IMG/VR virus record: IMGVR_UViG_3300044732_001099
Span: 22,967 to 86,966 of that record
Strand: one strand, 5' to 3'
DNA length: 64,000 nucleotides
Source: a virus
Made by a program: the position numbers and the translations under genes
The notes under the pieces: model-generated
The model's database searches: none
Told to the model about the DNA's origin: nothing
Seen by the model: only the letters and a program-made list of their open reading frames with translations
Part shown: one piece after another, positions 1-64,000 of the stretch
How positions within the stretch are numbered: the stretch's first letter is position 1
How the letters are laid out: every line of letters begins with the position of its first letter

Positions 1-2
1 CC

Positions 3-1364
3 TGTGCAAAATGTGGATGTGATATGGATTCTAAAAAAGAAAAGTATGAGGAAGATGATGATATGAAATCTGGTGGTCGCGCTTGTATGAAATGTGGTGG
101 TAAGATGCATAAGTCTGGTGGCACTATAAGCTCCTGCATGAAGTGCGGTGGTGGGAAATACACGTTTGGCGGTAAAACCGGATGGATGTCAAAAAAAAAA
201 AATGATGTAAGAAAATATCAAGCTGGAGGTCTGGCATCTACATCTGCTGATAAAGAAATAGCATTAAGTAGTGGTGCGTTTAATGTAGCAGAACCTACTT
301 ATGACGCAAGCGTTATTTCCAATGAAAAACCTATGCAGATTACTGACAATGCAATGCAAGGAACAAATCAGTTAAATTACAAAGAAGCCGTACAATCCTT
401 TAGAAAAAAAGAAGTTGATAAAACATTGCCAAATTTTGGATATGCAAAACAAGAACAAATAAAGTTAAATGAGTTGATAAGAAAAGACATATCTACTGGT
501 AATGCAAAAATGGATTTGCTTAGTGAAGATGATATTATTGGAGAAAAAACTCTTGGTGCTATGCGTGCATACGAAGCAAGTGGTCAATACACAAGACCAG
601 AGGGTTTTAAAGATAAATGGCTAGCCGAGTACAAAAAGCAATGGGATGAAATGCAGGCAACAGGCAAGTCTCCAAAAGGACCTGCCCCAAAAGCTACTGT
701 AGAGCAACCAAAAAAAGAAGAAAAGAGGGAAAAAACTCTTGTTGATAGCATTTATGATTATTTTAAACCACCTAAAAAACAACAAGCAGTTAAAGAAACT
801 CCTAAAAAATCTCCAAGACTTGTAAATGAACTAGGGTATGAATACTACATTGATAAAAAGACAGGGTTTACAGTTGTAACTATTCCTGATGAAGATATAC
901 AACCAGATGAAAGCGAAAAATACACAGATGACTTTGTTAAAAAAGAAAAGAAATCTAAAAAAGGCTCTTTCTTTCCATCGGCATCTGATATGATGGGTGG
1001 ACTTCAAAGTTCTGTTGATTATGCTGGAAATGCATTAAGTAGTTTTATTGGTAATACTGCTGATTTTATAAAAAATAATCAAAACAAAACTACTGATAAT
1101 AAAAAATATTCAGTAAAATCTAGAGCTGCATCTGTGTCTGCTGAGAAAATATCTCAAAAAAAATCTGGAGTAACGGTATTGAGAAAATATGATTCATCTG
1201 GACCGTCTTATACAAAAAGTAAAATTGTTGTAAAAGACAATATTACAAACAAAACACACACTGTAACTATACCACAAATGTTTGATAAAGCTAAAGGAAA
1301 ATACCATACAATAGAAATAGCTGGCAAAAAACATAAAATATTTCTTGATCCAAATCTAAAATAA
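3..1364 (+). CDS. 5'-truncated virion/cargo protein with CxKCG repeats and a PG-binding-like motif
   Basis: Frame is open from base 3 (CAKCGCDMDS...), so the start lies upstream of the window; CAKCG plus CMKCGG x2; MKSGG and YQAGG motifs; LSEDDIIGEKTLGAMRAYE resembles a peptidoglycan-binding helix pair. Confidence 0.6.
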   Translation, partial: CAKCGCDMDSKKEKYEEDDDMKSGGRACMKCGGKMHKSGGTISSCMKCGGGKYTFGGKTGWMSKKKNDVRKYQAGGLASTSADKEIALSSGAFNVAEPTYDASVISNEKPMQITDNAMQGTNQLNYKEAVQSFRKKEVDKTLPNFGYAKQEQIKLNELIRKDISTGNAKMDLLSEDDIIGEKTLGAMRAYEASGQYTRPEGFKDKWLAEYKKQWDEMQATGKSPKGPAPKATVEQPKKEEKREKTLVDSIYDYFKPPKKQQAVKETPKKSPRLVNELGYEYYIDKKTGFTVVTIPDEDIQPDESEKYTDDFVKKEKKSKKGSFFPSASDMMGGLQSSVDYAGNALSSFIGNTADFIKNNQNKTTDNKKYSVKSRAASVSAEKISQKKSGVTVLRKYDSSGPSYTKSKIVVKDNITNKTHTVTIPQMFDKAKGKYHTIEIAGKKHKIFLDPNLK

Positions 1365-1368
1365 AACC

Positions 1369-3429
1369 ATGAAATACAATCCATATTTACAGGCACAGTC
1401 AGGTATTGAAGCTAAAGATGAAGGAACATTTCCACAATATCAATATTATCCATATCTATACGACAGTACATCAGTTGGATCATTTCCCAGAGCAGTACCA
1501 TGGAGTAATCCTATTGATAATAGAATGAATATGACTGATGAAAACTACATTCAAATGTTTGATGAAGGAAGTAAAAAAATAGTCCTAAACAGAGGAAAAA
1601 GTGAAATAGGAATAAATAACTACGATAGAATGTTTCCTGATAAATCATTTTACACAGATCCTACTTCTAGTCCACAAATACAACCAAGAGAATCAAATCA
1701 ACCTGTATTATTGCGCGATAGAATACAACCTATTGATTATTCTAAATTAGATGAAGAATATGACAATGCAGGAGCTCCAGTATCTTCAAGTACAACGCCA
1801 AATATACAACCATTACAAAACTTTAAAATAGAGGATGTAAGAAATCCTATACCAAACATACAGCCTCTACAAAACTTCAAAATAGAAGATGTAATGGGGA
1901 CAACTGTTCCTATACCAAATCCAGATTTAGTAAACCCTGAAACACTAGAGTACGATCCTTTTACAGGATTGCCAGTTAAAAAACAATTTGATCAAAATAT
2001 TTTACCTGATTTAGGTTTTGCAACAGATGAGCCACAAGTAAGTTTAGACATTTCACCATATAAAGACGATGTAGAATACATTAGAGCTCAAAGACAACAA
2101 GAACCTGAAATAAAAGATGATCCTGAATTTAGAAAAAAGTACAATGATGCTTTAAACTTTTTAGCTCCATCTATAAAACTAATGACCGGTATTAACCCAA
2201 ATAATAACAAAATTCGGTCAACAGGTTATAAGGTGCCAGTTCCAAAACCAGAAACAACTACAACAACTACAACAGAAACACAAGAGAAAAAAAACAAGTT
2301 TGGCGTACCAGAAGCATACTATCTAGGTAAGTCTATGCTTGACGCTACTGCACTTATTAGAAATATGGTGCAGCCACAGCCACCATCTTTGCAGATGAAA
2401 ATACCTCATTATGAAAGACAAAGATTAGACCCTACACCATACGATGCTATGCGTTCTCAGATGCGCGATCAAGGCACACAGGCATATAGATTACAAAGAG
2501 AAAACATATCGCAGGCAAGCGACCTTATGAAAGGTCTTTCTGCAGTAACATCAGGCACTCAACAAGGTCTTATGAATGTAGGTATGCAACAAGCTGGCGC
2601 CGAGCAGCAGATACAAGGTATCAATCAGCAGATATCTATGCAGGAGCAGCAGCAACAAACACAAATGCTAAACCAAGAGGCTGCTACTAACTACCAGATT
2701 CAACAACAAGCTCAACAATACAAAGACCAAATGGTATCTGCTCAGTTGCAAAGACTTGGTGATACTGCCGGTGCATACGCAAAATATGTAAACATGAAAG
2801 ATATTGCTAGCAAACAAGATACTGTAAATAAAGCTGCTATTCAATCTAATCTTGATATTCAAAATGCAATGCTTCAATATCAGATGCATAAAGATGCAAT
2901 GGATTCAGATGAATATAAATCTGCATGGGCCCAACACTGGACTAAAACACTAGATCAAATGTCTACAGATAAAATTAAAAATGAAAAATTTGGAGCACTA
3001 AAAGAATACTATGGTGAAATGTCGCCAAGGTATAGTGACTATCAAAGAATAGCAATGGACCCTACATTTACTAAATCCTACTATCAAAATAAAAATAATT
3101 ATGAAAACTTTCAAAGATTATATCCTGGCGGCGTAGCACCTGATAAAACAAAATATGCTAATGATGATGATTACAATAAAGCAGTTGCAGAGTACCAAAA
3201 AGCAGAAGCAAGCAGCAAGGCATTTACTGAAGATAAATCATACAAACAGTTCGAAGAGATGCAACAATTTTGGACTGAAATAGGAAATGAACGTAACGAA
3301 TCTGGTGAACGAAAAAAGTTTGCAGACCAGTACATGCAGCAAAGGGGTTATTACACTACAGAACAACTATTAGAAACGGTGAAAGAGGCATTAGACCGAA
3401 GTAAGCAGTCTTTAGAATTTGGCGGATAG
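1369..3429 (+). CDS. Putative virion cargo/ejection protein (Q-rich coiled coil)
   Basis: 686-aa ORF; Pro-rich N-half, Q/A/M-rich helical C-half; lies just upstream of the vRNAP cluster. Confidence 0.6.
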   Translation: MKYNPYLQAQSGIEAKDEGTFPQYQYYPYLYDSTSVGSFPRAVPWSNPIDNRMNMTDENYIQMFDEGSKKIVLNRGKSEIGINNYDRMFPDKSFYTDPTSSPQIQPRESNQPVLLRDRIQPIDYSKLDEEYDNAGAPVSSSTTPNIQPLQNFKIEDVRNPIPNIQPLQNFKIEDVMGTTVPIPNPDLVNPETLEYDPFTGLPVKKQFDQNILPDLGFATDEPQVSLDISPYKDDVEYIRAQRQQEPEIKDDPEFRKKYNDALNFLAPSIKLMTGINPNNNKIRSTGYKVPVPKPETTTTTTTETQEKKNKFGVPEAYYLGKSMLDATALIRNMVQPQPPSLQMKIPHYERQRLDPTPYDAMRSQMRDQGTQAYRLQRENISQASDLMKGLSAVTSGTQQGLMNVGMQQAGAEQQIQGINQQISMQEQQQQTQMLNQEAATNYQIQQQAQQYKDQMVSAQLQRLGDTAGAYAKYVNMKDIASKQDTVNKAAIQSNLDIQNAMLQYQMHKDAMDSDEYKSAWAQHWTKTLDQMSTDKIKNEKFGALKEYYGEMSPRYSDYQRIAMDPTFTKSYYQNKNNYENFQRLYPGGVAPDKTKYANDDDYNKAVAEYQKAEASSKAFTEDKSYKQFEEMQQFWTEIGNERNESGERKKFADQYMQQRGYYTTEQLLETVKEALDRSKQSLEFGG
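1798..1893 (+). repeat. Intragenic 42-bp direct repeat encoding PNIQPLQNFKIEDV twice
   Basis: Copies at 1798-1839 and 1852-1893; six nucleotide differences, all synonymous. Confidence 0.9.
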
Positions 3430-3468
3430 AAATATTCAAAAATATTTTTTTATTAACAATGGCTTGTT

Positions 3469-3476
3469 TATCTTTG
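3469..3476 (+). promoter_or_regulatory. Bacteroidota-type -7 promoter element TATCTTTG
   Basis: Matches TAnnTTTG; intergenic, about 30 nt before ATG 3504; no clear -33 element. Confidence 0.45.
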
Positions 3477-3503
3477 AATGATCAAGCCTTTATATTTATA
3501 ACT

Positions 3504-6500
3504 ATGACATTTCCATCTTTTGTAACAACAGGCGGCACAGTCGACATTCCAACAGTACCTTTAGAAAGAAAGGCGCTTGATTTAACTCCTCTTATACAGC
3601 AGTTAATGATGAATAAAAAAGCATCATCAACCGGAACAACTGCTAAAGGAGATGAAAAAGATCCTGACATTAAAGGAACAACTGGACAAACAGAACAATG
3701 GTATGATAACTATACAAAAAATCAACAAGAAATAAAAAATCTTGTAAATTGGTTTGGCACTGACGTTGTTACTTCACAGCCTGAATACCGTAGATTGATT
3801 AATGAACAAAATGAAATTACTAATCCAGCTGTTAAGCAAAGGCTTGAAAATAATAAACAAAGACTTGATGCATATGATGCACTTGTAAAAGAAAAAGGAG
3901 CATCTGGCATGATAAATATGGATGCACTTTCTAGATACGGCATAGGTATGGCTCATTCTGATTGGTCATATTTTATGCAACGTGGACAAACACCTGAAGG
4001 TTTAAAAGTAACTAGGCCTGGTGAGTTTGCTTGGATGGAAGATTTTTCATTTACTTCAGATATAGCAACATTTGACGATGCCTTAAAAGCATTAAATGAA
4101 AGATATGCTGGATTAGGAACAAGTGAGTTTTCAACTGGTGGTGGTTCTGATCAAATATATCAAGATTTAAAAGATGATTGGACTTTTTTAGTATCTGAAC
4201 ATAATAATTCAGTAACTACTAAAAAAAGTAATAATAATATTTATGGAGAAAATCCTAGACAAATAGGACAATTAGAAGCAGTAAAACAACAAGCTTTGCA
4301 AAGTGCTTTTAGTGGTAGTTTTGGAAAAGGTATGGAAGGTGATGATATGGCAAATGGTTTAGCTGGTAAGTTTTTATCATTAACAGCAGAAACTGTTCCT
4401 GCAAGTAAAGTTGGTCTTCCCGGAAATAAAAGTGTAAAAGCAATATTTCAATCAAAAGCTTATAATGATGTATTTACAGATGGTCAACCAAATCAAGGTG
4501 ATTATTTAGATGCAAAAGGTAACGTAAAAGAAGCAGAATACAAAAAAGCTGTAGAAGACTGGAATACAAAAAATCAAGAAGCTGGCAAAAATTACTACAA
4601 AACACATGATGGATATTATTTTAAAGCAGGAACAAAAGATGAAAATGGAAATGACATTGGTGGTACATTAGACCAAGATGCTTTACTAGGAGATTATCAA
4701 AGATTTATATATGATATAGTAGATGCTGAAACTAATAAAAGATTAACTACTGTTGATAGTTTTAAATCCGATCAAACTAAAACTATTACAGCTACTGAAA
4801 CTTGGCAACAAATGGCTAATGATGCAAAAGCCGCAGAAGCAGCAGTGCTAGCAGCAAACCAAGAAGATTTCTCTGTGGCAGTAGCTAATAATATTGGTAT
4901 AGAAGAAGATCAATTTAAAAAACTTTTAGGTGGCGACTTAGGAGATTATAGTATTGTTAGTGAACTTGCTGATTTTTTTACAGGAAAACAATCATGGAGC
5001 GAGTTAGTATCAGATTATAAAAATGAATCTACTCGATACACATCAGATGATGATTTAAATGAAATGACATATTCAAGCGTTTCACCGTTTATATTAAATA
5101 AAGATGAAAATGGCAAAACTACATATTTACCAAATCCTGACTTTAGTGGTGATAAAATAAATATATATAAAGCTGCAATGAAAAAACATGCAATAGAAGA
5201 ACAAAACATGTCTGAAGATGAAGCTGAAGCATATGCAGAAGAAAAAACAAAAAAAGCAAAAAACGCACATAAAACATTAAATGATAATTATTTAACGTAT
5301 GGCATACAAGGTATGACATCTTTTGATGGAACAAAAGCAACAGTTGTATATCAAGATGAAGATTTATTAAAATTAATCAATGCTTCATGGTTTGATGACA
5401 TTGGAGGAAATAAAATAGGCAAAACAGCAAGTCAACTATTTAATAATCAACTTGCACAAGTAGGAACTACTGTAGTTAATGGAGGACAGTTATTTGGCGG
5501 TGTATTTAGATTTGAAAGTATAGATGAAGAACATTCATTTGTAAATCTTGGCATAGCGTCTAATGCAGGAGCTAAAGCGAAGTATAAAATGACAATAAAT
5601 GGTAAAGAATATAAACAAGGTGCATTTATTCCTTTATCAGTAGTAGATCAAATGAATGCAGAACAATTAAAAGACTTTAATAGTAAAGTTGATTATGGTA
5701 CAAATGGATATTGGAATATTCAAAATGGTATGGCTACAACTAATGGAAATCCTGATAAAACTAAAAGAGTTGCAGGAATGGGTAAAAATTCTGAAAAAGT
5801 ATTATTTGAATTAAATTCTACAGGTGGCGCAAATGCAATAGCTGAAAGTGGTACTTCTATTACATCCAATGTAAATCTTATAGGAAAAAAAGCAGATATA
5901 ATTGCTTACTGGACTACTAATGGAACTACTCTTACAAGACAAATGCCAGCATACGCACAAGATGATACAAAAAAAGTGTTTTGGGATGAAGCTGAAAAAC
6001 TTGATAGAAAATATGCAATATATGGAGATGATAGACCAAATGCTCCAAAAGAAAAAATAGAACTTGCAAGAAAAAATGTAAATGAATTAGCAAAAGCGGC
6101 CAAAATACAAATAGGTTCAAATGCCTATAAAGAATTAGAAAAAACTTTGTATACAACAGATTATATTGAAAGAAAAAATATAATAGCAAAATCATTAGCA
6201 ATAAGAAATAATGTTCAAGGTACTGCAAACTGGGACAAATCTCCAAAACTTGTAAATGAAACAATAGTTGGGATAGATGGTAAAGTAAAAGACTGGGCAA
6301 AGTCTCAACTATATTTACAAGAAGAAAAAAATAGTAAAGGAGAGGAATTATATAGAGTTACTACTGCAGTAGAAGTACAAGCACAAATGGCAGCTGCTAA
6401 TGCAGAAAAAACAAAACAAAAGATTATTACACATCATAATAATCGTTTTAAATCAGCGTCACCACCAGATAAGTATTCAACAAATAAAGCAAAAGCTAAT

Positions 6501-6515
6501 CCAAAAACTGAATAA
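3504..6515 (+). CDS. Large putative virion cargo protein (about 1003 aa)
   Basis: ORF track starts at 3459; ATG 3504 follows an AT-rich leader and the promoter-like element; directly upstream of the giant RNAP gene. Confidence 0.6.
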   Translation: MTFPSFVTTGGTVDIPTVPLERKALDLTPLIQQLMMNKKASSTGTTAKGDEKDPDIKGTTGQTEQWYDNYTKNQQEIKNLVNWFGTDVVTSQPEYRRLINEQNEITNPAVKQRLENNKQRLDAYDALVKEKGASGMINMDALSRYGIGMAHSDWSYFMQRGQTPEGLKVTRPGEFAWMEDFSFTSDIATFDDALKALNERYAGLGTSEFSTGGGSDQIYQDLKDDWTFLVSEHNNSVTTKKSNNNIYGENPRQIGQLEAVKQQALQSAFSGSFGKGMEGDDMANGLAGKFLSLTAETVPASKVGLPGNKSVKAIFQSKAYNDVFTDGQPNQGDYLDAKGNVKEAEYKKAVEDWNTKNQEAGKNYYKTHDGYYFKAGTKDENGNDIGGTLDQDALLGDYQRFIYDIVDAETNKRLTTVDSFKSDQTKTITATETWQQMANDAKAAEAAVLAANQEDFSVAVANNIGIEEDQFKKLLGGDLGDYSIVSELADFFTGKQSWSELVSDYKNESTRYTSDDDLNEMTYSSVSPFILNKDENGKTTYLPNPDFSGDKINIYKAAMKKHAIEEQNMSEDEAEAYAEEKTKKAKNAHKTLNDNYLTYGIQGMTSFDGTKATVVYQDEDLLKLINASWFDDIGGNKIGKTASQLFNNQLAQVGTTVVNGGQLFGGVFRFESIDEEHSFVNLGIASNAGAKAKYKMTINGKEYKQGAFIPLSVVDQMNAEQLKDFNSKVDYGTNGYWNIQNGMATTNGNPDKTKRVAGMGKNSEKVLFELNSTGGANAIAESGTSITSNVNLIGKKADIIAYWTTNGTTLTRQMPAYAQDDTKKVFWDEAEKLDRKYAIYGDDRPNAPKEKIELARKNVNELAKAAKIQIGSNAYKELEKTLYTTDYIERKNIIAKSLAIRNNVQGTANWDKSPKLVNETIVGIDGKVKDWAKSQLYLQEEKNSKGEELYRVTTAVEVQAQMAAANAEKTKQKIITHHNNRFKSASPPDKYSTNKAKANPKTE

Positions 6516-6517
6516 AT

Positions 6518-9500
6518 ATGGCAGGCCCAGATCCAAACAATAATAACTTACCGGAACAAACAAACAACAATCCGGAACCGCAAAAACAACAATTTGTTGA
6601 CCCTATTACTCTTAAGCTTAACAACATAACAGAATATGAAGCTAAAGAGCTAGGTTGGACTGTTGTTCCTATGACTCTTGAAGATAGTTATAGAGTAAAT
6701 CAACCTTCTATTGGTAACATGAGTCCAATGCAATATCAAAAGTTGTATCGCACATATATGGAAGAAGATATGTATGAAGCAGCTTTGAGTAGAAGGTATG
6801 ACCAAAATAGAGATGCAAGTTATGATTTTTTGCAATCTATAAGAAGACCAGCAGAATCTAAGCCTGGATTACCAATACAAGCACATCCTAAAGCATGGGG
6901 CATTAGTCCTGAAAATGCTTCAAAATATCAATATGTTGATTCTCAAAAAAGACTTTCTGAAATAGGATATGAATATGGTCTTCGTGGAACAAGAAGACAG
7001 GTTTTAAATAATGAACAGATAGCAGAATCAAGAAAAAAATATTTTGATCCAAAAGCCAATGGTGGATTAGGAGAGTTTAAAAGTATTGAAGCATACCAAA
7101 GATCTAATCACTTTGGATCTCCTTATAGATATGCCGAGGATGGTACTAAGAAAATGTTAGTAATGGATAATGCTAACAAAATGTGGGTTGAAGTTGATGA
7201 AGATGATGTTATTGCTGGCAACCAGTTAAGATCAACATGGGGTACAAAAGAAAAAGATTCTGGATTTTTTCAACACGTATCAGATAGTTTTTATAATGGT
7301 ACTGTAGACTTAACAACTAACATGTGGGGTAGCATGGTAGAAACAATGGGTACTATGGGTAAGTTTATGTCAGGTAGCGATGATGTAAACTCATGGCAAA
7401 AATGGGGTAGGTCTGTTCAAAATTATGGCAATGCACAAAAATCTAAGATATCTGAAGCTGCAGAAAACGAAGGTATGTTTGGCTCTTGGAGAGCAGGATT
7501 TGGTACAGTATCTAACATGCTTCCACAACTTGCCGCGCAAGCTGGTATTGGATTTTTAACTGGTGGTGCATCTGCATACGTACAAGCATTAGGTAAAGGT
7601 GGTCAGTTTGCCGCTAGAATGATGAATGGCGCTCCACATATGTTTGGTGCTATTTATGCTGCAAATGGTATGAATGAAGAGGGAAAGGCTGCAGGACTAT
7701 CTGATAATGATAGAATGTTTATGAATCTTCTTGCTGGAGGAACTGTGTTTGCGGCTGAAAAGTTTACATCAAAGTTTCTTGGTGCAACAGGTATAGCTGA
7801 TGGTTTTGCCAATAAAGCTAGTAGAGAGATTGTAGAGCAAAACATGGCTAAAGGAACTTCAGAAGTTATGAAAAAGTTTGCACCTACTATAATATCTAAA
7901 ACAGCTTCTGCTGCAGAAAAAGAAGCTGCTAAAGAAGCAGCGTCATCTACACTTGGAAGATACTATCTTAATGGATTAAAAACAGTTGTAGCAACAGGTA
8001 AACTTGGTAAAAATTTAGGTCAAAATCTATTAAATGGAACACAAAGGTTATTAAGTGCACCAATACGTTTTGGCTATACAACTACACCAAAAACCTTAAT
8101 GGGTAGAACTAGAGGCTTTGTTGCGTCTGCATGGGAAGAAGGATGGGAAGAAGAAATAGAAAAGCGCATGAACTATTGGTTTAAAGAGGCATATAATGCA
8201 GGAATGATTGGCATTGATGGTCCTGATAAGTATGCTACTCCTGGCAAGGGTATGTTTGACAACACGGTACATTCTAAACCTTATGATGAGTTTTTTGCTG
8301 GTGCTATTGGTGGTGGTATCATGGGTGCTATATTTGGCGGTAGAATGAAAAGAAATTTTTCTGACAAACATGCAATAGAATATGCACTACAATTTGGTGG
8401 TGATTTTGACAAGGCTTATGATGCATTAGTAAGTTGGAAAGAAAGAGTTGGATTTGATTCTAAGATAACAGATCCTAGTGATAACTTTTTGTCAATGTTT
8501 CCTGAGACAGAAAGAAAAGATATAAAAAGTAGAAATGATATAGCATTTGAAGCATTGGTTGAAGACGTTAGAGCTGCATCTCAAATAATAAAAACATTTA
8601 AACTTACTGACCCTGATAAAATATCTCGTATTGCTGGTGGTGATATGAGATTATTAACTGATACTGTAGATAATCTTGTAAATGCTAAAAAACTATCAAC
8701 TGAAATAGAAGGATTAAAAGTACAACTTCAAAACACAAAACCTGAAGATGTAAACTATAAAGAACTAGAAAGGCAAATACAAGAAAAAGAAGTAGATTTA
8801 AAACAAGTAAGTAAACTAGCCGATGATGTATTGTCCGGAAAAGCTATTGAAAACTATAGAGCCCAAACATTTGTCCGTGGTTTGTTAGTAAATAATGAAT
8901 ACAACAATCTATACAATAGTATAGAAAACGAAACAGATCCAGAAGTTAAAAGACAAAAAGCACAAAAAGCATTTGATGATTCTATTAATAATGCAGAAAC
9001 AAGGGACTTGTGGAAAGACCAGGAAAAAGCATTAAATCTTATCTATAATAGTAGAGAAATACTAGAACAGTTTAAGCAGTCAAAAGCTACAATAGAAGAA
9101 AGAACTAAGCAAAGTAATGATTTTGTAGGAGAGTTTGACTCTATTGATTTCAATAATCCTGACAGTATTATTGAAGTATTGCAAAAAGTTAATGGAAATC
9201 ATCTTCAAGAAATTGTAGGTAAAAAGATTGATGATATTAGCAAAAAAATCAATGACGAAAGAGAAAAAATACAAGTTGAACTTGATAATGATTTTAACTC
9301 AGTAAGAGAAAAGTTTGGGTTTGACGATGTCACGTTTGATGATTTATACAACAAAACTGGCAATGACGAAATAGATGCTGCTATCGATGAAGTACTTGGT
9401 AAAAAGAAAGATAAAGTAGAAAGATTTAGTTCTCTTAATGGTGTTGATAATGAAGTAAAAAATGCCAAAACATTACTTAAGAATAGAGGCGCAGTAAAAT

Positions 9501-12500
9501 ATGTTCCTGGTGGAGGAATAGATACAAGAACTGGAGAATGGAATAATGGTGATTATTTTACCCAACAAGCCAACCAAAGAAAATACAAAAAAGTCAACAA
9601 AGATGTTGAAACCGAAATAGATGAAAAGACATTTGTGTCAATGCAGGATGCTGCAAAAGCACAAGGCAAAGATTCTTTTGAATACAACGGAGAAATGTTT
9701 ATTGCCGAGGACTCTAATCAGATTAAAGTTGATGGTAAAAAAGCAGTTGACAGAAGTACACTAGTAGATGATTCTCAGTTATTTGACTTTTTAGAAATAG
9801 ATGACGTTAATGAACTATTCTTAAAAATGCCTACTGTTGGTGGGATGAATATAAGAGAAGAACTTAACAAAATTGCAAAAGAGTATGATGAGACAAAAGT
9901 TCTTACTGCTCAAATGAAAGAAAAGCTCAAAGAAATAAACAAAAACATAACAGACCAAGAGGAAATGTTATCTGTTTATAAATGGGCAAAAATGTTATCT
10001 GAAAATAAAATACTTTCTCCTGTACAGGAAGAGTATATGGATATGCAAACATTTAATGAAGTAAATCTACCTGCTTATATAAATAAACTAGCAGTAGATA
10101 GATCTTATTTTATGAATGTTGCTGTTAGTACACTTTCAAAAGATGACCGAGATAACAAACTTAATGAGTTAAAAGATAACGTCATTAAAATGCAGGCACA
10201 TGTTTATAATGAACTTGTTGCAGAGTTAAATGGTGATGATATTGTTGTTAATGGACAAACAGTAAAGTTTCCTGGTGAAATATCTTTGGATTCAAGCGAA
10301 ACAGAAGTAATGCAAGCATATCAGTGGATGCATTATTTTATTCAAAATCTTACACCAGATCAGAAAAATGAATTTAAAGGTGCATTTGATAAGTTTTGGA
10401 GCGCTAAAGTAGAAAGCAAAGACACTGTGCCTAGTGCACAAGAACAAGGTATGTTCCTTGAAGGATTTGATTTAATGCTTGATTTTGAAGCATTTAAAAA
10501 TGGATATACTACTAGCAAATATTATAACAAAAATAACTCTTATAGAGAACTATTTTATTATCATGCCATAAACATGATGATGAATGTAGACCCAATGATT
10601 GCATTTGGTGCTATAAGTAATGTTATTGATGCTGTAGATGCTAGTCAAAAGTTTGAACTTGATAAGTCAAAATATCCTGCAGGTGACCATACGGCAGAAC
10701 AGATTATGAACGTAATGATAGGTATTACTCACTTGTCAGAAAACATAAAAAGAAACGAAGCAAATCCAGATGTAGCATTTATAGAGTTACTAGATCATGT
10801 AAAAAGTACTATGAAAATAGGTGCAAGTAGAGAAGGCAGATCTAATAAAGCGAAAGGTTTATATGAAAGAGTAAAAAATTCTTCAACTGGAAAATATAAT
10901 ACAAATGGTAAACATATAAAAGACAATGTAATGTCATTTTTTGGTTACGGTGGTGTAGGAAAATCTACCTTTGTAATCAAAACATTATCTGAGATTGCAT
11001 TATCATTAGGTAAAAAGAACTTTGTTTTTATAGCGCCTAACATAGAGCAAAAAAATATACTTGAAAACACAGTAAAAAATATCTTCCCTAAAGGTGTTCA
11101 TGCTGAATTTTACCTTGTTAGTGATTTTGTAAAAAAACAAGATCAATACAAAGACTATGTAATATTTGCCGATGAGATATCATTGTACAGCGACGAAGAG
11201 AAAAACTCCATTGCATTTAACTATAGCAAAATAGGTGGTAAAAAAATATCTACCGTAGACAATGTAGGTTTTATTGATGAATCTAATACAGTATTTCTGC
11301 TTGGCGACACATTACAAGCACCTCCATCTGGTGAAATATATGACAATTCACCAAGAATAGAACAGTTCACTCAACATGGTTTTAATATTACTTCAGTAAA
11401 AAGAAGTAGCTTTATTGAAATCTATAAAATACAAACTGAGTTTAGGAGAAATGCTAAAAACAATGAACTAGGCCCTCCACAACTATTTGGTTATTCGTAC
11501 AGCGAAGATGATAATGTAAAAAAAGGTGTCAAGTTAAACAATGACAAGGATGGATTTTTAGCTGAATCAAAAGCTGCAGTTGAATCTGGTATAGGTTATA
11601 TTATTGTGCATTCTGAAAAGGAGTACAATGATATAATAAATGATATATCACCTGATAAGCACGACAGAGTATTTTTAATGACTCAGTTAAACAAATCTCC
11701 GCAAGGCAGAACATTGGTTGGTGAAGTTTATGTTTACATGCCATATAGCACAACTGACACAAAAAGCCAATATAACAATAATAAGTTGTACAACATGTAC
11801 ATGCTTACTGCTGTTAGCCGCGCGTCTCAGTTTGTATCTGTTTACACAGGCGATGGACTAGGCAACAAAAACTCTGTTAAAGTCAGTGAAGACAAAATAG
11901 AATCGTTTGATGATAGCGTTGAAGCAAAAGTTGAAAGAAAGCAACAACTTTGGAATAGAGTATCTGGTGTAGTAAAAGGACTTACTGCAGTAAAAGCCGT
12001 GCCGGCACCTGTAAAAAATACAAATAAGCCAAAAGCGCCAGTTGTTCAAACAGATGATTTAAATCAACAAGAAGAAGCACCTAAAGAAAATGCTGCAGCA
12101 AATAACACAAAAGGTAAAGGTGTAAAATCAAACTCTAATAGTCCAAAGAAAACAACACAGGTTAAAACTAATAATAGAAAACGTAAAACAACAAATAAAA
12201 ATAAAAAGCAATACGAAGAACAACAAGAGACACCCGAAGAAGAAACAAACGAACCGGTAACCGCATACGAGCAAAACGTAAGCAACCAGGGAGACATGCC
12301 AGAAGACGAACTTAATAACTTAGATGGCAATCAAGATACAGATACAGACCATTCTAATATAGAATCATCTATTGATAACGGTGAGTTTGGATTGACACTT
12401 AAAACAGGCGAAAACAATGTAAATCTAGTCACAACTTTTGTTAACGGCAATCCATTTGTGGTTGTTGTCGGTGGTACTTATAGAGATAAAAATGGGAAAA

Positions 12501-15500
12501 TAATAAAAGTTACTAGAATAATATCAAATGACGATGGAACATATTCTGTTAAAACATCAGAATTGAAAATGGTAATACCATTAGAAAAATTTAGTGAACT
12601 TGCATTATCTCCTTCTATTGATATTTTAGACAAGTATGAAAATGCTTTAATATCATTTACGCAATCAGGCATATTAACATTGTTTGGTAAAACTATTGGC
12701 TACACTCCTGCAATGGGGCCATTAACAGACAAGAAGGCATTAGCTGCTAAGTACCAAGAAATGGCTAATACAACGGCAATGCTATATAAAAATCTAGGTC
12801 AAAGATTTGAAGTAAAGATTGATATTGTTAAAGGCATGCCTACAGTAGACTGGAATGGTAGTGTAAATACAGCATTTCCGTACGTACTTCAAGTATCTAT
12901 TGACAATGGCAAAGGATTTGAATATTTTACAACACACTACCTACAAGATCCACAAAGAGCAAATAAAACTGTACCAGATAATCCACAACAAGAAAATCTT
13001 GAAGTGTACAACAATACATTATTTGGTATAGTAGAAAAGTTATACAACTCTAATAGAACAGAGTTTTATACATCTGCTACTAAAAACAATATTAGTGCAT
13101 CTTCATTTATTGGATTCCATAAAGACATTCCAGTAATGTCATACAGTCAGGTAAAAGACATGGTTGGTATGTACGGTATGGAACTTACAGAAACATTCCA
13201 AGGAGTTAATAAAAATGGTATAGCAGAAACTTATGCAATAGCACATTTTGGTAATAAAGACAATGGACAGAAAATAATATTCCAGTCTGTTACTGCAAGC
13301 AATATGAACGATGAGCAGAAAAACCTTATGCTCAACGAAGTAAATAGAATGCGCGGTATTTTGCAAAATGCTGTAAATCAAATATTACCAAATGAAGCTG
13401 TAAATAAACAAGCGCTTCAGGGTACTGATTCTATATTTGCATTTAACAACTCTTTTGCACTTTTAAATAATGCAGTAATAGCTCAAAAACTATACACTGA
13501 AAAAGATGCAGAAAATAAAACAACTATAGAAGAAAGGCTTAAACTAAGACTTGAAGTTTTAAATGATTTGGCTGCATTTTTATATCCAGTAAAAATGCTT
13601 TATCCTTATAAACACGAAAGTTTAGTGTCTCAGTTTAGGCTAAATACAAAATTACAAAGCGGTAAAGAAGTTACTGGCATAGAATATATGTCAACCGTTA
13701 AAGGACTATTTTTAAGAATGCCTGTAATGGATATTTCTGCCGGCATATTACTTGATGATACAAAAGGTCTTGCTTCTAAAATAACAAATCAACAAGAACT
13801 AGAAAATTATACTAGTTCATTTGCTGAAATACAATCAGAACTTGAAGATATTCTTGGTGAGGGCATTCAACTAGGCATTATAAAATCAGATTTATATCAT
13901 GGTTTTGTAGACAAGCTTGGAAAGATACACATGAACATGCATAATAGTGCATTTAATCCTAAAACATTAAGTCACGAAATATCACACTATGTATCTGAGT
14001 TTTTAATTACAGATGAATATCAAGCTGTATTATTTGATGAGGTAGATAAAAAGTATGGAGTAACACAAAAACAAGGCAACTGGAGAAATGACCTTGATGC
14101 AAGAAGAACTGTCGCAGAACACCTTGCAGATGATGGAGAAAGATATAAATCAGACAGAAGAAACCTTAAAGGTATTTCAAAAGTAATGAGATCTTTCTTT
14201 GACTGGTTTAATAGATTTATGTCAAGGATAGGTATTATCAATGACAAAATAAATGATTTTTACTATGATTTATATGTAGCCAAAAAGTATAAATCACTAT
14301 CCGGAATGGCATTAAATACTGTTAGAGATGAAATGCCGTATGATAGTCTTTATTCAAGAATAATATATGACGATTCATCTTTTAATACTGTAGCTAATAA
14401 CTTTTTTTACGATAATCAGATAGCAAGACAGGTAGCTAATAATGTTGCGGAAATAGCAGCTAAGGAAGTTATTATGCCATCTATGAACAGACGTATGTTT
14501 TTAGATGGTGCCATGTCATTTACAGATATGATCAATAGGATTGAAAACAATTCTAGAGAAAAGGTAATGTACGATACTGATGAAAATGGCAATACAATCT
14601 ATAAAGAACAAGTGATAAATGGTAAGTCAATGTTTTTACCAGTAATCAGAGAACTTACTGTTGATTACACCAGACCATTTTTACGCTGGAACTATAATGC
14701 AACTGATGAAAATGGAAACTCAGTAACTGGTCTGCATTTACAATATTATGATGAAAGCATTAAAGGATATAAAACTGCCGTTCCAAACTCTCAGGGTGTA
14801 TTTTTTACTGAAAAAAGACAGAGAGAAGAGTTTAGAAGATTGCTACAAAAGTCTGTTGATGAATTTGAAATAGAAACGGTAAATGGACTTGTAAGTGTTG
14901 TCGACAAGACAGTAGAAGGCAAGATGAAACTTAAAGGTATCATCAGCAACAAAGACAAGGTTTTGTATAAAAATGCAATGCTACTCAATAGCAAAGTATT
15001 TAAAGCAATGATCAATAGAATATTCCCTTCTCTTGATGTTGATACGATTATAAATAGAGATGGCCAGGTAAGATACAGTGATATTCTAGAATCACTCATT
15101 AGAGTACAAGATGCTAATATCAGGAAAAATGAAGAGGATACAAATCCTATGGATAAGCAATCGGATATAATGAAACTGATGCTTAATACTATCCCGGTAT
15201 ATCAGTTTTTGCCTGATGGTAGTGTTGTTGAAATGCGTGGTAAAAAACTAAACTATGAAGTAGCAAACAAAATACTTACTGACATTCATAGTAATCTTTG
15301 GATTGGTAATAGTCAAGACGGCATAGAAGCTTTTGCTAAAAGTATGGAAATGTTCATTAACAGTAAAATGATGAACAATACAAATCCAACAGAATTAAAC
15401 TCAGATGCTAAGTTTATAAGTGCATACTCTATTTATAAAACATATTTTGATCCACAAGCAAAACAGAGAACCGATAAGTATTACTATCCATCTCACACAA

Positions 15501-18500
15501 GGATTTACAACTGGAACAAACAGTTGTCAAATAAAACTAGAGGCACTAAAGATTACCAAGATGCTCTTGATAGATTTTACGCTGAATATTTAACAGCTGT
15601 AAATACAGAAAAGGAATCTGATGAAACAATAAGAAAGCAGACACCATTAACAAAAGATGAGTTTGAGCTAAATATTGCCAAAAGATCAAAGTTGTCAGAA
15701 ACAATCTTAAACTCTGTTATTACGCATTTTGGCTCTCTTACATCTAATAAGTTTGAGAATGTAAAGAAATATGGCAAAGGCAAAAGAACTACATTTGTAT
15801 CTATGGCCAAACAATCAAGTTCTGCTCATGATACAAAGTTAAAACTAGAACAAAGCATTATATCTAACCTACAAATCAATGGTGGTCTAATGCCAGATAG
15901 ATATGTCGATTTGTTTATTAATAGAAAAAGACCATTAAAAGTAAAAGAAGGACAAGAAAAAGCCAACTCTTACTTTACAATGACAGATAGAGGCATCAGA
16001 TACAGGCATAAAACAAATGATTCATCTGATTTAGGCGTAATAATAATGCCTATGGAAAATGGTAAGTTTAGAAATATGACACCAAATGAAATAAATAAAC
16101 TTACACAGTATGCTAAAGGTGCACAAACAAATATTAGTGGTATAATCAGAAAAGTATTTACTGATTTCTTTAATATGAGTAAGTCAAGCACAGCTAAAAA
16201 TGCAGCTAAGGTATTGTCTGTTCCAAAAGTAGGTAGCAACGCCCATGGTATAGAAACGCTTAGTGACGTACTTGCTCCGTTAATAGCATCAATGTATGTT
16301 TATACTGTTGAAAGAACCGTAGATCCAAACCAGATTACAGCAAAACAGCCTGTATATCCATTGTACAATCAAGCACTTCAAAATACTGCAAAAGATTCTG
16401 GACAAAAAGAAAACTACGGCAAAATAACCGATTCTACTATAGATAGCATTTTAGATAAAGATGCCGGCTCAAACATATTAAAAGATGGTGAAGAGTATTT
16501 CTTCCCAACTGGATTCTATAAAGAGCTTCAGGCACTTGCTGAAATCATGACTTATAATGAAAACAATCCTACAATTTTAAGTCTTGATGGCAGAAGAAAG
16601 CTTTACACTATTGGCAACTCTCATAATTTTAACTATAAGTTCTCTAATGGTAAAAATGATGCACTTGTTGAAAAGTTTGAAGAAGTAGTAAAGGGCCCAC
16701 ATACAAATCCAAATGCTAGAGGCAATAAGATATTAAACCCAATACTGGAAAGAAAAGGAGTAATATCTTCAACGCCATACATGATGGGTATAGACTCAAC
16801 TGGCAAAACTGCTGAGTTAAAAAACATGACTGTACAGGATAACCTACATGCGGCATTGGCGAACTTTACCAAAAATGAAAACCAAAAAGCATTAACCTAC
16901 AACATATCTCCAGTTTTAATACCAGTAAATAATGGCGGTAATCGCGGCAGACAACATTTGTTTGAAGTTAGATTAGGTCATTTTAATGGTAACGGAAACG
17001 GATTTTTAACAAAGCAAACTATTGACAATGTTGATACATTTAAGCTTGATGTAAGAAATATTACAAGTCAACTTAAACGAGGTTTTGCCATAAAAGAAGA
17101 GGCACAGGTTCATAGTATTAACAGGTGGATGAACTTTTTAATGAACCCAGCTAATAACAAAATCACAAACAACGCAAGTTCTTATTTTGCTTCACTAGGA
17201 TTAGGGTTATCACCAATCGATACAACTATACCTGGATGGAAAGCACAACGAGATGCAACTGTTGCTAAGTTAGTTGAGTATTTAAAAAATTATGACGCCT
17301 GGATAATTGATGATGATGTAGTTGGATTTGAAGGTAGTGGACTAAGATTAGGTTCTGATTTCTTAATAATCAAAGCTAACAAAAATGACAAGGGTGGCAG
17401 ATTGTATTTAGGGCACGATGCTTCTATGATGAATAAAGTGCTTACTAGAAATGAAGATGGGACTCAAAAATTCAGAAGTATTGCGCAACAACTATTTAAC
17501 TATTCAAACTATAATAATACAGTAACAATAGATGTTGACGATAATAATCAAATAACATTTGCGCTACATGAAGTATTAAGAACAGACGATTTTAATAATG
17601 AGCAGATTTATGTAAACTACATAGATAATCTAGGTTTAACGCAAACATATATGTTTACAGACGATGATTTACAAAAGATTGTAGATTCTTTGTTTGAAAA
17701 ACATTATAAAGAAACTAATGAAATAGCATTAGCTGATGGTTATAAAATGACTAGTGAAAACGTGTTTGACTTATATCCATATGAAGACGAAATAAAAGTA
17801 GTAGATGGCATCAACATTTATGGCACTACACCATCTGTTATTTGGAAAGGTCTTATTATTGGCCATGCTATGGTTAACTATTTTTCGGATCATGCTATAG
17901 AGGGTACAGAAGCAAATCATCTTTCTAGCGTTGTATATGAAAATGAAACTGGTTCAATAGCGTATGGTGTAAATAGAAACAAACGCGCATTATCGCATAC
18001 TTCTACAGGTTTTACTCCTTCATTTAAGACACATAATGGCATGGATGAAGAATCCAGAATTATGATTATTAAAGACCTAAAAGTAAACGCTTCTATATCA
18101 ACATTACTTGGAGAAATAAACAAAGAACACATTGTTTTTGATGGTCAAAGTTTTAACAATCCATTTTCAATGGAGATGTACTTTAACAGTATTGGAGGAA
18201 ATAATGGTAGCTTAAATAGAAGAATACAAAAATCTATTGCACAACAGTTTAACTACAAAGATGGTTCTACTTTCTTGAAAAAACATGCAGGGTTTATTGT
18301 ATCAAAATCTATGATGGATTCTAGTGTTGATATGGCTAACATGTTTGAATATATGTTAAATCCAGCACTAAGACTAGTCATTAAAGGTGAAGATTTGAAT
18401 AAAATATCATTTTTGAAAAAATCTGATATTGATAATCTAGCAAACGATAGTTTATACCAAAGGTATTTGATTTATTTTGATCAATCTGCTACTGAAACGG

Positions 18501-21500
18501 CATTAAAACAAACGCTTAGTAATATCAACAGTAAGTTTGGTAATCTTAAAACCATGCTTGAAGGCAGTCTTAAGTACAAAAACAATGCTCCGGCAGTTGA
18601 TTCTATTTTGGCAGATTGGAAAAACAGTCAGTTTAATGATACCATTGTAGGTCAATACGATTTTATTGGTAAAGTATTAGCAGATACCAACAATCAAGGT
18701 ATGCTGTCACAAGAAGGAGAAAAAGATCATAGTAGAGCTATTGAAATGCTTGTTGATTTCTATGCTGACTATAGGGCCAAAAATCCTGATACATACAAAA
18801 CAAAATATCCATATTTATCATCAATACAGTTCACTGGTAACAAAAAGGACCAAACCAAAGATTTTGAGATGCCATTTGTTGCATTTAATAAATCCGCAGG
18901 AGCAACGCATTCTGATGCAAATGGTCAGTTTAACCAGGGCAGGCCTATGCCAATGTTTGTTAAAGATGGCGACGCTGCACCTACTAACTTTTACGAACTT
19001 GTTGATTACTGGAAAAATCAAACAGAAGATGCTCCTTATGATAAATGGACATACATGTTTGACAATACACAGGAAATAACACAGTTAAATCCTGAAAGAG
19101 AAATAGATGATAATGAAGAATCTCCAATGGTTCAGGCAATGTCTATTATTCTTGCAAATCCAAATAGTTTAAATACAGGTCTTGCACAAGAAATAGCAAC
19201 AGATTTATCTTCTTTAATGCGCGTAGGATTAGAGAATGTAATGCGCTTTATAACAAATGAAGGTAAATGGAGTGAAGATGTAGACCAGAGAATAAAGGAT
19301 CTAAAAATACAAACAGGTGCAATATCATCTGAAACTGGTGTTGGTTTGTCTAATAAAGAAATAGCAACTATTGAAAACTTTGTAAAAAGTAAAATCAAAA
19401 AGTCTATGTCGCAATCTGATGATACGACAATGTTATCAGAGATTATCAGTGACGACCAAATAAGCTTAAATGTTTCTCATGGTGCAGTTACTAGGGCCCA
19501 GCAATATGTAGCAGCATTCTTAAGAAAAGAAGCTGTTAAAAGAAAGGTTGATGCGATGCGTCTAGTACAAGCTGGTGGTAACTTTATTGATATTGTGGAA
19601 CATAAAGAAACTGGTGAAGTATTTATGTTAGCAGAAGCATATAAGCATGCTGCAAAAATGGGTGTAAGTTTTGATTCTCTTTTTGATGTAAACTCTGTAA
19701 GAGGATTAAAGCATACTACAATTGATACTAAACCCGATTTATCTGTAGAACAACTAGCACAGGTTAGAGCTATTGATACAATCATGAATCAGGCAATAGC
19801 GGAAAATCCAGCAAATGAAAAGCAAATCAAAAAGGATTTTTCAAGGATTAAAATGAAATATCTAGCAGAGCAAAACCTACTAGATGTATCAAAAGGAGAA
19901 GCTATTGTTCCGGCAGTAATGTTCAAAAAGTTTAACATACCTGGAAATGTTGGACTCAATGAAATATTTAGATTGTATGGCAAAAAAGATGGCATTGTTA
20001 GTGAGACCAATCTAATGGAAGCCAGTTCAGACTACAATGCAACAAAAGAACTTATACAGAACTATGTAAATGATAACATTTCTTTTGAAATGAAATACAA
20101 TAGCAATGGTAAGCCTAGAGTTGAAGTGTTGTACAACGAAAACCAATCAGGATTAAATACTTACTTTGAGATGATGTTTGTTGATGGTTTAAACAAATAC
20201 CTCAAAGACAACTATAAAAAGTTTGGAAGTATTTATGCTAAGGTTGACAAGGAAATGGAGCTAAAGCATGGCGACTCATATAGAGCAATGAAAGAAGGTT
20301 CACTTGAAAAATCTGTAGAAGATATTAAGCAAGAACTAAGAACAAGACTGGCTGAAGAATCTACTGCTTTTGCTCAATCTGAAATAACAAACTTAGTTGA
20401 TAAATACACCGATGCTATAACATCTGTAGCCATAACGCTAAAAGATAACATTGGCATGCGTACTCCATCAGGACCAGGCTCTGGTTTTATTAACAACATT
20501 GTAGGATTTATAAATGATGCTAGTTCTGTTGGTTATGTAAATACTATCAAAAACCTTATTGATGGTTCTGACCAAGACGTTGACCAGTTTACAATCTACT
20601 ATTTGTCAAGTACAATGCTTGACTCTGGCAAGATGTCTATTTTAGAATACAACAATTGGAAAGACAAGCAAAAGAAAGATGGTAACTACAATGTGTTGTC
20701 TGATGAAGAAGCTAAGGTTATCAACAACAGGCTAATTAGACATCTTCAAAGATACTATTCCGATCCATTAAATGCTGAACTTACTATGGCAGCTATTGAC
20801 CTTGACCCGGTTAAAAAAGCTGCTGATGGTACATATAGAGAATTGTTTAAAGATGGTGACTTAGCTCATAACATTGGACATTCATTTGTATACAGAAATA
20901 TTGCAATGGATGGACAAGCAGTAGGCCCGTTTGCCAATGCTCAAAAACTACAAACATTGCTTTATTCTGGTTATAGCATGAACCAAAGAAGAGGCATTGA
21001 TTCAAGTATTTACAACTTTAAGATTAACAAAGTAGAAAATGCTATCGGCCAGTTAGAAGATGAGTACAGCAAAGTTCCAGTGTATATGGAGATGCTTATA
21101 AATGCAGCTACGGATAATCCAAAGTTGTTGATTTTAGGTGCAATGAACATCACAATGAACAATGCTGATATGGCATCTGCTATGATGTTTGCACCAAAAG
21201 ATATTCATGATTACATGAGGTCAATGCCCGGTAATGAAAATATGAATGAAGTGGATGCAGTATTAAACTTCTTGAAACTTGATGCAAATAAAGACATATT
21301 TAATTATGTCAAATCAAACTCAGGTATGTACAATGGTGGATTCTCGAGATCTTACTACAATACTGCATACAATTATTACAAAAAACTACAAGCGCATGGT
21401 TCAGAATATGAAGAACAATACAAAAATAACTTAAATAAAAATAGTGACATTTTTGATAGTATGGTCTCATTTCTTATCAATAATGTAGGATATGATGAGG

Positions 21501-24500
21501 CATTTATAAATACCGCAATAGCAACGGCTCAAACAGAAAACAAAGGTGATGTTTTGCTATCTATGATTAGAAATATCAATATCAATAACATTAGTAAAGA
21601 GATTTCTAAAAAACACAATATCCTTAAAAATGTACTTGATAACTTCATTGTAAACAATCTTGATGAAATTACAGATAACGAGTTTAAAGCTGAAATAGAA
21701 AAAGCGCTTAACTCTAAAGATGTTCAAGCATCATACGATATTGTTAACAGCATAGCTAGCATGTCGCCTATTGATAATTTGGCTAATATTAACGAAGAAA
21801 GCAAAGCATTGTCCGAGAAGTACAAACAGTTTTTTAAAGATCTAAAATCATATAAAGACAATCTCAAAAAGAATAAAAATCTTGCTAGAAAAACCGATCC
21901 TAGTTACATTAATGAAGTATATCTTGTCACAAAATATGCTATGCTTGGTGATATTATGAGCGATTTAGTTAAGGTTGCTAACATCAATCAGTTTAAACAA
22001 TCCAAAGCTTATGATCAAAAGAAATTTGAAAACGATTTTACGTTTGCCACTGGTTATACTATTGATGAACTTATTGGTATCTATGACAGATTTAACAGCT
22101 GGAAAAAAGACAATGGAGAAAGCAGCACAATAGGTGATTACTTTGACGCTAATCCCAATGAGAAAAAACCTATTGAAGCAGTAAGAGATACAGCTTTTAA
22201 AACAAAAGCACACACTATGGCTCAAGTTGATTTTTCTTATATGAGAGATAGCATAGAGTCACCTGTAACCGGAGAAGTAATAAACTACTACGAAGACTAT
22301 CACAAGATATTTGATTTTGCATCTATACTTCTTTCTAGGCCAGATGTAATGGAAAGCTTTAGAGCATCACAAATGTTTAAAGACATTAATTCTTCAATAT
22401 TTAACATAGAGTCTACGGAAATACAATCTATGATAGACACTATAACAGATAACATTGCTTACGATATACTGCCAGAAGCTAAAAGCATAGTTTTAAAAGA
22501 AGAGATTAGTAAGTATTTTGTCCATTTGTATCTTTCCGAAATCAACAACAATGGTTTTGAATCAAAAGTAAAAGAAGATATTTTTAAAGCATTAGAAAAG
22601 TTTAATATTCTTACGCTTCCAATGACAGCTGGTTTAGCAACGTCAAATGGAATGATGCATAATATTGGCAATCCTATTGGTGTAAGAAACTTTATTTCAA
22701 ACTTTCCTGAGTTTTTTGATACAGTAATAAGACAATCAGAAATGCAAAGGTTGAAAGAAATGGGTAGTAAGTTTACTGCACAAGACCTTGAATCTGCGTA
22801 TGAGTTTATAGACAGAATAGAAAAGTATTCATACAACCGTATGGATTATCTTGAAGTGCAAAAATCAAGAGTACAAAATGCTAATGAAAATGAGATGCTC
22901 AGAGATGGCTTTAATAAGCTGTCAAATGAAACACAAACATTGTTATCATTGTACCATATTCTTAAGAACCAGTTTGATACAAGTAGATCGTTTTTTGGTG
23001 AAGTATTGCCTAAAAAGTTTCTTATCGATTACTCTAAGTTTTTAAAAGAAGTATTACCTACTAAAGAAATAAGTCAGGATTTGAATAATATTTCAGACAT
23101 GATTTTGTCTAATACAAGTCTTGATTTGCTTAAAAATGAAAAACGCATTTACAAAGATGGTAAAGAGTTTTCACAGGCCCCGGCAGCTTGGTATGGTGTA
23201 GCCAAGCATTATAAAAAAACAATACAAACGCAAAAATCTAAAGTAGGCACGACAATAAGAACATTTGCTCTTGCTACTACTAATGGCATAAATGGAGTTG
23301 CGCTTACCCAGGGTTCTGCAACTAGAACATCATTGTCTAATGTAGTTCCGTTTGATTCTGTAATCAATATGTACAATGATACAGATGCAATGGGTAATCC
23401 TATTACGATATCACTTAGTTACACTCCGACAATACTAAGAAACTTAAATATACCAATGTCATTCTCATTGGATTTAAGGCCACACGCTTACATCAAAAAT
23501 ATATTGCATGGGCATTTAGAAAATGACATACAAAACGCTATTAAAAGGCAGACACAAGAAGGCGTAGAACTTACTCCACAGGATGTATTGCAGATAGTTA
23601 ATGATGTTATGTCAAGAGATTTAAACAATGTTTATAACAAAAAAGGTATTCCTGCATTGCAAGATAAGGCAACGGCAATGGATATGGAAAACTTAATAAG
23701 AAACAATGTTTTCAATATTACTGTTAACTCTATTTTGCAAAAACATGGCCCAAATGCTGATGCTGTATTGCAATCTTTAGATGGTAAAATGCTAAAAGAT
23801 GAATACTACTATAGCGATATAGCTCCATCGTATACATTGCACGCTGCATTAAATATGCTTAAAGCTGAAGGCAAACCGTTTACTATAGAAAATCTTAGAG
23901 CAATAGAATCTATACCATCAATAGAAATGTTTAGCGATACGTATGGCGTTCAATCAAACGAAGATGCTCCATTGGTAAACCTACTTGGTACCTTTGGTAA
24001 TTACTTTACCAGAGAAAATGCTAGAGATTCTGGTTATGTAGTTGCCGTAAACATGAAAGGTCCAAACGGAGTAGGCACAAAAGACTTGTTTTATGAAGCA
24101 GCAAAAGAAATATTTCAAGATACAAGTTTAAAGAACGATCAACTTAATACATTGCTTGCTAATATTCTTATAGCTGATTCTATAGGAATGTCTACAGCTG
24201 ATATGAAAAATAGAATAAACTCATTGTCCACTGTATCAACAAGCAATATAGATTTATTAAAAGAAGTTGCTTTTAAAACTTACTACAAACATGTTGATAG
24301 AAATATTGATGAAGATATAAGCAAAAGACATTCTACTAAATACCACAACATTAATAAGAGTATTGCAGAAGGCAAAACAACGGAATTATTTGGCTCTATA
24401 AAAACAACTGTAGAAACCTTGCAAAGGTATCAAGAAACGCCATATGAAGTTGGTGATATGATACATTTTCCGGATGGTATAGTTGGTATTGTTACTAATG

Positions 24501-27500
24501 TTACATCAGAAAACAATGTAAACTATGTTATTAACCATAAGCTTACAGACAATAGAAACATATTCAATGCACAAAGAGCTATTGTAAGTCTAGAAAACAT
24601 CATGCAGAAAAATAACACAAGGTTTGCGCTTGATGGTTTTGTTAGAACAATAGCCGGCATTATGCCAAATGTTGAGTATAGATATGTTAATGATGAAGAA
24701 GCTCGTCAAATACAAAGGTCTGAGCATGATAGTGTATCTTTCTACCAGGATGGTATTGTTTACATAAATGTAGATAAAGCTGATAGAGGTGTCGCTATTC
24801 ACGAGTTTGCGCATCCATTAACATTGGCAATGCAGATAGAAAAGCCTGAACTATTTAATGCAATAGCACAACAGGTATCTCAGTCTAGTGTAATGGATTA
24901 TGTAAGAAAAATGTACAAGGATGATCTTGATACTGAAGAAGCAATGATACTTGAAGCAATACCAACATATATTCAATTTAGGTATTACGCAAGATTAGCA
25001 CATGAAATGTCTCCAGAAGAAAGAGCAAACTGGGAAATGTTTTTTGCCGAGGCAGGTTCTATATTTAAAGAGGCATTGATTGGTGATGTAAATGCAGAAT
25101 CAAGTATTGACAATGTTGATTTTAAAACTGCTGACCTTAACTCTATATCTGATGCTATCTTAAATGATATGCTCAAAGGCAAGGAGTTTGTAGTCAGAAA
25201 TAAGGAAGCATTTAATATTGCCAGGTTCCTGCCATATACTATGCGGGCATCATCTGCTTCATCGGTTAAGAATATAAACTTAACAAATATAGATACGTTA
25301 TTTCAGCGAAAGTCGCACAATACAAAGGATGACAAAGCTAGAAGACAAATAATGGACTCTATCCAAGGAAATACTTTCTCTGGACTTTCGGGTACCTATG
25401 ACTTGACTATGAGAAATAAAGATTTCTATGATTCTAATGGTAATTACGATCAAAAACGCAAAGAAAAGTTTATTACTCAAATAGTTGAAAATGAAATGGC
25501 ATTTTATGGTGGTATTGAAAAAAATATCATCCAGTTCTTAGACGAACTTCAAACACTTGAACCATTAGCTGCAGCAAAGCAATCATTGTTTGCATCCTGG
25601 AATAAGCGCTACGATTTACCTAATGCTACAGAAGTACAAAAAGAGCAACTTACTCAGAACGTACAAAAAATGATGAACAAACTTGGCTATAATCCAAACC
25701 TAGACCAAGCAATGATGCTAAGTGATGCGGAAAAAACACTTGGATTAAAACTGCCCAATGGTGTAAAACTTGACAACACAATTGTCATTGTTCATAACAT
25801 TGGTAAGCCAGCACAAGAAATATCAATATTAAATGTTTCTCCAGAGTACCTTAGCAATCATGGTATGGAAAAGAACAATATTGCTGCAGCATTTATTGGA
25901 GAAAACTTGACTAATAAAGAAAAGAAACGTGCTAAGAAATTACAAAAAGTAACTTTATCTAATGATAACGGCCATATTGAAGCAGTTAAAACAGCTGTAA
26001 TTGCTATGGCTATTAAAAAATCTAGTCCTGGTACGGTCATTAGAAAAGTAGGTGCTATGCATGTAAATGGTAGTAACATATCTGTAAGAAGTCGTGATGT
26101 AGATGACACTATAAGACAGATTGAGTTGCTTGTTGATAATGTTCCGCAATTGCGTGATAATCTAGAAGTGGATATAAGAGATATTGTATCTGATAAATCT
26201 TTGTACAACATGGACTTATACAAAGTACCTGTTGGAACTAGACTGCTCAACTATTTTAGAACGCTAATATCTACTTTAAAGCCTAATGATAACTATAAAA
26301 AAAGTGTACAAAACACAATAGATCAAGGTATTAAAGTATTTGAAAATGGTGATAACTCATTTTACCAAGATATTCAAAAAGCTGTATTTGGTAGAATAAT
26401 GCACTTGGCAGAAGAACTAGATAGCGATGTGGCAAAGGCTGCCAACGAAGAGTATCAGTTTTTACTACAAACGTATAGAGAGTTAACTGGTTACAATGAG
26501 ATTAACACTCAAAGATTTAACGAGCTTTCATTTGATGAAAAGCTAATACAGACGGCCGATCGCTGGACAGGACAAATAAGAACATGGTTATTTGACCAAG
26601 TTGACCTTGCTTCTAGAAAAGGTGTTGATGAAATGGTACCGTTTAACAAAGAGTTGAACAAAAGAACAAAAACACTGAACACGCTTTCTGGTAATATTTT
26701 AAATTATGGTCTTGACAAAACACATGATTTATTCAAACCATTATTTAAAAAAGCAACTGGTTATGATCAAAATGGAAAAGAAGTTCCAATATCAACTCAC
26801 GAAATACATTGTGATATAAATGACGCTGAAACTGCAAGAGCATTAGCTAATAAAGAAATAACTACAGAGCAATTTGAGTTTGGAAAATGGTTGGCCGATA
26901 GTATGTATGAAGAGTTTGTTCAATATGTAATGACTGTTGAACGCAAAAACATATCACAGCGCGCAAATATGACCGAGGTAGAGCTTAGAGCAGCAGCAGA
27001 AAATGAAGTAGCAAGACGATACAAAAGAGGTATGATGCCTGTATTTGTACGTTCTACAGGTTCTGCTTTAAGTGAAGGCAAGTTGATGGATGCATTAAAT
27101 ATGTACATGAAAAATGCTGGTAGATTTATTGGTGGTGCATTGTATGAAGAGTTTACTCAAACCGAAGATGCAGAGTACCAAAAAGAATCATTCAGAAAAC
27201 TTATGTCTCCATTCTGGAATCAGTTTCAAAATGCAGAACTATACGGCGGTTCATTTAGAATGAAACTTCTTGGACTAGATCTAAAGGTTAGAAATCAAGA
27301 TAGATCTCTTGAAGTTATTGCTCCGGAACTACAAAACTCATTGTCATATAACCTTCAGAACATAGGCAACTATACTATGATGGCATCTAAGCGCACTAAA
27401 CACATGCAAAGAGCAGTAGCATCTGCAAACATTGCAATGGATATGCTTAGAGGCGAAGAAGCAATGCGTGGTGTAAATACTAAAGACGCAAGAGAGCATG

Positions 27501-29029
27501 TAGAAAACTATATCAACAGACAGATTTATGGTAATCTTCCAGAAATGCCTAAAGTAATGCTTGGCAACATATCTGTAAATATTGACTACATGTTAGATGC
27601 TAGTAATAGATTCATAAATATGGCGCATCTTGCTATTAAACCTGGTGTTGCAATGAAAAACGTAGTAGCTACAACATCTAAACTTTTAATCAATGCTTTA
27701 ATAAATCAGATTTCAGGCAAGAACTTTAATATAGCTAATGTTACTCGTGCTGTAGAGCAAATGTTTTCTAATGGTGAAAAAATACGAGCATTAAATGAAA
27801 AGTATCAGATTGTAAACATGAGTGAAAAAGATTTGATTAATCACTTCCAACATGTAGTAAGTAAAGCAAATGCTACTGAACCAGATGCTCAGATGATACT
27901 TAACTGGTTTGGTGATTATTACAATCAGCTTATTGGCGGTATTGCTCAAATGATTAACGATGGCACTTATGATGCACACGATGAGGAAGGCAATTACGAT
28001 GAAACCAAAGACAAAAGATTTGAAGGTGAAGATGGTGAGTATATCAAAAACGCTATTATTGAACAACAATACAAAGAAGGATATCATGTTCTTGATAATG
28101 GCAAAATGACACACGCATACACTCAAAGACAAGAGAACCATGTAAAATTGCAAGTGCAAAGATTTGTTGGTGAGTTAACTGATCCTAAATACAAAAACTT
28201 AGCATCAAGTTATTCATTTGTTCGTGCTGCATCATCAATGAGAAGCTATATGTACAACGTAGCACAAGCATGGTGGAAAAACCCTAGTCAAACAGTACAT
28301 CTTGGTGGTTTTAAAGTAATTGAGGTTGATGGTAAAAAAGAACCTGTTTGGGCACCAGAACTTACAGAGGGTATGATTAACACATTAATTTATTGCGCTA
28401 AAGGTTTGAGAAATGCTGTAAAAACAGGTACATTTGATGATTATAAAAACATGTCTAGTTTCCAAAAGCGTAATCTTATAGCAATGGCTACGTTTACAGG
28501 TATCATGGCCGGTGTTTATCTTCTAGCTGATTCAATGTTATACGATGAAGATAGAAAGAAAGTTAAAAAATACCGTTATGAAAAAGACCCTAAAACAGGT
28601 AAACGTAAAAGAGTAGATATTGATGAGCCTTGGATTTCTGAAAGATTACTATCTATGTTGTACGATACAAAATATGATATGCCACTAAAAGGTGATTTGT
28701 CTATGACTGAAATGTTTGCCAAAAACATACTTTTAAAAGGTGTTGAAGAACAATTGTCATATGTATCTCCATACAGAATGTTCCAAGATATAGGCAATAT
28801 GCCATCAACTCACATTATGCAAGCTGATAATGTAGCTCAAACATTTGTTTCTACATTGATGTTGCCTTGGACATTATACCAACAGCAAGATATTGAAGGC
28901 CTTACTAATGAACTTGATGAATATTTCTACGATTTAAGTAAGAATATGCCTCTTGGTGGTGGTTACCGTGACATACATGACACATACGATTACATGTTAA
29001 ATTATATTGGTGAATCAACTAAAAAATAA
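6518..29029 (+). CDS. Giant (7503 aa) polyvalent virion protein: crAss-type RNA polymerase, SF1 helicase and two zincin-like domains
   Basis: RNAP-like motifs NKRALSHTSTG, FDGQSF, MRTPS, GSDQDVD, VGPFANA, AATDNPKLLIL; SF1 motifs GYGGVGKS, IFADE, GDTLQ, PQG, TAVSRA; HEISH and HEFAH. Confidence 0.85.
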   Translation: MAGPDPNNNNLPEQTNNNPEPQKQQFVDPITLKLNNITEYEAKELGWTVVPMTLEDSYRVNQPSIGNMSPMQYQKLYRTYMEEDMYEAALSRRYDQNRDASYDFLQSIRRPAESKPGLPIQAHPKAWGISPENASKYQYVDSQKRLSEIGYEYGLRGTRRQVLNNEQIAESRKKYFDPKANGGLGEFKSIEAYQRSNHFGSPYRYAEDGTKKMLVMDNANKMWVEVDEDDVIAGNQLRSTWGTKEKDSGFFQHVSDSFYNGTVDLTTNMWGSMVETMGTMGKFMSGSDDVNSWQKWGRSVQNYGNAQKSKISEAAENEGMFGSWRAGFGTVSNMLPQLAAQAGIGFLTGGASAYVQALGKGGQFAARMMNGAPHMFGAIYAANGMNEEGKAAGLSDNDRMFMNLLAGGTVFAAEKFTSKFLGATGIADGFANKASREIVEQNMAKGTSEVMKKFAPTIISKTASAAEKEAAKEAASSTLGRYYLNGLKTVVATGKLGKNLGQNLLNGTQRLLSAPIRFGYTTTPKTLMGRTRGFVASAWEEGWEEEIEKRMNYWFKEAYNAGMIGIDGPDKYATPGKGMFDNTVHSKPYDEFFAGAIGGGIMGAIFGGRMKRNFSDKHAIEYALQFGGDFDKAYDALVSWKERVGFDSKITDPSDNFLSMFPETERKDIKSRNDIAFEALVEDVRAASQIIKTFKLTDPDKISRIAGGDMRLLTDTVDNLVNAKKLSTEIEGLKVQLQNTKPEDVNYKELERQIQEKEVDLKQVSKLADDVLSGKAIENYRAQTFVRGLLVNNEYNNLYNSIENETDPEVKRQKAQKAFDDSINNAETRDLWKDQEKALNLIYNSREILEQFKQSKATIEERTKQSNDFVGEFDSIDFNNPDSIIEVLQKVNGNHLQEIVGKKIDDISKKINDEREKIQVELDNDFNSVREKFGFDDVTFDDLYNKTGNDEIDAAIDEVLGKKKDKVERFSSLNGVDNEVKNAKTLLKNRGAVKYVPGGGIDTRTGEWNNGDYFTQQANQRKYKKVNKDVETEIDEKTFVSMQDAAKAQGKDSFEYNGEMFIAEDSNQIKVDGKKAVDRSTLVDDSQLFDFLEIDDVNELFLKMPTVGGMNIREELNKIAKEYDETKVLTAQMKEKLKEINKNITDQEEMLSVYKWAKMLSENKILSPVQEEYMDMQTFNEVNLPAYINKLAVDRSYFMNVAVSTLSKDDRDNKLNELKDNVIKMQAHVYNELVAELNGDDIVVNGQTVKFPGEISLDSSETEVMQAYQWMHYFIQNLTPDQKNEFKGAFDKFWSAKVESKDTVPSAQEQGMFLEGFDLMLDFEAFKNGYTTSKYYNKNNSYRELFYYHAINMMMNVDPMIAFGAISNVIDAVDASQKFELDKSKYPAGDHTAEQIMNVMIGITHLSENIKRNEANPDVAFIELLDHVKSTMKIGASREGRSNKAKGLYERVKNSSTGKYNTNGKHIKDNVMSFFGYGGVGKSTFVIKTLSEIALSLGKKNFVFIAPNIEQKNILENTVKNIFPKGVHAEFYLVSDFVKKQDQYKDYVIFADEISLYSDEEKNSIAFNYSKIGGKKISTVDNVGFIDESNTVFLLGDTLQAPPSGEIYDNSPRIEQFTQHGFNITSVKRSSFIEIYKIQTEFRRNAKNNELGPPQLFGYSYSEDDNVKKGVKLNNDKDGFLAESKAAVESGIGYIIVHSEKEYNDIINDISPDKHDRVFLMTQLNKSPQGRTLVGEVYVYMPYSTTDTKSQYNNNKLYNMYMLTAVSRASQFVSVYTGDGLGNKNSVKVSEDKIESFDDSVEAKVERKQQLWNRVSGVVKGLTAVKAVPAPVKNTNKPKAPVVQTDDLNQQEEAPKENAAANNTKGKGVKSNSNSPKKTTQVKTNNRKRKTTNKNKKQYEEQQETPEEETNEPVTAYEQNVSNQGDMPEDELNNLDGNQDTDTDHSNIESSIDNGEFGLTLKTGENNVNLVTTFVNGNPFVVVVGGTYRDKNGKIIKVTRIISNDDGTYSVKTSELKMVIPLEKFSELALSPSIDILDKYENALISFTQSGILTLFGKTIGYTPAMGPLTDKKALAAKYQEMANTTAMLYKNLGQRFEVKIDIVKGMPTVDWNGSVNTAFPYVLQVSIDNGKGFEYFTTHYLQDPQRANKTVPDNPQQENLEVYNNTLFGIVEKLYNSNRTEFYTSATKNNISASSFIGFHKDIPVMSYSQVKDMVGMYGMELTETFQGVNKNGIAETYAIAHFGNKDNGQKIIFQSVTASNMNDEQKNLMLNEVNRMRGILQNAVNQILPNEAVNKQALQGTDSIFAFNNSFALLNNAVIAQKLYTEKDAENKTTIEERLKLRLEVLNDLAAFLYPVKMLYPYKHESLVSQFRLNTKLQSGKEVTGIEYMSTVKGLFLRMPVMDISAGILLDDTKGLASKITNQQELENYTSSFAEIQSELEDILGEGIQLGIIKSDLYHGFVDKLGKIHMNMHNSAFNPKTLSHEISHYVSEFLITDEYQAVLFDEVDKKYGVTQKQGNWRNDLDARRTVAEHLADDGERYKSDRRNLKGISKVMRSFFDWFNRFMSRIGIINDKINDFYYDLYVAKKYKSLSGMALNTVRDEMPYDSLYSRIIYDDSSFNTVANNFFYDNQIARQVANNVAEIAAKEVIMPSMNRRMFLDGAMSFTDMINRIENNSREKVMYDTDENGNTIYKEQVINGKSMFLPVIRELTVDYTRPFLRWNYNATDENGNSVTGLHLQYYDESIKGYKTAVPNSQGVFFTEKRQREEFRRLLQKSVDEFEIETVNGLVSVVDKTVEGKMKLKGIISNKDKVLYKNAMLLNSKVFKAMINRIFPSLDVDTIINRDGQVRYSDILESLIRVQDANIRKNEEDTNPMDKQSDIMKLMLNTIPVYQFLPDGSVVEMRGKKLNYEVANKILTDIHSNLWIGNSQDGIEAFAKSMEMFINSKMMNNTNPTELNSDAKFISAYSIYKTYFDPQAKQRTDKYYYPSHTRIYNWNKQLSNKTRGTKDYQDALDRFYAEYLTAVNTEKESDETIRKQTPLTKDEFELNIAKRSKLSETILNSVITHFGSLTSNKFENVKKYGKGKRTTFVSMAKQSSSAHDTKLKLEQSIISNLQINGGLMPDRYVDLFINRKRPLKVKEGQEKANSYFTMTDRGIRYRHKTNDSSDLGVIIMPMENGKFRNMTPNEINKLTQYAKGAQTNISGIIRKVFTDFFNMSKSSTAKNAAKVLSVPKVGSNAHGIETLSDVLAPLIASMYVYTVERTVDPNQITAKQPVYPLYNQALQNTAKDSGQKENYGKITDSTIDSILDKDAGSNILKDGEEYFFPTGFYKELQALAEIMTYNENNPTILSLDGRRKLYTIGNSHNFNYKFSNGKNDALVEKFEEVVKGPHTNPNARGNKILNPILERKGVISSTPYMMGIDSTGKTAELKNMTVQDNLHAALANFTKNENQKALTYNISPVLIPVNNGGNRGRQHLFEVRLGHFNGNGNGFLTKQTIDNVDTFKLDVRNITSQLKRGFAIKEEAQVHSINRWMNFLMNPANNKITNNASSYFASLGLGLSPIDTTIPGWKAQRDATVAKLVEYLKNYDAWIIDDDVVGFEGSGLRLGSDFLIIKANKNDKGGRLYLGHDASMMNKVLTRNEDGTQKFRSIAQQLFNYSNYNNTVTIDVDDNNQITFALHEVLRTDDFNNEQIYVNYIDNLGLTQTYMFTDDDLQKIVDSLFEKHYKETNEIALADGYKMTSENVFDLYPYEDEIKVVDGINIYGTTPSVIWKGLIIGHAMVNYFSDHAIEGTEANHLSSVVYENETGSIAYGVNRNKRALSHTSTGFTPSFKTHNGMDEESRIMIIKDLKVNASISTLLGEINKEHIVFDGQSFNNPFSMEMYFNSIGGNNGSLNRRIQKSIAQQFNYKDGSTFLKKHAGFIVSKSMMDSSVDMANMFEYMLNPALRLVIKGEDLNKISFLKKSDIDNLANDSLYQRYLIYFDQSATETALKQTLSNINSKFGNLKTMLEGSLKYKNNAPAVDSILADWKNSQFNDTIVGQYDFIGKVLADTNNQGMLSQEGEKDHSRAIEMLVDFYADYRAKNPDTYKTKYPYLSSIQFTGNKKDQTKDFEMPFVAFNKSAGATHSDANGQFNQGRPMPMFVKDGDAAPTNFYELVDYWKNQTEDAPYDKWTYMFDNTQEITQLNPEREIDDNEESPMVQAMSIILANPNSLNTGLAQEIATDLSSLMRVGLENVMRFITNEGKWSEDVDQRIKDLKIQTGAISSETGVGLSNKEIATIENFVKSKIKKSMSQSDDTTMLSEIISDDQISLNVSHGAVTRAQQYVAAFLRKEAVKRKVDAMRLVQAGGNFIDIVEHKETGEVFMLAEAYKHAAKMGVSFDSLFDVNSVRGLKHTTIDTKPDLSVEQLAQVRAIDTIMNQAIAENPANEKQIKKDFSRIKMKYLAEQNLLDVSKGEAIVPAVMFKKFNIPGNVGLNEIFRLYGKKDGIVSETNLMEASSDYNATKELIQNYVNDNISFEMKYNSNGKPRVEVLYNENQSGLNTYFEMMFVDGLNKYLKDNYKKFGSIYAKVDKEMELKHGDSYRAMKEGSLEKSVEDIKQELRTRLAEESTAFAQSEITNLVDKYTDAITSVAITLKDNIGMRTPSGPGSGFINNIVGFINDASSVGYVNTIKNLIDGSDQDVDQFTIYYLSSTMLDSGKMSILEYNNWKDKQKKDGNYNVLSDEEAKVINNRLIRHLQRYYSDPLNAELTMAAIDLDPVKKAADGTYRELFKDGDLAHNIGHSFVYRNIAMDGQAVGPFANAQKLQTLLYSGYSMNQRRGIDSSIYNFKINKVENAIGQLEDEYSKVPVYMEMLINAATDNPKLLILGAMNITMNNADMASAMMFAPKDIHDYMRSMPGNENMNEVDAVLNFLKLDANKDIFNYVKSNSGMYNGGFSRSYYNTAYNYYKKLQAHGSEYEEQYKNNLNKNSDIFDSMVSFLINNVGYDEAFINTAIATAQTENKGDVLLSMIRNININNISKEISKKHNILKNVLDNFIVNNLDEITDNEFKAEIEKALNSKDVQASYDIVNSIASMSPIDNLANINEESKALSEKYKQFFKDLKSYKDNLKKNKNLARKTDPSYINEVYLVTKYAMLGDIMSDLVKVANINQFKQSKAYDQKKFENDFTFATGYTIDELIGIYDRFNSWKKDNGESSTIGDYFDANPNEKKPIEAVRDTAFKTKAHTMAQVDFSYMRDSIESPVTGEVINYYEDYHKIFDFASILLSRPDVMESFRASQMFKDINSSIFNIESTEIQSMIDTITDNIAYDILPEAKSIVLKEEISKYFVHLYLSEINNNGFESKVKEDIFKALEKFNILTLPMTAGLATSNGMMHNIGNPIGVRNFISNFPEFFDTVIRQSEMQRLKEMGSKFTAQDLESAYEFIDRIEKYSYNRMDYLEVQKSRVQNANENEMLRDGFNKLSNETQTLLSLYHILKNQFDTSRSFFGEVLPKKFLIDYSKFLKEVLPTKEISQDLNNISDMILSNTSLDLLKNEKRIYKDGKEFSQAPAAWYGVAKHYKKTIQTQKSKVGTTIRTFALATTNGINGVALTQGSATRTSLSNVVPFDSVINMYNDTDAMGNPITISLSYTPTILRNLNIPMSFSLDLRPHAYIKNILHGHLENDIQNAIKRQTQEGVELTPQDVLQIVNDVMSRDLNNVYNKKGIPALQDKATAMDMENLIRNNVFNITVNSILQKHGPNADAVLQSLDGKMLKDEYYYSDIAPSYTLHAALNMLKAEGKPFTIENLRAIESIPSIEMFSDTYGVQSNEDAPLVNLLGTFGNYFTRENARDSGYVVAVNMKGPNGVGTKDLFYEAAKEIFQDTSLKNDQLNTLLANILIADSIGMSTADMKNRINSLSTVSTSNIDLLKEVAFKTYYKHVDRNIDEDISKRHSTKYHNINKSIAEGKTTELFGSIKTTVETLQRYQETPYEVGDMIHFPDGIVGIVTNVTSENNVNYVINHKLTDNRNIFNAQRAIVSLENIMQKNNTRFALDGFVRTIAGIMPNVEYRYVNDEEARQIQRSEHDSVSFYQDGIVYINVDKADRGVAIHEFAHPLTLAMQIEKPELFNAIAQQVSQSSVMDYVRKMYKDDLDTEEAMILEAIPTYIQFRYYARLAHEMSPEERANWEMFFAEAGSIFKEALIGDVNAESSIDNVDFKTADLNSISDAILNDMLKGKEFVVRNKEAFNIARFLPYTMRASSASSVKNINLTNIDTLFQRKSHNTKDDKARRQIMDSIQGNTFSGLSGTYDLTMRNKDFYDSNGNYDQKRKEKFITQIVENEMAFYGGIEKNIIQFLDELQTLEPLAAAKQSLFASWNKRYDLPNATEVQKEQLTQNVQKMMNKLGYNPNLDQAMMLSDAEKTLGLKLPNGVKLDNTIVIVHNIGKPAQEISILNVSPEYLSNHGMEKNNIAAAFIGENLTNKEKKRAKKLQKVTLSNDNGHIEAVKTAVIAMAIKKSSPGTVIRKVGAMHVNGSNISVRSRDVDDTIRQIELLVDNVPQLRDNLEVDIRDIVSDKSLYNMDLYKVPVGTRLLNYFRTLISTLKPNDNYKKSVQNTIDQGIKVFENGDNSFYQDIQKAVFGRIMHLAEELDSDVAKAANEEYQFLLQTYRELTGYNEINTQRFNELSFDEKLIQTADRWTGQIRTWLFDQVDLASRKGVDEMVPFNKELNKRTKTLNTLSGNILNYGLDKTHDLFKPLFKKATGYDQNGKEVPISTHEIHCDINDAETARALANKEITTEQFEFGKWLADSMYEEFVQYVMTVERKNISQRANMTEVELRAAAENEVARRYKRGMMPVFVRSTGSALSEGKLMDALNMYMKNAGRFIGGALYEEFTQTEDAEYQKESFRKLMSPFWNQFQNAELYGGSFRMKLLGLDLKVRNQDRSLEVIAPELQNSLSYNLQNIGNYTMMASKRTKHMQRAVASANIAMDMLRGEEAMRGVNTKDAREHVENYINRQIYGNLPEMPKVMLGNISVNIDYMLDASNRFINMAHLAIKPGVAMKNVVATTSKLLINALINQISGKNFNIANVTRAVEQMFSNGEKIRALNEKYQIVNMSEKDLINHFQHVVSKANATEPDAQMILNWFGDYYNQLIGGIAQMINDGTYDAHDEEGNYDETKDKRFEGEDGEYIKNAIIEQQYKEGYHVLDNGKMTHAYTQRQENHVKLQVQRFVGELTDPKYKNLASSYSFVRAASSMRSYMYNVAQAWWKNPSQTVHLGGFKVIEVDGKKEPVWAPELTEGMINTLIYCAKGLRNAVKTGTFDDYKNMSSFQKRNLIAMATFTGIMAGVYLLADSMLYDEDRKKVKKYRYEKDPKTGKRKRVDIDEPWISERLLSMLYDTKYDMPLKGDLSMTEMFAKNILLKGVEEQLSYVSPYRMFQDIGNMPSTHIMQADNVAQTFVSTLMLPWTLYQQQDIEGLTNELDEYFYDLSKNMPLGGGYRDIHDTYDYMLNYIGESTKK
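10931..11830 (+). other. SF1 (RecD/Dda-like) helicase domain inside the giant protein
   Basis: Walker A GYGGVGKST at 10943, Walker B DE at 11171, motif III GDTLQ at 11303, motif V-like SPQG, motif VI LTAVSRA near 11810, in canonical order. Confidence 0.8.
13880..14270 (+). other. Zincin-like metallopeptidase (MPTase-type) domain 1
   Basis: HGFVDKLGKIHM...KTLSHEISHY (HExxH at 13973-13987), downstream AEHLAD; boundaries approximate. Confidence 0.65.
17950..21200 (+). other. Two-barrel RNA polymerase core (beta-like then beta'-like motifs)
   Basis: KR-x5-STG (17981), DGQSF (18140), RTP (20459), catalytic-type GSDQDVD (20564-20584), AATDNPK (about 21104); same order as in crAss-like RNAPs. Confidence 0.8.
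24690..25000 (+). other. Zincin-like metallopeptidase domain 2
   Basis: SFYQDGIVYIN...VAIHEFAHPL (HExxH at 24800-24814), downstream ILEAI; boundaries approximate. Confidence 0.7.
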
Positions 29030-29032
29030 AAT

Positions 29033-30316
29033 ATGCCAACTCTAATTTCAAACGAAAACTATGCGATACGCTGGGACAAGACAGAATGTAACCAGTATAC
29101 CATATCAAACATATCAAGTGTTTACAATGCCAACGTAGTCATAACAGACGAAACTGGCACATACACGGAAACATTTAATCTTGCTCCTGATGGGTCAAAC
29201 ACTGTAGTTTTGCCTGGAGATGGTGTGTTTAAGTTGTGTGCCTATGCATTTGATTTGCCGCTTAATCCAGAAGAGCTAGAAACAACAAATGGTAAGTTAT
29301 CAGTAATAACTTTTCCAATAGTAACTACTATAGGATTAGCTCTTGTATCATCAAGATTTTACGATACAGTTTATACCACATTTGTTCCTACACCTGGTTT
29401 ATTTAACTCTGTGCCTGCATCCTATCAAGGTTTTGTTGATGATTTGCAAGGATATGTTACAGCAAATGGCGGTGGAATAGTTACTATGCTTGAGCCAGGT
29501 AGTTCTTTACCAAATGTCCCAGCAAATAATAATCTATATCAACTTGTAGTTCAAGCAAATGATGTATACTTAACAGATGTAACTGGTAATTACGGAACTC
29601 CTGATGAATATGTATCTGATGCAACTTTGTATTGCGCTTACGAATATGTATTTGACGAAAACAAGCAATACGTAGCATCGTTTATAATAAATGGCACCGA
29701 AGTAGTTCCGGTAAATTCTGTTTGGAATATGTCAACTGTTCAAGGAACGACAGAAGCAGAAACAACTATTAACACATTTTTAGGAAATGCAGGTTATTCA
29801 GTAGCGGATATTTTGTCTTTAAAAATTTACTTAGTAAACCCAAGTCCTGGAAAAGATTGTAATTTAATAACACTTACTGCAGTTGAGTTAGGCCCGGGCG
29901 AAACACAATGTGATTACATTTATGAGTTCTGTGATTTGTATGCCTGTTTATCTAGGTTAATGAACCGTTGGCTATGCCAAGACCCATGTGCTGACAAATG
30001 TACGGCCGCTGGAGAATCTTACGAAGAAGCAAGACGCAAGGCAGTAGAACTAAGCACTATGTTCTTTCACGCGCTAATGCCGTTGGTAACAACAGACAGA
30101 CTTTGGTATCTTGGCAACTGGGATATATCAGATCAAAGACTATGCAATGTCAATAACATACTTGAGCTTTACAAAAAGATGCGCGACTATGTTAAAAACT
30201 GTGGCTTTGACTGCGGATGCGGATGCCCGGATAACTGCGGCGACTGCCAACCATGTAACGGATATAGCTATGCACCATCTCCTTCTAACCCATCAACTCC
30301 CTGCGGATGCAAGTAA
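29033..30316 (+). CDS. Structural (tail/ring-like) protein with Cys-rich C-terminus
   Basis: Beta-rich N-part; C-terminus CGFDCGCGCPDNCGDCQPC...PCGCK; in the virion operon. Confidence 0.5.
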   Translation: MPTLISNENYAIRWDKTECNQYTISNISSVYNANVVITDETGTYTETFNLAPDGSNTVVLPGDGVFKLCAYAFDLPLNPEELETTNGKLSVITFPIVTTIGLALVSSRFYDTVYTTFVPTPGLFNSVPASYQGFVDDLQGYVTANGGGIVTMLEPGSSLPNVPANNNLYQLVVQANDVYLTDVTGNYGTPDEYVSDATLYCAYEYVFDENKQYVASFIINGTEVVPVNSVWNMSTVQGTTEAETTINTFLGNAGYSVADILSLKIYLVNPSPGKDCNLITLTAVELGPGETQCDYIYEFCDLYACLSRLMNRWLCQDPCADKCTAAGESYEEARRKAVELSTMFFHALMPLVTTDRLWYLGNWDISDQRLCNVNNILELYKKMRDYVKNCGFDCGCGCPDNCGDCQPCNGYSYAPSPSNPSTPCGCK

Positions 30317-30774
30317 TAACAGACTTCGATAGACGAGTAGGCAATGTATATGAGATTGCCAACAAAGTAACACAAAACTGGGCATGCTCCTACTACGAAC
30401 TTGGTAAGTGGGGCATAACCAGCAATGGCAAACAGATGCTAATGCTTCAAGATATGGGAGTGCTATATTTGTTTCTTGCTATGCTAGAGTGGAAAGCAAT
30501 GGAGCATAACACATATAGTCTGACATACGATGAAAACAATTGCCCTGAGTGGAAATACCCGGGTAACTTTGTAGATGAAAAGTTTGTAGACTGCATAGTA
30601 AAGCATTTTCATTGCCAAGGCATAGACATTAGAACAATACTAAGAAAGTTTGGTGTGCTGCCATTAGAAGGCAAGCCAGACGGTATTGACTACATGCACA
30701 TTGAAAGTGGTAATCCACCTTGCGACAATAGACTATTTCAGATTGACAAACCTTATGGAAATGATTTCGTATAA
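30307..30774 (+). CDS. Hypothetical structural protein
   Basis: 155-aa ORF overlapping the upstream stop, between tail-related genes. Confidence 0.55.
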   Translation: MQVITDFDRRVGNVYEIANKVTQNWACSYYELGKWGITSNGKQMLMLQDMGVLYLFLAMLEWKAMEHNTYSLTYDENNCPEWKYPGNFVDEKFVDCIVKHFHCQGIDIRTILRKFGVLPLEGKPDGIDYMHIESGNPPCDNRLFQIDKPYGNDFV

Positions 30775-30790
30775 CTAAAAATATAAAACC

Positions 30791-31972
30791 ATGGCATTAC
30801 GACAAAGAACTTATTTCTTCGACGCAGGAAACGCAGATAGGTTTAACTCTCAAGACATTCCAACAGAGCAAACAATGTCTGACTGGTGCGATTCAGTACC
30901 ATTCATCAAAGAAATAACAGACCGAGCACAGCTTACTAGAGCCGGCATTGCAAAGACTACAACTGATGCAAAAATAAATACTGGCGATAATGTAGATGCA
31001 GCCGGTGTATCTCCATTAGGATTTACATCATTTGTAAGACCGGCACAGATACCAAAAATACTTGATAGTTCATCAATAACTTGGACTAAAGTAGCAAGAG
31101 GCGGTGCAACTAATACTGATACAGGTGTAGGTATTGAAGATTGGCGGGCAAGTTTTGATTATTCTACATTGCCAGATGTTGATACTTCTGAAGTATTGCT
31201 TGATGCAAACAAATCTGTTAGAATATTAACAGGTGGCTTTCCTTGTTCTATGACAGATGCTGAGGTTACAACTAATGCAGGAGATCCTTTAAATGACTAT
31301 TTAAGTGATTTAAGAGCAGCTATAAATCAAGCTAATCAAACTATTATTTCATTGTCTAATACTGTGTGCGATTTACAAAACAATGTAGATACACAAGTAG
31401 CATTAGGTGATGTTGTTATGTCTGTTACATCATCAGGTTCCTGGTCAGATAAATGGTTAGAACCTAATGGTGATGAAATAAGTATTGCAGCTTATCCTGA
31501 TTTATATGCTATAATAGGTTTTAATTATGGAGTTCCATCTACACCAGGTTTTTTTAAGTTACCAGATTTAGTATCAGCTCCAAATAATCAAAATTATTTA
31601 AGAGCAAGAACTAATACAGGTCTTTTGTTACCAGGTAATATTAATGGTGGTTCTGTCTTAAGAACATTAGATGAAAATGATTTGCCTAAACATATTCATA
31701 CTGTAACCGGAACTGCTTTATCGGCAGGAGAGCATCAACATTCGTGGCCTGTATATGATACTAGTGGTGCTACACAAACTGGTAAAATTGATGGTCATGC
31801 AGGAAATACTGACTCACAAACATTTACTACGCCTTTAACAGGTGCGCATACACATAATTTATCAGGAACAACAGATGATTTTGGTGTAGATGTTCCAAAT
31901 GAAGTATGGAACACAAACACAAACGTCACTCCAAGATATACAAATGTTTACCTTAAAATGCGCGTAAAATAA
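30791..31972 (+). CDS. Tail fibre / tail collar domain protein
   Basis: Collar signature LGDVVM...WLEPNG..ISIAAYPDLYAIIGFNYG...FKLPDL; HxH repeats (KHIH, EHQH, AHTH); N-terminal F..QDIPTE..MSDWCDS motif. Confidence 0.8.
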   Translation: MALRQRTYFFDAGNADRFNSQDIPTEQTMSDWCDSVPFIKEITDRAQLTRAGIAKTTTDAKINTGDNVDAAGVSPLGFTSFVRPAQIPKILDSSSITWTKVARGGATNTDTGVGIEDWRASFDYSTLPDVDTSEVLLDANKSVRILTGGFPCSMTDAEVTTNAGDPLNDYLSDLRAAINQANQTIISLSNTVCDLQNNVDTQVALGDVVMSVTSSGSWSDKWLEPNGDEISIAAYPDLYAIIGFNYGVPSTPGFFKLPDLVSAPNNQNYLRARTNTGLLLPGNINGGSVLRTLDENDLPKHIHTVTGTALSAGEHQHSWPVYDTSGATQTGKIDGHAGNTDSQTFTTPLTGAHTHNLSGTTDDFGVDVPNEVWNTNTNVTPRYTNVYLKMRVK

Positions 31973-32919
31973 TGAAAACAATAAAAATAGGAAGCGAAGG
32001 ACAAGATGTAATAACACTTCAAAAGATACTTGAAGTTGTCGTAGATGGATTTTTTGGCGCTGATACACATGACGCAGTAATAGAATTTCAAAAGCAATAC
32101 AATCTTATTGCAGATGGCATTGTAGGGCCTATTACTTGGGCGGCATTGCTAGGCACAGGTGACAGTAGTGTAAATAAAGAAACTGAGTTTGTTGAGTACA
32201 TGCTAACAAAAGGTAAGCAGGAAAAAGACAAATGGATTCCAAACTATTATCCCGGGCCTTTTAATAAAAGATGGCTAGTATTTCATCACACTGCCGGTTG
32301 GGATAATCCAAAGGCTACAGTTGATTTTTGGAGCAATGATTCAAACTCAGTAGCAACAGAGTTTGTAGTTGGTGGTGTTCATATTAGTGGGAGAGATAAT
32401 GGACATGATGGAGTAACTGTCCAGTGTATGCCTAAGGGAGCTTATGCTTGGCATCTTACTATTGGAAATACGCCATTACATAGAGAGTCTATTGGCGTAG
32501 AGATATGCAGTATGGGAGGACTGACAAAAGGTGGGTACTATAAAATAATAAATGGTAAAAATGCCTGGGTAGCAGGACAAGCAAACTCTTACTACACTGC
32601 TTATGGAAATGTAGTGTCTGAATCACAAGTTTATGATTTGGGATGGACATATAGATTCCATAGATATTTTCATAAGTATTCCGATAAACAAATAGAGCAA
32701 TGCCAAATAATAGCAGAGCATTGTCGCGATGAATATGGTATGAACGTAAAAGCTGGACTTGCCGAGCATATCAGAAAGTATGGAGTAGAAAAGGCATTCG
32801 GGTACATACTCGATTACGCAAACAGAGTGCCGGGCATATACACCCATGGCAATGTGTTTCAAGGTAAGAACGATATATACCCGGACCCTCGTATAATTGA
32901 TATGATTCTATCTTTGTAG
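31972..32919 (+). CDS. Endolysin: N-terminal PG-binding domain plus N-acetylmuramoyl-L-alanine amidase (Amidase_2)
   Basis: VDGFFGADT..AVIEFQ...ADGIVGPITW (PG_binding_1); VFHHTAG, AWH, SIGVEI, YTH...KND. Confidence 0.88.
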   Translation: MKTIKIGSEGQDVITLQKILEVVVDGFFGADTHDAVIEFQKQYNLIADGIVGPITWAALLGTGDSSVNKETEFVEYMLTKGKQEKDKWIPNYYPGPFNKRWLVFHHTAGWDNPKATVDFWSNDSNSVATEFVVGGVHISGRDNGHDGVTVQCMPKGAYAWHLTIGNTPLHRESIGVEICSMGGLTKGGYYKIINGKNAWVAGQANSYYTAYGNVVSESQVYDLGWTYRFHRYFHKYSDKQIEQCQIIAEHCRDEYGMNVKAGLAEHIRKYGVEKAFGYILDYANRVPGIYTHGNVFQGKNDIYPDPRIIDMILSL

Positions 32920-33099
32920 TGATGTTTGGTAGAACGTAATCTTTGTGTTGTCAACAACCATGTACTGGCAGTTGTCTAGTGTTGCTCCGTTCAGCATGTT
33001 AGAAAACAGTTTGTTGATCTGGAACTCAACATCTAAGTCTGGATTATATTCTACTACGTAAACTTCACTATTGGTAAAGTCAAGAATAACTATGCTCAT
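32908..33099 (-). CDS. Hypothetical protein
   Basis: 63-aa ORF closing the minus-strand block, convergent with the endolysin. Confidence 0.6.
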   Translation of the reverse strand: MSIVILDFTNSEVYVVEYNPDLDVEFQINKLFSNMLNGATLDNCQYMVVDNTKITFYQTSLQR

Positions 33100-33108
33100 A
33101 TTGTTTGT

Positions 33109-33972
33109 TTAAAAGATGTAACGTATTTTGTTCCATGGGATAATACTATCATGTAAAGATACAAACCGATTGACAAGTTTTGCTTTCAAATCGTGACGAT
33201 ACCTGATATTCTCAGACCCAAAAGAACTGGTTTTATTCTCTTGCCATTCTGGATTCCATAATAATTTTTCCACGTCAGCCGGCGCGTTCTCCAGGTTATG
33301 TATATGCATCTTCTCATTATGAGTTAGCATGATACATTCTGCGAGGACGTGCTTTTTTATTTTATCATCTACAATGTTATTTACTTGTTCAAACAGCTCT
33401 GTGTACAAAGCTTTTGACTCTGCCAATGCCAGTATAGGACTGAAGTTAATGTGTACGTCATAGCCTGCAGCATAAAAATCATTGATAGCTTTGATTCGGT
33501 CTACAATCTTTGATGTGTCTGGTTCCAGAATGTCAGATAGTGACTGCGGCATTAGAGAAAATCTAATCCGTATCTTTCTATTTGGATTGTAATCTAGTAG
33601 CTTTTGATTAACATACTTTGTGGCGAATGTAGCCATAGCAATAGGATGCTCTACAAAGAAATCAAATATCTTTTGCCATTCATGATACTTCAAGTGCAAG
33701 GCAAAGTCTTCGTTGCAGGAAATATCGTAGGTAGTGTAAACTGGATGTGTCTGATTAGGCTTGGTAACTGGAGTAAATAAAGCATGCTTGTTAATGACAT
33801 CTAGTATTTCATCTACATTAGTAGCCACAGACAACCCTTCCGGCTTATTACGCCGCATGTAACAATAATGGCACTTATATAAACACCCATGAATGAAAGA
33901 AGGAGTAATGAAATCACTACTCCTTCCAGATGGTTTTATATCTAATGCTTTTCTAACTACTTTTGTAATCAT
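33109..33972 (-). CDS. splB: Spore photoproduct lyase-like radical SAM protein
   Basis: GCLYKCHYCYM (CxxxCxxC), YDISCNEDF (SPL-type Cys retained), FATKY, RIRFSLMP, HINFSP, RYR; start MITKV at 33972 preferred over the ORF-track extension. Confidence 0.8.
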   Translation of the reverse strand: MITKVVRKALDIKPSGRSSDFITPSFIHGCLYKCHYCYMRRNKPEGLSVATNVDEILDVINKHALFTPVTKPNQTHPVYTTYDISCNEDFALHLKYHEWQKIFDFFVEHPIAMATFATKYVNQKLLDYNPNRKIRIRFSLMPQSLSDILEPDTSKIVDRIKAINDFYAAGYDVHINFSPILALAESKALYTELFEQVNNIVDDKIKKHVLAECIMLTHNEKMHIHNLENAPADVEKLLWNPEWQENKTSSFGSENIRYRHDLKAKLVNRFVSLHDSIIPWNKIRYIF

Positions 33973-33976
33973 AATT

Positions 33977-34255
33977 TTAATTGTATCTAAAACCCTTACA
34001 CCAATTTTTATAATTAACATGTCTGTCATGGTTATCAATAGAGCTGTATAACCATTCAAGTATTCTTCCTGCTGGCTGCTTTGTGTCAACATCATATCTA
34101 ATGTCATCAAATCCAAAGTACATCACATCGCCAAAGCATGCTATTGTACCGATGTCATTTGCTACCCATGACTCTAGAATCATGTCTTGTTTTTTGCAGA
34201 ACGCATCCATGTATGCTTCTACAATGTTTTTGTATTTAGTCTTTAAGTTGCTCAT
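33977..34255 (-). CDS. Hypothetical phage protein
   Basis: 92-aa ORF with plausible composition, tightly packed. Confidence 0.65.
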   Translation of the reverse strand: MSNLKTKYKNIVEAYMDAFCKKQDMILESWVANDIGTIACFGDVMYFGFDDIRYDVDTKQPAGRILEWLYSSIDNHDRHVNYKNWCKGFRYN

Positions 34256-34409
34256 TGAGTTGTTTTATTGTGTCTTTTAATCCAAATGGAAAACAAGTAT
34301 GTTCCCAAAGATAAAACTCACATTCATCTTCAGTCCATTCGGGTCTAAAATGCTGTACCCAATCGATATAATCCATATCTTTTGCCATTTCAATTGTTAG
34401 TTCTGTCAT
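34236..34409 (-). CDS. Small hypothetical protein (57 aa; not in ORF track)
   Basis: Hand translation MTELTIEMAKDMDYIDWVQHFRPEWTEDECEFYLWEHTCFPFGLKDTIKQLNEQLKD*; A-rich leader; fills the gap. Confidence 0.6.
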   Translation of the reverse strand: MTELTIEMAKDMDYIDWVQHFRPEWTEDECEFYLWEHTCFPFGLKDTIKQLNEQLKD

Positions 34410-34430
34410 TGTGTTTGTTTAGTAGTTTTG

Positions 34431-34504
34431 TGGTCATGACAGGATTCGAACCTGCATTGTCCTCCGTTTCCTTCGGATATCGTCACCAGTTGGAACACAT
34501 GACC
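34431..34504 (-). tRNA. tRNA-like RNA / pseudo-tRNA with non-canonical anticodon loop
   Basis: Perfect 7-bp acceptor stem GGTCATG/CATGACC, T-arm GCAGG-TTCGAAT-CCTGT, D-loop AACTGG; anticodon arm TCCG-AAGGAAA-CGGA lacks U33; weak D stem; no encoded CCA. Confidence 0.7.
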
Positions 34505-34514
34505 TTAAATAAAA

Positions 34515-34651
34515 CTAACAACTTCAGGAGCTTCACCTGCCTTCGATAATTCTTGTACCTCTCAGTTAAGAGTCAGCACTGAGCTTTCTTACTTTGTGCG
34601 TTCTTAAAAATGCGTTTTTATATTATTCCCTGAACGCTAACAGTGCCAGCG
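34515..34651 (-). ncRNA. Candidate structured RNA upstream of the tRNA-like element
   Basis: About 140-nt gap with no ORF-track gene; stems TTCAGGG/TCCTGAA, CTCAGT/ACTGAG, CGCTGG/TTAGCG and an alternative TGGCACTG/CAGTGCTG pairing. Confidence 0.35.
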
Positions 34652-34849
34652 CTAAGTAGAGGGCTTATAGGTTTCGTTGTAATATTGTTCAGGTTTAAAA
34701 TAAACATCACTTTGATTGCCATATTTATAAGCATCTATTATCTGCTGCTTTTCCATTTCTTTGGCTTGTTGAACTATTTCATCAAACTCTTCTGATGTTA
34801 ATGCCATTTTTTGAGATAATAACCATTCTATTGCTGTTTGATTAAACAT
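34652..34849 (-). CDS. Small hypothetical phage protein
   Basis: QTAIEWL...QAKEMEKQQIIDAY...EQYYNETY, a pattern I associate with aquatic Bacteroidota phages. Confidence 0.75.
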   Translation of the reverse strand: MFNQTAIEWLLSQKMALTSEEFDEIVQQAKEMEKQQIIDAYKYGNQSDVYFKPEQYYNETYKPST

Positions 34850-34880
34850 AATTATAATTTATTTTATTAAACTAACTATT

Positions 34881-34919
34881 AAAAAATAACCCCACGAAAC
34901 TATTAAATAACGCAGGGTC
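34881..34919 (-). terminator. Probable intrinsic terminator
   Basis: Minus strand ACCCTGCG-N14-CGTGGGGT followed by TATTTTTT. Confidence 0.55.
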
Positions 34920-34949
34920 ACTCCTTAATAAAAAAAACTAATGAAAAAT

Positions 34950-35297
34950 TTACCAGTTGTCGTCTAAGATCTTCATGTTGTTTATCCTGTTTTCTAAGTC
35001 TGCTTCTCTTCCAGCTTCAAGATATCCTTCGTATGCTTCACCTAAAGCTTCATCAATCATTTCCTTTACACTTTCTTCGCTCATGCCAAGTAGCATAGCA
35101 AGATCTTCATTGTCGTAGTCTATGTTGTCAATAGAAGATTCAAGTACCTCAAAGTGTGCCGGCTCGTCTGGTTCTTCAGGTGCGCCATACTTGTCTCTGT
35201 AGCCATAACTCCATGGTATAAAGTTACCAACTATTTCTATATTTACCTCTTTTCCTTCGATGGTAATTTTATTTATTATTGCTGTTACTTTTGTCAT
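34950..35297 (-). CDS. Acidic hypothetical protein
   Basis: 115-aa ORF with ATGA overlap to the upstream gene. Confidence 0.7.
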   Translation of the reverse strand: MTKVTAIINKITIEGKEVNIEIVGNFIPWSYGYRDKYGAPEEPDEPAHFEVLESSIDNIDYDNEDLAMLLGMSEESVKEMIDEALGEAYEGYLEAGREADLENRINNMKILDDNW

Positions 35298-35695
35298 ATT
35301 GCCTTGCTATTTCTTTTATTGTGAGCAATGTAGATAAGCTTTTCTGTTTCTTCTAAGAACCAGTCTATTTCTTCCTGCGGCATCTTGGACATCAATCCAA
35401 ATACCGTTGTTGCAGCAGCTACGTTATTGAAAGAAATATCTTGTAGTATTTCTATATCTTCTTTCTTAGATGCTTTGGAAAATATGTTATCCAGGAAATA
35501 GTGTGACTGCGCTTGCATGTTTTTAAACATTGATTTATGCTCTTGTCTAAGCGTATTAATATCAATCTCTGCAATGCAATACCTAATGGTGTTCAACGAT
35601 GTTAACATCATATAGTAAACTTCTTTTCTCTTGGCTAACTGTTCTGGTGTCAGTTCAATCTTAACCTGTGTTCTTTTAACACGTATCTTATTCAT
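35294..35695 (-). CDS. Hypothetical protein
   Basis: 133-aa ORF in a tightly coupled operon. Confidence 0.7.
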   Translation of the reverse strand: MNKIRVKRTQVKIELTPEQLAKRKEVYYMMLTSLNTIRYCIAEIDINTLRQEHKSMFKNMQAQSHYFLDNIFSKASKKEDIEILQDISFNNVAAATTVFGLMSKMPQEEIDWFLEETEKLIYIAHNKRNSKAI

Positions 35696-35957
35696 ATCTC
35701 AAATGTTTCTTTGCAATCCTATTCATCCAAGCTGTTAATCTATACTGACCTACAAACTCTGCACTATCTGTTATTTCAAATCTCACCACAAACTCACCAG
35801 TAGATTCGTCAAGATAAATGTCCTCAATATTCACTCCAATGTTAGCGGATGACTCTTCCATATCACGTCGAAACGCCGATATATTGTTGATTAGAGACCT
35901 CTCGTCAAAATAAGCAGGTTTTAAAAGGCTTATTTCTACAGCTTTAATTTTTAGCAT
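35688..35957 (-). CDS. Hypothetical protein
   Basis: 89-aa ORF overlapping its neighbours. Confidence 0.65.
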   Translation of the reverse strand: MLKIKAVEISLLKPAYFDERSLINNISAFRRDMEESSANIGVNIEDIYLDESTGEFVVRFEITDSAEFVGQYRLTAWMNRIAKKHLRYE

Positions 35958-36169
35958 TACTTTTCTTTTGTTACTCTTACAATAGTTTTTTCTGCATAAA
36001 CATTATTTACCCAATCGCATTGACGATCTGGCAATGATGTTGTTAATCCAGAAGATGACATAGCGACATGTTTTTCTGCCCATTCTTTTGCTTCATCTAA
36101 TGTTTCAGGACCAACAAATGTGTATTCTACGTTAAAAGTGTACCTAACTTTTACTTTGTATGTTCCCAT
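35957..36169 (-). CDS. Hypothetical protein
   Basis: 70-aa ORF with TAATG stop/start overlap. Confidence 0.65.
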   Translation of the reverse strand: MGTYKVKVRYTFNVEYTFVGPETLDEAKEWAEKHVAMSSSGLTTSLPDRQCDWVNNVYAEKTIVRVTKEK

Positions 36170-36690
36170 AGTTTTTTAAGATTGCTGATTGATTTGTTAA
36201 CACGCATTGGATTTCTCCAGATTGATTCGGGTAGGATAATATAATCTCTGTTGTCAATAGGGTTTATTAGGTAAATATCCGTTTGCTCTTCTAATACTTC
36301 ATACTTATATCTTTTTACTTCGTACGATAATATTTCTTTTTCTTCAGTAACAAAGTAAACTATAGAAGCAAGCTCAAAGTATTGCTCATTGCTTTCATTT
36401 ACTACATTACTAAAGTTTTCAACTAGCTTTTCTATTCCTTTTCTAGTCCCGCATTCGTATAAAATATCGTCTTTAGAAAACAAATGTTCCTGTCCGGAAG
36501 AAATCATTATCTTGTTGACATCCAAAGTATCTGTATACATGTAAGATATAAGAAAGCTTTCAAAGAGAGTAGTAGTTTCGCTTTTATTACTTTTACTCAC
36601 TTTCTTATTCTTACCGTTGGCAATAACAAGCATTTGCTTAGAGCTTGTTGGATTCTTTACGCAGTATATTCTACCCTTCCTGACGTTCAT
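36151..36690 (-). CDS. Hypothetical protein
   Basis: 179-aa ORF in the operon. Confidence 0.65.
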   Translation of the reverse strand: MNVRKGRIYCVKNPTSSKQMLVIANGKNKKVSKSNKSETTTLFESFLISYMYTDTLDVNKIMISSGQEHLFSKDDILYECGTRKGIEKLVENFSNVVNESNEQYFELASIVYFVTEEKEILSYEVKRYKYEVLEEQTDIYLINPIDNRDYIILPESIWRNPMRVNKSISNLKKLWEHTK

Positions 36691-36904
36691 TTTTTAATAA
36701 CTCTTGTGTGTATTGCTCTACTTTATCGTAAGCAAAATCAATATCCTTTCTTACTTTTTCTTTGTGCAGCTCTATAACTTTATCTGCATCATTGCTAATC
36801 AAACCAATTAAAGTTTGCAATCCGCGCATTTTACCTTCAAGATAAAGAATTGTTTCTTTCCAAGTTTGTAACATCTTGTGGCTTTCCATCTGGCTTTTGC
36901 TCAT
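36671..36904 (-). CDS. Small coiled-coil hypothetical protein
   Basis: 77-aa ORF; start uncertain because it overlaps the upstream gene by 68 nt. Confidence 0.55.
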   Translation of the reverse strand: MSKSQMESHKMLQTWKETILYLEGKMRGLQTLIGLISNDADKVIELHKEKVRKDIDFAYDKVEQYTQELLKNERQEG

Positions 36905-37286
36905 AGTATTCTTTTATAAAATGTAAAAAGTTATTCTTAAACCATTCTTTGTGCCCACTAGGAAACTCAACAAAATCAGCAGATCCATAAACCGTATTAT
37001 TGGCCCGCAGCATATACCAGCATGCCATATAATCACGGCCGTCTTTTGGTTTGTATGTCATAATTTCAAAGTAGCCTTTGTCAAACGTAAAAGCCTTTGA
37101 CCACATCTCTACCTCATTGATTACGCAATCTGGAGTGTCGTGCCGCATAAGATTAAATGAGCTTATCTCCCAGGCTTCATCTGTTACAGCTTCGTAACCA
37201 ACAAGCTTAACATAGTACATAAAGTCGATAAAGTCATCGACAGTTTTCTCCGATTCAATGTATTTTTTTAAGTTAATATATTGCAT
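36837..37286 (-). CDS. Hypothetical protein
   Basis: 149-aa ORF. Confidence 0.65.
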   Translation of the reverse strand: MQYINLKKYIESEKTVDDFIDFMYYVKLVGYEAVTDEAWEISSFNLMRHDTPDCVINEVEMWSKAFTFDKGYFEIMTYKPKDGRDYMACWYMLRANNTVYGSADFVEFPSGHKEWFKNNFLHFIKEYYEQKPDGKPQDVTNLERNNSLS

Positions 37287-37297
37287 TAAACATTGTA

Positions 37298-37573
37298 TTA
37301 AATATCTGAAAACAAATCTTTTGCTTTAGGTGTGAATACTGGCCAGGGATATTCCTTATCATTTTTTACCCAACAGATAACATCTTTGAGATCATATACT
37401 TCATAACCTTTAGCAAAAAACATATCAAGCAGACATTCGTTGTCATTTATTTCATACCATCTGTATAATCTACCACATTTGGGTTTACCTGTGCCATGCC
37501 CTTTGACTTTCAGATAAACCCCTGTGGCTTTAGCTATTTTATAACATTTATCTCGATATTGACGTAAGTTCAT
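37298..37573 (-). CDS. Hypothetical protein
   Basis: ATG at 37573 (MNLRQY); the ORF track extends it to a non-ATG start at 37588. Confidence 0.6.
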   Translation of the reverse strand: MNLRQYRDKCYKIAKATGVYLKVKGHGTGKPKCGRLYRWYEINDNECLLDMFFAKGYEVYDLKDVICWVKNDKEYPWPVFTPKAKDLFSDI

Positions 37574-37577
37574 CCAA

Positions 37578-37585
37578 CAAATATA
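37578..37585 (-). promoter_or_regulatory. Bacteroidota-type -7 element TATATTTG
   Basis: Matches TAnnTTTG on the minus strand in an intergenic gap, 4 nt before the ATG. Confidence 0.45.
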
Positions 37586-37665
37586 CAATACAAAAAGACT
37601 AATATATAGAATATCATTAGGGCAAATATTAATAATCTTTTTGCTGTTTTATTCATTGCAGATTT

Positions 37666-38286
37666 TTATAAATATCCGTTATCAACAAACGAATAATAAC
37701 CATCAATAGTAATAATCAAGTGCTCAAGTAGTTTTAAATCAAGCAACAAGGCAGCTTCTTTTATCTTTACTGTAAGGTTAAGATCTTCTTGTGATGGATT
37801 TATATTGCCGCTAGGATGATTATGAGCAATAATAAAACTAGACACACGATTATGTTCTAGTATTTTCTTAAACAAGATCTTTGTGTCGACTACTGTTGCA
37901 GAGACACCACCTTTAGAAAGCTGTATTGGTTTACAAAGAGCTACATTTTTCCTATTCAATGGTATAAAGTAAAACTCTTCCTGATTTAATAGGCCCATAA
38001 ACTTAAAGTACTGGTAGCAATCATTACTTTTAGTTATCTGAGCATTATTTATTTCAGCTGGTACAATATTCTTTGCAATGTGTAGCTTTCTGGCACTGGT
38101 TTTACTCATGCCAATCTTTAAATAATCTTCTTCAGATGCAATCAAAGCAACGTACTCATTGGAGAAATAGCCATATAGTTTTTCTGTATCCCTGACACCA
38201 ATAAGCTCCTGGATAAGTTCTTTGTTTGGCTTTTTGTAGTCTGCTTCGCTTTCTCTAAATATCATAACTCCTGTGAAATCTTCCAA
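37666..38286 (-). CDS. radC: RadC-like JAB domain protein
   Basis: QEEFY..LNRKN, SKGGVSATVVD, IIAHNHPSG...PSQEDL.LT, LLEHLII. Confidence 0.88.
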   Translation of the reverse strand: MEDFTGVMIFRESEADYKKPNKELIQELIGVRDTEKLYGYFSNEYVALIASEEDYLKIGMSKTSARKLHIAKNIVPAEINNAQITKSNDCYQYFKFMGLLNQEEFYFIPLNRKNVALCKPIQLSKGGVSATVVDTKILFKKILEHNRVSSFIIAHNHPSGNINPSQEDLNLTVKIKEAALLLDLKLLEHLIITIDGYYSFVDNGYL

Positions 38287-38888
38287 AATGATAATGCTTT
38301 TTCCTCTGTTGACTCTTTTAATCTTTCAACAGCGTTAATGTAAAGATAATGAGGAGAATTGACAAATTCACCAGTTTTCATGTTCAAATAACAGATATGC
38401 TCATCAAGTGTATCAAATGTAGCCTCATCATGAACCAACTCCACGTATGGTTTAGTTCTGATATGATTGTCGCTGATAATCTCACCGGAAAAGCATTTGT
38501 TAAGTACATACCGATTAAAGTTTCTGCTATCTTCTTTGCTGTACGTAAACACATTTACACCATCAGTAACACTGGCAAACTTAGATGCCATGTCCTGTAT
38601 GTTTGTAACCGGTGCGCTCATCACAATGCTACCACCTCTAACAACAACTATGTAAACAGGAGTTGCTATTGATGTGTGGTGTACATAGTGAAGATACCAA
38701 TCCCGGGGATCTGTATGCTGTGTAATGTAGTTCTCAAAATCCCTGATATTCTTTTCAAATAATTGATTGAGAAACAAGTTCTGCTGAAATACTGACAAGC
38801 CGTCAAAAGAAACAGCTGGGCCGCCGTATACAACGACAGCCACAGCAATATTTCTATTTTGAAACTTGTTAAAAGGGAATGTTTCCAT
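38262..38888 (-). CDS. Hypothetical protein
   Basis: 208-aa ORF between the ParB-like and RadC genes. Confidence 0.65.
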   Translation of the reverse strand: METFPFNKFQNRNIAVAVVVYGGPAVSFDGLSVFQQNLFLNQLFEKNIRDFENYITQHTDPRDWYLHYVHHTSIATPVYIVVVRGGSIVMSAPVTNIQDMASKFASVTDGVNVFTYSKEDSRNFNRYVLNKCFSGEIISDNHIRTKPYVELVHDEATFDTLDEHICYLNMKTGEFVNSPHYLYINAVERLKESTEEKALSFWKISQEL

Positions 38889-40927
38889 TAGCTAATAACT
38901 TGATATTTATTTTTATCGTTTTTGTAAGCAAATGCTGTTTTGAAGTTAAGGCATTCTTTCACTTTCGTAAAGAACGAAACAAACATTGCCCTTCTTCTCT
39001 GCTCTGTATCACTAGACTTGATGATGCCTTTGATATCAAATGTCTGTAACATAGCATTTGCATTGACAAAGTTATGTTCATGCATTAAACTAGCAAGTTC
39101 TTTCATGTTGGCATTTAAATCAGTGCCATTCAGAGTTTCCTCTTTAGTTGCAGCGTTAAACATTTCAGCGCCTTTCTCCTGACAAAGTTTTATCATTGCA
39201 AGGCCTGCAAGCATACTATTAGAATCAGCATCATCATCAATAGTGTTTAGTATCTGATTTACAAGATTCTTAACACGCATTCTCATAATAAACTCACTAC
39301 CTTTGTATGGAATACCAATGTTCTTGCAGATGTAAGTAAGCAATGCTTCATCAGCTTCATCGATAGAATTGTAAATGCTTTTGCCTGTTTCATAGACATT
39401 AATGTAGCACATATCTGTGACAAACTTACGTCTGGCTTTAGCATCATCATCAATTTCTTCAGATCTTTCTGTTGCTTTCTCGGTCATATCTGCACGCTTT
39501 AACTCAATGTAGCCATACTCATTCTCGTATTCTTTCTCTAAATCTATGTTATTGTCTTTAAAGAACAGACTAAGAATATTTGGAGAATAGGATGACATTG
39601 TCATTAGATTTGCTTGTAAATATACAGTCATAGCATAGCCGGCACCAGCTTTATCAACAAGGTCTGACCCATTAGCAATCTCTTCATCAAGCAAATGCTC
39701 AATACAAGCTTTCATTGTATTGTTAATGTGAATGCCTTTAAAGAAAGCACGCAATGCATATTCAAGTTCTGCTCCTTCTTGATTAAGTCGCTTCATCAAT
39801 CTGAATACAACATCTTTTCTTGCTTGTTCTTTCAAGCTAGTAATCTTACGATTAACACGCTCAATAGCAGCATCTTGCTTTTTCTCTACATAGCTTTCTT
39901 CTGCTTTTACACTTTCAATCAAAGATGGCTTTACAAAAAACTTGATACTGCCATCATAATCCCAGCAGGCAACTTCTTCAGGGTGAGTACCCATATCGCA
40001 ATGTACATAACCCATAATGTCATATCTGTCAACAACTTTAAGTTTGTTATCATCGATAAACTTTTCCCAGTATGCTTTTGATCTAGCTTTTGTTGCATCG
40101 CTATCAGATGTTCTAGGCCTATCAAACATACTACCTACGTTGATGTACCATTTCTCTTCTTTGATATTTGGATGAACATTGCCATACAAATCAACAAAGC
40201 TTTCCTCTGGAACACTTTCAGATATTTCCGGCATGCAATAGTTAGACAATCTCAATATTTCTCTGTCATCAAGAGCTTCACCTTCTGTGTGCAAATCGCG
40301 ATCATAAATCTCATCAACAATCATTTTTTGTACAGCATCAGGCATATCACATAGTGCAGTAGCACCAGACTCATCAATAACTCCTTCAAAGCAGAGCTTG
40401 ATAGCTTCTTTGTTCAATGCTGCTATCTTGCGAAGTGATGTTGCTCTATTTACAGAAATGCCAAGCTGACTAGCAATCTTTGGTAGTGTCACGCCTTTTA
40501 CAGCAACAGCCTGTCTGATTGCATGGGCCAGTGTAATAAAGTGCTGCTCACTACGCAATACATTTTCAGTCAATGAATCGACAATGTTAATGCCATCCAT
40601 AATATAAACTGGGATTTCTGCAGTAGCGTCAATCTCCTTACACAAATCTTCATAACGAGTAACAAATGTCATTGCTCTAGTATAGCCGGCACGAACAATA
40701 TACTTACCTTTTACTTGCTCGCAGATGATTGGTTGCAGCAATAAAGAACCAGTCTTTTTGTAGGTTTCAACCATTGAACCATACATTTTATCAATAGCAT
40801 CACCGTATGGAGTAGCATCGTTTACGTCATAATCTATGCCAGCAAACCTAGGATTAGGCACAGAAAAGTCAAGCAAATCTGGAGTTACTTTTAACATTTC
40901 GTTTTTAATTTTAATATTAGAAGACAT
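38888..40927 (-). CDS. ParB/Spo0J-like protein (ParB-N plus HTH) with long C-terminal extension
   Basis: LLLQPII...YIVRAGYTRAM (divergent GxRR box), TENVLR (ENxxR), HTH TLPKIASQLGISVNRATSL; 679 aa. Confidence 0.75.
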   Translation of the reverse strand: MSSNIKIKNEMLKVTPDLLDFSVPNPRFAGIDYDVNDATPYGDAIDKMYGSMVETYKKTGSLLLQPIICEQVKGKYIVRAGYTRAMTFVTRYEDLCKEIDATAEIPVYIMDGINIVDSLTENVLRSEQHFITLAHAIRQAVAVKGVTLPKIASQLGISVNRATSLRKIAALNKEAIKLCFEGVIDESGATALCDMPDAVQKMIVDEIYDRDLHTEGEALDDREILRLSNYCMPEISESVPEESFVDLYGNVHPNIKEEKWYINVGSMFDRPRTSDSDATKARSKAYWEKFIDDNKLKVVDRYDIMGYVHCDMGTHPEEVACWDYDGSIKFFVKPSLIESVKAEESYVEKKQDAAIERVNRKITSLKEQARKDVVFRLMKRLNQEGAELEYALRAFFKGIHINNTMKACIEHLLDEEIANGSDLVDKAGAGYAMTVYLQANLMTMSSYSPNILSLFFKDNNIDLEKEYENEYGYIELKRADMTEKATERSEEIDDDAKARRKFVTDMCYINVYETGKSIYNSIDEADEALLTYICKNIGIPYKGSEFIMRMRVKNLVNQILNTIDDDADSNSMLAGLAMIKLCQEKGAEMFNAATKEETLNGTDLNANMKELASLMHEHNFVNANAMLQTFDIKGIIKSSDTEQRRRAMFVSFFTKVKECLNFKTAFAYKNDKNKYQVIS

Positions 40928-40938
40928 ATAAATGGTTT

Positions 40939-40973
40939 AAAAAGTAGCCTGCACACAGTTTCCTTGTGCAGGC
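40939..40973 (-). terminator. Intrinsic terminator after ssb
   Basis: GCCTGCACA-N9-TGTGCAGGC then TACTTTTT on the minus strand. Confidence 0.75.
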
Positions 40974-40988
40974 GTAGTGAAATAATAT

Positions 40989-41393
40989 TTAGAACGGCAA
41001 ATCTCCTACAGGCTGCTCATCTTGTGAGCAAATCCAAGAGCCTGATTCATAATACCAGCCTTCAACCCATGTTGCTTTATAGCGAACAGTAGACTTTTCA
41101 AGCTTAGTATTGTTATCAGTCCACTTCTCAAGCTTAGGAAGTACGCGAACAACAGCCATATGCTTTTGTAACACGATGTCTTTCACTTGTCTTACAAGCT
41201 TTTCGCCATAGGCAATGCAGTTAGCATAATATGGTTCACTTTCCTGCTTGTTGCCATCTTTGTCTTTCCAGACATCTTTTATAAGGACAACAAACTTTAC
41301 GCCCGGGCCTCTCTCAGTTGAAAAGTCTTCTACTTTAGTGTCAAGGATTTTACCCGACAATTGTGTGCCAGGAAGAAACTTCTGTGTTTTCAT
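40989..41393 (-). CDS. ssb: Single-stranded DNA-binding protein
   Basis: OB-fold-like pattern (WKDKDGNKQE..Y.NCIAYG, EKWTD) and acidic C-terminus ending DLPF; in the ERF operon. Confidence 0.75.
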   Translation of the reverse strand: MKTQKFLPGTQLSGKILDTKVEDFSTERGPGVKFVVLIKDVWKDKDGNKQESEPYYANCIAYGEKLVRQVKDIVLQKHMAVVRVLPKLEKWTDNNTKLEKSTVRYKATWVEGWYYESGSWICSQDEQPVGDLPF

Positions 41394-41395
41394 GA

Positions 41396-42304
41396 TTAAA
41401 ATATTAAATTTGGAATAACTTGTTTAGATAATACGCCAGCATCGTGTAATAAAAGAAGCACCGTAAATAGTCCTCTTTTTGTGAATACCGGGTATGTTGT
41501 CATCTTATCTGCATCATGGACATTGTAGCCAAAGCCATAAGCAACAAACTCTTTAGCAAGAAAGTAGTTGTTCTTGTAGTTTGCATCATTCATATCTTGT
41601 ATAATGATGCCATGCTCTACTAATACTTTCATTGTATCGCGCAGCAATACTTTATACTTATTAAACAAGAACTTATGAAAATCCAGCACATGGGTGTCTT
41701 TTTCAAAGTTCTCAACAATAGTTTTACTGTCTTCGCACATAGCACGGTAGGTCTTTATAGTTAGTCCGTACTCTCTGTAAAATGAATCTTCTTCAACCTC
41801 AGTATGTAGTTTATCAAGAAGCTTAGATCTTCTGTTCTTCAAATCCTTATCTTCTTCGACATCTTTCTGCTTCTCAACATAAGTTTGAGGCACTATTACT
41901 GTTGTGTCTACAATATCTTTTCGATATGCATTCTTTAGCATTGTAGTAAATATCTTCTCGAGATATAACTTCATGTCGTAGTTACACCAAGTGTACATCT
42001 GTGAAAGCCAAAGATGTGACACAACGTAGTAGCACATATCAGCTTTAGAGAATACACAAGCCATAGTAATTGTTCTACCAATCTTATTGAGTTCTATATT
42101 TGTTTCCGCTATAAACTCATCTTTTGGCACCCAGTTACAGGCAAGTATGTAAGAGCTACAAACAAGAGGACATTCGATGTACAAATGCCCTCCAATAAAC
42201 TTATGTCTGTATTGCTTTGTAAAGCTCCTAAGCATAGAATCTTTTACTATCTTAGGCTTTGGCTCTTTGATTACCTTTGGCTTTTCAGCAGGCTTTCTAC
42301 CCAT
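41396..42304 (-). CDS. Putative antirepressor-like DNA-binding protein (KilA-N-like / KilAC-like)
   Basis: C-terminal LVEHGII...EFVAYGFG...TTYPVFTKRGL resembles KilAC; N-half weakly KilA-N-like; start MGRKP at 42304. Confidence 0.45.
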   Translation of the reverse strand: MGRKPAEKPKVIKEPKPKIVKDSMLRSFTKQYRHKFIGGHLYIECPLVCSSYILACNWVPKDEFIAETNIELNKIGRTITMACVFSKADMCYYVVSHLWLSQMYTWCNYDMKLYLEKIFTTMLKNAYRKDIVDTTVIVPQTYVEKQKDVEEDKDLKNRRSKLLDKLHTEVEEDSFYREYGLTIKTYRAMCEDSKTIVENFEKDTHVLDFHKFLFNKYKVLLRDTMKVLVEHGIIIQDMNDANYKNNYFLAKEFVAYGFGYNVHDADKMTTYPVFTKRGLFTVLLLLHDAGVLSKQVIPNLIF

Positions 42305-43106
42305 GTTTGTGCTTTGCAAACTTTATAATATGCTCTCTTCTTATGTCATCTACAATAAAATAATGAAATTTACCCTGTAAATAAGTATAGATGTACTTTC
42401 CATACAAAAGCGTAGCACCATTCTTCTTCCAGTTAGCAAGTATGCCATCCATATGAGAAGCCATGATTGTACCATCGCCTCCGTAAAGCATAGTTAATAA
42501 AACTTCTTCAGTTGGATATTGCGGGTTAATGCGTTCTGGTACATCAACTGTAGGCTTAGGCAGTGTAACTACCTCAGTCTTTGGTGATATCTTTGGCGTT
42601 TCAATGTCCATACTATGAATCTTGTCGGTATCTTCGCCAGTTGGCACCATAAATATATTCAACAAGAAATACTTCATAGCGTATGTCATTGCCTTACCCG
42701 GTGACTTGTCCTGCGAGTCAATACCATGACCCGATGATTGGCCCTCAATGTGTGCACCTGATGTGTGATAAAGCCTAAAAGTAAACACAATATCAGAGAA
42801 TATTTGTTGCTTTTGCTTCATACCACCAGTTTTACTGTATGGATCAGGCTCTTGCCAACGCTCATGCTTAGTTTCTTTCTGTATTTCAATAGGAACACAG
42901 ATAAGACCATGCGTGATCATTGATTTTCTTATCTCGTTTCTTACTTTTTCATCTGAGATGCCCTTGTAAGAACCAGAGCCAGTACCAACAGTATCATCTT
43001 TCTGAAGATAGTTTACCTCAGACATTACATTGAGGACTGCCTCAATCAGTTGTATTTCTGGTGTTTTTTCTTCTGATGATTGTTTCGAGATTTCTGTCTT
43101 CGCCAT
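42297..43106 (-). CDS. ERF-family ssDNA annealing recombinase
   Basis: YLQKD..VG...YKG, GHGIDSQDKSPGKAMTYAMKYFLLNIFMVPTGEDTD. Confidence 0.85.
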   Translation of the reverse strand: MAKTEISKQSSEEKTPEIQLIEAVLNVMSEVNYLQKDDTVGTGSGSYKGISDEKVRNEIRKSMITHGLICVPIEIQKETKHERWQEPDPYSKTGGMKQKQQIFSDIVFTFRLYHTSGAHIEGQSSGHGIDSQDKSPGKAMTYAMKYFLLNIFMVPTGEDTDKIHSMDIETPKISPKTEVVTLPKPTVDVPERINPQYPTEEVLLTMLYGGDGTIMASHMDGILANWKKNGATLLYGKYIYTYLQGKFHYFIVDDIRREHIIKFAKHKHG

Positions 43107-43383
43107 ATCTTCTTGCGTAGCTAATTGTGAAATATTTGATTTTAGAATTCTTCATTGCAGTGAATGACACTTCTACATTGTTCCTGATGCAATGAGATAC
43201 AGATTTAAAGATATCATGCAGCATTACGCTACATATATTTTCCATGTCTTTATCAGGTACAAGCATATCGTAGTTTAGGAAAAGCCTTTCAAACTTATCT
43301 TTGTGCTTGGCATACAAATACTTTCCATACTCGCGTGCCGGCATTTCAGCATGATTAGACCTTGCTAACCTACGTCGTGTCAT
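43042..43383 (-). CDS. Hypothetical protein, possibly a divergent HU/IHF-like protein
   Basis: ATGA overlap at 43380-43383; helix-helix-strand pattern IFKSVSHCIRNNVEVSF; family call is weak. Confidence 0.5.
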   Translation of the reverse strand: MTRRRLARSNHAEMPAREYGKYLYAKHKDKFERLFLNYDMLVPDKDMENICSVMLHDIFKSVSHCIRNNVEVSFTAMKNSKIKYFTISYARRYGEDRNLETIIRRKNTRNTTD

Positions 43384-44255
43384 ATCAAGTCCCATAGTGC
43401 TTTATAGAAACTTATTGGTTCGTTAGCAAACATTTTCTTAATTTCTATATGCTCAGGAGTATATATCTTATTGGTTATTAAGATATTTTCTTTGTCATTA
43501 ACCCAAGATTCAAGATTCTTTTGAATAAAACTTTTTAATGACAAGATGTACTCATCTGGCGTATTGCCATCTTTACATTCCCAAAGATACAAAAACCATT
43601 TCTTAATGATAAATAAAAACCCATCATACTGAGCATCATCACGCTCTTTGCCAGTACTATTTGTAGCACCATTTATGCGTAGAGCTGCATTGATCATAGC
43701 ATCTTTAGTTGACCATTTATCGCCTTTCTCGAACCTAGACCAAGCAAGCGCAAACAAACGAACTATTTCACCCGGCTTTCTATAATCTTTGATAGGTTTT
43801 ATGTTGAATAGTGTTTCAATGTCTTCAACAAAAGTTTCTATTTTATCCTGATTCCAATCAGAAAACTCAATAGTATTCTCATTGATTACAAGATAGGCAT
43901 ACTCATCATATTTGTAATGGTATTCACAATCTTTGGCTTCCGGTATGTATTTTAGTCCGATGTATTGATAATAAATATCAACAATGCCCTCTATTTCTGA
44001 TGTCCAGTATAAATCCTTTGGGCATGTAACGAGTTTATTTTTGATAAAATAACTGTATAGATTATTTTCTACATTACTATAGTTATTATCAAACTTTACA
44101 TCAAACTTTTGGCAGATAGACATAACAACATCTTCTGTTTTATGCTCTGCTTTTTCATCTACAATAATTGACAAAAAGTAAAGGGCATTGAATCTTTTTA
44201 GTGACACATGCCCTTTTGTACAATTACTTGCGCTATAAACAATACTATTCATCAA
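43380..44255 (-). CDS. Hypothetical protein
   Basis: 291-aa ORF. Confidence 0.7.
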   Translation of the reverse strand: MMNSIVYSASNCTKGHVSLKRFNALYFLSIIVDEKAEHKTEDVVMSICQKFDVKFDNNYSNVENNLYSYFIKNKLVTCPKDLYWTSEIEGIVDIYYQYIGLKYIPEAKDCEYHYKYDEYAYLVINENTIEFSDWNQDKIETFVEDIETLFNIKPIKDYRKPGEIVRLFALAWSRFEKGDKWSTKDAMINAALRINGATNSTGKERDDAQYDGFLFIIKKWFLYLWECKDGNTPDEYILSLKSFIQKNLESWVNDKENILITNKIYTPEHIEIKKMFANEPISFYKALWDLI

Positions 44256-45117
44256 GTTTTGCTAGATTGTAAGAGTTAATAATATGCCTCAACTCAGCTA
44301 CGTATCTGCTAGTAATGCCATCACTTGCCGGCCAGGCACAAGCACTTGCATAAAGATAACCACCTTTATCAGCAAGTCTTTTGGAGTCCGATGCAAGCAT
44401 ACGACTATCACTACATCCACAGATAGCAGCAAGCCAGGCTTCTATTTTGTTTGGAATGTTTATCAGTCTTGGTGCATAAGTTTTATTCAGGAGCTGTACA
44501 TGATTCCACATAGACCACCAACGAGATTCATACTTACGAAAATGATAACTGATAGTCTTTCCATTGATATTCTTATCGTAGGCTTTTACACTTCCAGATA
44601 TACCACGCGATGTTTCTGTTTTACCACCCATGTGACCAAACAAGTTATTTGCTACATTGGCTAATCTACTTGTACCATAACCTGATTCAAGAATAGCCTG
44701 TGCTGCAATGATACTAGCCGGAACATTAAACTTGGCAGACAAATCTTTAGCATTCTTAGATATGTCATCTATAAATGCTTGTCTTTCCTTGCTTATTCTA
44801 GTTCGTAGTTTTGCAAGCTTTTCTTGATTGCCTTTTAAATGACTGCCATGAAACTCACTAGTTGACATATATCCACGCTTGGACCAGCCATCTTCGTCAT
44901 ATCCCATATCAGGATATATCTCATCGCTACCAGCATGTAGATATTCTTGTTCTTTAGATTTATCTACAATAGGTTTTGCTTCAATCATTTTGTTGCTCAC
45001 ATGACTTCTTTCTGCAATAGATGCACTGTAGTCATGTTCCTTTTTTATTGGTTCATCAATAATAAAGTATGCTGCAATAGCAACTACAAGCATGAATAAT
45101 GACATATTGAATTTCAT
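44245..45117 (-). CDS. Membrane-anchored glucosaminidase (GH73/FlgJ-like)
   Basis: N-terminal hydrophobic helix; VPASIIAAQAILESGYGTSRLA..ANNLFG, FRKYES, YV.EL..II..YNL. Confidence 0.85.
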   Translation of the reverse strand: MKFNMSLFMLVVAIAAYFIIDEPIKKEHDYSASIAERSHVSNKMIEAKPIVDKSKEQEYLHAGSDEIYPDMGYDEDGWSKRGYMSTSEFHGSHLKGNQEKLAKLRTRISKERQAFIDDISKNAKDLSAKFNVPASIIAAQAILESGYGTSRLANVANNLFGHMGGKTETSRGISGSVKAYDKNINGKTISYHFRKYESRWWSMWNHVQLLNKTYAPRLINIPNKIEAWLAAICGCSDSRMLASDSKRLADKGGYLYASACAWPASDGITSRYVAELRHIINSYNLAKLDE

Positions 45118-45842
45118 AACTTTGACATTAAAGCTGTTAGTGAATTGGAACTCTTCTCGCGTTCTTCTGCAAACACTGGTGAAGTTTCCTTTCTTACGGT
45201 ATTCAAGTTATCTATACCGGCAACAAACATAGTATAGCGCTGTGTACCGACAAGCTTTTTCATTTTACGCTTGCCCTCAGCACAGATAGCTAACCGCCAT
45301 TTATCTGCTAGTTGTAGATCAGTAGCAACATATAGCAATCCTTTGGGACTATCATAGCCTCTGATGCCATATATCACATCAAGTACATATTGAATATGGA
45401 ATGACAGTTCCGGATAATACAACTCGCCTTCTTCATCTTTGACAGCTGGATAAAACATACAGCTAAGTATGTCAGATTCTTGCTGTGGTGTAATAAAAGC
45501 CATGTCCTGTATTTCTTTATTGTCAATGCTAAACAATGGTGTATTGCCTGCTTCTATGATACTGTCAATACATAACCACATAGGAACAACTGTTTCTATT
45601 GGTTCGAAATAAATATCACATAATGCTACTTTGAATACTGGGTCTGCATACCTTACCTTAATAGTCCAAGGAGCGATAAGATATACCTTTTCTAAGAATA
45701 ACATAGCAATAAGATTATCAAGCTCTTGAAATGTTCTTATGCAATCAAAACCAAAAGAACGCAGCAAAGAGTTCCGCTCAGCTGCGTCCAATGGCATGAC
45801 GTTCTTCTCAGAAAGGAGATTTAGTAACTCCCGTAACGACAT
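45114..45842 (-). CDS. Hypothetical protein
   Basis: 242-aa ORF, ATGA overlap with the downstream gene. Confidence 0.65.
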   Translation of the reverse strand: MSLRELLNLLSEKNVMPLDAAERNSLLRSFGFDCIRTFQELDNLIAMLFLEKVYLIAPWTIKVRYADPVFKVALCDIYFEPIETVVPMWLCIDSIIEAGNTPLFSIDNKEIQDMAFITPQQESDILSCMFYPAVKDEEGELYYPELSFHIQYVLDVIYGIRGYDSPKGLLYVATDLQLADKWRLAICAEGKRKMKKLVGTQRYTMFVAGIDNLNTVRKETSPVFAEEREKSSNSLTALMSKL

Positions 45843-46641
45843 TATGTGCCGACTTAATATGTTCTATAATATTACTGTATGTCGACAATGCAAGATGCGC
45901 TTCCTTGTGATGCTTGACATCTTGGTAAAGCTTATGAGATATGTCTTTAAGCGTATCTTTATACACTTCAAAGTACCAGTTAAGCGGGTCGAAGTAACGA
46001 ACTTGCTTATGCTCTCTCATCTTGAAGAAGTTGTCTATATTTGGCACCAAGTGTGCTTTCTTAGACTTCAATAGTTCAAGCTTTTTACCTTCAAAGTTCA
46101 GTTGCATATCCATGGTATACATCAACCTGTTACGGATAAGCTGAATGTTATTCTGTGTTTGATCGGACATCTTGTACAATAAGTTCACTGCTAGTTTTAG
46201 CACACCAAGTGTTACTGGTTTGGTTGCTATTTTCTCGTAGTAGTTCTCTAGTTGCATAGCCATGCGAAAGCATTTGCCTGATGTATTACCCATACGAGCG
46301 ATAAGCTCAAATGTAGGTAAGAAGTTCATCTCTTTCAGCTGCTGCTCCTGGCCTGATATACTCAGCACATTCTCTGCATCATCTGTTTCCAATAAATGCT
46401 TGGCAGTATGCGATGTAAACTCTGACTGTGAGTAATAGATAGGCTCAATGCCAGCAAGAGAGTTTTCCCAAGTAAGCATCTCTTCTGGTTGTAGGCTTAT
46501 GTAAGTCTGTAATAGTTTTGCAGCGTTGTCAGTCTGGAATCCAATAAGATTTTGACTGATAGAGTAGTGATCACCGCGCTCGGTATCACCCATAAACGAT
46601 GCAAGGACTTCAGCTATTCTTTTCTGTTCTTGCTTTTTCAT
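45808..46641 (-). CDS. Hypothetical protein
   Basis: 277-aa ORF. Confidence 0.7.
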   Translation of the reverse strand: MKKQEQKRIAEVLASFMGDTERGDHYSISQNLIGFQTDNAAKLLQTYISLQPEEMLTWENSLAGIEPIYYSQSEFTSHTAKHLLETDDAENVLSISGQEQQLKEMNFLPTFELIARMGNTSGKCFRMAMQLENYYEKIATKPVTLGVLKLAVNLLYKMSDQTQNNIQLIRNRLMYTMDMQLNFEGKKLELLKSKKAHLVPNIDNFFKMREHKQVRYFDPLNWYFEVYKDTLKDISHKLYQDVKHHKEAHLALSTYSNIIEHIKSAHNVVTGVTKSPF

Positions 46642-46643
46642 TG

Positions 46644-47126
46644 TTATCTGATTAGTAATGAAAACTTCTCTACTATTGTAGCGCCAGGGACATCAATGCC
46701 TGATTCCAGAGCTTCTTTAATAGCAGTTTTGTTTGCTTCGATTTTTACACGTTGATACTGCAGTGGTATTTCAACATCATCTGCAATCTCTACGGATTTG
46801 TTACGTCTTGTTGAGATGGAGACAAAGTTTGTTTTGATGTTTCCAAGCTGAACAATAGATGATAGTAAGTTATCTTCAAGTCGTTCAACTGACTTGTCAT
46901 ATGTTCTAGCTGCATCAAGAAGTCGTTTTGCTTCGTCTTTAATGAGTTGAGACTTTGACTTAAGCTGTCTAATGACGCTGACATATCCCTCACATTTACT
47001 TTCTCTGTCATGTTCAGTTATTGTTAGTTGTTCTTCAAGTTCTGGTGTTAAATCACCGCCATTTTCTTCGATCTGCAGATGCAATCGGAACATGTCTTCG
47101 TTGATATTAAAAAGATTCTTTGCCAT
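46644..47126 (-). CDS. Siphovirus Gp157-family protein
   Basis: LFNI.ED...IKDEAKRL...ISTRRNKSVEI..D.EIP.QY..VK.E.NKTAIKEALESG..VPGA.IVE. Confidence 0.85.
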   Translation of the reverse strand: MAKNLFNINEDMFRLHLQIEENGGDLTPELEEQLTITEHDRESKCEGYVSVIRQLKSKSQLIKDEAKRLLDAARTYDKSVERLEDNLLSSIVQLGNIKTNFVSISTRRNKSVEIADDVEIPLQYQRVKIEANKTAIKEALESGIDVPGATIVEKFSLLIR

Positions 47127-47518
47127 TACAATACGTTGTTTTCTGTGATTACAGAGTTAATTAATTCTGGATTAAGTTTATATAAAGTTCCATTTGAAAC
47201 CAAAACATACCAGTCATCATAAAAGCCTTGAACTATTTTACCAAGTTCACCACCGTAGTTAACGGTTTCACCATCTCTATACTTGTATGACTCACCATAA
47301 ACAATAGCATCTTGTTTTAGCCAGACGTTGTTGTTGTTTTCGATTGAATGTAACCAGAGTTCATCATCGGTACTCATCTTAAGACTTTTAATATTAAATG
47401 CCAAGAATACAGTATCTCCTTCTCTGTAGTTTCTTTCGGATAGTTCCGATGCTTTAAACTTTACCATGTTAGATGTTGTTAATGACAATGCCTGCACATC
47501 TATATGATACACAGGCAT
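47126..47518 (-). CDS. Hypothetical protein
   Basis: 130-aa ORF. Confidence 0.65.
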   Translation of the reverse strand: MPVYHIDVQALSLTTSNMVKFKASELSERNYREGDTVFLAFNIKSLKMSTDDELWLHSIENNNNVWLKQDAIVYGESYKYRDGETVNYGGELGKIVQGFYDDWYVLVSNGTLYKLNPELINSVITENNVL

Positions 47519-47535
47519 TTAGGTTATAAAATAAT

Positions 47536-48024
47536 TTAATTCTTGCTTATGCAGTCAAATGTATTCATCATTTTGATTGCTATTTCATCACTAAGATCTT
47601 CTTGATGATAACCACTAGAAGTATACACTCGCATAGTCTTTATCTTTTTAGTTCTAAACAAGTTGAGTTCATACTCTTTACCAAAGTTACCACCAAAGTA
47701 AATGACAAAGCTGCCTTTACAGTTAAAGTCATTGATGTTAGTCATGGTGATTCTTGTATCATCATCAAACAATACTTGTAGTTTAGCACCTTTGTCAATA
47801 CATTTGCTTGGACCACCTACAACATCAATGCTCCAGATAAGAATACTTGGTTTAAGAAAGTCTATGACAAATCCCTTTTCACCGGATGCCGATATGGCAA
47901 TGCGTTTTTTAATAGTCTTTGTAGATTTGTCATCCATCTTATCGTAATGGATATCTAACATGTCGCAATCCTGTGCAAATAAAGATGCTGACACAAGCAT
48001 AAGCATGCTAATCAATACTTTCAT
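47536..48024 (-). CDS. Secreted hypothetical protein
   Basis: Bacteroidota-style signal peptide MKVLISMLMLVSASLFA-Q. Confidence 0.7.
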   Translation of the reverse strand: MKVLISMLMLVSASLFAQDCDMLDIHYDKMDDKSTKTIKKRIAISASGEKGFVIDFLKPSILIWSIDVVGGPSKCIDKGAKLQVLFDDDTRITMTNINDFNCKGSFVIYFGGNFGKEYELNLFRTKKIKTMRVYTSSGYHQEDLSDEIAIKMMNTFDCISKN

Positions 48025-48238
48025 TGTCTACGTTTTTAATATGTTCACTAATAAGTTCTTTAATAGAGTTATAAGCAAGCTCCCACTCATGCGTGGGAGA
48101 TGCACCTTCATCTATCTCATCTATTGCAAGTGTAACGAAATCTATAATATCGTGTTTTAATACAGGATATTCAGATATCATTTTGTTTGCAAAGTCCATT
48201 ACTATTTTTCGATTCATCTGTAACCAATCATTGCGCAT
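48008..48238 (-). CDS. Hypothetical protein
   Basis: 76-aa ORF, acidic and helical. Confidence 0.6.
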   Translation of the reverse strand: MRNDWLQMNRKIVMDFANKMISEYPVLKHDIIDFVTLAIDEIDEGASPTHEWELAYNSIKELISEHIKNVDNESID

Positions 48239-48813
48239 AGAGGTCCCAAGATATCTGCTACAAGCATAACAGCTTTAGCTTTGGGTCTAGCGTTGTCATC
48301 TAATCCATTTAACCCTTTGTTTAACGCAGGATATGATGGCATCTTTGTATTCCAGAGGCCTAATATACAACTGTTACTAATAACATTGCATTCTTCCTGG
48401 ATGCTTTCTGTTTTTAATGATCCTGTTCTATCTACAACAGTATATGCTTTGGTCATAGCAGCACCTAGCTCTTTACCATTACGCTTATACTCATGTGCTA
48501 TAGTCATAACAGCGCTCATGTCTTTCTTAAATCTCGGCTCATATCTCTTACGTGCTAGTTCAACGAACAGTGCAGAGATGTAATGAGATAAGTAGCTGAA
48601 GCCAAACTGTCTTCCTTGGTACTCATAGTCCCATTTGTAATGGAAGAAGTTTCTATGCTTTGCTTGCAAGCCGGCAAACTTACGGATGATAACAGAGCAT
48701 GCATCAACAATAGCCTGCTTCTCTTCATTAGTAGCCAGCTCGCACTCAAAGGTTTCTTTAGCATCGATAAGCTGAGCAGAGAACTTATCAATTGTTATTT
48801 GTAAATCGTTCAT
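48214..48813 (-). CDS. Hypothetical protein
   Basis: Start MNDLQ at 48813, downstream of a terminator; the longer ORF-track version runs through that hairpin. Confidence 0.65.
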   Translation of the reverse strand: MNDLQITIDKFSAQLIDAKETFECELATNEEKQAIVDACSVIIRKFAGLQAKHRNFFHYKWDYEYQGRQFGFSYLSHYISALFVELARKRYEPRFKKDMSAVMTIAHEYKRNGKELGAAMTKAYTVVDRTGSLKTESIQEECNVISNSCILGLWNTKMPSYPALNKGLNGLDDNARPKAKAVMLVADILGPLCAMIGYR

Positions 48814-48835
48814 GATATATAGTTTAATAATGAAA

Positions 48836-48863
48836 TAAAAAGGGCATCCATTACAGATGCCCC
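48836..48863 (-). terminator. Intrinsic terminator
   Basis: AGGGCATC-N7-GATGCCCT followed by a T-run on the minus strand. Confidence 0.75.
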
Positions 48864-48883
48864 TAACACTTATAAAACAAACA

Positions 48884-49369
48884 CTAGTCTTCAATCTCGT
48901 AATGATGTACACGCTGGTACTCATCATCACGCATTATCTTTACATCGGTGCTATTACCTTTCAACTGTGCAACAGCACATTCATATGGTATAATATACCC
49001 ATACTTGTTAAAGTATACAGGCTTATAAACTAAGTCTTCACCAGATGTATATTTATATCCGGTAAACTCTATTGTTTCTACGTAAGCTTGTATAAAAGAT
49101 GATAAATCTCTTACAACTATTTCAGGCTTTATGTCGCTAAATACTGCAAGGCATTCAACTAAGTCTTTACTTTTAGCTAATGCTTCAAGATTATGGTATG
49201 CAATGATAGTATCATACTGTCCTAAATCTTCTTCAGGAACAGCAATAGATACCTGTACTTCCATAAGATTGTTATCACGCTGTCCAAATACAGTACAAGC
49301 GTTCATTAGTAATAAGATAACCGCAACAATCACAGCGTTTACCATATGGTTAGAATAATTCTTTTTCAT
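48884..49369 (-). CDS. Secreted or membrane-anchored hypothetical protein
   Basis: N-terminal hydrophobic segment VNAVIVAVILLLMNAC. Confidence 0.65.
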   Translation of the reverse strand: MKKNYSNHMVNAVIVAVILLLMNACTVFGQRDNNLMEVQVSIAVPEEDLGQYDTIIAYHNLEALAKSKDLVECLAVFSDIKPEIVVRDLSSFIQAYVETIEFTGYKYTSGEDLVYKPVYFNKYGYIIPYECAVAQLKGNSTDVKIMRDDEYQRVHHYEIED

Positions 49370-49371
49370 AA

Positions 49372-49713
49372 CTAGATAAATGTTTTAAATGATATAATCT
49401 TTTTAATCTCTTCGATACTACTCACTGCATCAGCATCACTGCCATCATCGTCTTTACTACTGCCAACAATGAGAGCATTGCCAATCAGCTGTTGTTCACC
49501 CCAGGTATTACCCTCTACGTTAATGACAAAGCCATTCCTATTTGTTTGGAACAATCCCTCATCATCAATGTACATGTAGTCACCATTGTCAAAGCTATAA
49601 CCTCCAGCTATGATATCGCAGCCTATTAAACTGCGAATCTCACGAAAGTCATTTCCTTTTATTCTGGCTTCGTATACTTGTTTGTCATTAGAATCTATGA
49701 ATATCGCTCTCAT
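49372..49713 (-). CDS. DUF3846-like protein
   Basis: MRAIFID...IRSLIGC....MYIDDEGL...LIGNALIVG. Confidence 0.65.
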   Translation of the reverse strand: MRAIFIDSNDKQVYEARIKGNDFREIRSLIGCDIIAGGYSFDNGDYMYIDDEGLFQTNRNGFVINVEGNTWGEQQLIGNALIVGSSKDDDGSDADAVSSIEEIKKIISFKTFI

Positions 49714-49901
49714 AACTCTGATTCTTTATACAAGTTATTAGATGCAGCTATACATAAAAAACCACCAATGATATAAAGAACCATAATGGTAGCACTAAAT
49801 AGTACACTGTGTGAATGATCATCAGCAGCAACAAATACAAAGCTGCCAACAAACGCAAAGATACCCATCAAGAAAAAGATGGCACTAAAAAATAGTTTCA
49901 T
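49710..49901 (-). CDS. Small two-TM membrane protein
   Basis: Start MKLFF at 49901 (ATGA overlap); two hydrophobic helices. Confidence 0.6.
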   Translation of the reverse strand: MKLFFSAIFFLMGIFAFVGSFVFVAADDHSHSVLFSATIMVLYIIGGFLCIAASNNLYKESEL

Positions 49902-50440
49902 GATTGTGTGTGTTTTAAAAATAAAAGAATGTTTTGAATAAATGTTTCGCCAGTAACTGATGTAGTTATATCCCCTTCTTGGATTTGATAACAACACTGA
50001 TGTAATGTTAAATCAGATCTATACTCGTCATAGTTTCTGATTATATCTAATGATAGTAACAATCTATACGATGAGTTAAACCAGATGGTAAGTACAACTG
50101 ATACACACTCATGTATTATTTTCTTACTGTCATAGTCAAACTCTGTAGAATAGTTATAGTCATTACTAATGTCATAATGTATATCATTACATACAAAATG
50201 CCTTGTATCACCATCAAAGAACTCAAGACTATACTCATCATCAAAAGTTATTCCACTACACTTAAGTGCATGAGATACTAACTCATCTGCTATGCAACTA
50301 AGATATAGTTCAACAGCATACTTATGAGTATTAGCATCTCCATCATCTATGATAGACTGTAACAGTAATAAAGATAACTCTACATCACTAGCCAAGAATA
50401 ATGTAGAGCATTTCTTTATCATATCATCTAGTTCCTGCAT
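49898..50440 (-). CDS. Acidic hypothetical protein
   Basis: Start MQELDD at 50440; ORF track starts at 50509. Confidence 0.55.
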   Translation of the reverse strand: MQELDDMIKKCSTLFLASDVELSLLLLQSIIDDGDANTHKYAVELYLSCIADELVSHALKCSGITFDDEYSLEFFDGDTRHFVCNDIHYDISNDYNYSTEFDYDSKKIIHECVSVVLTIWFNSSYRLLLSLDIIRNYDEYRSDLTLHQCCYQIQEGDITTSVTGETFIQNILLFLKHTQS

Positions 50441-50574
50441 GATGGTCCAATCATAGCAAAGAATGTAAGAACAGCTGTAAACAATGTAGGTAACTGTGTC
50501 CAAGTACAATAAAGGAATAATGACAACACAATCGTCATCATTATCCCCCAGTTATTAGAGATAAACTCTTTCAT
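50428..50574 (-). CDS. Small membrane protein (48 aa; not in ORF track)
   Basis: Hand translation MKEFISNNWGIMMTIVLSLFLYCTWTQLPTLFTAVLTFFAMIGPSCRN*; fills the gap between neighbours. Confidence 0.5.
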   Translation of the reverse strand: MKEFISNNWGIMMTIVLSLFLYCTWTQLPTLFTAVLTFFAMIGPSCRN

Positions 50575-50578
50575 ATTA

Positions 50579-50803
50579 CTATTGATTTCTTAACCAAAGA
50601 ATATGATAAAATACTACTACACCCATACACTGTACTATACTCTTCTCAGAGTTATACTTAACATCAGACATAATGAAGTCATAACTATCTTTAGATAGCA
50701 TACCAGTTTCTGAAATCTCTTTTACAAATACATCAGACTTCCAACCCATAAGGATATCTAATGTTTCTTGTACAATCTGAATGTCACCAATAATAGTTTC
50801 CAT
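50579..50803 (-). CDS. Hypothetical protein
   Basis: 74-aa ORF with AT-rich leader. Confidence 0.6.
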   Translation of the reverse strand: METIIGDIQIVQETLDILMGWKSDVFVKEISETGMLSKDSYDFIMSDVKYNSEKSIVQCMGVVVFYHILWLRNQ

Positions 50804-50958
50804 AATAATATATTTAGTTTAGTTATAAAATCACCTATAAATAAAAACATTCAATCACTCACAGTATCAGTTAGTATAACACTAATAGAGTTGTGCGATG
50901 TGATGTAGAGTAGAGTAATGCGCAGCAGATGGTAGCCACTCACACCTTTTCTCTATCA

Positions 50959-50974
50959 TGTTCCACGTGGAACA
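50959..50974. promoter_or_regulatory. parS: Perfect chromosomal-type parS palindrome TGTTCCACGTGGAACA
   Basis: Exact 16-bp palindrome matching the bacterial chromosomal parS consensus; intergenic, near the strand switch. Confidence 0.8.
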
Positions 50975-51060
50975 ATAGCACTAACAGTCTGACAGTCAAC
51001 GCTATAAGTAAATCATTATCTAATAGTTATGCATCTTACTAACAGTAGTATGAACATTCT

Positions 51061-51092
51061 AAAAAAACCCCACGTCCGAAGACGCAGGGATC
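51061..51092 (-). terminator. Intrinsic terminator with cUUCGg tetraloop
   Basis: Minus strand CCCTGCGTC-TTCG-GACGTGGGG-TTTTTTT right after the stop at 51097. Confidence 0.9.
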
Positions 51093-51096
51093 TTTC

Positions 51097-51474
<378 letters not shown>

Positions 51475-51570
51475 AATACATGAAATTAAAAGAGTTAGAT
51501 AATGATTTAACGCGGGGGTACGATACATTAAGTGCCCTCCCGTCTTTTTTCTTTTTCCTCTACCAAAAAC

Positions 51571-51602
51571 TTGCATAAAACGTACTATCTGTGTATATTG
51601 TG
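51571..51602 (+). promoter_or_regulatory. Putative rightward promoter
   Basis: TTGCAT-N17-TATATT; also TTG-N20-TATATTGTG, close to the Bacteroidota -33/-7 consensus; about 35 nt before ATG 51636. Confidence 0.5.
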
Positions 51603-51635
51603 CCATTATTCGTTCACTATTAAATCTATATTATT

Positions 51636-52142
51636 ATGCAGACTAGGGTAAATTATTATGTAAGGACTACTACTGGTGGTCATGTAAAGTTGGGTACATT
51701 GGTTACGACTAAAGATTGTCGGGTACCGGGGGTAGTTGAGGAGGTTGGAAGATTGTTGGGGGTAGATGGGTGGAACTGTTATGAGGTGAATGGGAAGATG
51801 GTTGTTGATGGCCCTGGTATTCCTAGTGAGAGTGTGTATGATTTTGTTGTTAGTCATACTGGTCAGGCTATGAGTTTGAGGTATGATGATGGTATTGATG
51901 TGAGTAAGTTTGTTGTACCGAAGATAGGGGGGTATAAATATATTGCACCGGTTGTTGGGGATGAGGTTGTTGAGTCGGATGAGGCTGGTGCTGCTCCTAG
52001 TGAGAGTGTTGGGGTGTTGAAAGAGCCTGATTATAGCAAAATGAAGAAGGCTGAGTTGCTGGAGATACTTGGTGATGATGGTGATGGTAGGTTGAGTAAG
52101 GCAGAGTTGGTAGAATTGATTGTTAATAAGTTAAAGAAGTAG
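51636..52142 (+). CDS. Hypothetical protein with C-terminal Rho_N/HeH-like domain
   Basis: C-terminus DYSKMKKAELLEIL...RLSKAELVELI. Confidence 0.65.
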   Translation: MQTRVNYYVRTTTGGHVKLGTLVTTKDCRVPGVVEEVGRLLGVDGWNCYEVNGKMVVDGPGIPSESVYDFVVSHTGQAMSLRYDDGIDVSKFVVPKIGGYKYIAPVVGDEVVESDEAGAAPSESVGVLKEPDYSKMKKAELLEILGDDGDGRLSKAELVELIVNKLKK

Positions 52143-52146
52143 GATT

Positions 52147-52449
52147 ATGATGTCTATATTGGAATATTTAGAATGGCGTGGTGTTAATGTTGATGACTTT
52201 AATGATCGTATGTGGTGGATTGGTTGGGAGGATGCTCATTGTATGGGTAGGAGTTATGATGGCTGGAAGTTGTTGAGCAGTAGCAACGATGGTAGCTATG
52301 AAAAGTACGCTGCATTGGTTGTTGATTACTTGCTTTATTGTAAGTCTGTTATTGAGAATGTTAGCAATCATTATGTTTTTAATGAGCCGGGGGTATCTTA
52401 TGAGGAAGTGATTGTTGGTAGTCAGAGGGGAGGGGCTTGTCATGAATAG
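52147..52449 (+). CDS. Hypothetical protein
   Basis: 100-aa ORF in the operon. Confidence 0.6.
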   Translation: MMSILEYLEWRGVNVDDFNDRMWWIGWEDAHCMGRSYDGWKLLSSSNDGSYEKYAALVVDYLLYCKSVIENVSNHYVFNEPGVSYEEVIVGSQRGGACHE

Positions 52450-52774
52450 GTCGTTTCTTGTTTACGGTGGCATTACTGCTGTGAGTTTGATATTTATGAT
52501 GTTGCAGATAGCTTTTACTAGGTATAGTATTGTTAAGGCTGACAAACTAGATGATCAGGTTACTAAGGTTATGCATGATTTACAGGTTTTGGATGTTGAG
52601 GTTAGGATGAGGGATAGTATGTTGGTTAGGAGTATTGAGAGTAGTTATAAGAAGATAGAGGAACTGACAGAAATTCGTAAGATGAACCAGAAGCAGATTG
52701 ATAGCTTACATGATGTTATTTTAGATGACATTAAGGAGATAGAGGATTTGAAAGATGACTTGTTAAAATGGTAG
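52442..52774 (+). CDS. N-terminal TM plus coiled-coil protein (spanin-like?)
   Basis: Start MNRSF at 52442; single TM followed by a heptad-rich region. Confidence 0.55.
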   Translation: MNRSFLVYGGITAVSLIFMMLQIAFTRYSIVKADKLDDQVTKVMHDLQVLDVEVRMRDSMLVRSIESSYKKIEELTEIRKMNQKQIDSLHDVILDDIKEIEDLKDDLLKW

Positions 52775-52805
52775 TGTTTATTTTTCACTTTTAAATATTT
52801 GTATT

Positions 52806-53642
52806 ATGTACGAAACTAAGGTTTATGATTTGCTCGTAACTAAGATGCGAGCTTTTTTTAGGGGCAGAGGGTTCAAGGAAGTTCCTACTCAATCAAGGTT
52901 ATCGATACTTGCGGCATGTGAGAATCCGCATAGTATTGCCACTTTTAATTACAATGGCGATATCTGGCCTTTACCGCAGACAGGACAGATGTGGTTAGAG
53001 CATGAGTTGCTTAATAATCCTGAATGGGATGGGGTGTATTGTATTAGTACGAGCTATAGGCAGGAGAAGAATCCGATACCTGGTCGTCATGAGTTGATAT
53101 TTCCTATGTTTGAGTTTGAGAGTAAGGGTAATATGAATGTGATGCTAGAGCTTGAAAAAGATTTGTTGCAGCAATTAGGGTTTAGCACTGGTGTTGATGT
53201 TGATTATGACGATATCTGTGTTGCCTATGGCACTGAGATTATCGAGAATGAGCATGAATCAAGGTTGAGAGAGGAGCAGGGCGATGTAGTATTTTTGAAA
53301 AACTTTCCATTGCGTACTAATCCTTTCTGGAACATGTACTGTAAGTATGCTGATATCTATGCTAAGTGTGATGTCATCATGTATGGGCAGGAGACTATTG
53401 GCTCGGCACAGAGAAGCAGTGATCCAGAGAAGATGCGTGAGAACTTTTATACAATTGAAGGTGGCAAGTATGCCGAGAAATTGTTTGAGTTGTTTACCGA
53501 GAAAAGAGTTGTTGCTGAACTAGATAAGTTTTTGCAGCATAAGTTCTTCGATCGTTTTGGTGGTGGCATAGGAATGACCAGACTAGCAAGAGCCTGGAAC
53601 ATCAAGGAGTTTGAAAACAAAATACAGGATGTCCGGATATGA
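52806..53642 (+). CDS. Class IIb aaRS paralogue (Asn/Asp-RS catalytic domain only); possible asparagine synthetase
   Basis: Motif 1 FFRGRGFKEVPT, LPQTGQMWLE, motif 2 SYRQE..RH..FPMFEFE, GQETIGSAQR, motif 3 GGGIGMTRL; no N-terminal anticodon-binding OB fold; 278 aa. Confidence 0.85.
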   Translation: MYETKVYDLLVTKMRAFFRGRGFKEVPTQSRLSILAACENPHSIATFNYNGDIWPLPQTGQMWLEHELLNNPEWDGVYCISTSYRQEKNPIPGRHELIFPMFEFESKGNMNVMLELEKDLLQQLGFSTGVDVDYDDICVAYGTEIIENEHESRLREEQGDVVFLKNFPLRTNPFWNMYCKYADIYAKCDVIMYGQETIGSAQRSSDPEKMRENFYTIEGGKYAEKLFELFTEKRVVAELDKFLQHKFFDRFGGGIGMTRLARAWNIKEFENKIQDVRI

Positions 53643-54100
53643 AAGTAATATTGTTTTTACTGTTTCCGCTACTGGCATATAGTCAGTTTGATACGGTTCA
53701 TGTGTATGGCGATATTAGCATATCCTATATGACAAGAAAAGATACGGTACTTATATCTACTAAAAAATGGAATGATGTGATTGGAATTATCAAGTCTAAA
53801 GAAAAGACTATTGGTGACTACAAGAGTATCATTGATAAGAATGAAAATACTATCAGATCTTTTGATTTCCAGATAGCAGAACACAAGAGTATAGAGCGAA
53901 CTTTAGAGGAACGAGTAGGTACTTACCAACGTGCGTACAATATGAGTTCTGATAAAATAACTGAGTTAAATAATCTTTGGCAGCAGGGAATGAAATATGC
54001 TAAAAATGAGCGAAAAAGAAATATCTTTATAGGGACAACCTGGGGTATTATCGGAGGATTTGCAGCAGGGATTATTACTACAGCTATTTTATTAAAGTGA
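53639..54100 (+). CDS. Signal peptide, coiled coil and C-terminal TM protein (spanin-like?)
   Basis: MKVILFLLFPLLAYS-Q; C-terminal IFIGTTWGIIGGFAAGIITTAILLK. Confidence 0.6.
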   Translation: MKVILFLLFPLLAYSQFDTVHVYGDISISYMTRKDTVLISTKKWNDVIGIIKSKEKTIGDYKSIIDKNENTIRSFDFQIAEHKSIERTLEERVGTYQRAYNMSSDKITELNNLWQQGMKYAKNERKRNIFIGTTWGIIGGFAAGIITTAILLK

Positions 54101-54103
54101 AAC

Positions 54104-54514
54104 ATGGAACTAGATTTGTATTTGGACATTGAGCCTATTGGTGCCGTAAGGACTACACAGAAACAGATGTATGCTGACAAGCGTTACAAGAAATATATGG
54201 CCTGGAAAGACGATATTAGAATCTTGTGGAATTCTGAACTTATTAAACTTGGAATAAAACCAGAAGAGTTTAAGTTTGATGAGATAAAAAGTATTACATT
54301 TGTAGTAACAATCCCAATGAGTATTACATTAAGCAAAGCAAAAATGAAAGAGCGGGTAGAAAGGGTTAATATGCCGCATCAGATGAAGCCGGATATTGAT
54401 AATATGCTCAAAGCTTTTATGGATGCCTTGATGAAAGAAGATAGTCATGTTCATACTATTGGTAGAATGACAAAAGTCTGGGGTGTACATGGACATATTA
54501 AAGTGGTCATATAG
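54104..54514 (+). CDS. rusA: RusA-family Holliday junction resolvase
   Basis: PHQMKPDIDNMLKAFMDALMKEDSHV...TKVWG. Confidence 0.88.
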   Translation: MELDLYLDIEPIGAVRTTQKQMYADKRYKKYMAWKDDIRILWNSELIKLGIKPEEFKFDEIKSITFVVTIPMSITLSKAKMKERVERVNMPHQMKPDIDNMLKAFMDALMKEDSHVHTIGRMTKVWGVHGHIKVVI

Positions 54515-54539
54515 TTTTGGTTTTAAAAGTGTTTCGATT

Positions 54540-54569
54540 TGCCTGAGTAAAAACTCGGGCATTTTTTTT
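54540..54569 (+). terminator. Intrinsic terminator
   Basis: TGCCTGAGT-AAAA-ACTCGGGCA then T8. Confidence 0.85.
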
Positions 54570-54615
54570 GCGGTATTAAATAATATTGTTATGTTCGCAC
54601 TATAAAAGCGATTCT

Positions 54616-55167
54616 ATGTTTTATCTTAATATGGGAGAAGTATGTGTTACTCCTGCAGGGCAAACGGTACCGGAATATATAGCTGTAAAAGGTGAGTTTC
54701 CAAAAGAGGTAAAGTTTGCACAGGTGATTACTTACATTTACTTTGTCTATACCAAGAAAGATAACCCTTACTGGCAACTGCCACCGGTAGAAAGAAGAGA
54801 GCAGGTCACTGCAAACTACGGACTGTTTAAAGACTGGTCCAACTGGAAAAACATAGAGAAAACGGAACAGGTTATTAACCTGATTGATTTCTACAAAAGA
54901 ATACAGTTGTCCGAAAACGATCTGAATGTCGATATGTTTAAGGCTAAAGCAGAGCACTGGAGAAAGATGTTAATGAGCATTGACAATACTCCCGAGGATG
55001 AACTGCAGATAGCTAAAGCATTAGAGGTATCTACTAGGTTGTGCGAAGAGTTTAAGTTAAAGTCTGAAATGGAAATAGGTAACGAGGAGCAGGAGGGATT
55101 GTCATTGTATTTATTTGAGATTCCTGAGAATAAAAAGCCGTATCACGCAAGAATGAAAATAAGTTAA
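54616..55167 (+). CDS. Hypothetical protein resembling conserved crAss-like packaging-region genes (possible TerS)
   Basis: YIYFVY..DNPY....ERREQV pattern, helical C-half; function is a guess. Confidence 0.45.
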   Translation: MFYLNMGEVCVTPAGQTVPEYIAVKGEFPKEVKFAQVITYIYFVYTKKDNPYWQLPPVERREQVTANYGLFKDWSNWKNIEKTEQVINLIDFYKRIQLSENDLNVDMFKAKAEHWRKMLMSIDNTPEDELQIAKALEVSTRLCEEFKLKSEMEIGNEEQEGLSLYLFEIPENKKPYHARMKIS

Positions 55168-55168
55168 T

Positions 55169-55858
55169 ATGGGATTATTCAACCATCATAGTGATTCTGT
55201 TATGTTTCAAAATCCATGTCCTCCTGGCTGTGAAACATGTTGTCCGCTAGATATACAACTAGCGTATGACCCCGTAACAAACATACTTACATTAACATAC
55301 ATTTACGATAATGCAACTGTAGCTAGAACTGTCAATCTTACAGATTTACAAGAACCATTAACTATTGGTCTTACTTTTAATCCTACTACAAATATTATTA
55401 CACTTGCCGGTACCTATGCCGGCATTCCTTTTAGTAGCAATATAGATATAAGTCATAGTTTTGATTTAGATCTTGTTTTAAATGGTACAATACTTGAACT
55501 TACTGGAGAACACGATGGGTCTTCAGTATTTACTTCTGTAGACTTAGCACCAATTATTCCTGTGCGTGGTCCATTATGTTACTGCGAAGACAACTTAGTT
55601 TATTATGGTGCTTCTGGTACATTGCTACTAACTGAATATATCATAGTAATAAATTCTGATGCAATTATTCTTACTTTGCCTGCAAATCCTTTGTTAGGAC
55701 AAATGTATAAGATATACTGCACAGATTTAACGGCAACAGTCAATGCCAATGTAGGACAAAGTATAGTTGGTAGTTTAGCTTCTGTTAGTATGGTAAATGG
55801 CGATGGAATGATATTTCAATATATTAAAACAAATCAGTGGGGCGTTATAAATCTATAA
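55169..55858 (+). CDS. Structural/decoration protein with Cys-rich leader
   Basis: CPPGCETCCP; repeated YDPVTNILTL / FNPTTNIITL / LNGTILEL beta units; ILTLPANP..GQ.Y.I C-terminal domain. Confidence 0.6.
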   Translation: MGLFNHHSDSVMFQNPCPPGCETCCPLDIQLAYDPVTNILTLTYIYDNATVARTVNLTDLQEPLTIGLTFNPTTNIITLAGTYAGIPFSSNIDISHSFDLDLVLNGTILELTGEHDGSSVFTSVDLAPIIPVRGPLCYCEDNLVYYGASGTLLLTEYIIVINSDAIILTLPANPLLGQMYKIYCTDLTATVNANVGQSIVGSLASVSMVNGDGMIFQYIKTNQWGVINL

Positions 55859-55862
55859 TCAT

Positions 55863-56351
55863 ATGAGTTTATTTTCAACAATACAAGTGTACGAGCAGGA
55901 TGGCGCTATAGTATTTAAAATTCCTGCAGATCCGGCACCATTTGCTGCATTTCCAAAAGGATCTATTAAGGTTCGAAGCTATGGAACATCAGGCTTTTTA
56001 TTTGAGCGCGAAGTAGATAGTACAGACATTGCTGCTGTAGAAGAAGCAGATGATATATTAGATATTACTTCTACGGCATATGGCGCAACAAGAGCTGATG
56101 TGTATGAACTGCTATATCCTATTTTGTCAACTACGTCAATGCTAGATGAACTTTCAGTGTTGGCTAACTTTGATATGATACCGGGTAACAATATTGATAT
56201 TACTTATTACCCTGGTGTTGATGCTGGAAATCCTACTGGCAATACAAACAACATTTATACCATTGTTTATTCAACTGGTGCGACTGTAGTAGCGACAAAA
56301 ACCTTATCGTATAATAATGCTGATAATGTTATTAGCGTAATCACAACTTAA
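55863..56351 (+). CDS. Putative structural protein
   Basis: 162 aa; C-terminal beta motif VVATKTLSYNNADNVISV. Confidence 0.55.
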   Translation: MSLFSTIQVYEQDGAIVFKIPADPAPFAAFPKGSIKVRSYGTSGFLFEREVDSTDIAAVEEADDILDITSTAYGATRADVYELLYPILSTTSMLDELSVLANFDMIPGNNIDITYYPGVDAGNPTGNTNNIYTIVYSTGATVVATKTLSYNNADNVISVITT

Positions 56352-56352
56352 T

Positions 56353-57834
56353 ATGCCGTATAAATTTAACCCCGTAACTGGAAAACTTGATTATTACGAA
56401 GCAGGAAGTGGTTCTGCTAATCTATCAACTGTATTAGGAAATGGCAATACATCAGGACCAAATGATATACAGTTTGATGCAACACAAGGTGTTTTGTTTA
56501 ACAATGGTTCAAGACTTAGAGAAGGAACTATTGATGCATTGCTTGGTGGAAGTAAAGGTATTGCTCAAATCTGCGCTGTTGGCTACGAGTTAAAGTGGGA
56601 AGCAGGGCGACAATATGTCATGGATGGTAATGGCATCTACATTAGACATTCTTTGTATAACTTTACTATAACTCCTACAGTAAATGATGATGTAACATTA
56701 GGTTATTTGCCTGGTAGTCGTTGGTCTTTAGATAATGGTGATACTTATGTGTGTACAGATGAAACTACAGGTGCTGCTGTTTGGATAAAAGAAGTTCCAC
56801 CTGGTGCTGGTAGTGGAGGTGGTGGTGTGTTTTATTATTTTAACTATGGTGACACAACAGGTATTTCTCCTACAACAGGATTGCCTACAAGTCCAGTTGC
56901 ACCAAGTCAATTAGGCATAAATTATAGCGTTGGTTCAGGTTCTATTACATCTGCTGATTTAACTCAAGGTTCTTATGACCTTGTTTGTGGATTTGTTACT
57001 ATTTTAGGAACTCCAGGAGTTACAGAAATTCCTGCAGGATTGTGGGATTTTAATATTTGGGCTGACATTTTAGGTGGTTCAGGTAATGCAAATCAAACAC
57101 AATTTCAGATTAGAGTTTACAAATATGATGGAGCAAATGCACCAACACTATTAGCAAGTTCTGACGATATTTATGTTTATGACCCTACAACAATAGCACA
57201 ATATATTGGCAATGTTACGATGCCACAAACAACAATACTTGCTACAGATAGAATTTATATTGAGTTGTGGGCACAAAAAAATGTTAATCAATCAAGACAA
57301 ATAAGATTTTATTTTAACTCAATACATCCATCTCATGTACACACAACAATACCAAGTGTAGCAGGAACTGGTTTAGTAAAAGTTGTAAGTGGTGTATATC
57401 AAAGTCCTGCAAGTTTATTAGTTGATGCTGATGTAGATGCAAGTGCTGGAATAGCTGTTAGTAAGTTAGCAGCTTTACCTGTAGAAATACAAGTTGCATG
57501 TTCAGATGAAACTACAGCATTAACAGCAGGAACTGCAAAAGTTACTTTTAGAATGCCACATGCTATGACAGTTACAAGTGTTAGAGCTTCTTTAACAACT
57601 GCACAAACAAGTGGTAGTATTTTTACAGTAGATATTAACGAAGATGGTGTATCAATATTGAGTACTAAACTTACTATAGATAATACAGAAAAAACAAGTA
57701 CAACGGCTGCTACAGCTCCTGTTATATCTGATACAGCATTGGCTGATGATGCAGAAATCACGATAGATGTAGACCAAATTGGAAATGGAACCGCTGCAGG
57801 TCTTAAACTTACTTTAATTGGAACAAGAGTATGA
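56353..57834 (+). CDS. Tail fibre / decoration protein (mosaic)
   Basis: MPYKFNPVTGKLD anchor, PTVNDD..GY..GS.W....YVC.D.TTGAAVW module, C-terminal SDETTALTAGT...TFRMP...GLKLTLIG module. Confidence 0.65.
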   Translation: MPYKFNPVTGKLDYYEAGSGSANLSTVLGNGNTSGPNDIQFDATQGVLFNNGSRLREGTIDALLGGSKGIAQICAVGYELKWEAGRQYVMDGNGIYIRHSLYNFTITPTVNDDVTLGYLPGSRWSLDNGDTYVCTDETTGAAVWIKEVPPGAGSGGGGVFYYFNYGDTTGISPTTGLPTSPVAPSQLGINYSVGSGSITSADLTQGSYDLVCGFVTILGTPGVTEIPAGLWDFNIWADILGGSGNANQTQFQIRVYKYDGANAPTLLASSDDIYVYDPTTIAQYIGNVTMPQTTILATDRIYIELWAQKNVNQSRQIRFYFNSIHPSHVHTTIPSVAGTGLVKVVSGVYQSPASLLVDADVDASAGIAVSKLAALPVEIQVACSDETTALTAGTAKVTFRMPHAMTVTSVRASLTTAQTSGSIFTVDINEDGVSILSTKLTIDNTEKTSTTAATAPVISDTALADDAEITIDVDQIGNGTAAGLKLTLIGTRV

Positions 57835-58619
57835 TAATAAATTCTTATATGTTTGGTCCAAGTTATGACCCAGATGCACAAGCATTTATTACTGCTGCAT
57901 CCTTAACAGATAATACTCAAAAAAATGCAATAAATACTTTAGTTATTAATTGCAAAGCTGCTGGTATTTGGACTAAAATGAAAGCTATATATCCTTTTGT
58001 TGGTGGTACAGCAAGTAGCCACAAATGGAATTTAAAAAATCCATTAGATACTAATGCAGCTTTTAGATTGGTGTTTTCAGGAGGATGGACACATAGTTCA
58101 ACAGGTGCAACACCTAATGGAACTAATGCTTATGCAAATACATTTTTTAATACAGATGATGTAACAACAACAGGTTTACAATCTTATGGAGTTTATTTAA
58201 GAACAAATCCAACTTTTGCAGTAAATACTACTGAAGCATCAACAGGATTGAGAAGTGGTATTTATTGGATTAGAGTAACTAATACATTGCCTACTAGTTC
58301 AAATATTAGGTCAGGAAATAGGACTGAAAATATTAGTGGGGTTACAGGTTTAATTGGTCATTCAAGAAGTACAGCAACACAATGGTATGTAAATAATAAT
58401 TCAACAATTTTAGTTGGTTCTACAACTGTAAGCACTTTATCTACTGAAACTGTAAATACATTTTCACTTGGTGCATATAATGATTTAGGCATTATTTCTA
58501 ATTTTAGTACACAACAATTGGCTTTTGCATTTTATGGTGAACCTTTGTTATCGTCTGAAATGACAAATTATTATACAGATATACAAACATTTCAAACAAC
58601 ACTCGGAAGACAAGTATGA
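57831..58619 (+). CDS. Putative fibre-associated beta-sandwich protein
   Basis: DPDAQAFITAA...WTKMKAIYPFVGGTASSHKWNLKNP...FQTTLGRQV; ATGA coupling. Confidence 0.6.
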   Translation: MIINSYMFGPSYDPDAQAFITAASLTDNTQKNAINTLVINCKAAGIWTKMKAIYPFVGGTASSHKWNLKNPLDTNAAFRLVFSGGWTHSSTGATPNGTNAYANTFFNTDDVTTTGLQSYGVYLRTNPTFAVNTTEASTGLRSGIYWIRVTNTLPTSSNIRSGNRTENISGVTGLIGHSRSTATQWYVNNNSTILVGSTTVSTLSTETVNTFSLGAYNDLGIISNFSTQQLAFAFYGEPLLSSEMTNYYTDIQTFQTTLGRQV

Positions 58620-58837
58620 CATACGTAGGACTATTAACAGAATCGCAAAAGAATGAGCTATTAGGTCAGCTATACGATGAAGATAGTTTTTTTAATCCCA
58701 TAACTGACTTGGACGAAAACTGGATAATTTCTGTTGAGGAAATGGAATTTTGTGTTAATCCTGAATTTCAATGGGTAAAAGATTTACCTTTGATTGAATA
58801 TACACCAAAACCTGAGCCTCCATTATTTGAAGAATAA
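58616..58837 (+). CDS. Small hypothetical protein (fibre-cluster accessory)
   Basis: 73 aa; ATGA overlap; paralogue of the next gene. Confidence 0.7.
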   Translation: MTYVGLLTESQKNELLGQLYDEDSFFNPITDLDENWIISVEEMEFCVNPEFQWVKDLPLIEYTPKPEPPLFEE

Positions 58838-58846
58838 ATATTAATT

Positions 58847-59056
58847 ATGTTAGGTGGTATATTAGATGAAGAAGAAAGATTATATTTGTCTGATAAGTTT
58901 TATGACGAATGTAAACCATTTACTCCTTTATTAGATGCAGAAGAAAATTGGATTATACCATTACATCAAATATTTGAAAACAAAAATATAGACTGTTGGT
59001 GGGTAAAACATTTGCCAATAGTTGAGTTTAAATTACATAATAAATTTCAAAACTAA
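58847..59056 (+). CDS. Small hypothetical protein, paralogue of 58616-58837
   Basis: Shared G.L....YDE...F.P..D..ENWII......WVK.LP..E pattern. Confidence 0.7.
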   Translation: MLGGILDEEERLYLSDKFYDECKPFTPLLDAEENWIIPLHQIFENKNIDCWWVKHLPIVEFKLHNKFQN

Positions 59057-59356
59057 ATGAAATCCTTATTGTTACAAGTTCCCCAAGAAATAAGTTACCT
59101 AACAAATTATGGTATTTTAGGTGTGTTTGCTATTCTAATGATTGGCGTCATATACTTTATGGGAAAACAGTTTTTAGCTTTGCATAAGAAAAACGAAGCA
59201 AGAATACAGGAGTTAGAAAAACGACATGACCAATATATGACCGAAGATCGTGTAAAGCTTATTGACACGGTAAATAGTAATAATAATGTTATTGAGAATA
59301 ATACAGCAATGATGAAAAAACTTCTTAACCTAGTTGAAAGACTTGAAAAAAACTAA
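59057..59356 (+). CDS. Putative holin (BhlA-like: single TM plus coiled coil)
   Basis: LTNYGILGVFAILMIGVIYFMG followed by a coiled coil. Confidence 0.6.
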   Translation: MKSLLLQVPQEISYLTNYGILGVFAILMIGVIYFMGKQFLALHKKNEARIQELEKRHDQYMTEDRVKLIDTVNSNNNVIENNTAMMKKLLNLVERLEKN

Positions 59357-59361
59357 CTAAT

Positions 59362-59631
59362 ATGTTTAACTTCCTTAAAGAAAGTACCGATATTTCAAGT
59401 ATGCGAGTAACACTGCTTCTCGGAACGCTGTGTGTGTGTTTATTATGTGTAGGTATCTTTATTTACCTTATCATTCACGCTACAAAATGCACTGCATTAG
59501 ATTGGTCTGGAATGTCAATCTTTTTGACTAGCTTGGCAGCATTTACCGGAACGTTGCTTTACGGAAAGGTACAGCAGAAAAAAGTAGAAAAATCTAATCT
59601 TGACAATCAAAACATAGAACAAAATGGCTAG
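59362..59631 (+). CDS. Putative holin (two TM)
   Basis: ISSMRV motif, two hydrophobic helices, charged tail GKVQQKKVE. Confidence 0.6.
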   Translation: MFNFLKESTDISSMRVTLLLGTLCVCLLCVGIFIYLIIHATKCTALDWSGMSIFLTSLAAFTGTLLYGKVQQKKVEKSNLDNQNIEQNG

Positions 59632-60067
59632 AATGTTTAACTCAAATAAAGTACGTTCTTTCTTTCAAAAGAAAAAACAAATACTTGTAGACGGTTGCTG
59701 CGAAGTTACAGAACCTTGTTGCCCTAATGTAATTTTAGGAAGATATAAAGTTTATTTTAATGATGACATTGTTCCAGTAGAAATAACTGATGGACTTTCA
59801 TTTTATAAAACACTTGCAAATGGAACAAAATGGGTATTTTATTTAGAAACTATAGGACCGGTTGATGTTGATATTATTAATATACTTGTTACACCATCTG
59901 TACTTAATACGCTTGTAAATAGTCCAGGTACTGCTGTATACCCACCAGGTATGGGTTTTTATCCTATAATTCAATCTGCTGCTGGTTTTGCTGGAGGCAA
60001 CTTTACAGTGACAATTGTAACAGATAGTGGAAACTTTACTTTTACTGCAAACATAACAATAATATAA
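59624..60067 (+). CDS. Putative virion decoration protein, CC-x5-CC leader plus Ig-like domain
   Basis: DGCCEVTEPCCP; beta-rich C-part. Confidence 0.55.
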   Translation: MARMFNSNKVRSFFQKKKQILVDGCCEVTEPCCPNVILGRYKVYFNDDIVPVEITDGLSFYKTLANGTKWVFYLETIGPVDVDIINILVTPSVLNTLVNSPGTAVYPPGMGFYPIIQSAAGFAGGNFTVTIVTDSGNFTFTANITII

Positions 60068-60069
60068 CT

Positions 60070-60558
60070 ATGGCAATCTTTTCTAAAAACGCTAACCGCG
60101 CTGCTTTATTTGGCAAGCAAAAATTATATGACAAATGTTGTACTTCAGAAGTAGAAGAGTGTTGCTATTCAACAGATCCTTTACCAAGACCTCCATGTCA
60201 AGAATGTGGAATGAATATAGATAAGTATATGATAATAGATGGAGTAGAATATGAATTTGGAACTCCTGGTTTATCATTTGACATATCATTGTTACCATTT
60301 ACTATTGAAGTGTATTTTGAAAATACAAATCCTTTATGTAATGCTAATTTTCAAGAAAAAATAACAGGAGACACAAGTGAACCAAATGTAACTATTAATA
60401 CACAAGGATTATCAGTAATAGCGCCAAATTCTACTGAACTAATAGCAACAGTAAATGTAACCAATGGAGTCATTGCAGGAACATATTCTTTTGATATTTA
60501 TTATAAGATTTGTGATGATAATTACGTTATAACACAATCATTTGAAATAACTGATTAA
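60070..60558 (+). CDS. Putative virion decoration protein, CC-x6-CC leader plus Ig-like domain
   Basis: DKCCTSEVEECCY; AGTYSFDIYYKIC. Confidence 0.55.
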   Translation: MAIFSKNANRAALFGKQKLYDKCCTSEVEECCYSTDPLPRPPCQECGMNIDKYMIIDGVEYEFGTPGLSFDISLLPFTIEVYFENTNPLCNANFQEKITGDTSEPNVTINTQGLSVIAPNSTELIATVNVTNGVIAGTYSFDIYYKICDDNYVITQSFEITD

Positions 60559-60560
60559 TA

Positions 60561-62702
60561 ATGGCAAATAACGTCATAGACATTGCCGGATATAAAATAA
60601 ATGCTCAATCAAATATTATTCTTGATGGCACTAAACCAGTCAACAAAAGATATTACCGATCTTCTTTGTTGCCTGAGAACATATCTTGCTATGACGACCA
60701 CATGTGTAAGTTTCAAAACGTAGAGTTGTTTCAACCAGTTATCTATGACCTTGACAATCCTATGCCTAAGTACAATCGCGCGTGGGAAGTATATGACAAT
60801 CCAAATATTAAAAAGAAAAAGCTGATACGTATTAACTTTCCAAGGCATTACATGGAATGGTGGTATGAGCAACGCAGGAGATGTATCGATGGTTACACTA
60901 CTGGTGGCGTTTATCTTACTGGGGCAAACTATTGGTATTTAAACTTTTGGCGCATTAAGACTAAAGAGAAAGGTGCTGGTCTTATACCACCAAGGTTTGT
61001 TGATATGGACAAAGAGTTCTTTGATTTACTAGACCAGGCAAAAACAAATGACAAAAACCTATTATGCCTTAAGCGACGTCAGATTGGTTTTACTGAAAAG
61101 ATGGCAGCGTTATGCGCGCTCGAAGCATTATTATATCCATCATCGCAGACACTAATAGTAGCCGGTCTTGATGACTACGCTACTAACTGTTTTAATAAAG
61201 TTGTTATGGGTATTGATGCTTTGTCGCCATACTCACAAGAGCAATCAGGCAGAGAGTTCTTTAAACGTAAGCTAAAAGATATTCCCCAATACGTTAAGTT
61301 TGGCTTTGAAGCAACAAGCGTACAGAAAGGATATTTGTCAGAGATATTTGCCATCACTACTAAAGACAACGCACAGGCTGCATCTGGTAAATCTCCAACC
61401 TTAGTGTTTATGGAGGAGGCTGGTATCAATCCGCTTTTAAAGCGAGTGTACAATATGATTCAGCCATCTATTGAAGAAAACGGCAAGCAGAATGGGCGTA
61501 TCAATGTTATAGTTGGTACTGGTGGTGAAATGAAAAAAGGTGTAGCTGACTTGATGGATATGTTCTACAAGCCAGACAAGTATAATCTTTTGGCAGTGCA
61601 AAACACTTATGAGCCTGGCGCAGAAAATACAAGATGTTGTCCGTTCTTTCCTGCATGGTATTTCTATGTTATGGACAATGATGGCAATAGCTATAAAGAA
61701 CCATCACTAGAACTTATTAAGCAGAAGCGTAAAAAGATTGGTAACAACAAAAAGGATTTGCACGAAAACAAAACACAGATGCCATTAACTCCGACTGAGG
61801 CGTTTAGTTCATCTGGATTGTCACCATTCAATACTGAGAAACTAGAAAGACAATTACAAAAGTTATTGTCCGAAGAATGGGAAGAAAAGTTACAGCAGGG
61901 TAAGTTTGAAGAGATAGTAGAGAATGGTAAAATAGTTGGTGTGCGTTGGATTGCGGCACCAATGGGCATGGAAGATGCAATAGATCATGAGGGTGACTTT
62001 ATGTATCCATTTATTATTGTTGAGCATCCTGATAGACCCGAACACGTAAGTTCTGTTGGATATGAATACTACACTGGTTCTGGAAGCATTCAAGGTTTGT
62101 ATGGTGCCGGCACTGACTCATACGATAAAGACGAAGCGAACGCATCTGATTCTGAAGGTTCATTTGTTGTAATGAAAGGATATCACTCCTCAAACAAAAC
62201 ATCAATGATGCCTGTTGCTAGATTGACTTGGCGGCCGGTAAAGAAAGAAAAGTTTTATAAGCAGACAGCATTGGCATGTATGTACTATGGCGATTGCGAG
62301 AACTTGATAGAGTGGTCAAACATTGCTATCTTTGACTGGTACAAGAATAATGACTTTGACCATTTGCTAAAAGAAAGGCCTGAAATAGCTTATGCTACAA
62401 TAAAGGATAGTAAAGTAAATAATAGATTTGGTGTTGACCCTAATACTAAACCAGTATGGATTGAACACTTTTCATCTTATGTAGAAGATTACGCAGACAA
62501 TATATATGACCTTGTAATAGTTCAAAAACTAAGAGACTTTCGTTCTAGAGATCATAACTGCGACATTACCATATCAGTTATGTTAGCATACGAAGGTATA
62601 CTAGATGACATAAAAAAAGGTTATGATAAGGTGGTAGAGTCAACAAATAGTGTTATGTTTACAGGATATATGAAAAGAAACGGCAGATTACAAAGAGTAT
62701 GA
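60561..62702 (+). CDS. terL: Terminase large subunit (crAss-type)
   Basis: WW.EQRRRC.DGY....LTG..YWYLNF, Walker A LKRRQIGFT, Walker B FMEEAG, VGTGG, nuclease GTDSYD, LIEWS. Confidence 0.92.
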   Translation: MANNVIDIAGYKINAQSNIILDGTKPVNKRYYRSSLLPENISCYDDHMCKFQNVELFQPVIYDLDNPMPKYNRAWEVYDNPNIKKKKLIRINFPRHYMEWWYEQRRRCIDGYTTGGVYLTGANYWYLNFWRIKTKEKGAGLIPPRFVDMDKEFFDLLDQAKTNDKNLLCLKRRQIGFTEKMAALCALEALLYPSSQTLIVAGLDDYATNCFNKVVMGIDALSPYSQEQSGREFFKRKLKDIPQYVKFGFEATSVQKGYLSEIFAITTKDNAQAASGKSPTLVFMEEAGINPLLKRVYNMIQPSIEENGKQNGRINVIVGTGGEMKKGVADLMDMFYKPDKYNLLAVQNTYEPGAENTRCCPFFPAWYFYVMDNDGNSYKEPSLELIKQKRKKIGNNKKDLHENKTQMPLTPTEAFSSSGLSPFNTEKLERQLQKLLSEEWEEKLQQGKFEEIVENGKIVGVRWIAAPMGMEDAIDHEGDFMYPFIIVEHPDRPEHVSSVGYEYYTGSGSIQGLYGAGTDSYDKDEANASDSEGSFVVMKGYHSSNKTSMMPVARLTWRPVKKEKFYKQTALACMYYGDCENLIEWSNIAIFDWYKNNDFDHLLKERPEIAYATIKDSKVNNRFGVDPNTKPVWIEHFSSYVEDYADNIYDLVIVQKLRDFRSRDHNCDITISVMLAYEGILDDIKKGYDKVVESTNSVMFTGYMKRNGRLQRV

Positions 62703-64000
62703 TATACGGAGAGTTTTATCCAGTGCCATTAGAAAGCTTACCAAAAGACGAGCAAGAAAAATATGCTAAGTCTTTAATGGATAGCTATATAGAGCAGAAT
62801 CATAGAGATGGTGGGCTTCAAATGAATGTTCCACTTGAAAGCACTTCTGTCCGTTCTCGTATGGACAAAATAACTTATTGCCGCGCTCTTTGGAATAACG
62901 AACTTGATGATGCAAGGTTTGGTTATCTGTACAATAAGATAGACAAGCAAGTTCATGACAGTCAATCTGGAATAGATGATATTATTACTCTTGAAATGCC
63001 TGCCCGGGTGCGTAACATTCCAATAGTAAGACCAAAGCTACAAGCACTTATATCTGAAGAAATGTCAAGACCTGTTGTTACCAAAGTAATTGGAATGACA
63101 GATGAAATAGTTGGTAAGAAACTAGAAAACATTAAGAATGACATCTTAGATAAGCAACTGCAAAAGATAAAGCAGAACCAACTTATAAATGCTACCAATC
63201 AAGCTTTGCTTCAAATGCAACAGCAAATGATGCAGCAGTTAGCTCAGGACCCGCAGGCGCAACAGATGATTATTCAGATGCAAGTTGAGTTAGAGCATTT
63301 GCAAAACTTACTACAGAATGATATTGTAATAACAAGTGAAGAAGTAAGAAGAATCAGAGAATATTATCAGTATTCACATAAAGAGTTTGAGGAAAAGCTT
63401 TGTTCACAAGCGTTAGAAGAGTTTGTAGATAGCAAAAGGTTACGACACCTGATGAATAACTTCTTTGAGGAAATGATGATTACTGGTGAGCCTGTTTGGT
63501 ATTGCGACTGGGAACCTGGATTATCTGAGCCCGAAGTTAGATTGATAAGACCTGAATATCTTTGGTATCAAGCAAACGAAGCAGCAAAGTATTTACACGA
63601 ACTAGATTGGATAGTAGAATATAGTCCAATGTCAATAGGACAAGTTATTCAATATTACGGAGCAGACATAACAGAAGAAAACTTAGAAACATTAAGAAGC
63701 GAGTTTCCAATGTTTTCACAAGATGCGTGGTACAGAACAAATCTTACAAACTTCCCAGATGGTAGTCCATCGGGTTGGTATAGTGGCAATGATTATTTGT
63801 ACTCACACCAAGTAGACACTTATAAAGTAAATTGGAAAGAACAAGTTGAAGTTTATGCATTGTATTCAGAAAACAAAAACGACACTCCCTACTTCTCGGA
63901 GAAGCCGCCTTTCGTTAAATTCCTCACGCCGGAAGAGTATAAAGATCTTACTGCCACAGAATCAAAAAGAAAGCGTCTTGAAAAGAAAGGACAAAAAATA
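62699..64000 (+). CDS. Portal protein (3'-truncated; not in ORF track)
   Basis: ATGA overlap with terL; MIYGEFYP...MPARVRNIPIVRPKLQALISEEMSRP (crAss portal-like); a complete ORF would be in the track, so it appears to run off the window. Confidence 0.8.
   Translation, partial: MIYGEFYPVPLESLPKDEQEKYAKSLMDSYIEQNHRDGGLQMNVPLESTSVRSRMDKITYCRALWNNELDDARFGYLYNKIDKQVHDSQSGIDDIITLEMPARVRNIPIVRPKLQALISEEMSRPVVTKVIGMTDEIVGKKLENIKNDILDKQLQKIKQNQLINATNQALLQMQQQMMQQLAQDPQAQQMIIQMQVELEHLQNLLQNDIVITSEEVRRIREYYQYSHKEFEEKLCSQALEEFVDSKRLRHLMNNFFEEMMITGEPVWYCDWEPGLSEPEVRLIRPEYLWYQANEAAKYLHELDWIVEYSPMSIGQVIQYYGADITEENLETLRSEFPMFSQDAWYRTNLTNFPDGSPSGWYSGNDYLYSHQVDTYKVNWKEQVEVYALYSENKNDTPYFSEKPPFVKFLTPEEYKDLTATESKRKRLEKKGQKI

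Follow-up and report, generated by a model that had tools for sequence, protein, structure and literature searches.

A conserved chromosomal-type parS site in a lake crAss-like phage lineage, with host ParB as its most likely reader

Why does a crAss-like phage from lake water carry a site of the kind at which bacterial chromosomes are bound by the partition protein ParB, and which protein, that of the host or one of the phage's own, would read it? Besides binding parS, ParB also loads SMC. Once bound, it forms a clamp that closes in a CTP-dependent manner and spreads to the adjoining DNA (PMC12704722). As described in PMC8375218, crAss-like phages persist for a long time although they are unable to lysogenise, and a conserved host centromere site offers a concrete, testable handle on this persistence without lysogeny. 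The DNA analysed here, hereafter the window, is a stretch of 64,000 nucleotides comprising bases 22967-86966 of an 86,966-bp IMG/VR virus record, and all positions given below are those of the window. An earlier description of the window, referred to here as the original prediction, drew attention to a perfect palindrome in it and proposed several roles for this element, which are considered below together with the evidence that bears on them.

The letters of the palindrome, TGTTCCACGTGGAACA, were confirmed at the very position at which it had been predicted, and they conform to the TGTTxCACGTGxAACA type of 16-bp palindrome that is characteristic of chromosomal parS sites. The assignment to this type, likewise part of the original prediction, is borne out base for base: in a published site table (PMC4368675, Table 1), parS2 and parS3 of Pseudomonas aeruginosa equal the phage 16-mer at 16 of 16 positions, and this sequence is an experimentally used ParB site. 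A search of the whole 86,966-bp record for further copies, which had been recommended, returned this single site as the only match at two mismatches or fewer, and also as the only GTTNCACGTGNAAC core at one mismatch or fewer. By our own arithmetic from 35% G+C, the exact 16-mer is expected about 7e-6 times per 64 kb, which is of the same order as the 1.5e-5 put forward earlier, and dinucleotide shuffles of the window contained 0.14 matches even when up to three mismatches were allowed. No second perfect 16-bp palindrome of any sequence occurs in the genome, of which Markov shuffles contain 2.08 on average. Half-sites are not enriched (GTTCCAC, n = 8, with 5.6 +/- 2.4 expected). Because of its uniqueness, the shuffle counts and the low expectation, the palindrome is real and beyond chance.

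The surroundings of the site differ in part from what had been supposed. The 293-nt gap at 50804-51096, in which the palindrome lies, is the largest intergenic gap of the window, as claimed, and the genome contains a gap of 554 nt elsewhere. The palindrome had also been placed at the divergence point, where transcription and skew switch, and this was wrong: the strands diverge in a separate intergenic region, located 500-660 nt rightward of the palindrome (Table 1), and the sign of the GC skew reverses near 51.5 kb. One leftward gene, which encodes a 125-aa protein, and the terminator of that gene separate the palindrome from the divergence point. Genes run leftward between 50803 and about 33100, and from 51636 onwards the remainder of the window is occupied by rightward genes. 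The palindrome is thus placed behind a terminator and heads a 15-kb leftward operon, in which small variable genes are followed by the genes for Gam, Erf, an SSB-like protein, the ParB-like protein discussed below, and RadC.

Table 1. Features of the palindrome locus and the gene of the ParB-like protein (positions in the window)
Feature	Position	Strand	Description
P0001, 679-aa divergent ParB/Noc-superfamily protein	38888..40927	-	ParB-like N-domain and HTH at residues ~25-215
74-aa gene, first of the leftward operon	50579..50803	-	variable; missing in relative G002
Non-coding block around the palindrome	50830..51100	none	~270 nt; pairwise identity 83-100%, 100% at 50956-51005
Perfect 16-bp palindrome TGTTCCACGTGGAACA	50959..50974	none	identical to chromosomal parS (P. 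aeruginosa parS2/parS3)
Promoter-like element of the leftward operon	50972..50999	-	-35 TTGACT (50999-50994), 16-nt spacer, TG-extended -10 TATTGT (50977-50972)
Intrinsic terminator of the 125-aa gene	51068..51089	-	9-bp stem, TTCG loop, T run
125-aa gene with poly-Glu tract	51097..51474	-	between the divergence point and the palindrome
True divergent intergenic region	51475..51635	none	94-100% identity among 4 genomes
Rightward promoter-like element	51571..51599	+	-35 TTGCAT (51571-51576), -10 TATATT (51594-51599); within the divergent region

In the stem of the terminator, one pair is altered on both sides, from T-A to C-G, in the relatives G001 and G003. The 125-aa protein has no family match, PADLOC included, and no Protein Atlas match at 0.9 or above. 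In the divergent region, inspection by eye shows an inverted repeat rich in G+C, with a T run behind it, on the plus strand at about 51511-51556. The first rightward genes (51600-52800) show a GC skew of +0.52 to +0.64 in 400-nt windows, which is far above that of the rest of the genome. A minus-strand ORF at 51606-51857 is probably spurious, because it is antisense to a 168-aa rightward ORF. The leftward block has at its distal end (33109-34116, minus strand) a gene for a spore-photoproduct-lyase-like radical SAM protein (PF20903, E = 3.1e-28). The rightward genes include a stand-alone gene of class II aminoacyl-tRNA synthetase type (tRNA-synt_2, phrog_29758; 52806-53642, plus strand), relatives of which, 63-72% identical, are carried by viral contigs of various sizes, at least 596 in number.

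A promoter-like element overlaps the palindrome itself. The last three bases of its -10 hexamer are the first three of the palindrome, and a transcription start about 7 nt beyond the -10 would hit the palindrome's centre. We tentatively read this element as a possible promoter of the leftward operon, because it has the right orientation, lies directly behind the terminator and ahead of the operon, and because promoters of this type are in use in phi14:2. The middle promoters of this crAss-like phage, which has a flavobacterial host, are reported to be -35/-10-like (sigma-70-like) and to be read by both the host RNA polymerase and that of E. coli (bioRxiv 10.1101/2020.03.07.982082). Promoter-like matches are not enriched in the region, where 8 were found and shuffles gave 7.9. 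A stricter pattern matched twice in 11 intergenic gaps, compared with 2.2 matches expected from the genome-wide rate, and the two matches are the leftward and the rightward element of Table 1. The motif TAnnTTTG, which is the -7 element of Bacteroidota, is absent from both non-coding regions. Rfam likewise returned nothing near its gathering score for the palindrome region or the divergent region (the best match, sX6, reached 18.2 bits, with a gathering score of 40), and the fold of the putative leader RNA is not unusual (z = -1.57).

Comparison with relatives for positional conservation had been proposed as a check, and it found the 16-mer invariant in all close relatives. The exact site is present once each in the genomes G001, G002 and G003 and in the metagenome contig L212, which together with the window makes five of five close relatives; all five are closely related, their ParB-like proteins being 90-96% identical. 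It is also unaltered in contigs from each of the four lake runs examined, which may carry the same lineages as the IMG/VR records. In the most divergent of these contigs, 13 differences fall within 50847-51099, and none within 50903-51006. Pairwise identities, computed in 50-nt windows among four genomes, place the palindrome in the best-conserved 50 nt of its region, within the non-coding block of Table 1. The 125-aa gene (51100-51470) is less conserved than this block, at about 74%; left of 50800 the sequence is mosaic, with 0-50% identity. The divergent region, measured over 51475-51650, reaches 94-100%, above the surrounding genes, and does so without any parS. Because the entire block of about 270 nt is conserved, the relatives give no signal that is specific to the 16 bases. 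The genes that come first behind the conserved block (49700-50800) are mosaic even among these close relatives: G002 is without the 74-aa gene, and other genomes carry different DNA in this place.

More distant relatives are few. The contig L213 is syntenic with the phage and encodes a ParB-like protein of 49% identity; its 18.3 kb contain no site at three mismatches or fewer, and they include 520 nt upstream of the ortholog of a 203-aa gene, where more leftward genes lie. Three further relatives, recognised by capsid proteins of 46-49% identity, are uninformative fragments from which both the ParB-like gene and a parS core are missing. Nor does phi14:2, a cultured crAss-like phage, contain a site when up to one mismatch is allowed. 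GenBank phages gave no match to the region by blastn, nor to the ParB-like protein by tblastn, and protein searches with each of the two genes flanking the site found no relatives.

The same palindrome is widespread among bacteria. In species-representative bacterial genomes, the exact 16-mer was found at at least 137 places, in many phyla and often in clusters, and the matches listed include Flavobacterium soli, an Algibacter metagenome-assembled genome (two copies) and Chitinophaga solisilvae (five copies). F. soli possesses a parA-parB operon. In the phylum to which this species belongs, the exact 16-mer occurs in 23 of 301 genomes, compared with 0 of 301 for the reversed control, and GTTNCACGTGNAAC cores occur in 66 of 71 genomes, compared with 4 of 71 for the control. 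Usually the core is present in two copies with about 1.9 kb between them, and single clusters combine C/G, T/A and mixed variants; one ParB in this phylum would evidently accept both the C/G and the T/A variant.

Viral sequences carry the palindrome as well. It was found in at least 121 IMG/VR contigs, compared with 3 for the palindrome read backwards, which is an enrichment of at least 40-fold; among the 121 matches listed, neither blastn nor tblastx related any to the lake phage. Besides the record of the lake phage, ten large viral records that carry the palindrome (80-116 kb, six of them at least 94% complete) were searched for ParB_N and for the family of the phage's own ParB-like protein, and neither was found in any of the ten, while the positive controls were matched; judged by the capsid family, again with a matching positive control, none of the ten is crAss-like. 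On this count of ten, an orphan host-type parS is the usual state on phages, and it would be workable only through host ParB. The enrichment in viral contigs, mostly genomes without a ParB of their own, suggests that the borrowing of host ParB may be common among phages and under-reported in print. Five complete genomes of phages that are not crAss-like (81-106 kb, direct terminal repeats, CheckV 100%) each bear an exact parS and no detectable ParB, namely L149, L157, L161, L167 and L196 (G315, G316, G318, G319 and G322), and in L157 two copies of the palindrome are 500 nt apart. By a crude test that is too rough to use, 25 of 82 parS sites in other viral contigs fall outside any frame of at least 100 codons.

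As to the phage itself, the label crAss-like given in the original prediction is confirmed by matches to the crAss capsid (Crass_capsid, PF23898, E = 9e-15, and E = 1.8e-16 in a repeat scan) and to the crAss muzzle (PF25731, E = 1.6e-39). Although CheckV estimates 61%, the record is probably nearly complete, because direct terminal repeats are present in a relative of 87,877 bp. A 2-kb stretch was found in 24 public runs; lake or freshwater metagenomes make up 22 of these, and at least half of the sampled words of the stretch are contained in 15. There is no RNA run among them. Bacteroidota make little use of Shine-Dalgarno sites, and Shine-Dalgarno-like words stand upstream of 4 of 77 ORFs, compared with 7.3% at random places, which fits a host from the Bacteroidetes. 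According to PMC7886860, crAss-like phages infect Bacteroidetes, and the host of the lake phage is probably a bacterium of the Bacteroidota. The family of the ParB-like protein was not found in GTDB genomes, so that prophages and bins give no clue to the host.

That the phage is without ParA, as had been stated, is supported by family scans, in which no scanned ORF matched a ParA-type family, and by a six-frame search, in which no KGGxGK[ST] motif appeared. The scanned ORFs contain no match to integrase or plasmid-replication families either. The original prediction had considered a phage-plasmid, and this reading is not upheld: the scans gave no ParA-type ATPase with a deviant Walker A motif, and the parS, which is of the host type, does not lie beside the gene of the ParB-like protein. 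In the ORFs scanned across the record, no family of DNA polymerase, primase or replicative helicase was matched, which would be unusual for a crAss-like phage, unless the reason is merely divergence. The replication-related families that were found belong to recombination and repair only (Erf, a weak SSB match, a Gam-like protein, RusA and RadC). One open frame in the structural block spans 7,503 codons (6518-29029, plus strand); three 2,500-aa pieces of it have no PHROG or Pfam match, and DFDxD, described as catalytic in the virion RNA polymerases of crAss phages, is absent from this frame and from every other ORF.

The candidate reader encoded by the phage, P0001, is a product of the leftward operon, and its gene lies 10,032 nt downstream of the palindrome. 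The protein has 16 homologs in a large protein collection, none of them named. A profile of 14 homologs matched Noc (7ng0, E = 9.8e-6), ParB (4umk, E = 2e-4) and Spo0J (6sdk, E = 0.0038) in the PDB, and KorB (1r71, 8qa8) only at E of about 0.3-0.5. An hhalign comparison with the ParB of F. soli gave a probability of 85% and E = 6.2e-6 over residues 63-246. P0001 thus shows the profile-level homology across N-domain and HTH that marks the ParB/Noc/KorB family. Nevertheless, it falls below every curated cut-off of four ParB-family models (HTH_ParB, PF17762, 16.4 bits against a cut-off of 22.6; parB_part, TIGR00180, 18.9 bits against 58.45; nucleoid_noc, TIGR04285, 24.8 bits against 315; ParB_N, PF02195, no match at an E of 1e-3 or better). 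The gene had been described as encoding ParB-N and HTH domains, and this description stands at the level of the superfamily; it does not extend to a ParB_N match or to any curated family.

The residues of P0001 give a more precise picture. Its family retains the N-domain motifs NPRF, SLLLQP, GxTR and ENxxRxxQ. The segment SGERRLRA of F. soli ParB aligns with AGYTRAMT of the phage protein, so that the GERR patch (Box II, CTP) becomes GYTR, and of its arginines one is left, which is invariant in the family. The F. soli segment GKKRSTIANY aligns with GISVNRATSL, and GHGR with SGAT. The parS contacts K171, R173, N178, G201 and R204 of Caulobacter ParB are replaced by I157, V159, S164, S187 and T190 in this alignment of distant proteins, and the exchanges of the two parS-reading residues, R173 and G201, for V159 and S187 are to be read with that distance in mind. 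P0001 is best described as a genuine, though highly divergent, relative of ParB and Noc with a different reading head, an apparently altered nucleotide pocket and about 450 extra C-terminal residues. Its C-terminal part has no Protein Atlas match at 0.9 or above, and lineage-specific fusions of the ParB fold are described as common in phages (PMC12704722). No palindrome common to the genome and L213 is usable as an alternative site for P0001.

With moderate confidence, we propose that the parS is kept under selection in this lake crAss-like lineage, and that its most likely reader is the ParB of the host, probably one of the Bacteroidota, and not P0001. Host ParB is favoured because the site is host-type to the letter and the parS-reading residues are missing from P0001, and because contigs with distant P0001 homologs have no site in their available DNA, while the ten other parS-bearing records have neither ParB_N nor the P0001 family. 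The original prediction had named host ParB with SMC or the phage's own ParB as possible users of the site; of these, host ParB is the one favoured here, and the phage protein, with its contact residues replaced and its scores below the cut-offs, is not. Host ParB would nucleate at the phage parS and load CTP-dependent sliding clamps onto the phage DNA. Such clamps could tie the phage genome to the partition machinery of the host, which would provide for its inheritance or positioning in a non-lytic or carrier phase, as in phi29 with Spo0J. Provided that the promoter call is right, ParB on parS would also hinder the leftward replication-recombination operon, since the site covers the -10 and the start of the promoter-like element. 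A parallel is found in P. aeruginosa, where ParB at the intergenic sites parS3 and parS4 is reported to repress the adjacent promoters (PMC5521831).

Several observations count against this proposal. We infer the phylum of the host, and we predict binding from sequence. Conservation extends over the whole block of about 270 nt, among five relatives that are all close, and no site was seen in the 18.3 kb of L213 or, at one mismatch or fewer, in phi14:2. The phage has a single site, compared with five in phi29; the promoter overlap is a consensus match of a kind that is not enriched; and the exact variant is present in just 23 of the 301 genomes of the candidate host phylum.

It is unlikely that P0001 itself reads the site, either as a KorB-like autoregulator of its own leftward operon or as a genome organiser that works without ParA. 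The gene and the site co-occur in five of five close relatives, and the gene belongs to the very operon that the site heads. Moreover, the protein has an HTH of ParB/Noc type together with the retained N-domain motifs, and KorB, a repressor of the ParB family, is among its weak PDB matches. However, where the host-type protein has GERR, P0001 has GYTR, the protein stays under all curated cut-offs, and one would not expect a protein whose reading head has changed to keep its site at the exact host sequence. In the available DNA of the contigs with more distant homologs (L213, L214, L215 and L216) no site occurs, and the family is missing from all ten of the other large phage records with the palindrome.

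Host ParB as the reader also has to be compared with explanations in which the phage protein has no part. The site may not be a ParB site at all, in which case another regulator would use it as an operator, or it would serve as a hairpin-type start for an injected phage RNA polymerase or as part of a replication origin, and its identity with parS would be coincidental. The near invariance of the whole block and not of the 16-mer alone, the equal conservation of 51475-51635 without parS, and the absence of the site from L213 and phi14:2 would all be compatible with such a function, as would the early transcripts of phi14:2, which are described as having no shared known motif (bioRxiv 10.1101/2020.03.07.982082). 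We nevertheless hold this explanation to be improbable, given that an exact match at 16 of 16 positions is expected only about 1e-5 times per window, that the palindrome exceeds its reversed control at least 40-fold in viral contigs, that nothing in Rfam approached its gathering score, and that the leader fold is not unusual.

Highly doubtful, in our judgement, is the use of the site as a decoy, by which replicating phage genomes would soak up ParB-CTP clamps and so disturb the segregation of the host chromosome or the loading of SMC. This explanation shares the sequence evidence for the binding of host ParB, it would be compatible with the enrichment in many unrelated viral contigs, which fits any benefit obtained through host ParB, and the copy number of the phage would presumably multiply the single site. 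The present data do not separate a decoy from a tether; yet several sites would help a decoy and exactly one is found per genome, and titration would not call for a constant location in front of an operon. Least credible of all is a hybrid system, in which host ParB clamps at parS would be joined or capped by a specificity-shifted N-domain of P0001 while its C-terminal 450 aa would recruit recombination or replication proteins or replace ParA, although, if true, it would provide a crAss-like phage with a ParA-less route to persistence and inheritance without lysogeny.

With host ParB as the preferred reader, the lake phage can be set beside the systems already known. The original prediction knew of no such system in a crAss-like phage, and our literature search, too, found no description of a host-type parS on crAss-like phages; for phages in general the statement does not stand, as a host parS on the virulent phage phi29 has already been published (PMC2731898). 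What is new here is the position of the phage site relative to the divergence point, its possible overlap with a promoter, the examination of the reading head of P0001, the control for enrichment, and the count of orphan sites on large phages. KorB of the IncP plasmid RK2, a ParB-family transcription repressor that acts at palindromic promoter sites, is the model for P0001 as the reader, but KorB reads its own operator and not a host parS. The closest likeness in sequence is to P. aeruginosa, whose parS2 and parS3 share their 16-mer with the lake phage (PMC4368675). As reported in PMC5521831, an intergenic parS beside a promoter of P. aeruginosa lowers the activity of this promoter when ParB is bound, and the parS of the lake phage adjoins a promoter-like element as well; the sites of P. 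aeruginosa, however, are chromosomal, near oriC and accompanied by parAB, whereas the lake phage has a single orphan copy.

Phage-plasmids with ParABS, such as P1, have in common with what is proposed for the lake phage that a centromere-like site on the phage genome is bound by ParB (PMC11652158). In P1-type systems, as described in the same source, ParA, ParB and an adjacent private parS form an operon on a plasmid prophage, whereas the lake phage is without ParA and without plasmid or lysogeny genes, its ParB-like gene is 10 kb away, and its site is of the host type. The nearest precedent is that of the virulent Bacillus phages phi29 and Nf, which, according to PMC2731898, bear the ParB site of the host chromosome without a partition operon; in the same way, the lake phage carries a host-type parS with neither a partition operon nor a lysogeny module. 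In phi29, host Spo0J acting through five parS sites places the phage genome in the prespore while the lytic cycle is suppressed (PMC2731898). That system, as described there, thus relies on five sites and on spore entrapment in a Firmicute, whereas the lake phage is crAss-like, has one site and probably infects a non-sporulating host of the Bacteroidota; in addition, its site lies on a promoter-like element, and the phage encodes a divergent ParB-like protein of its own.
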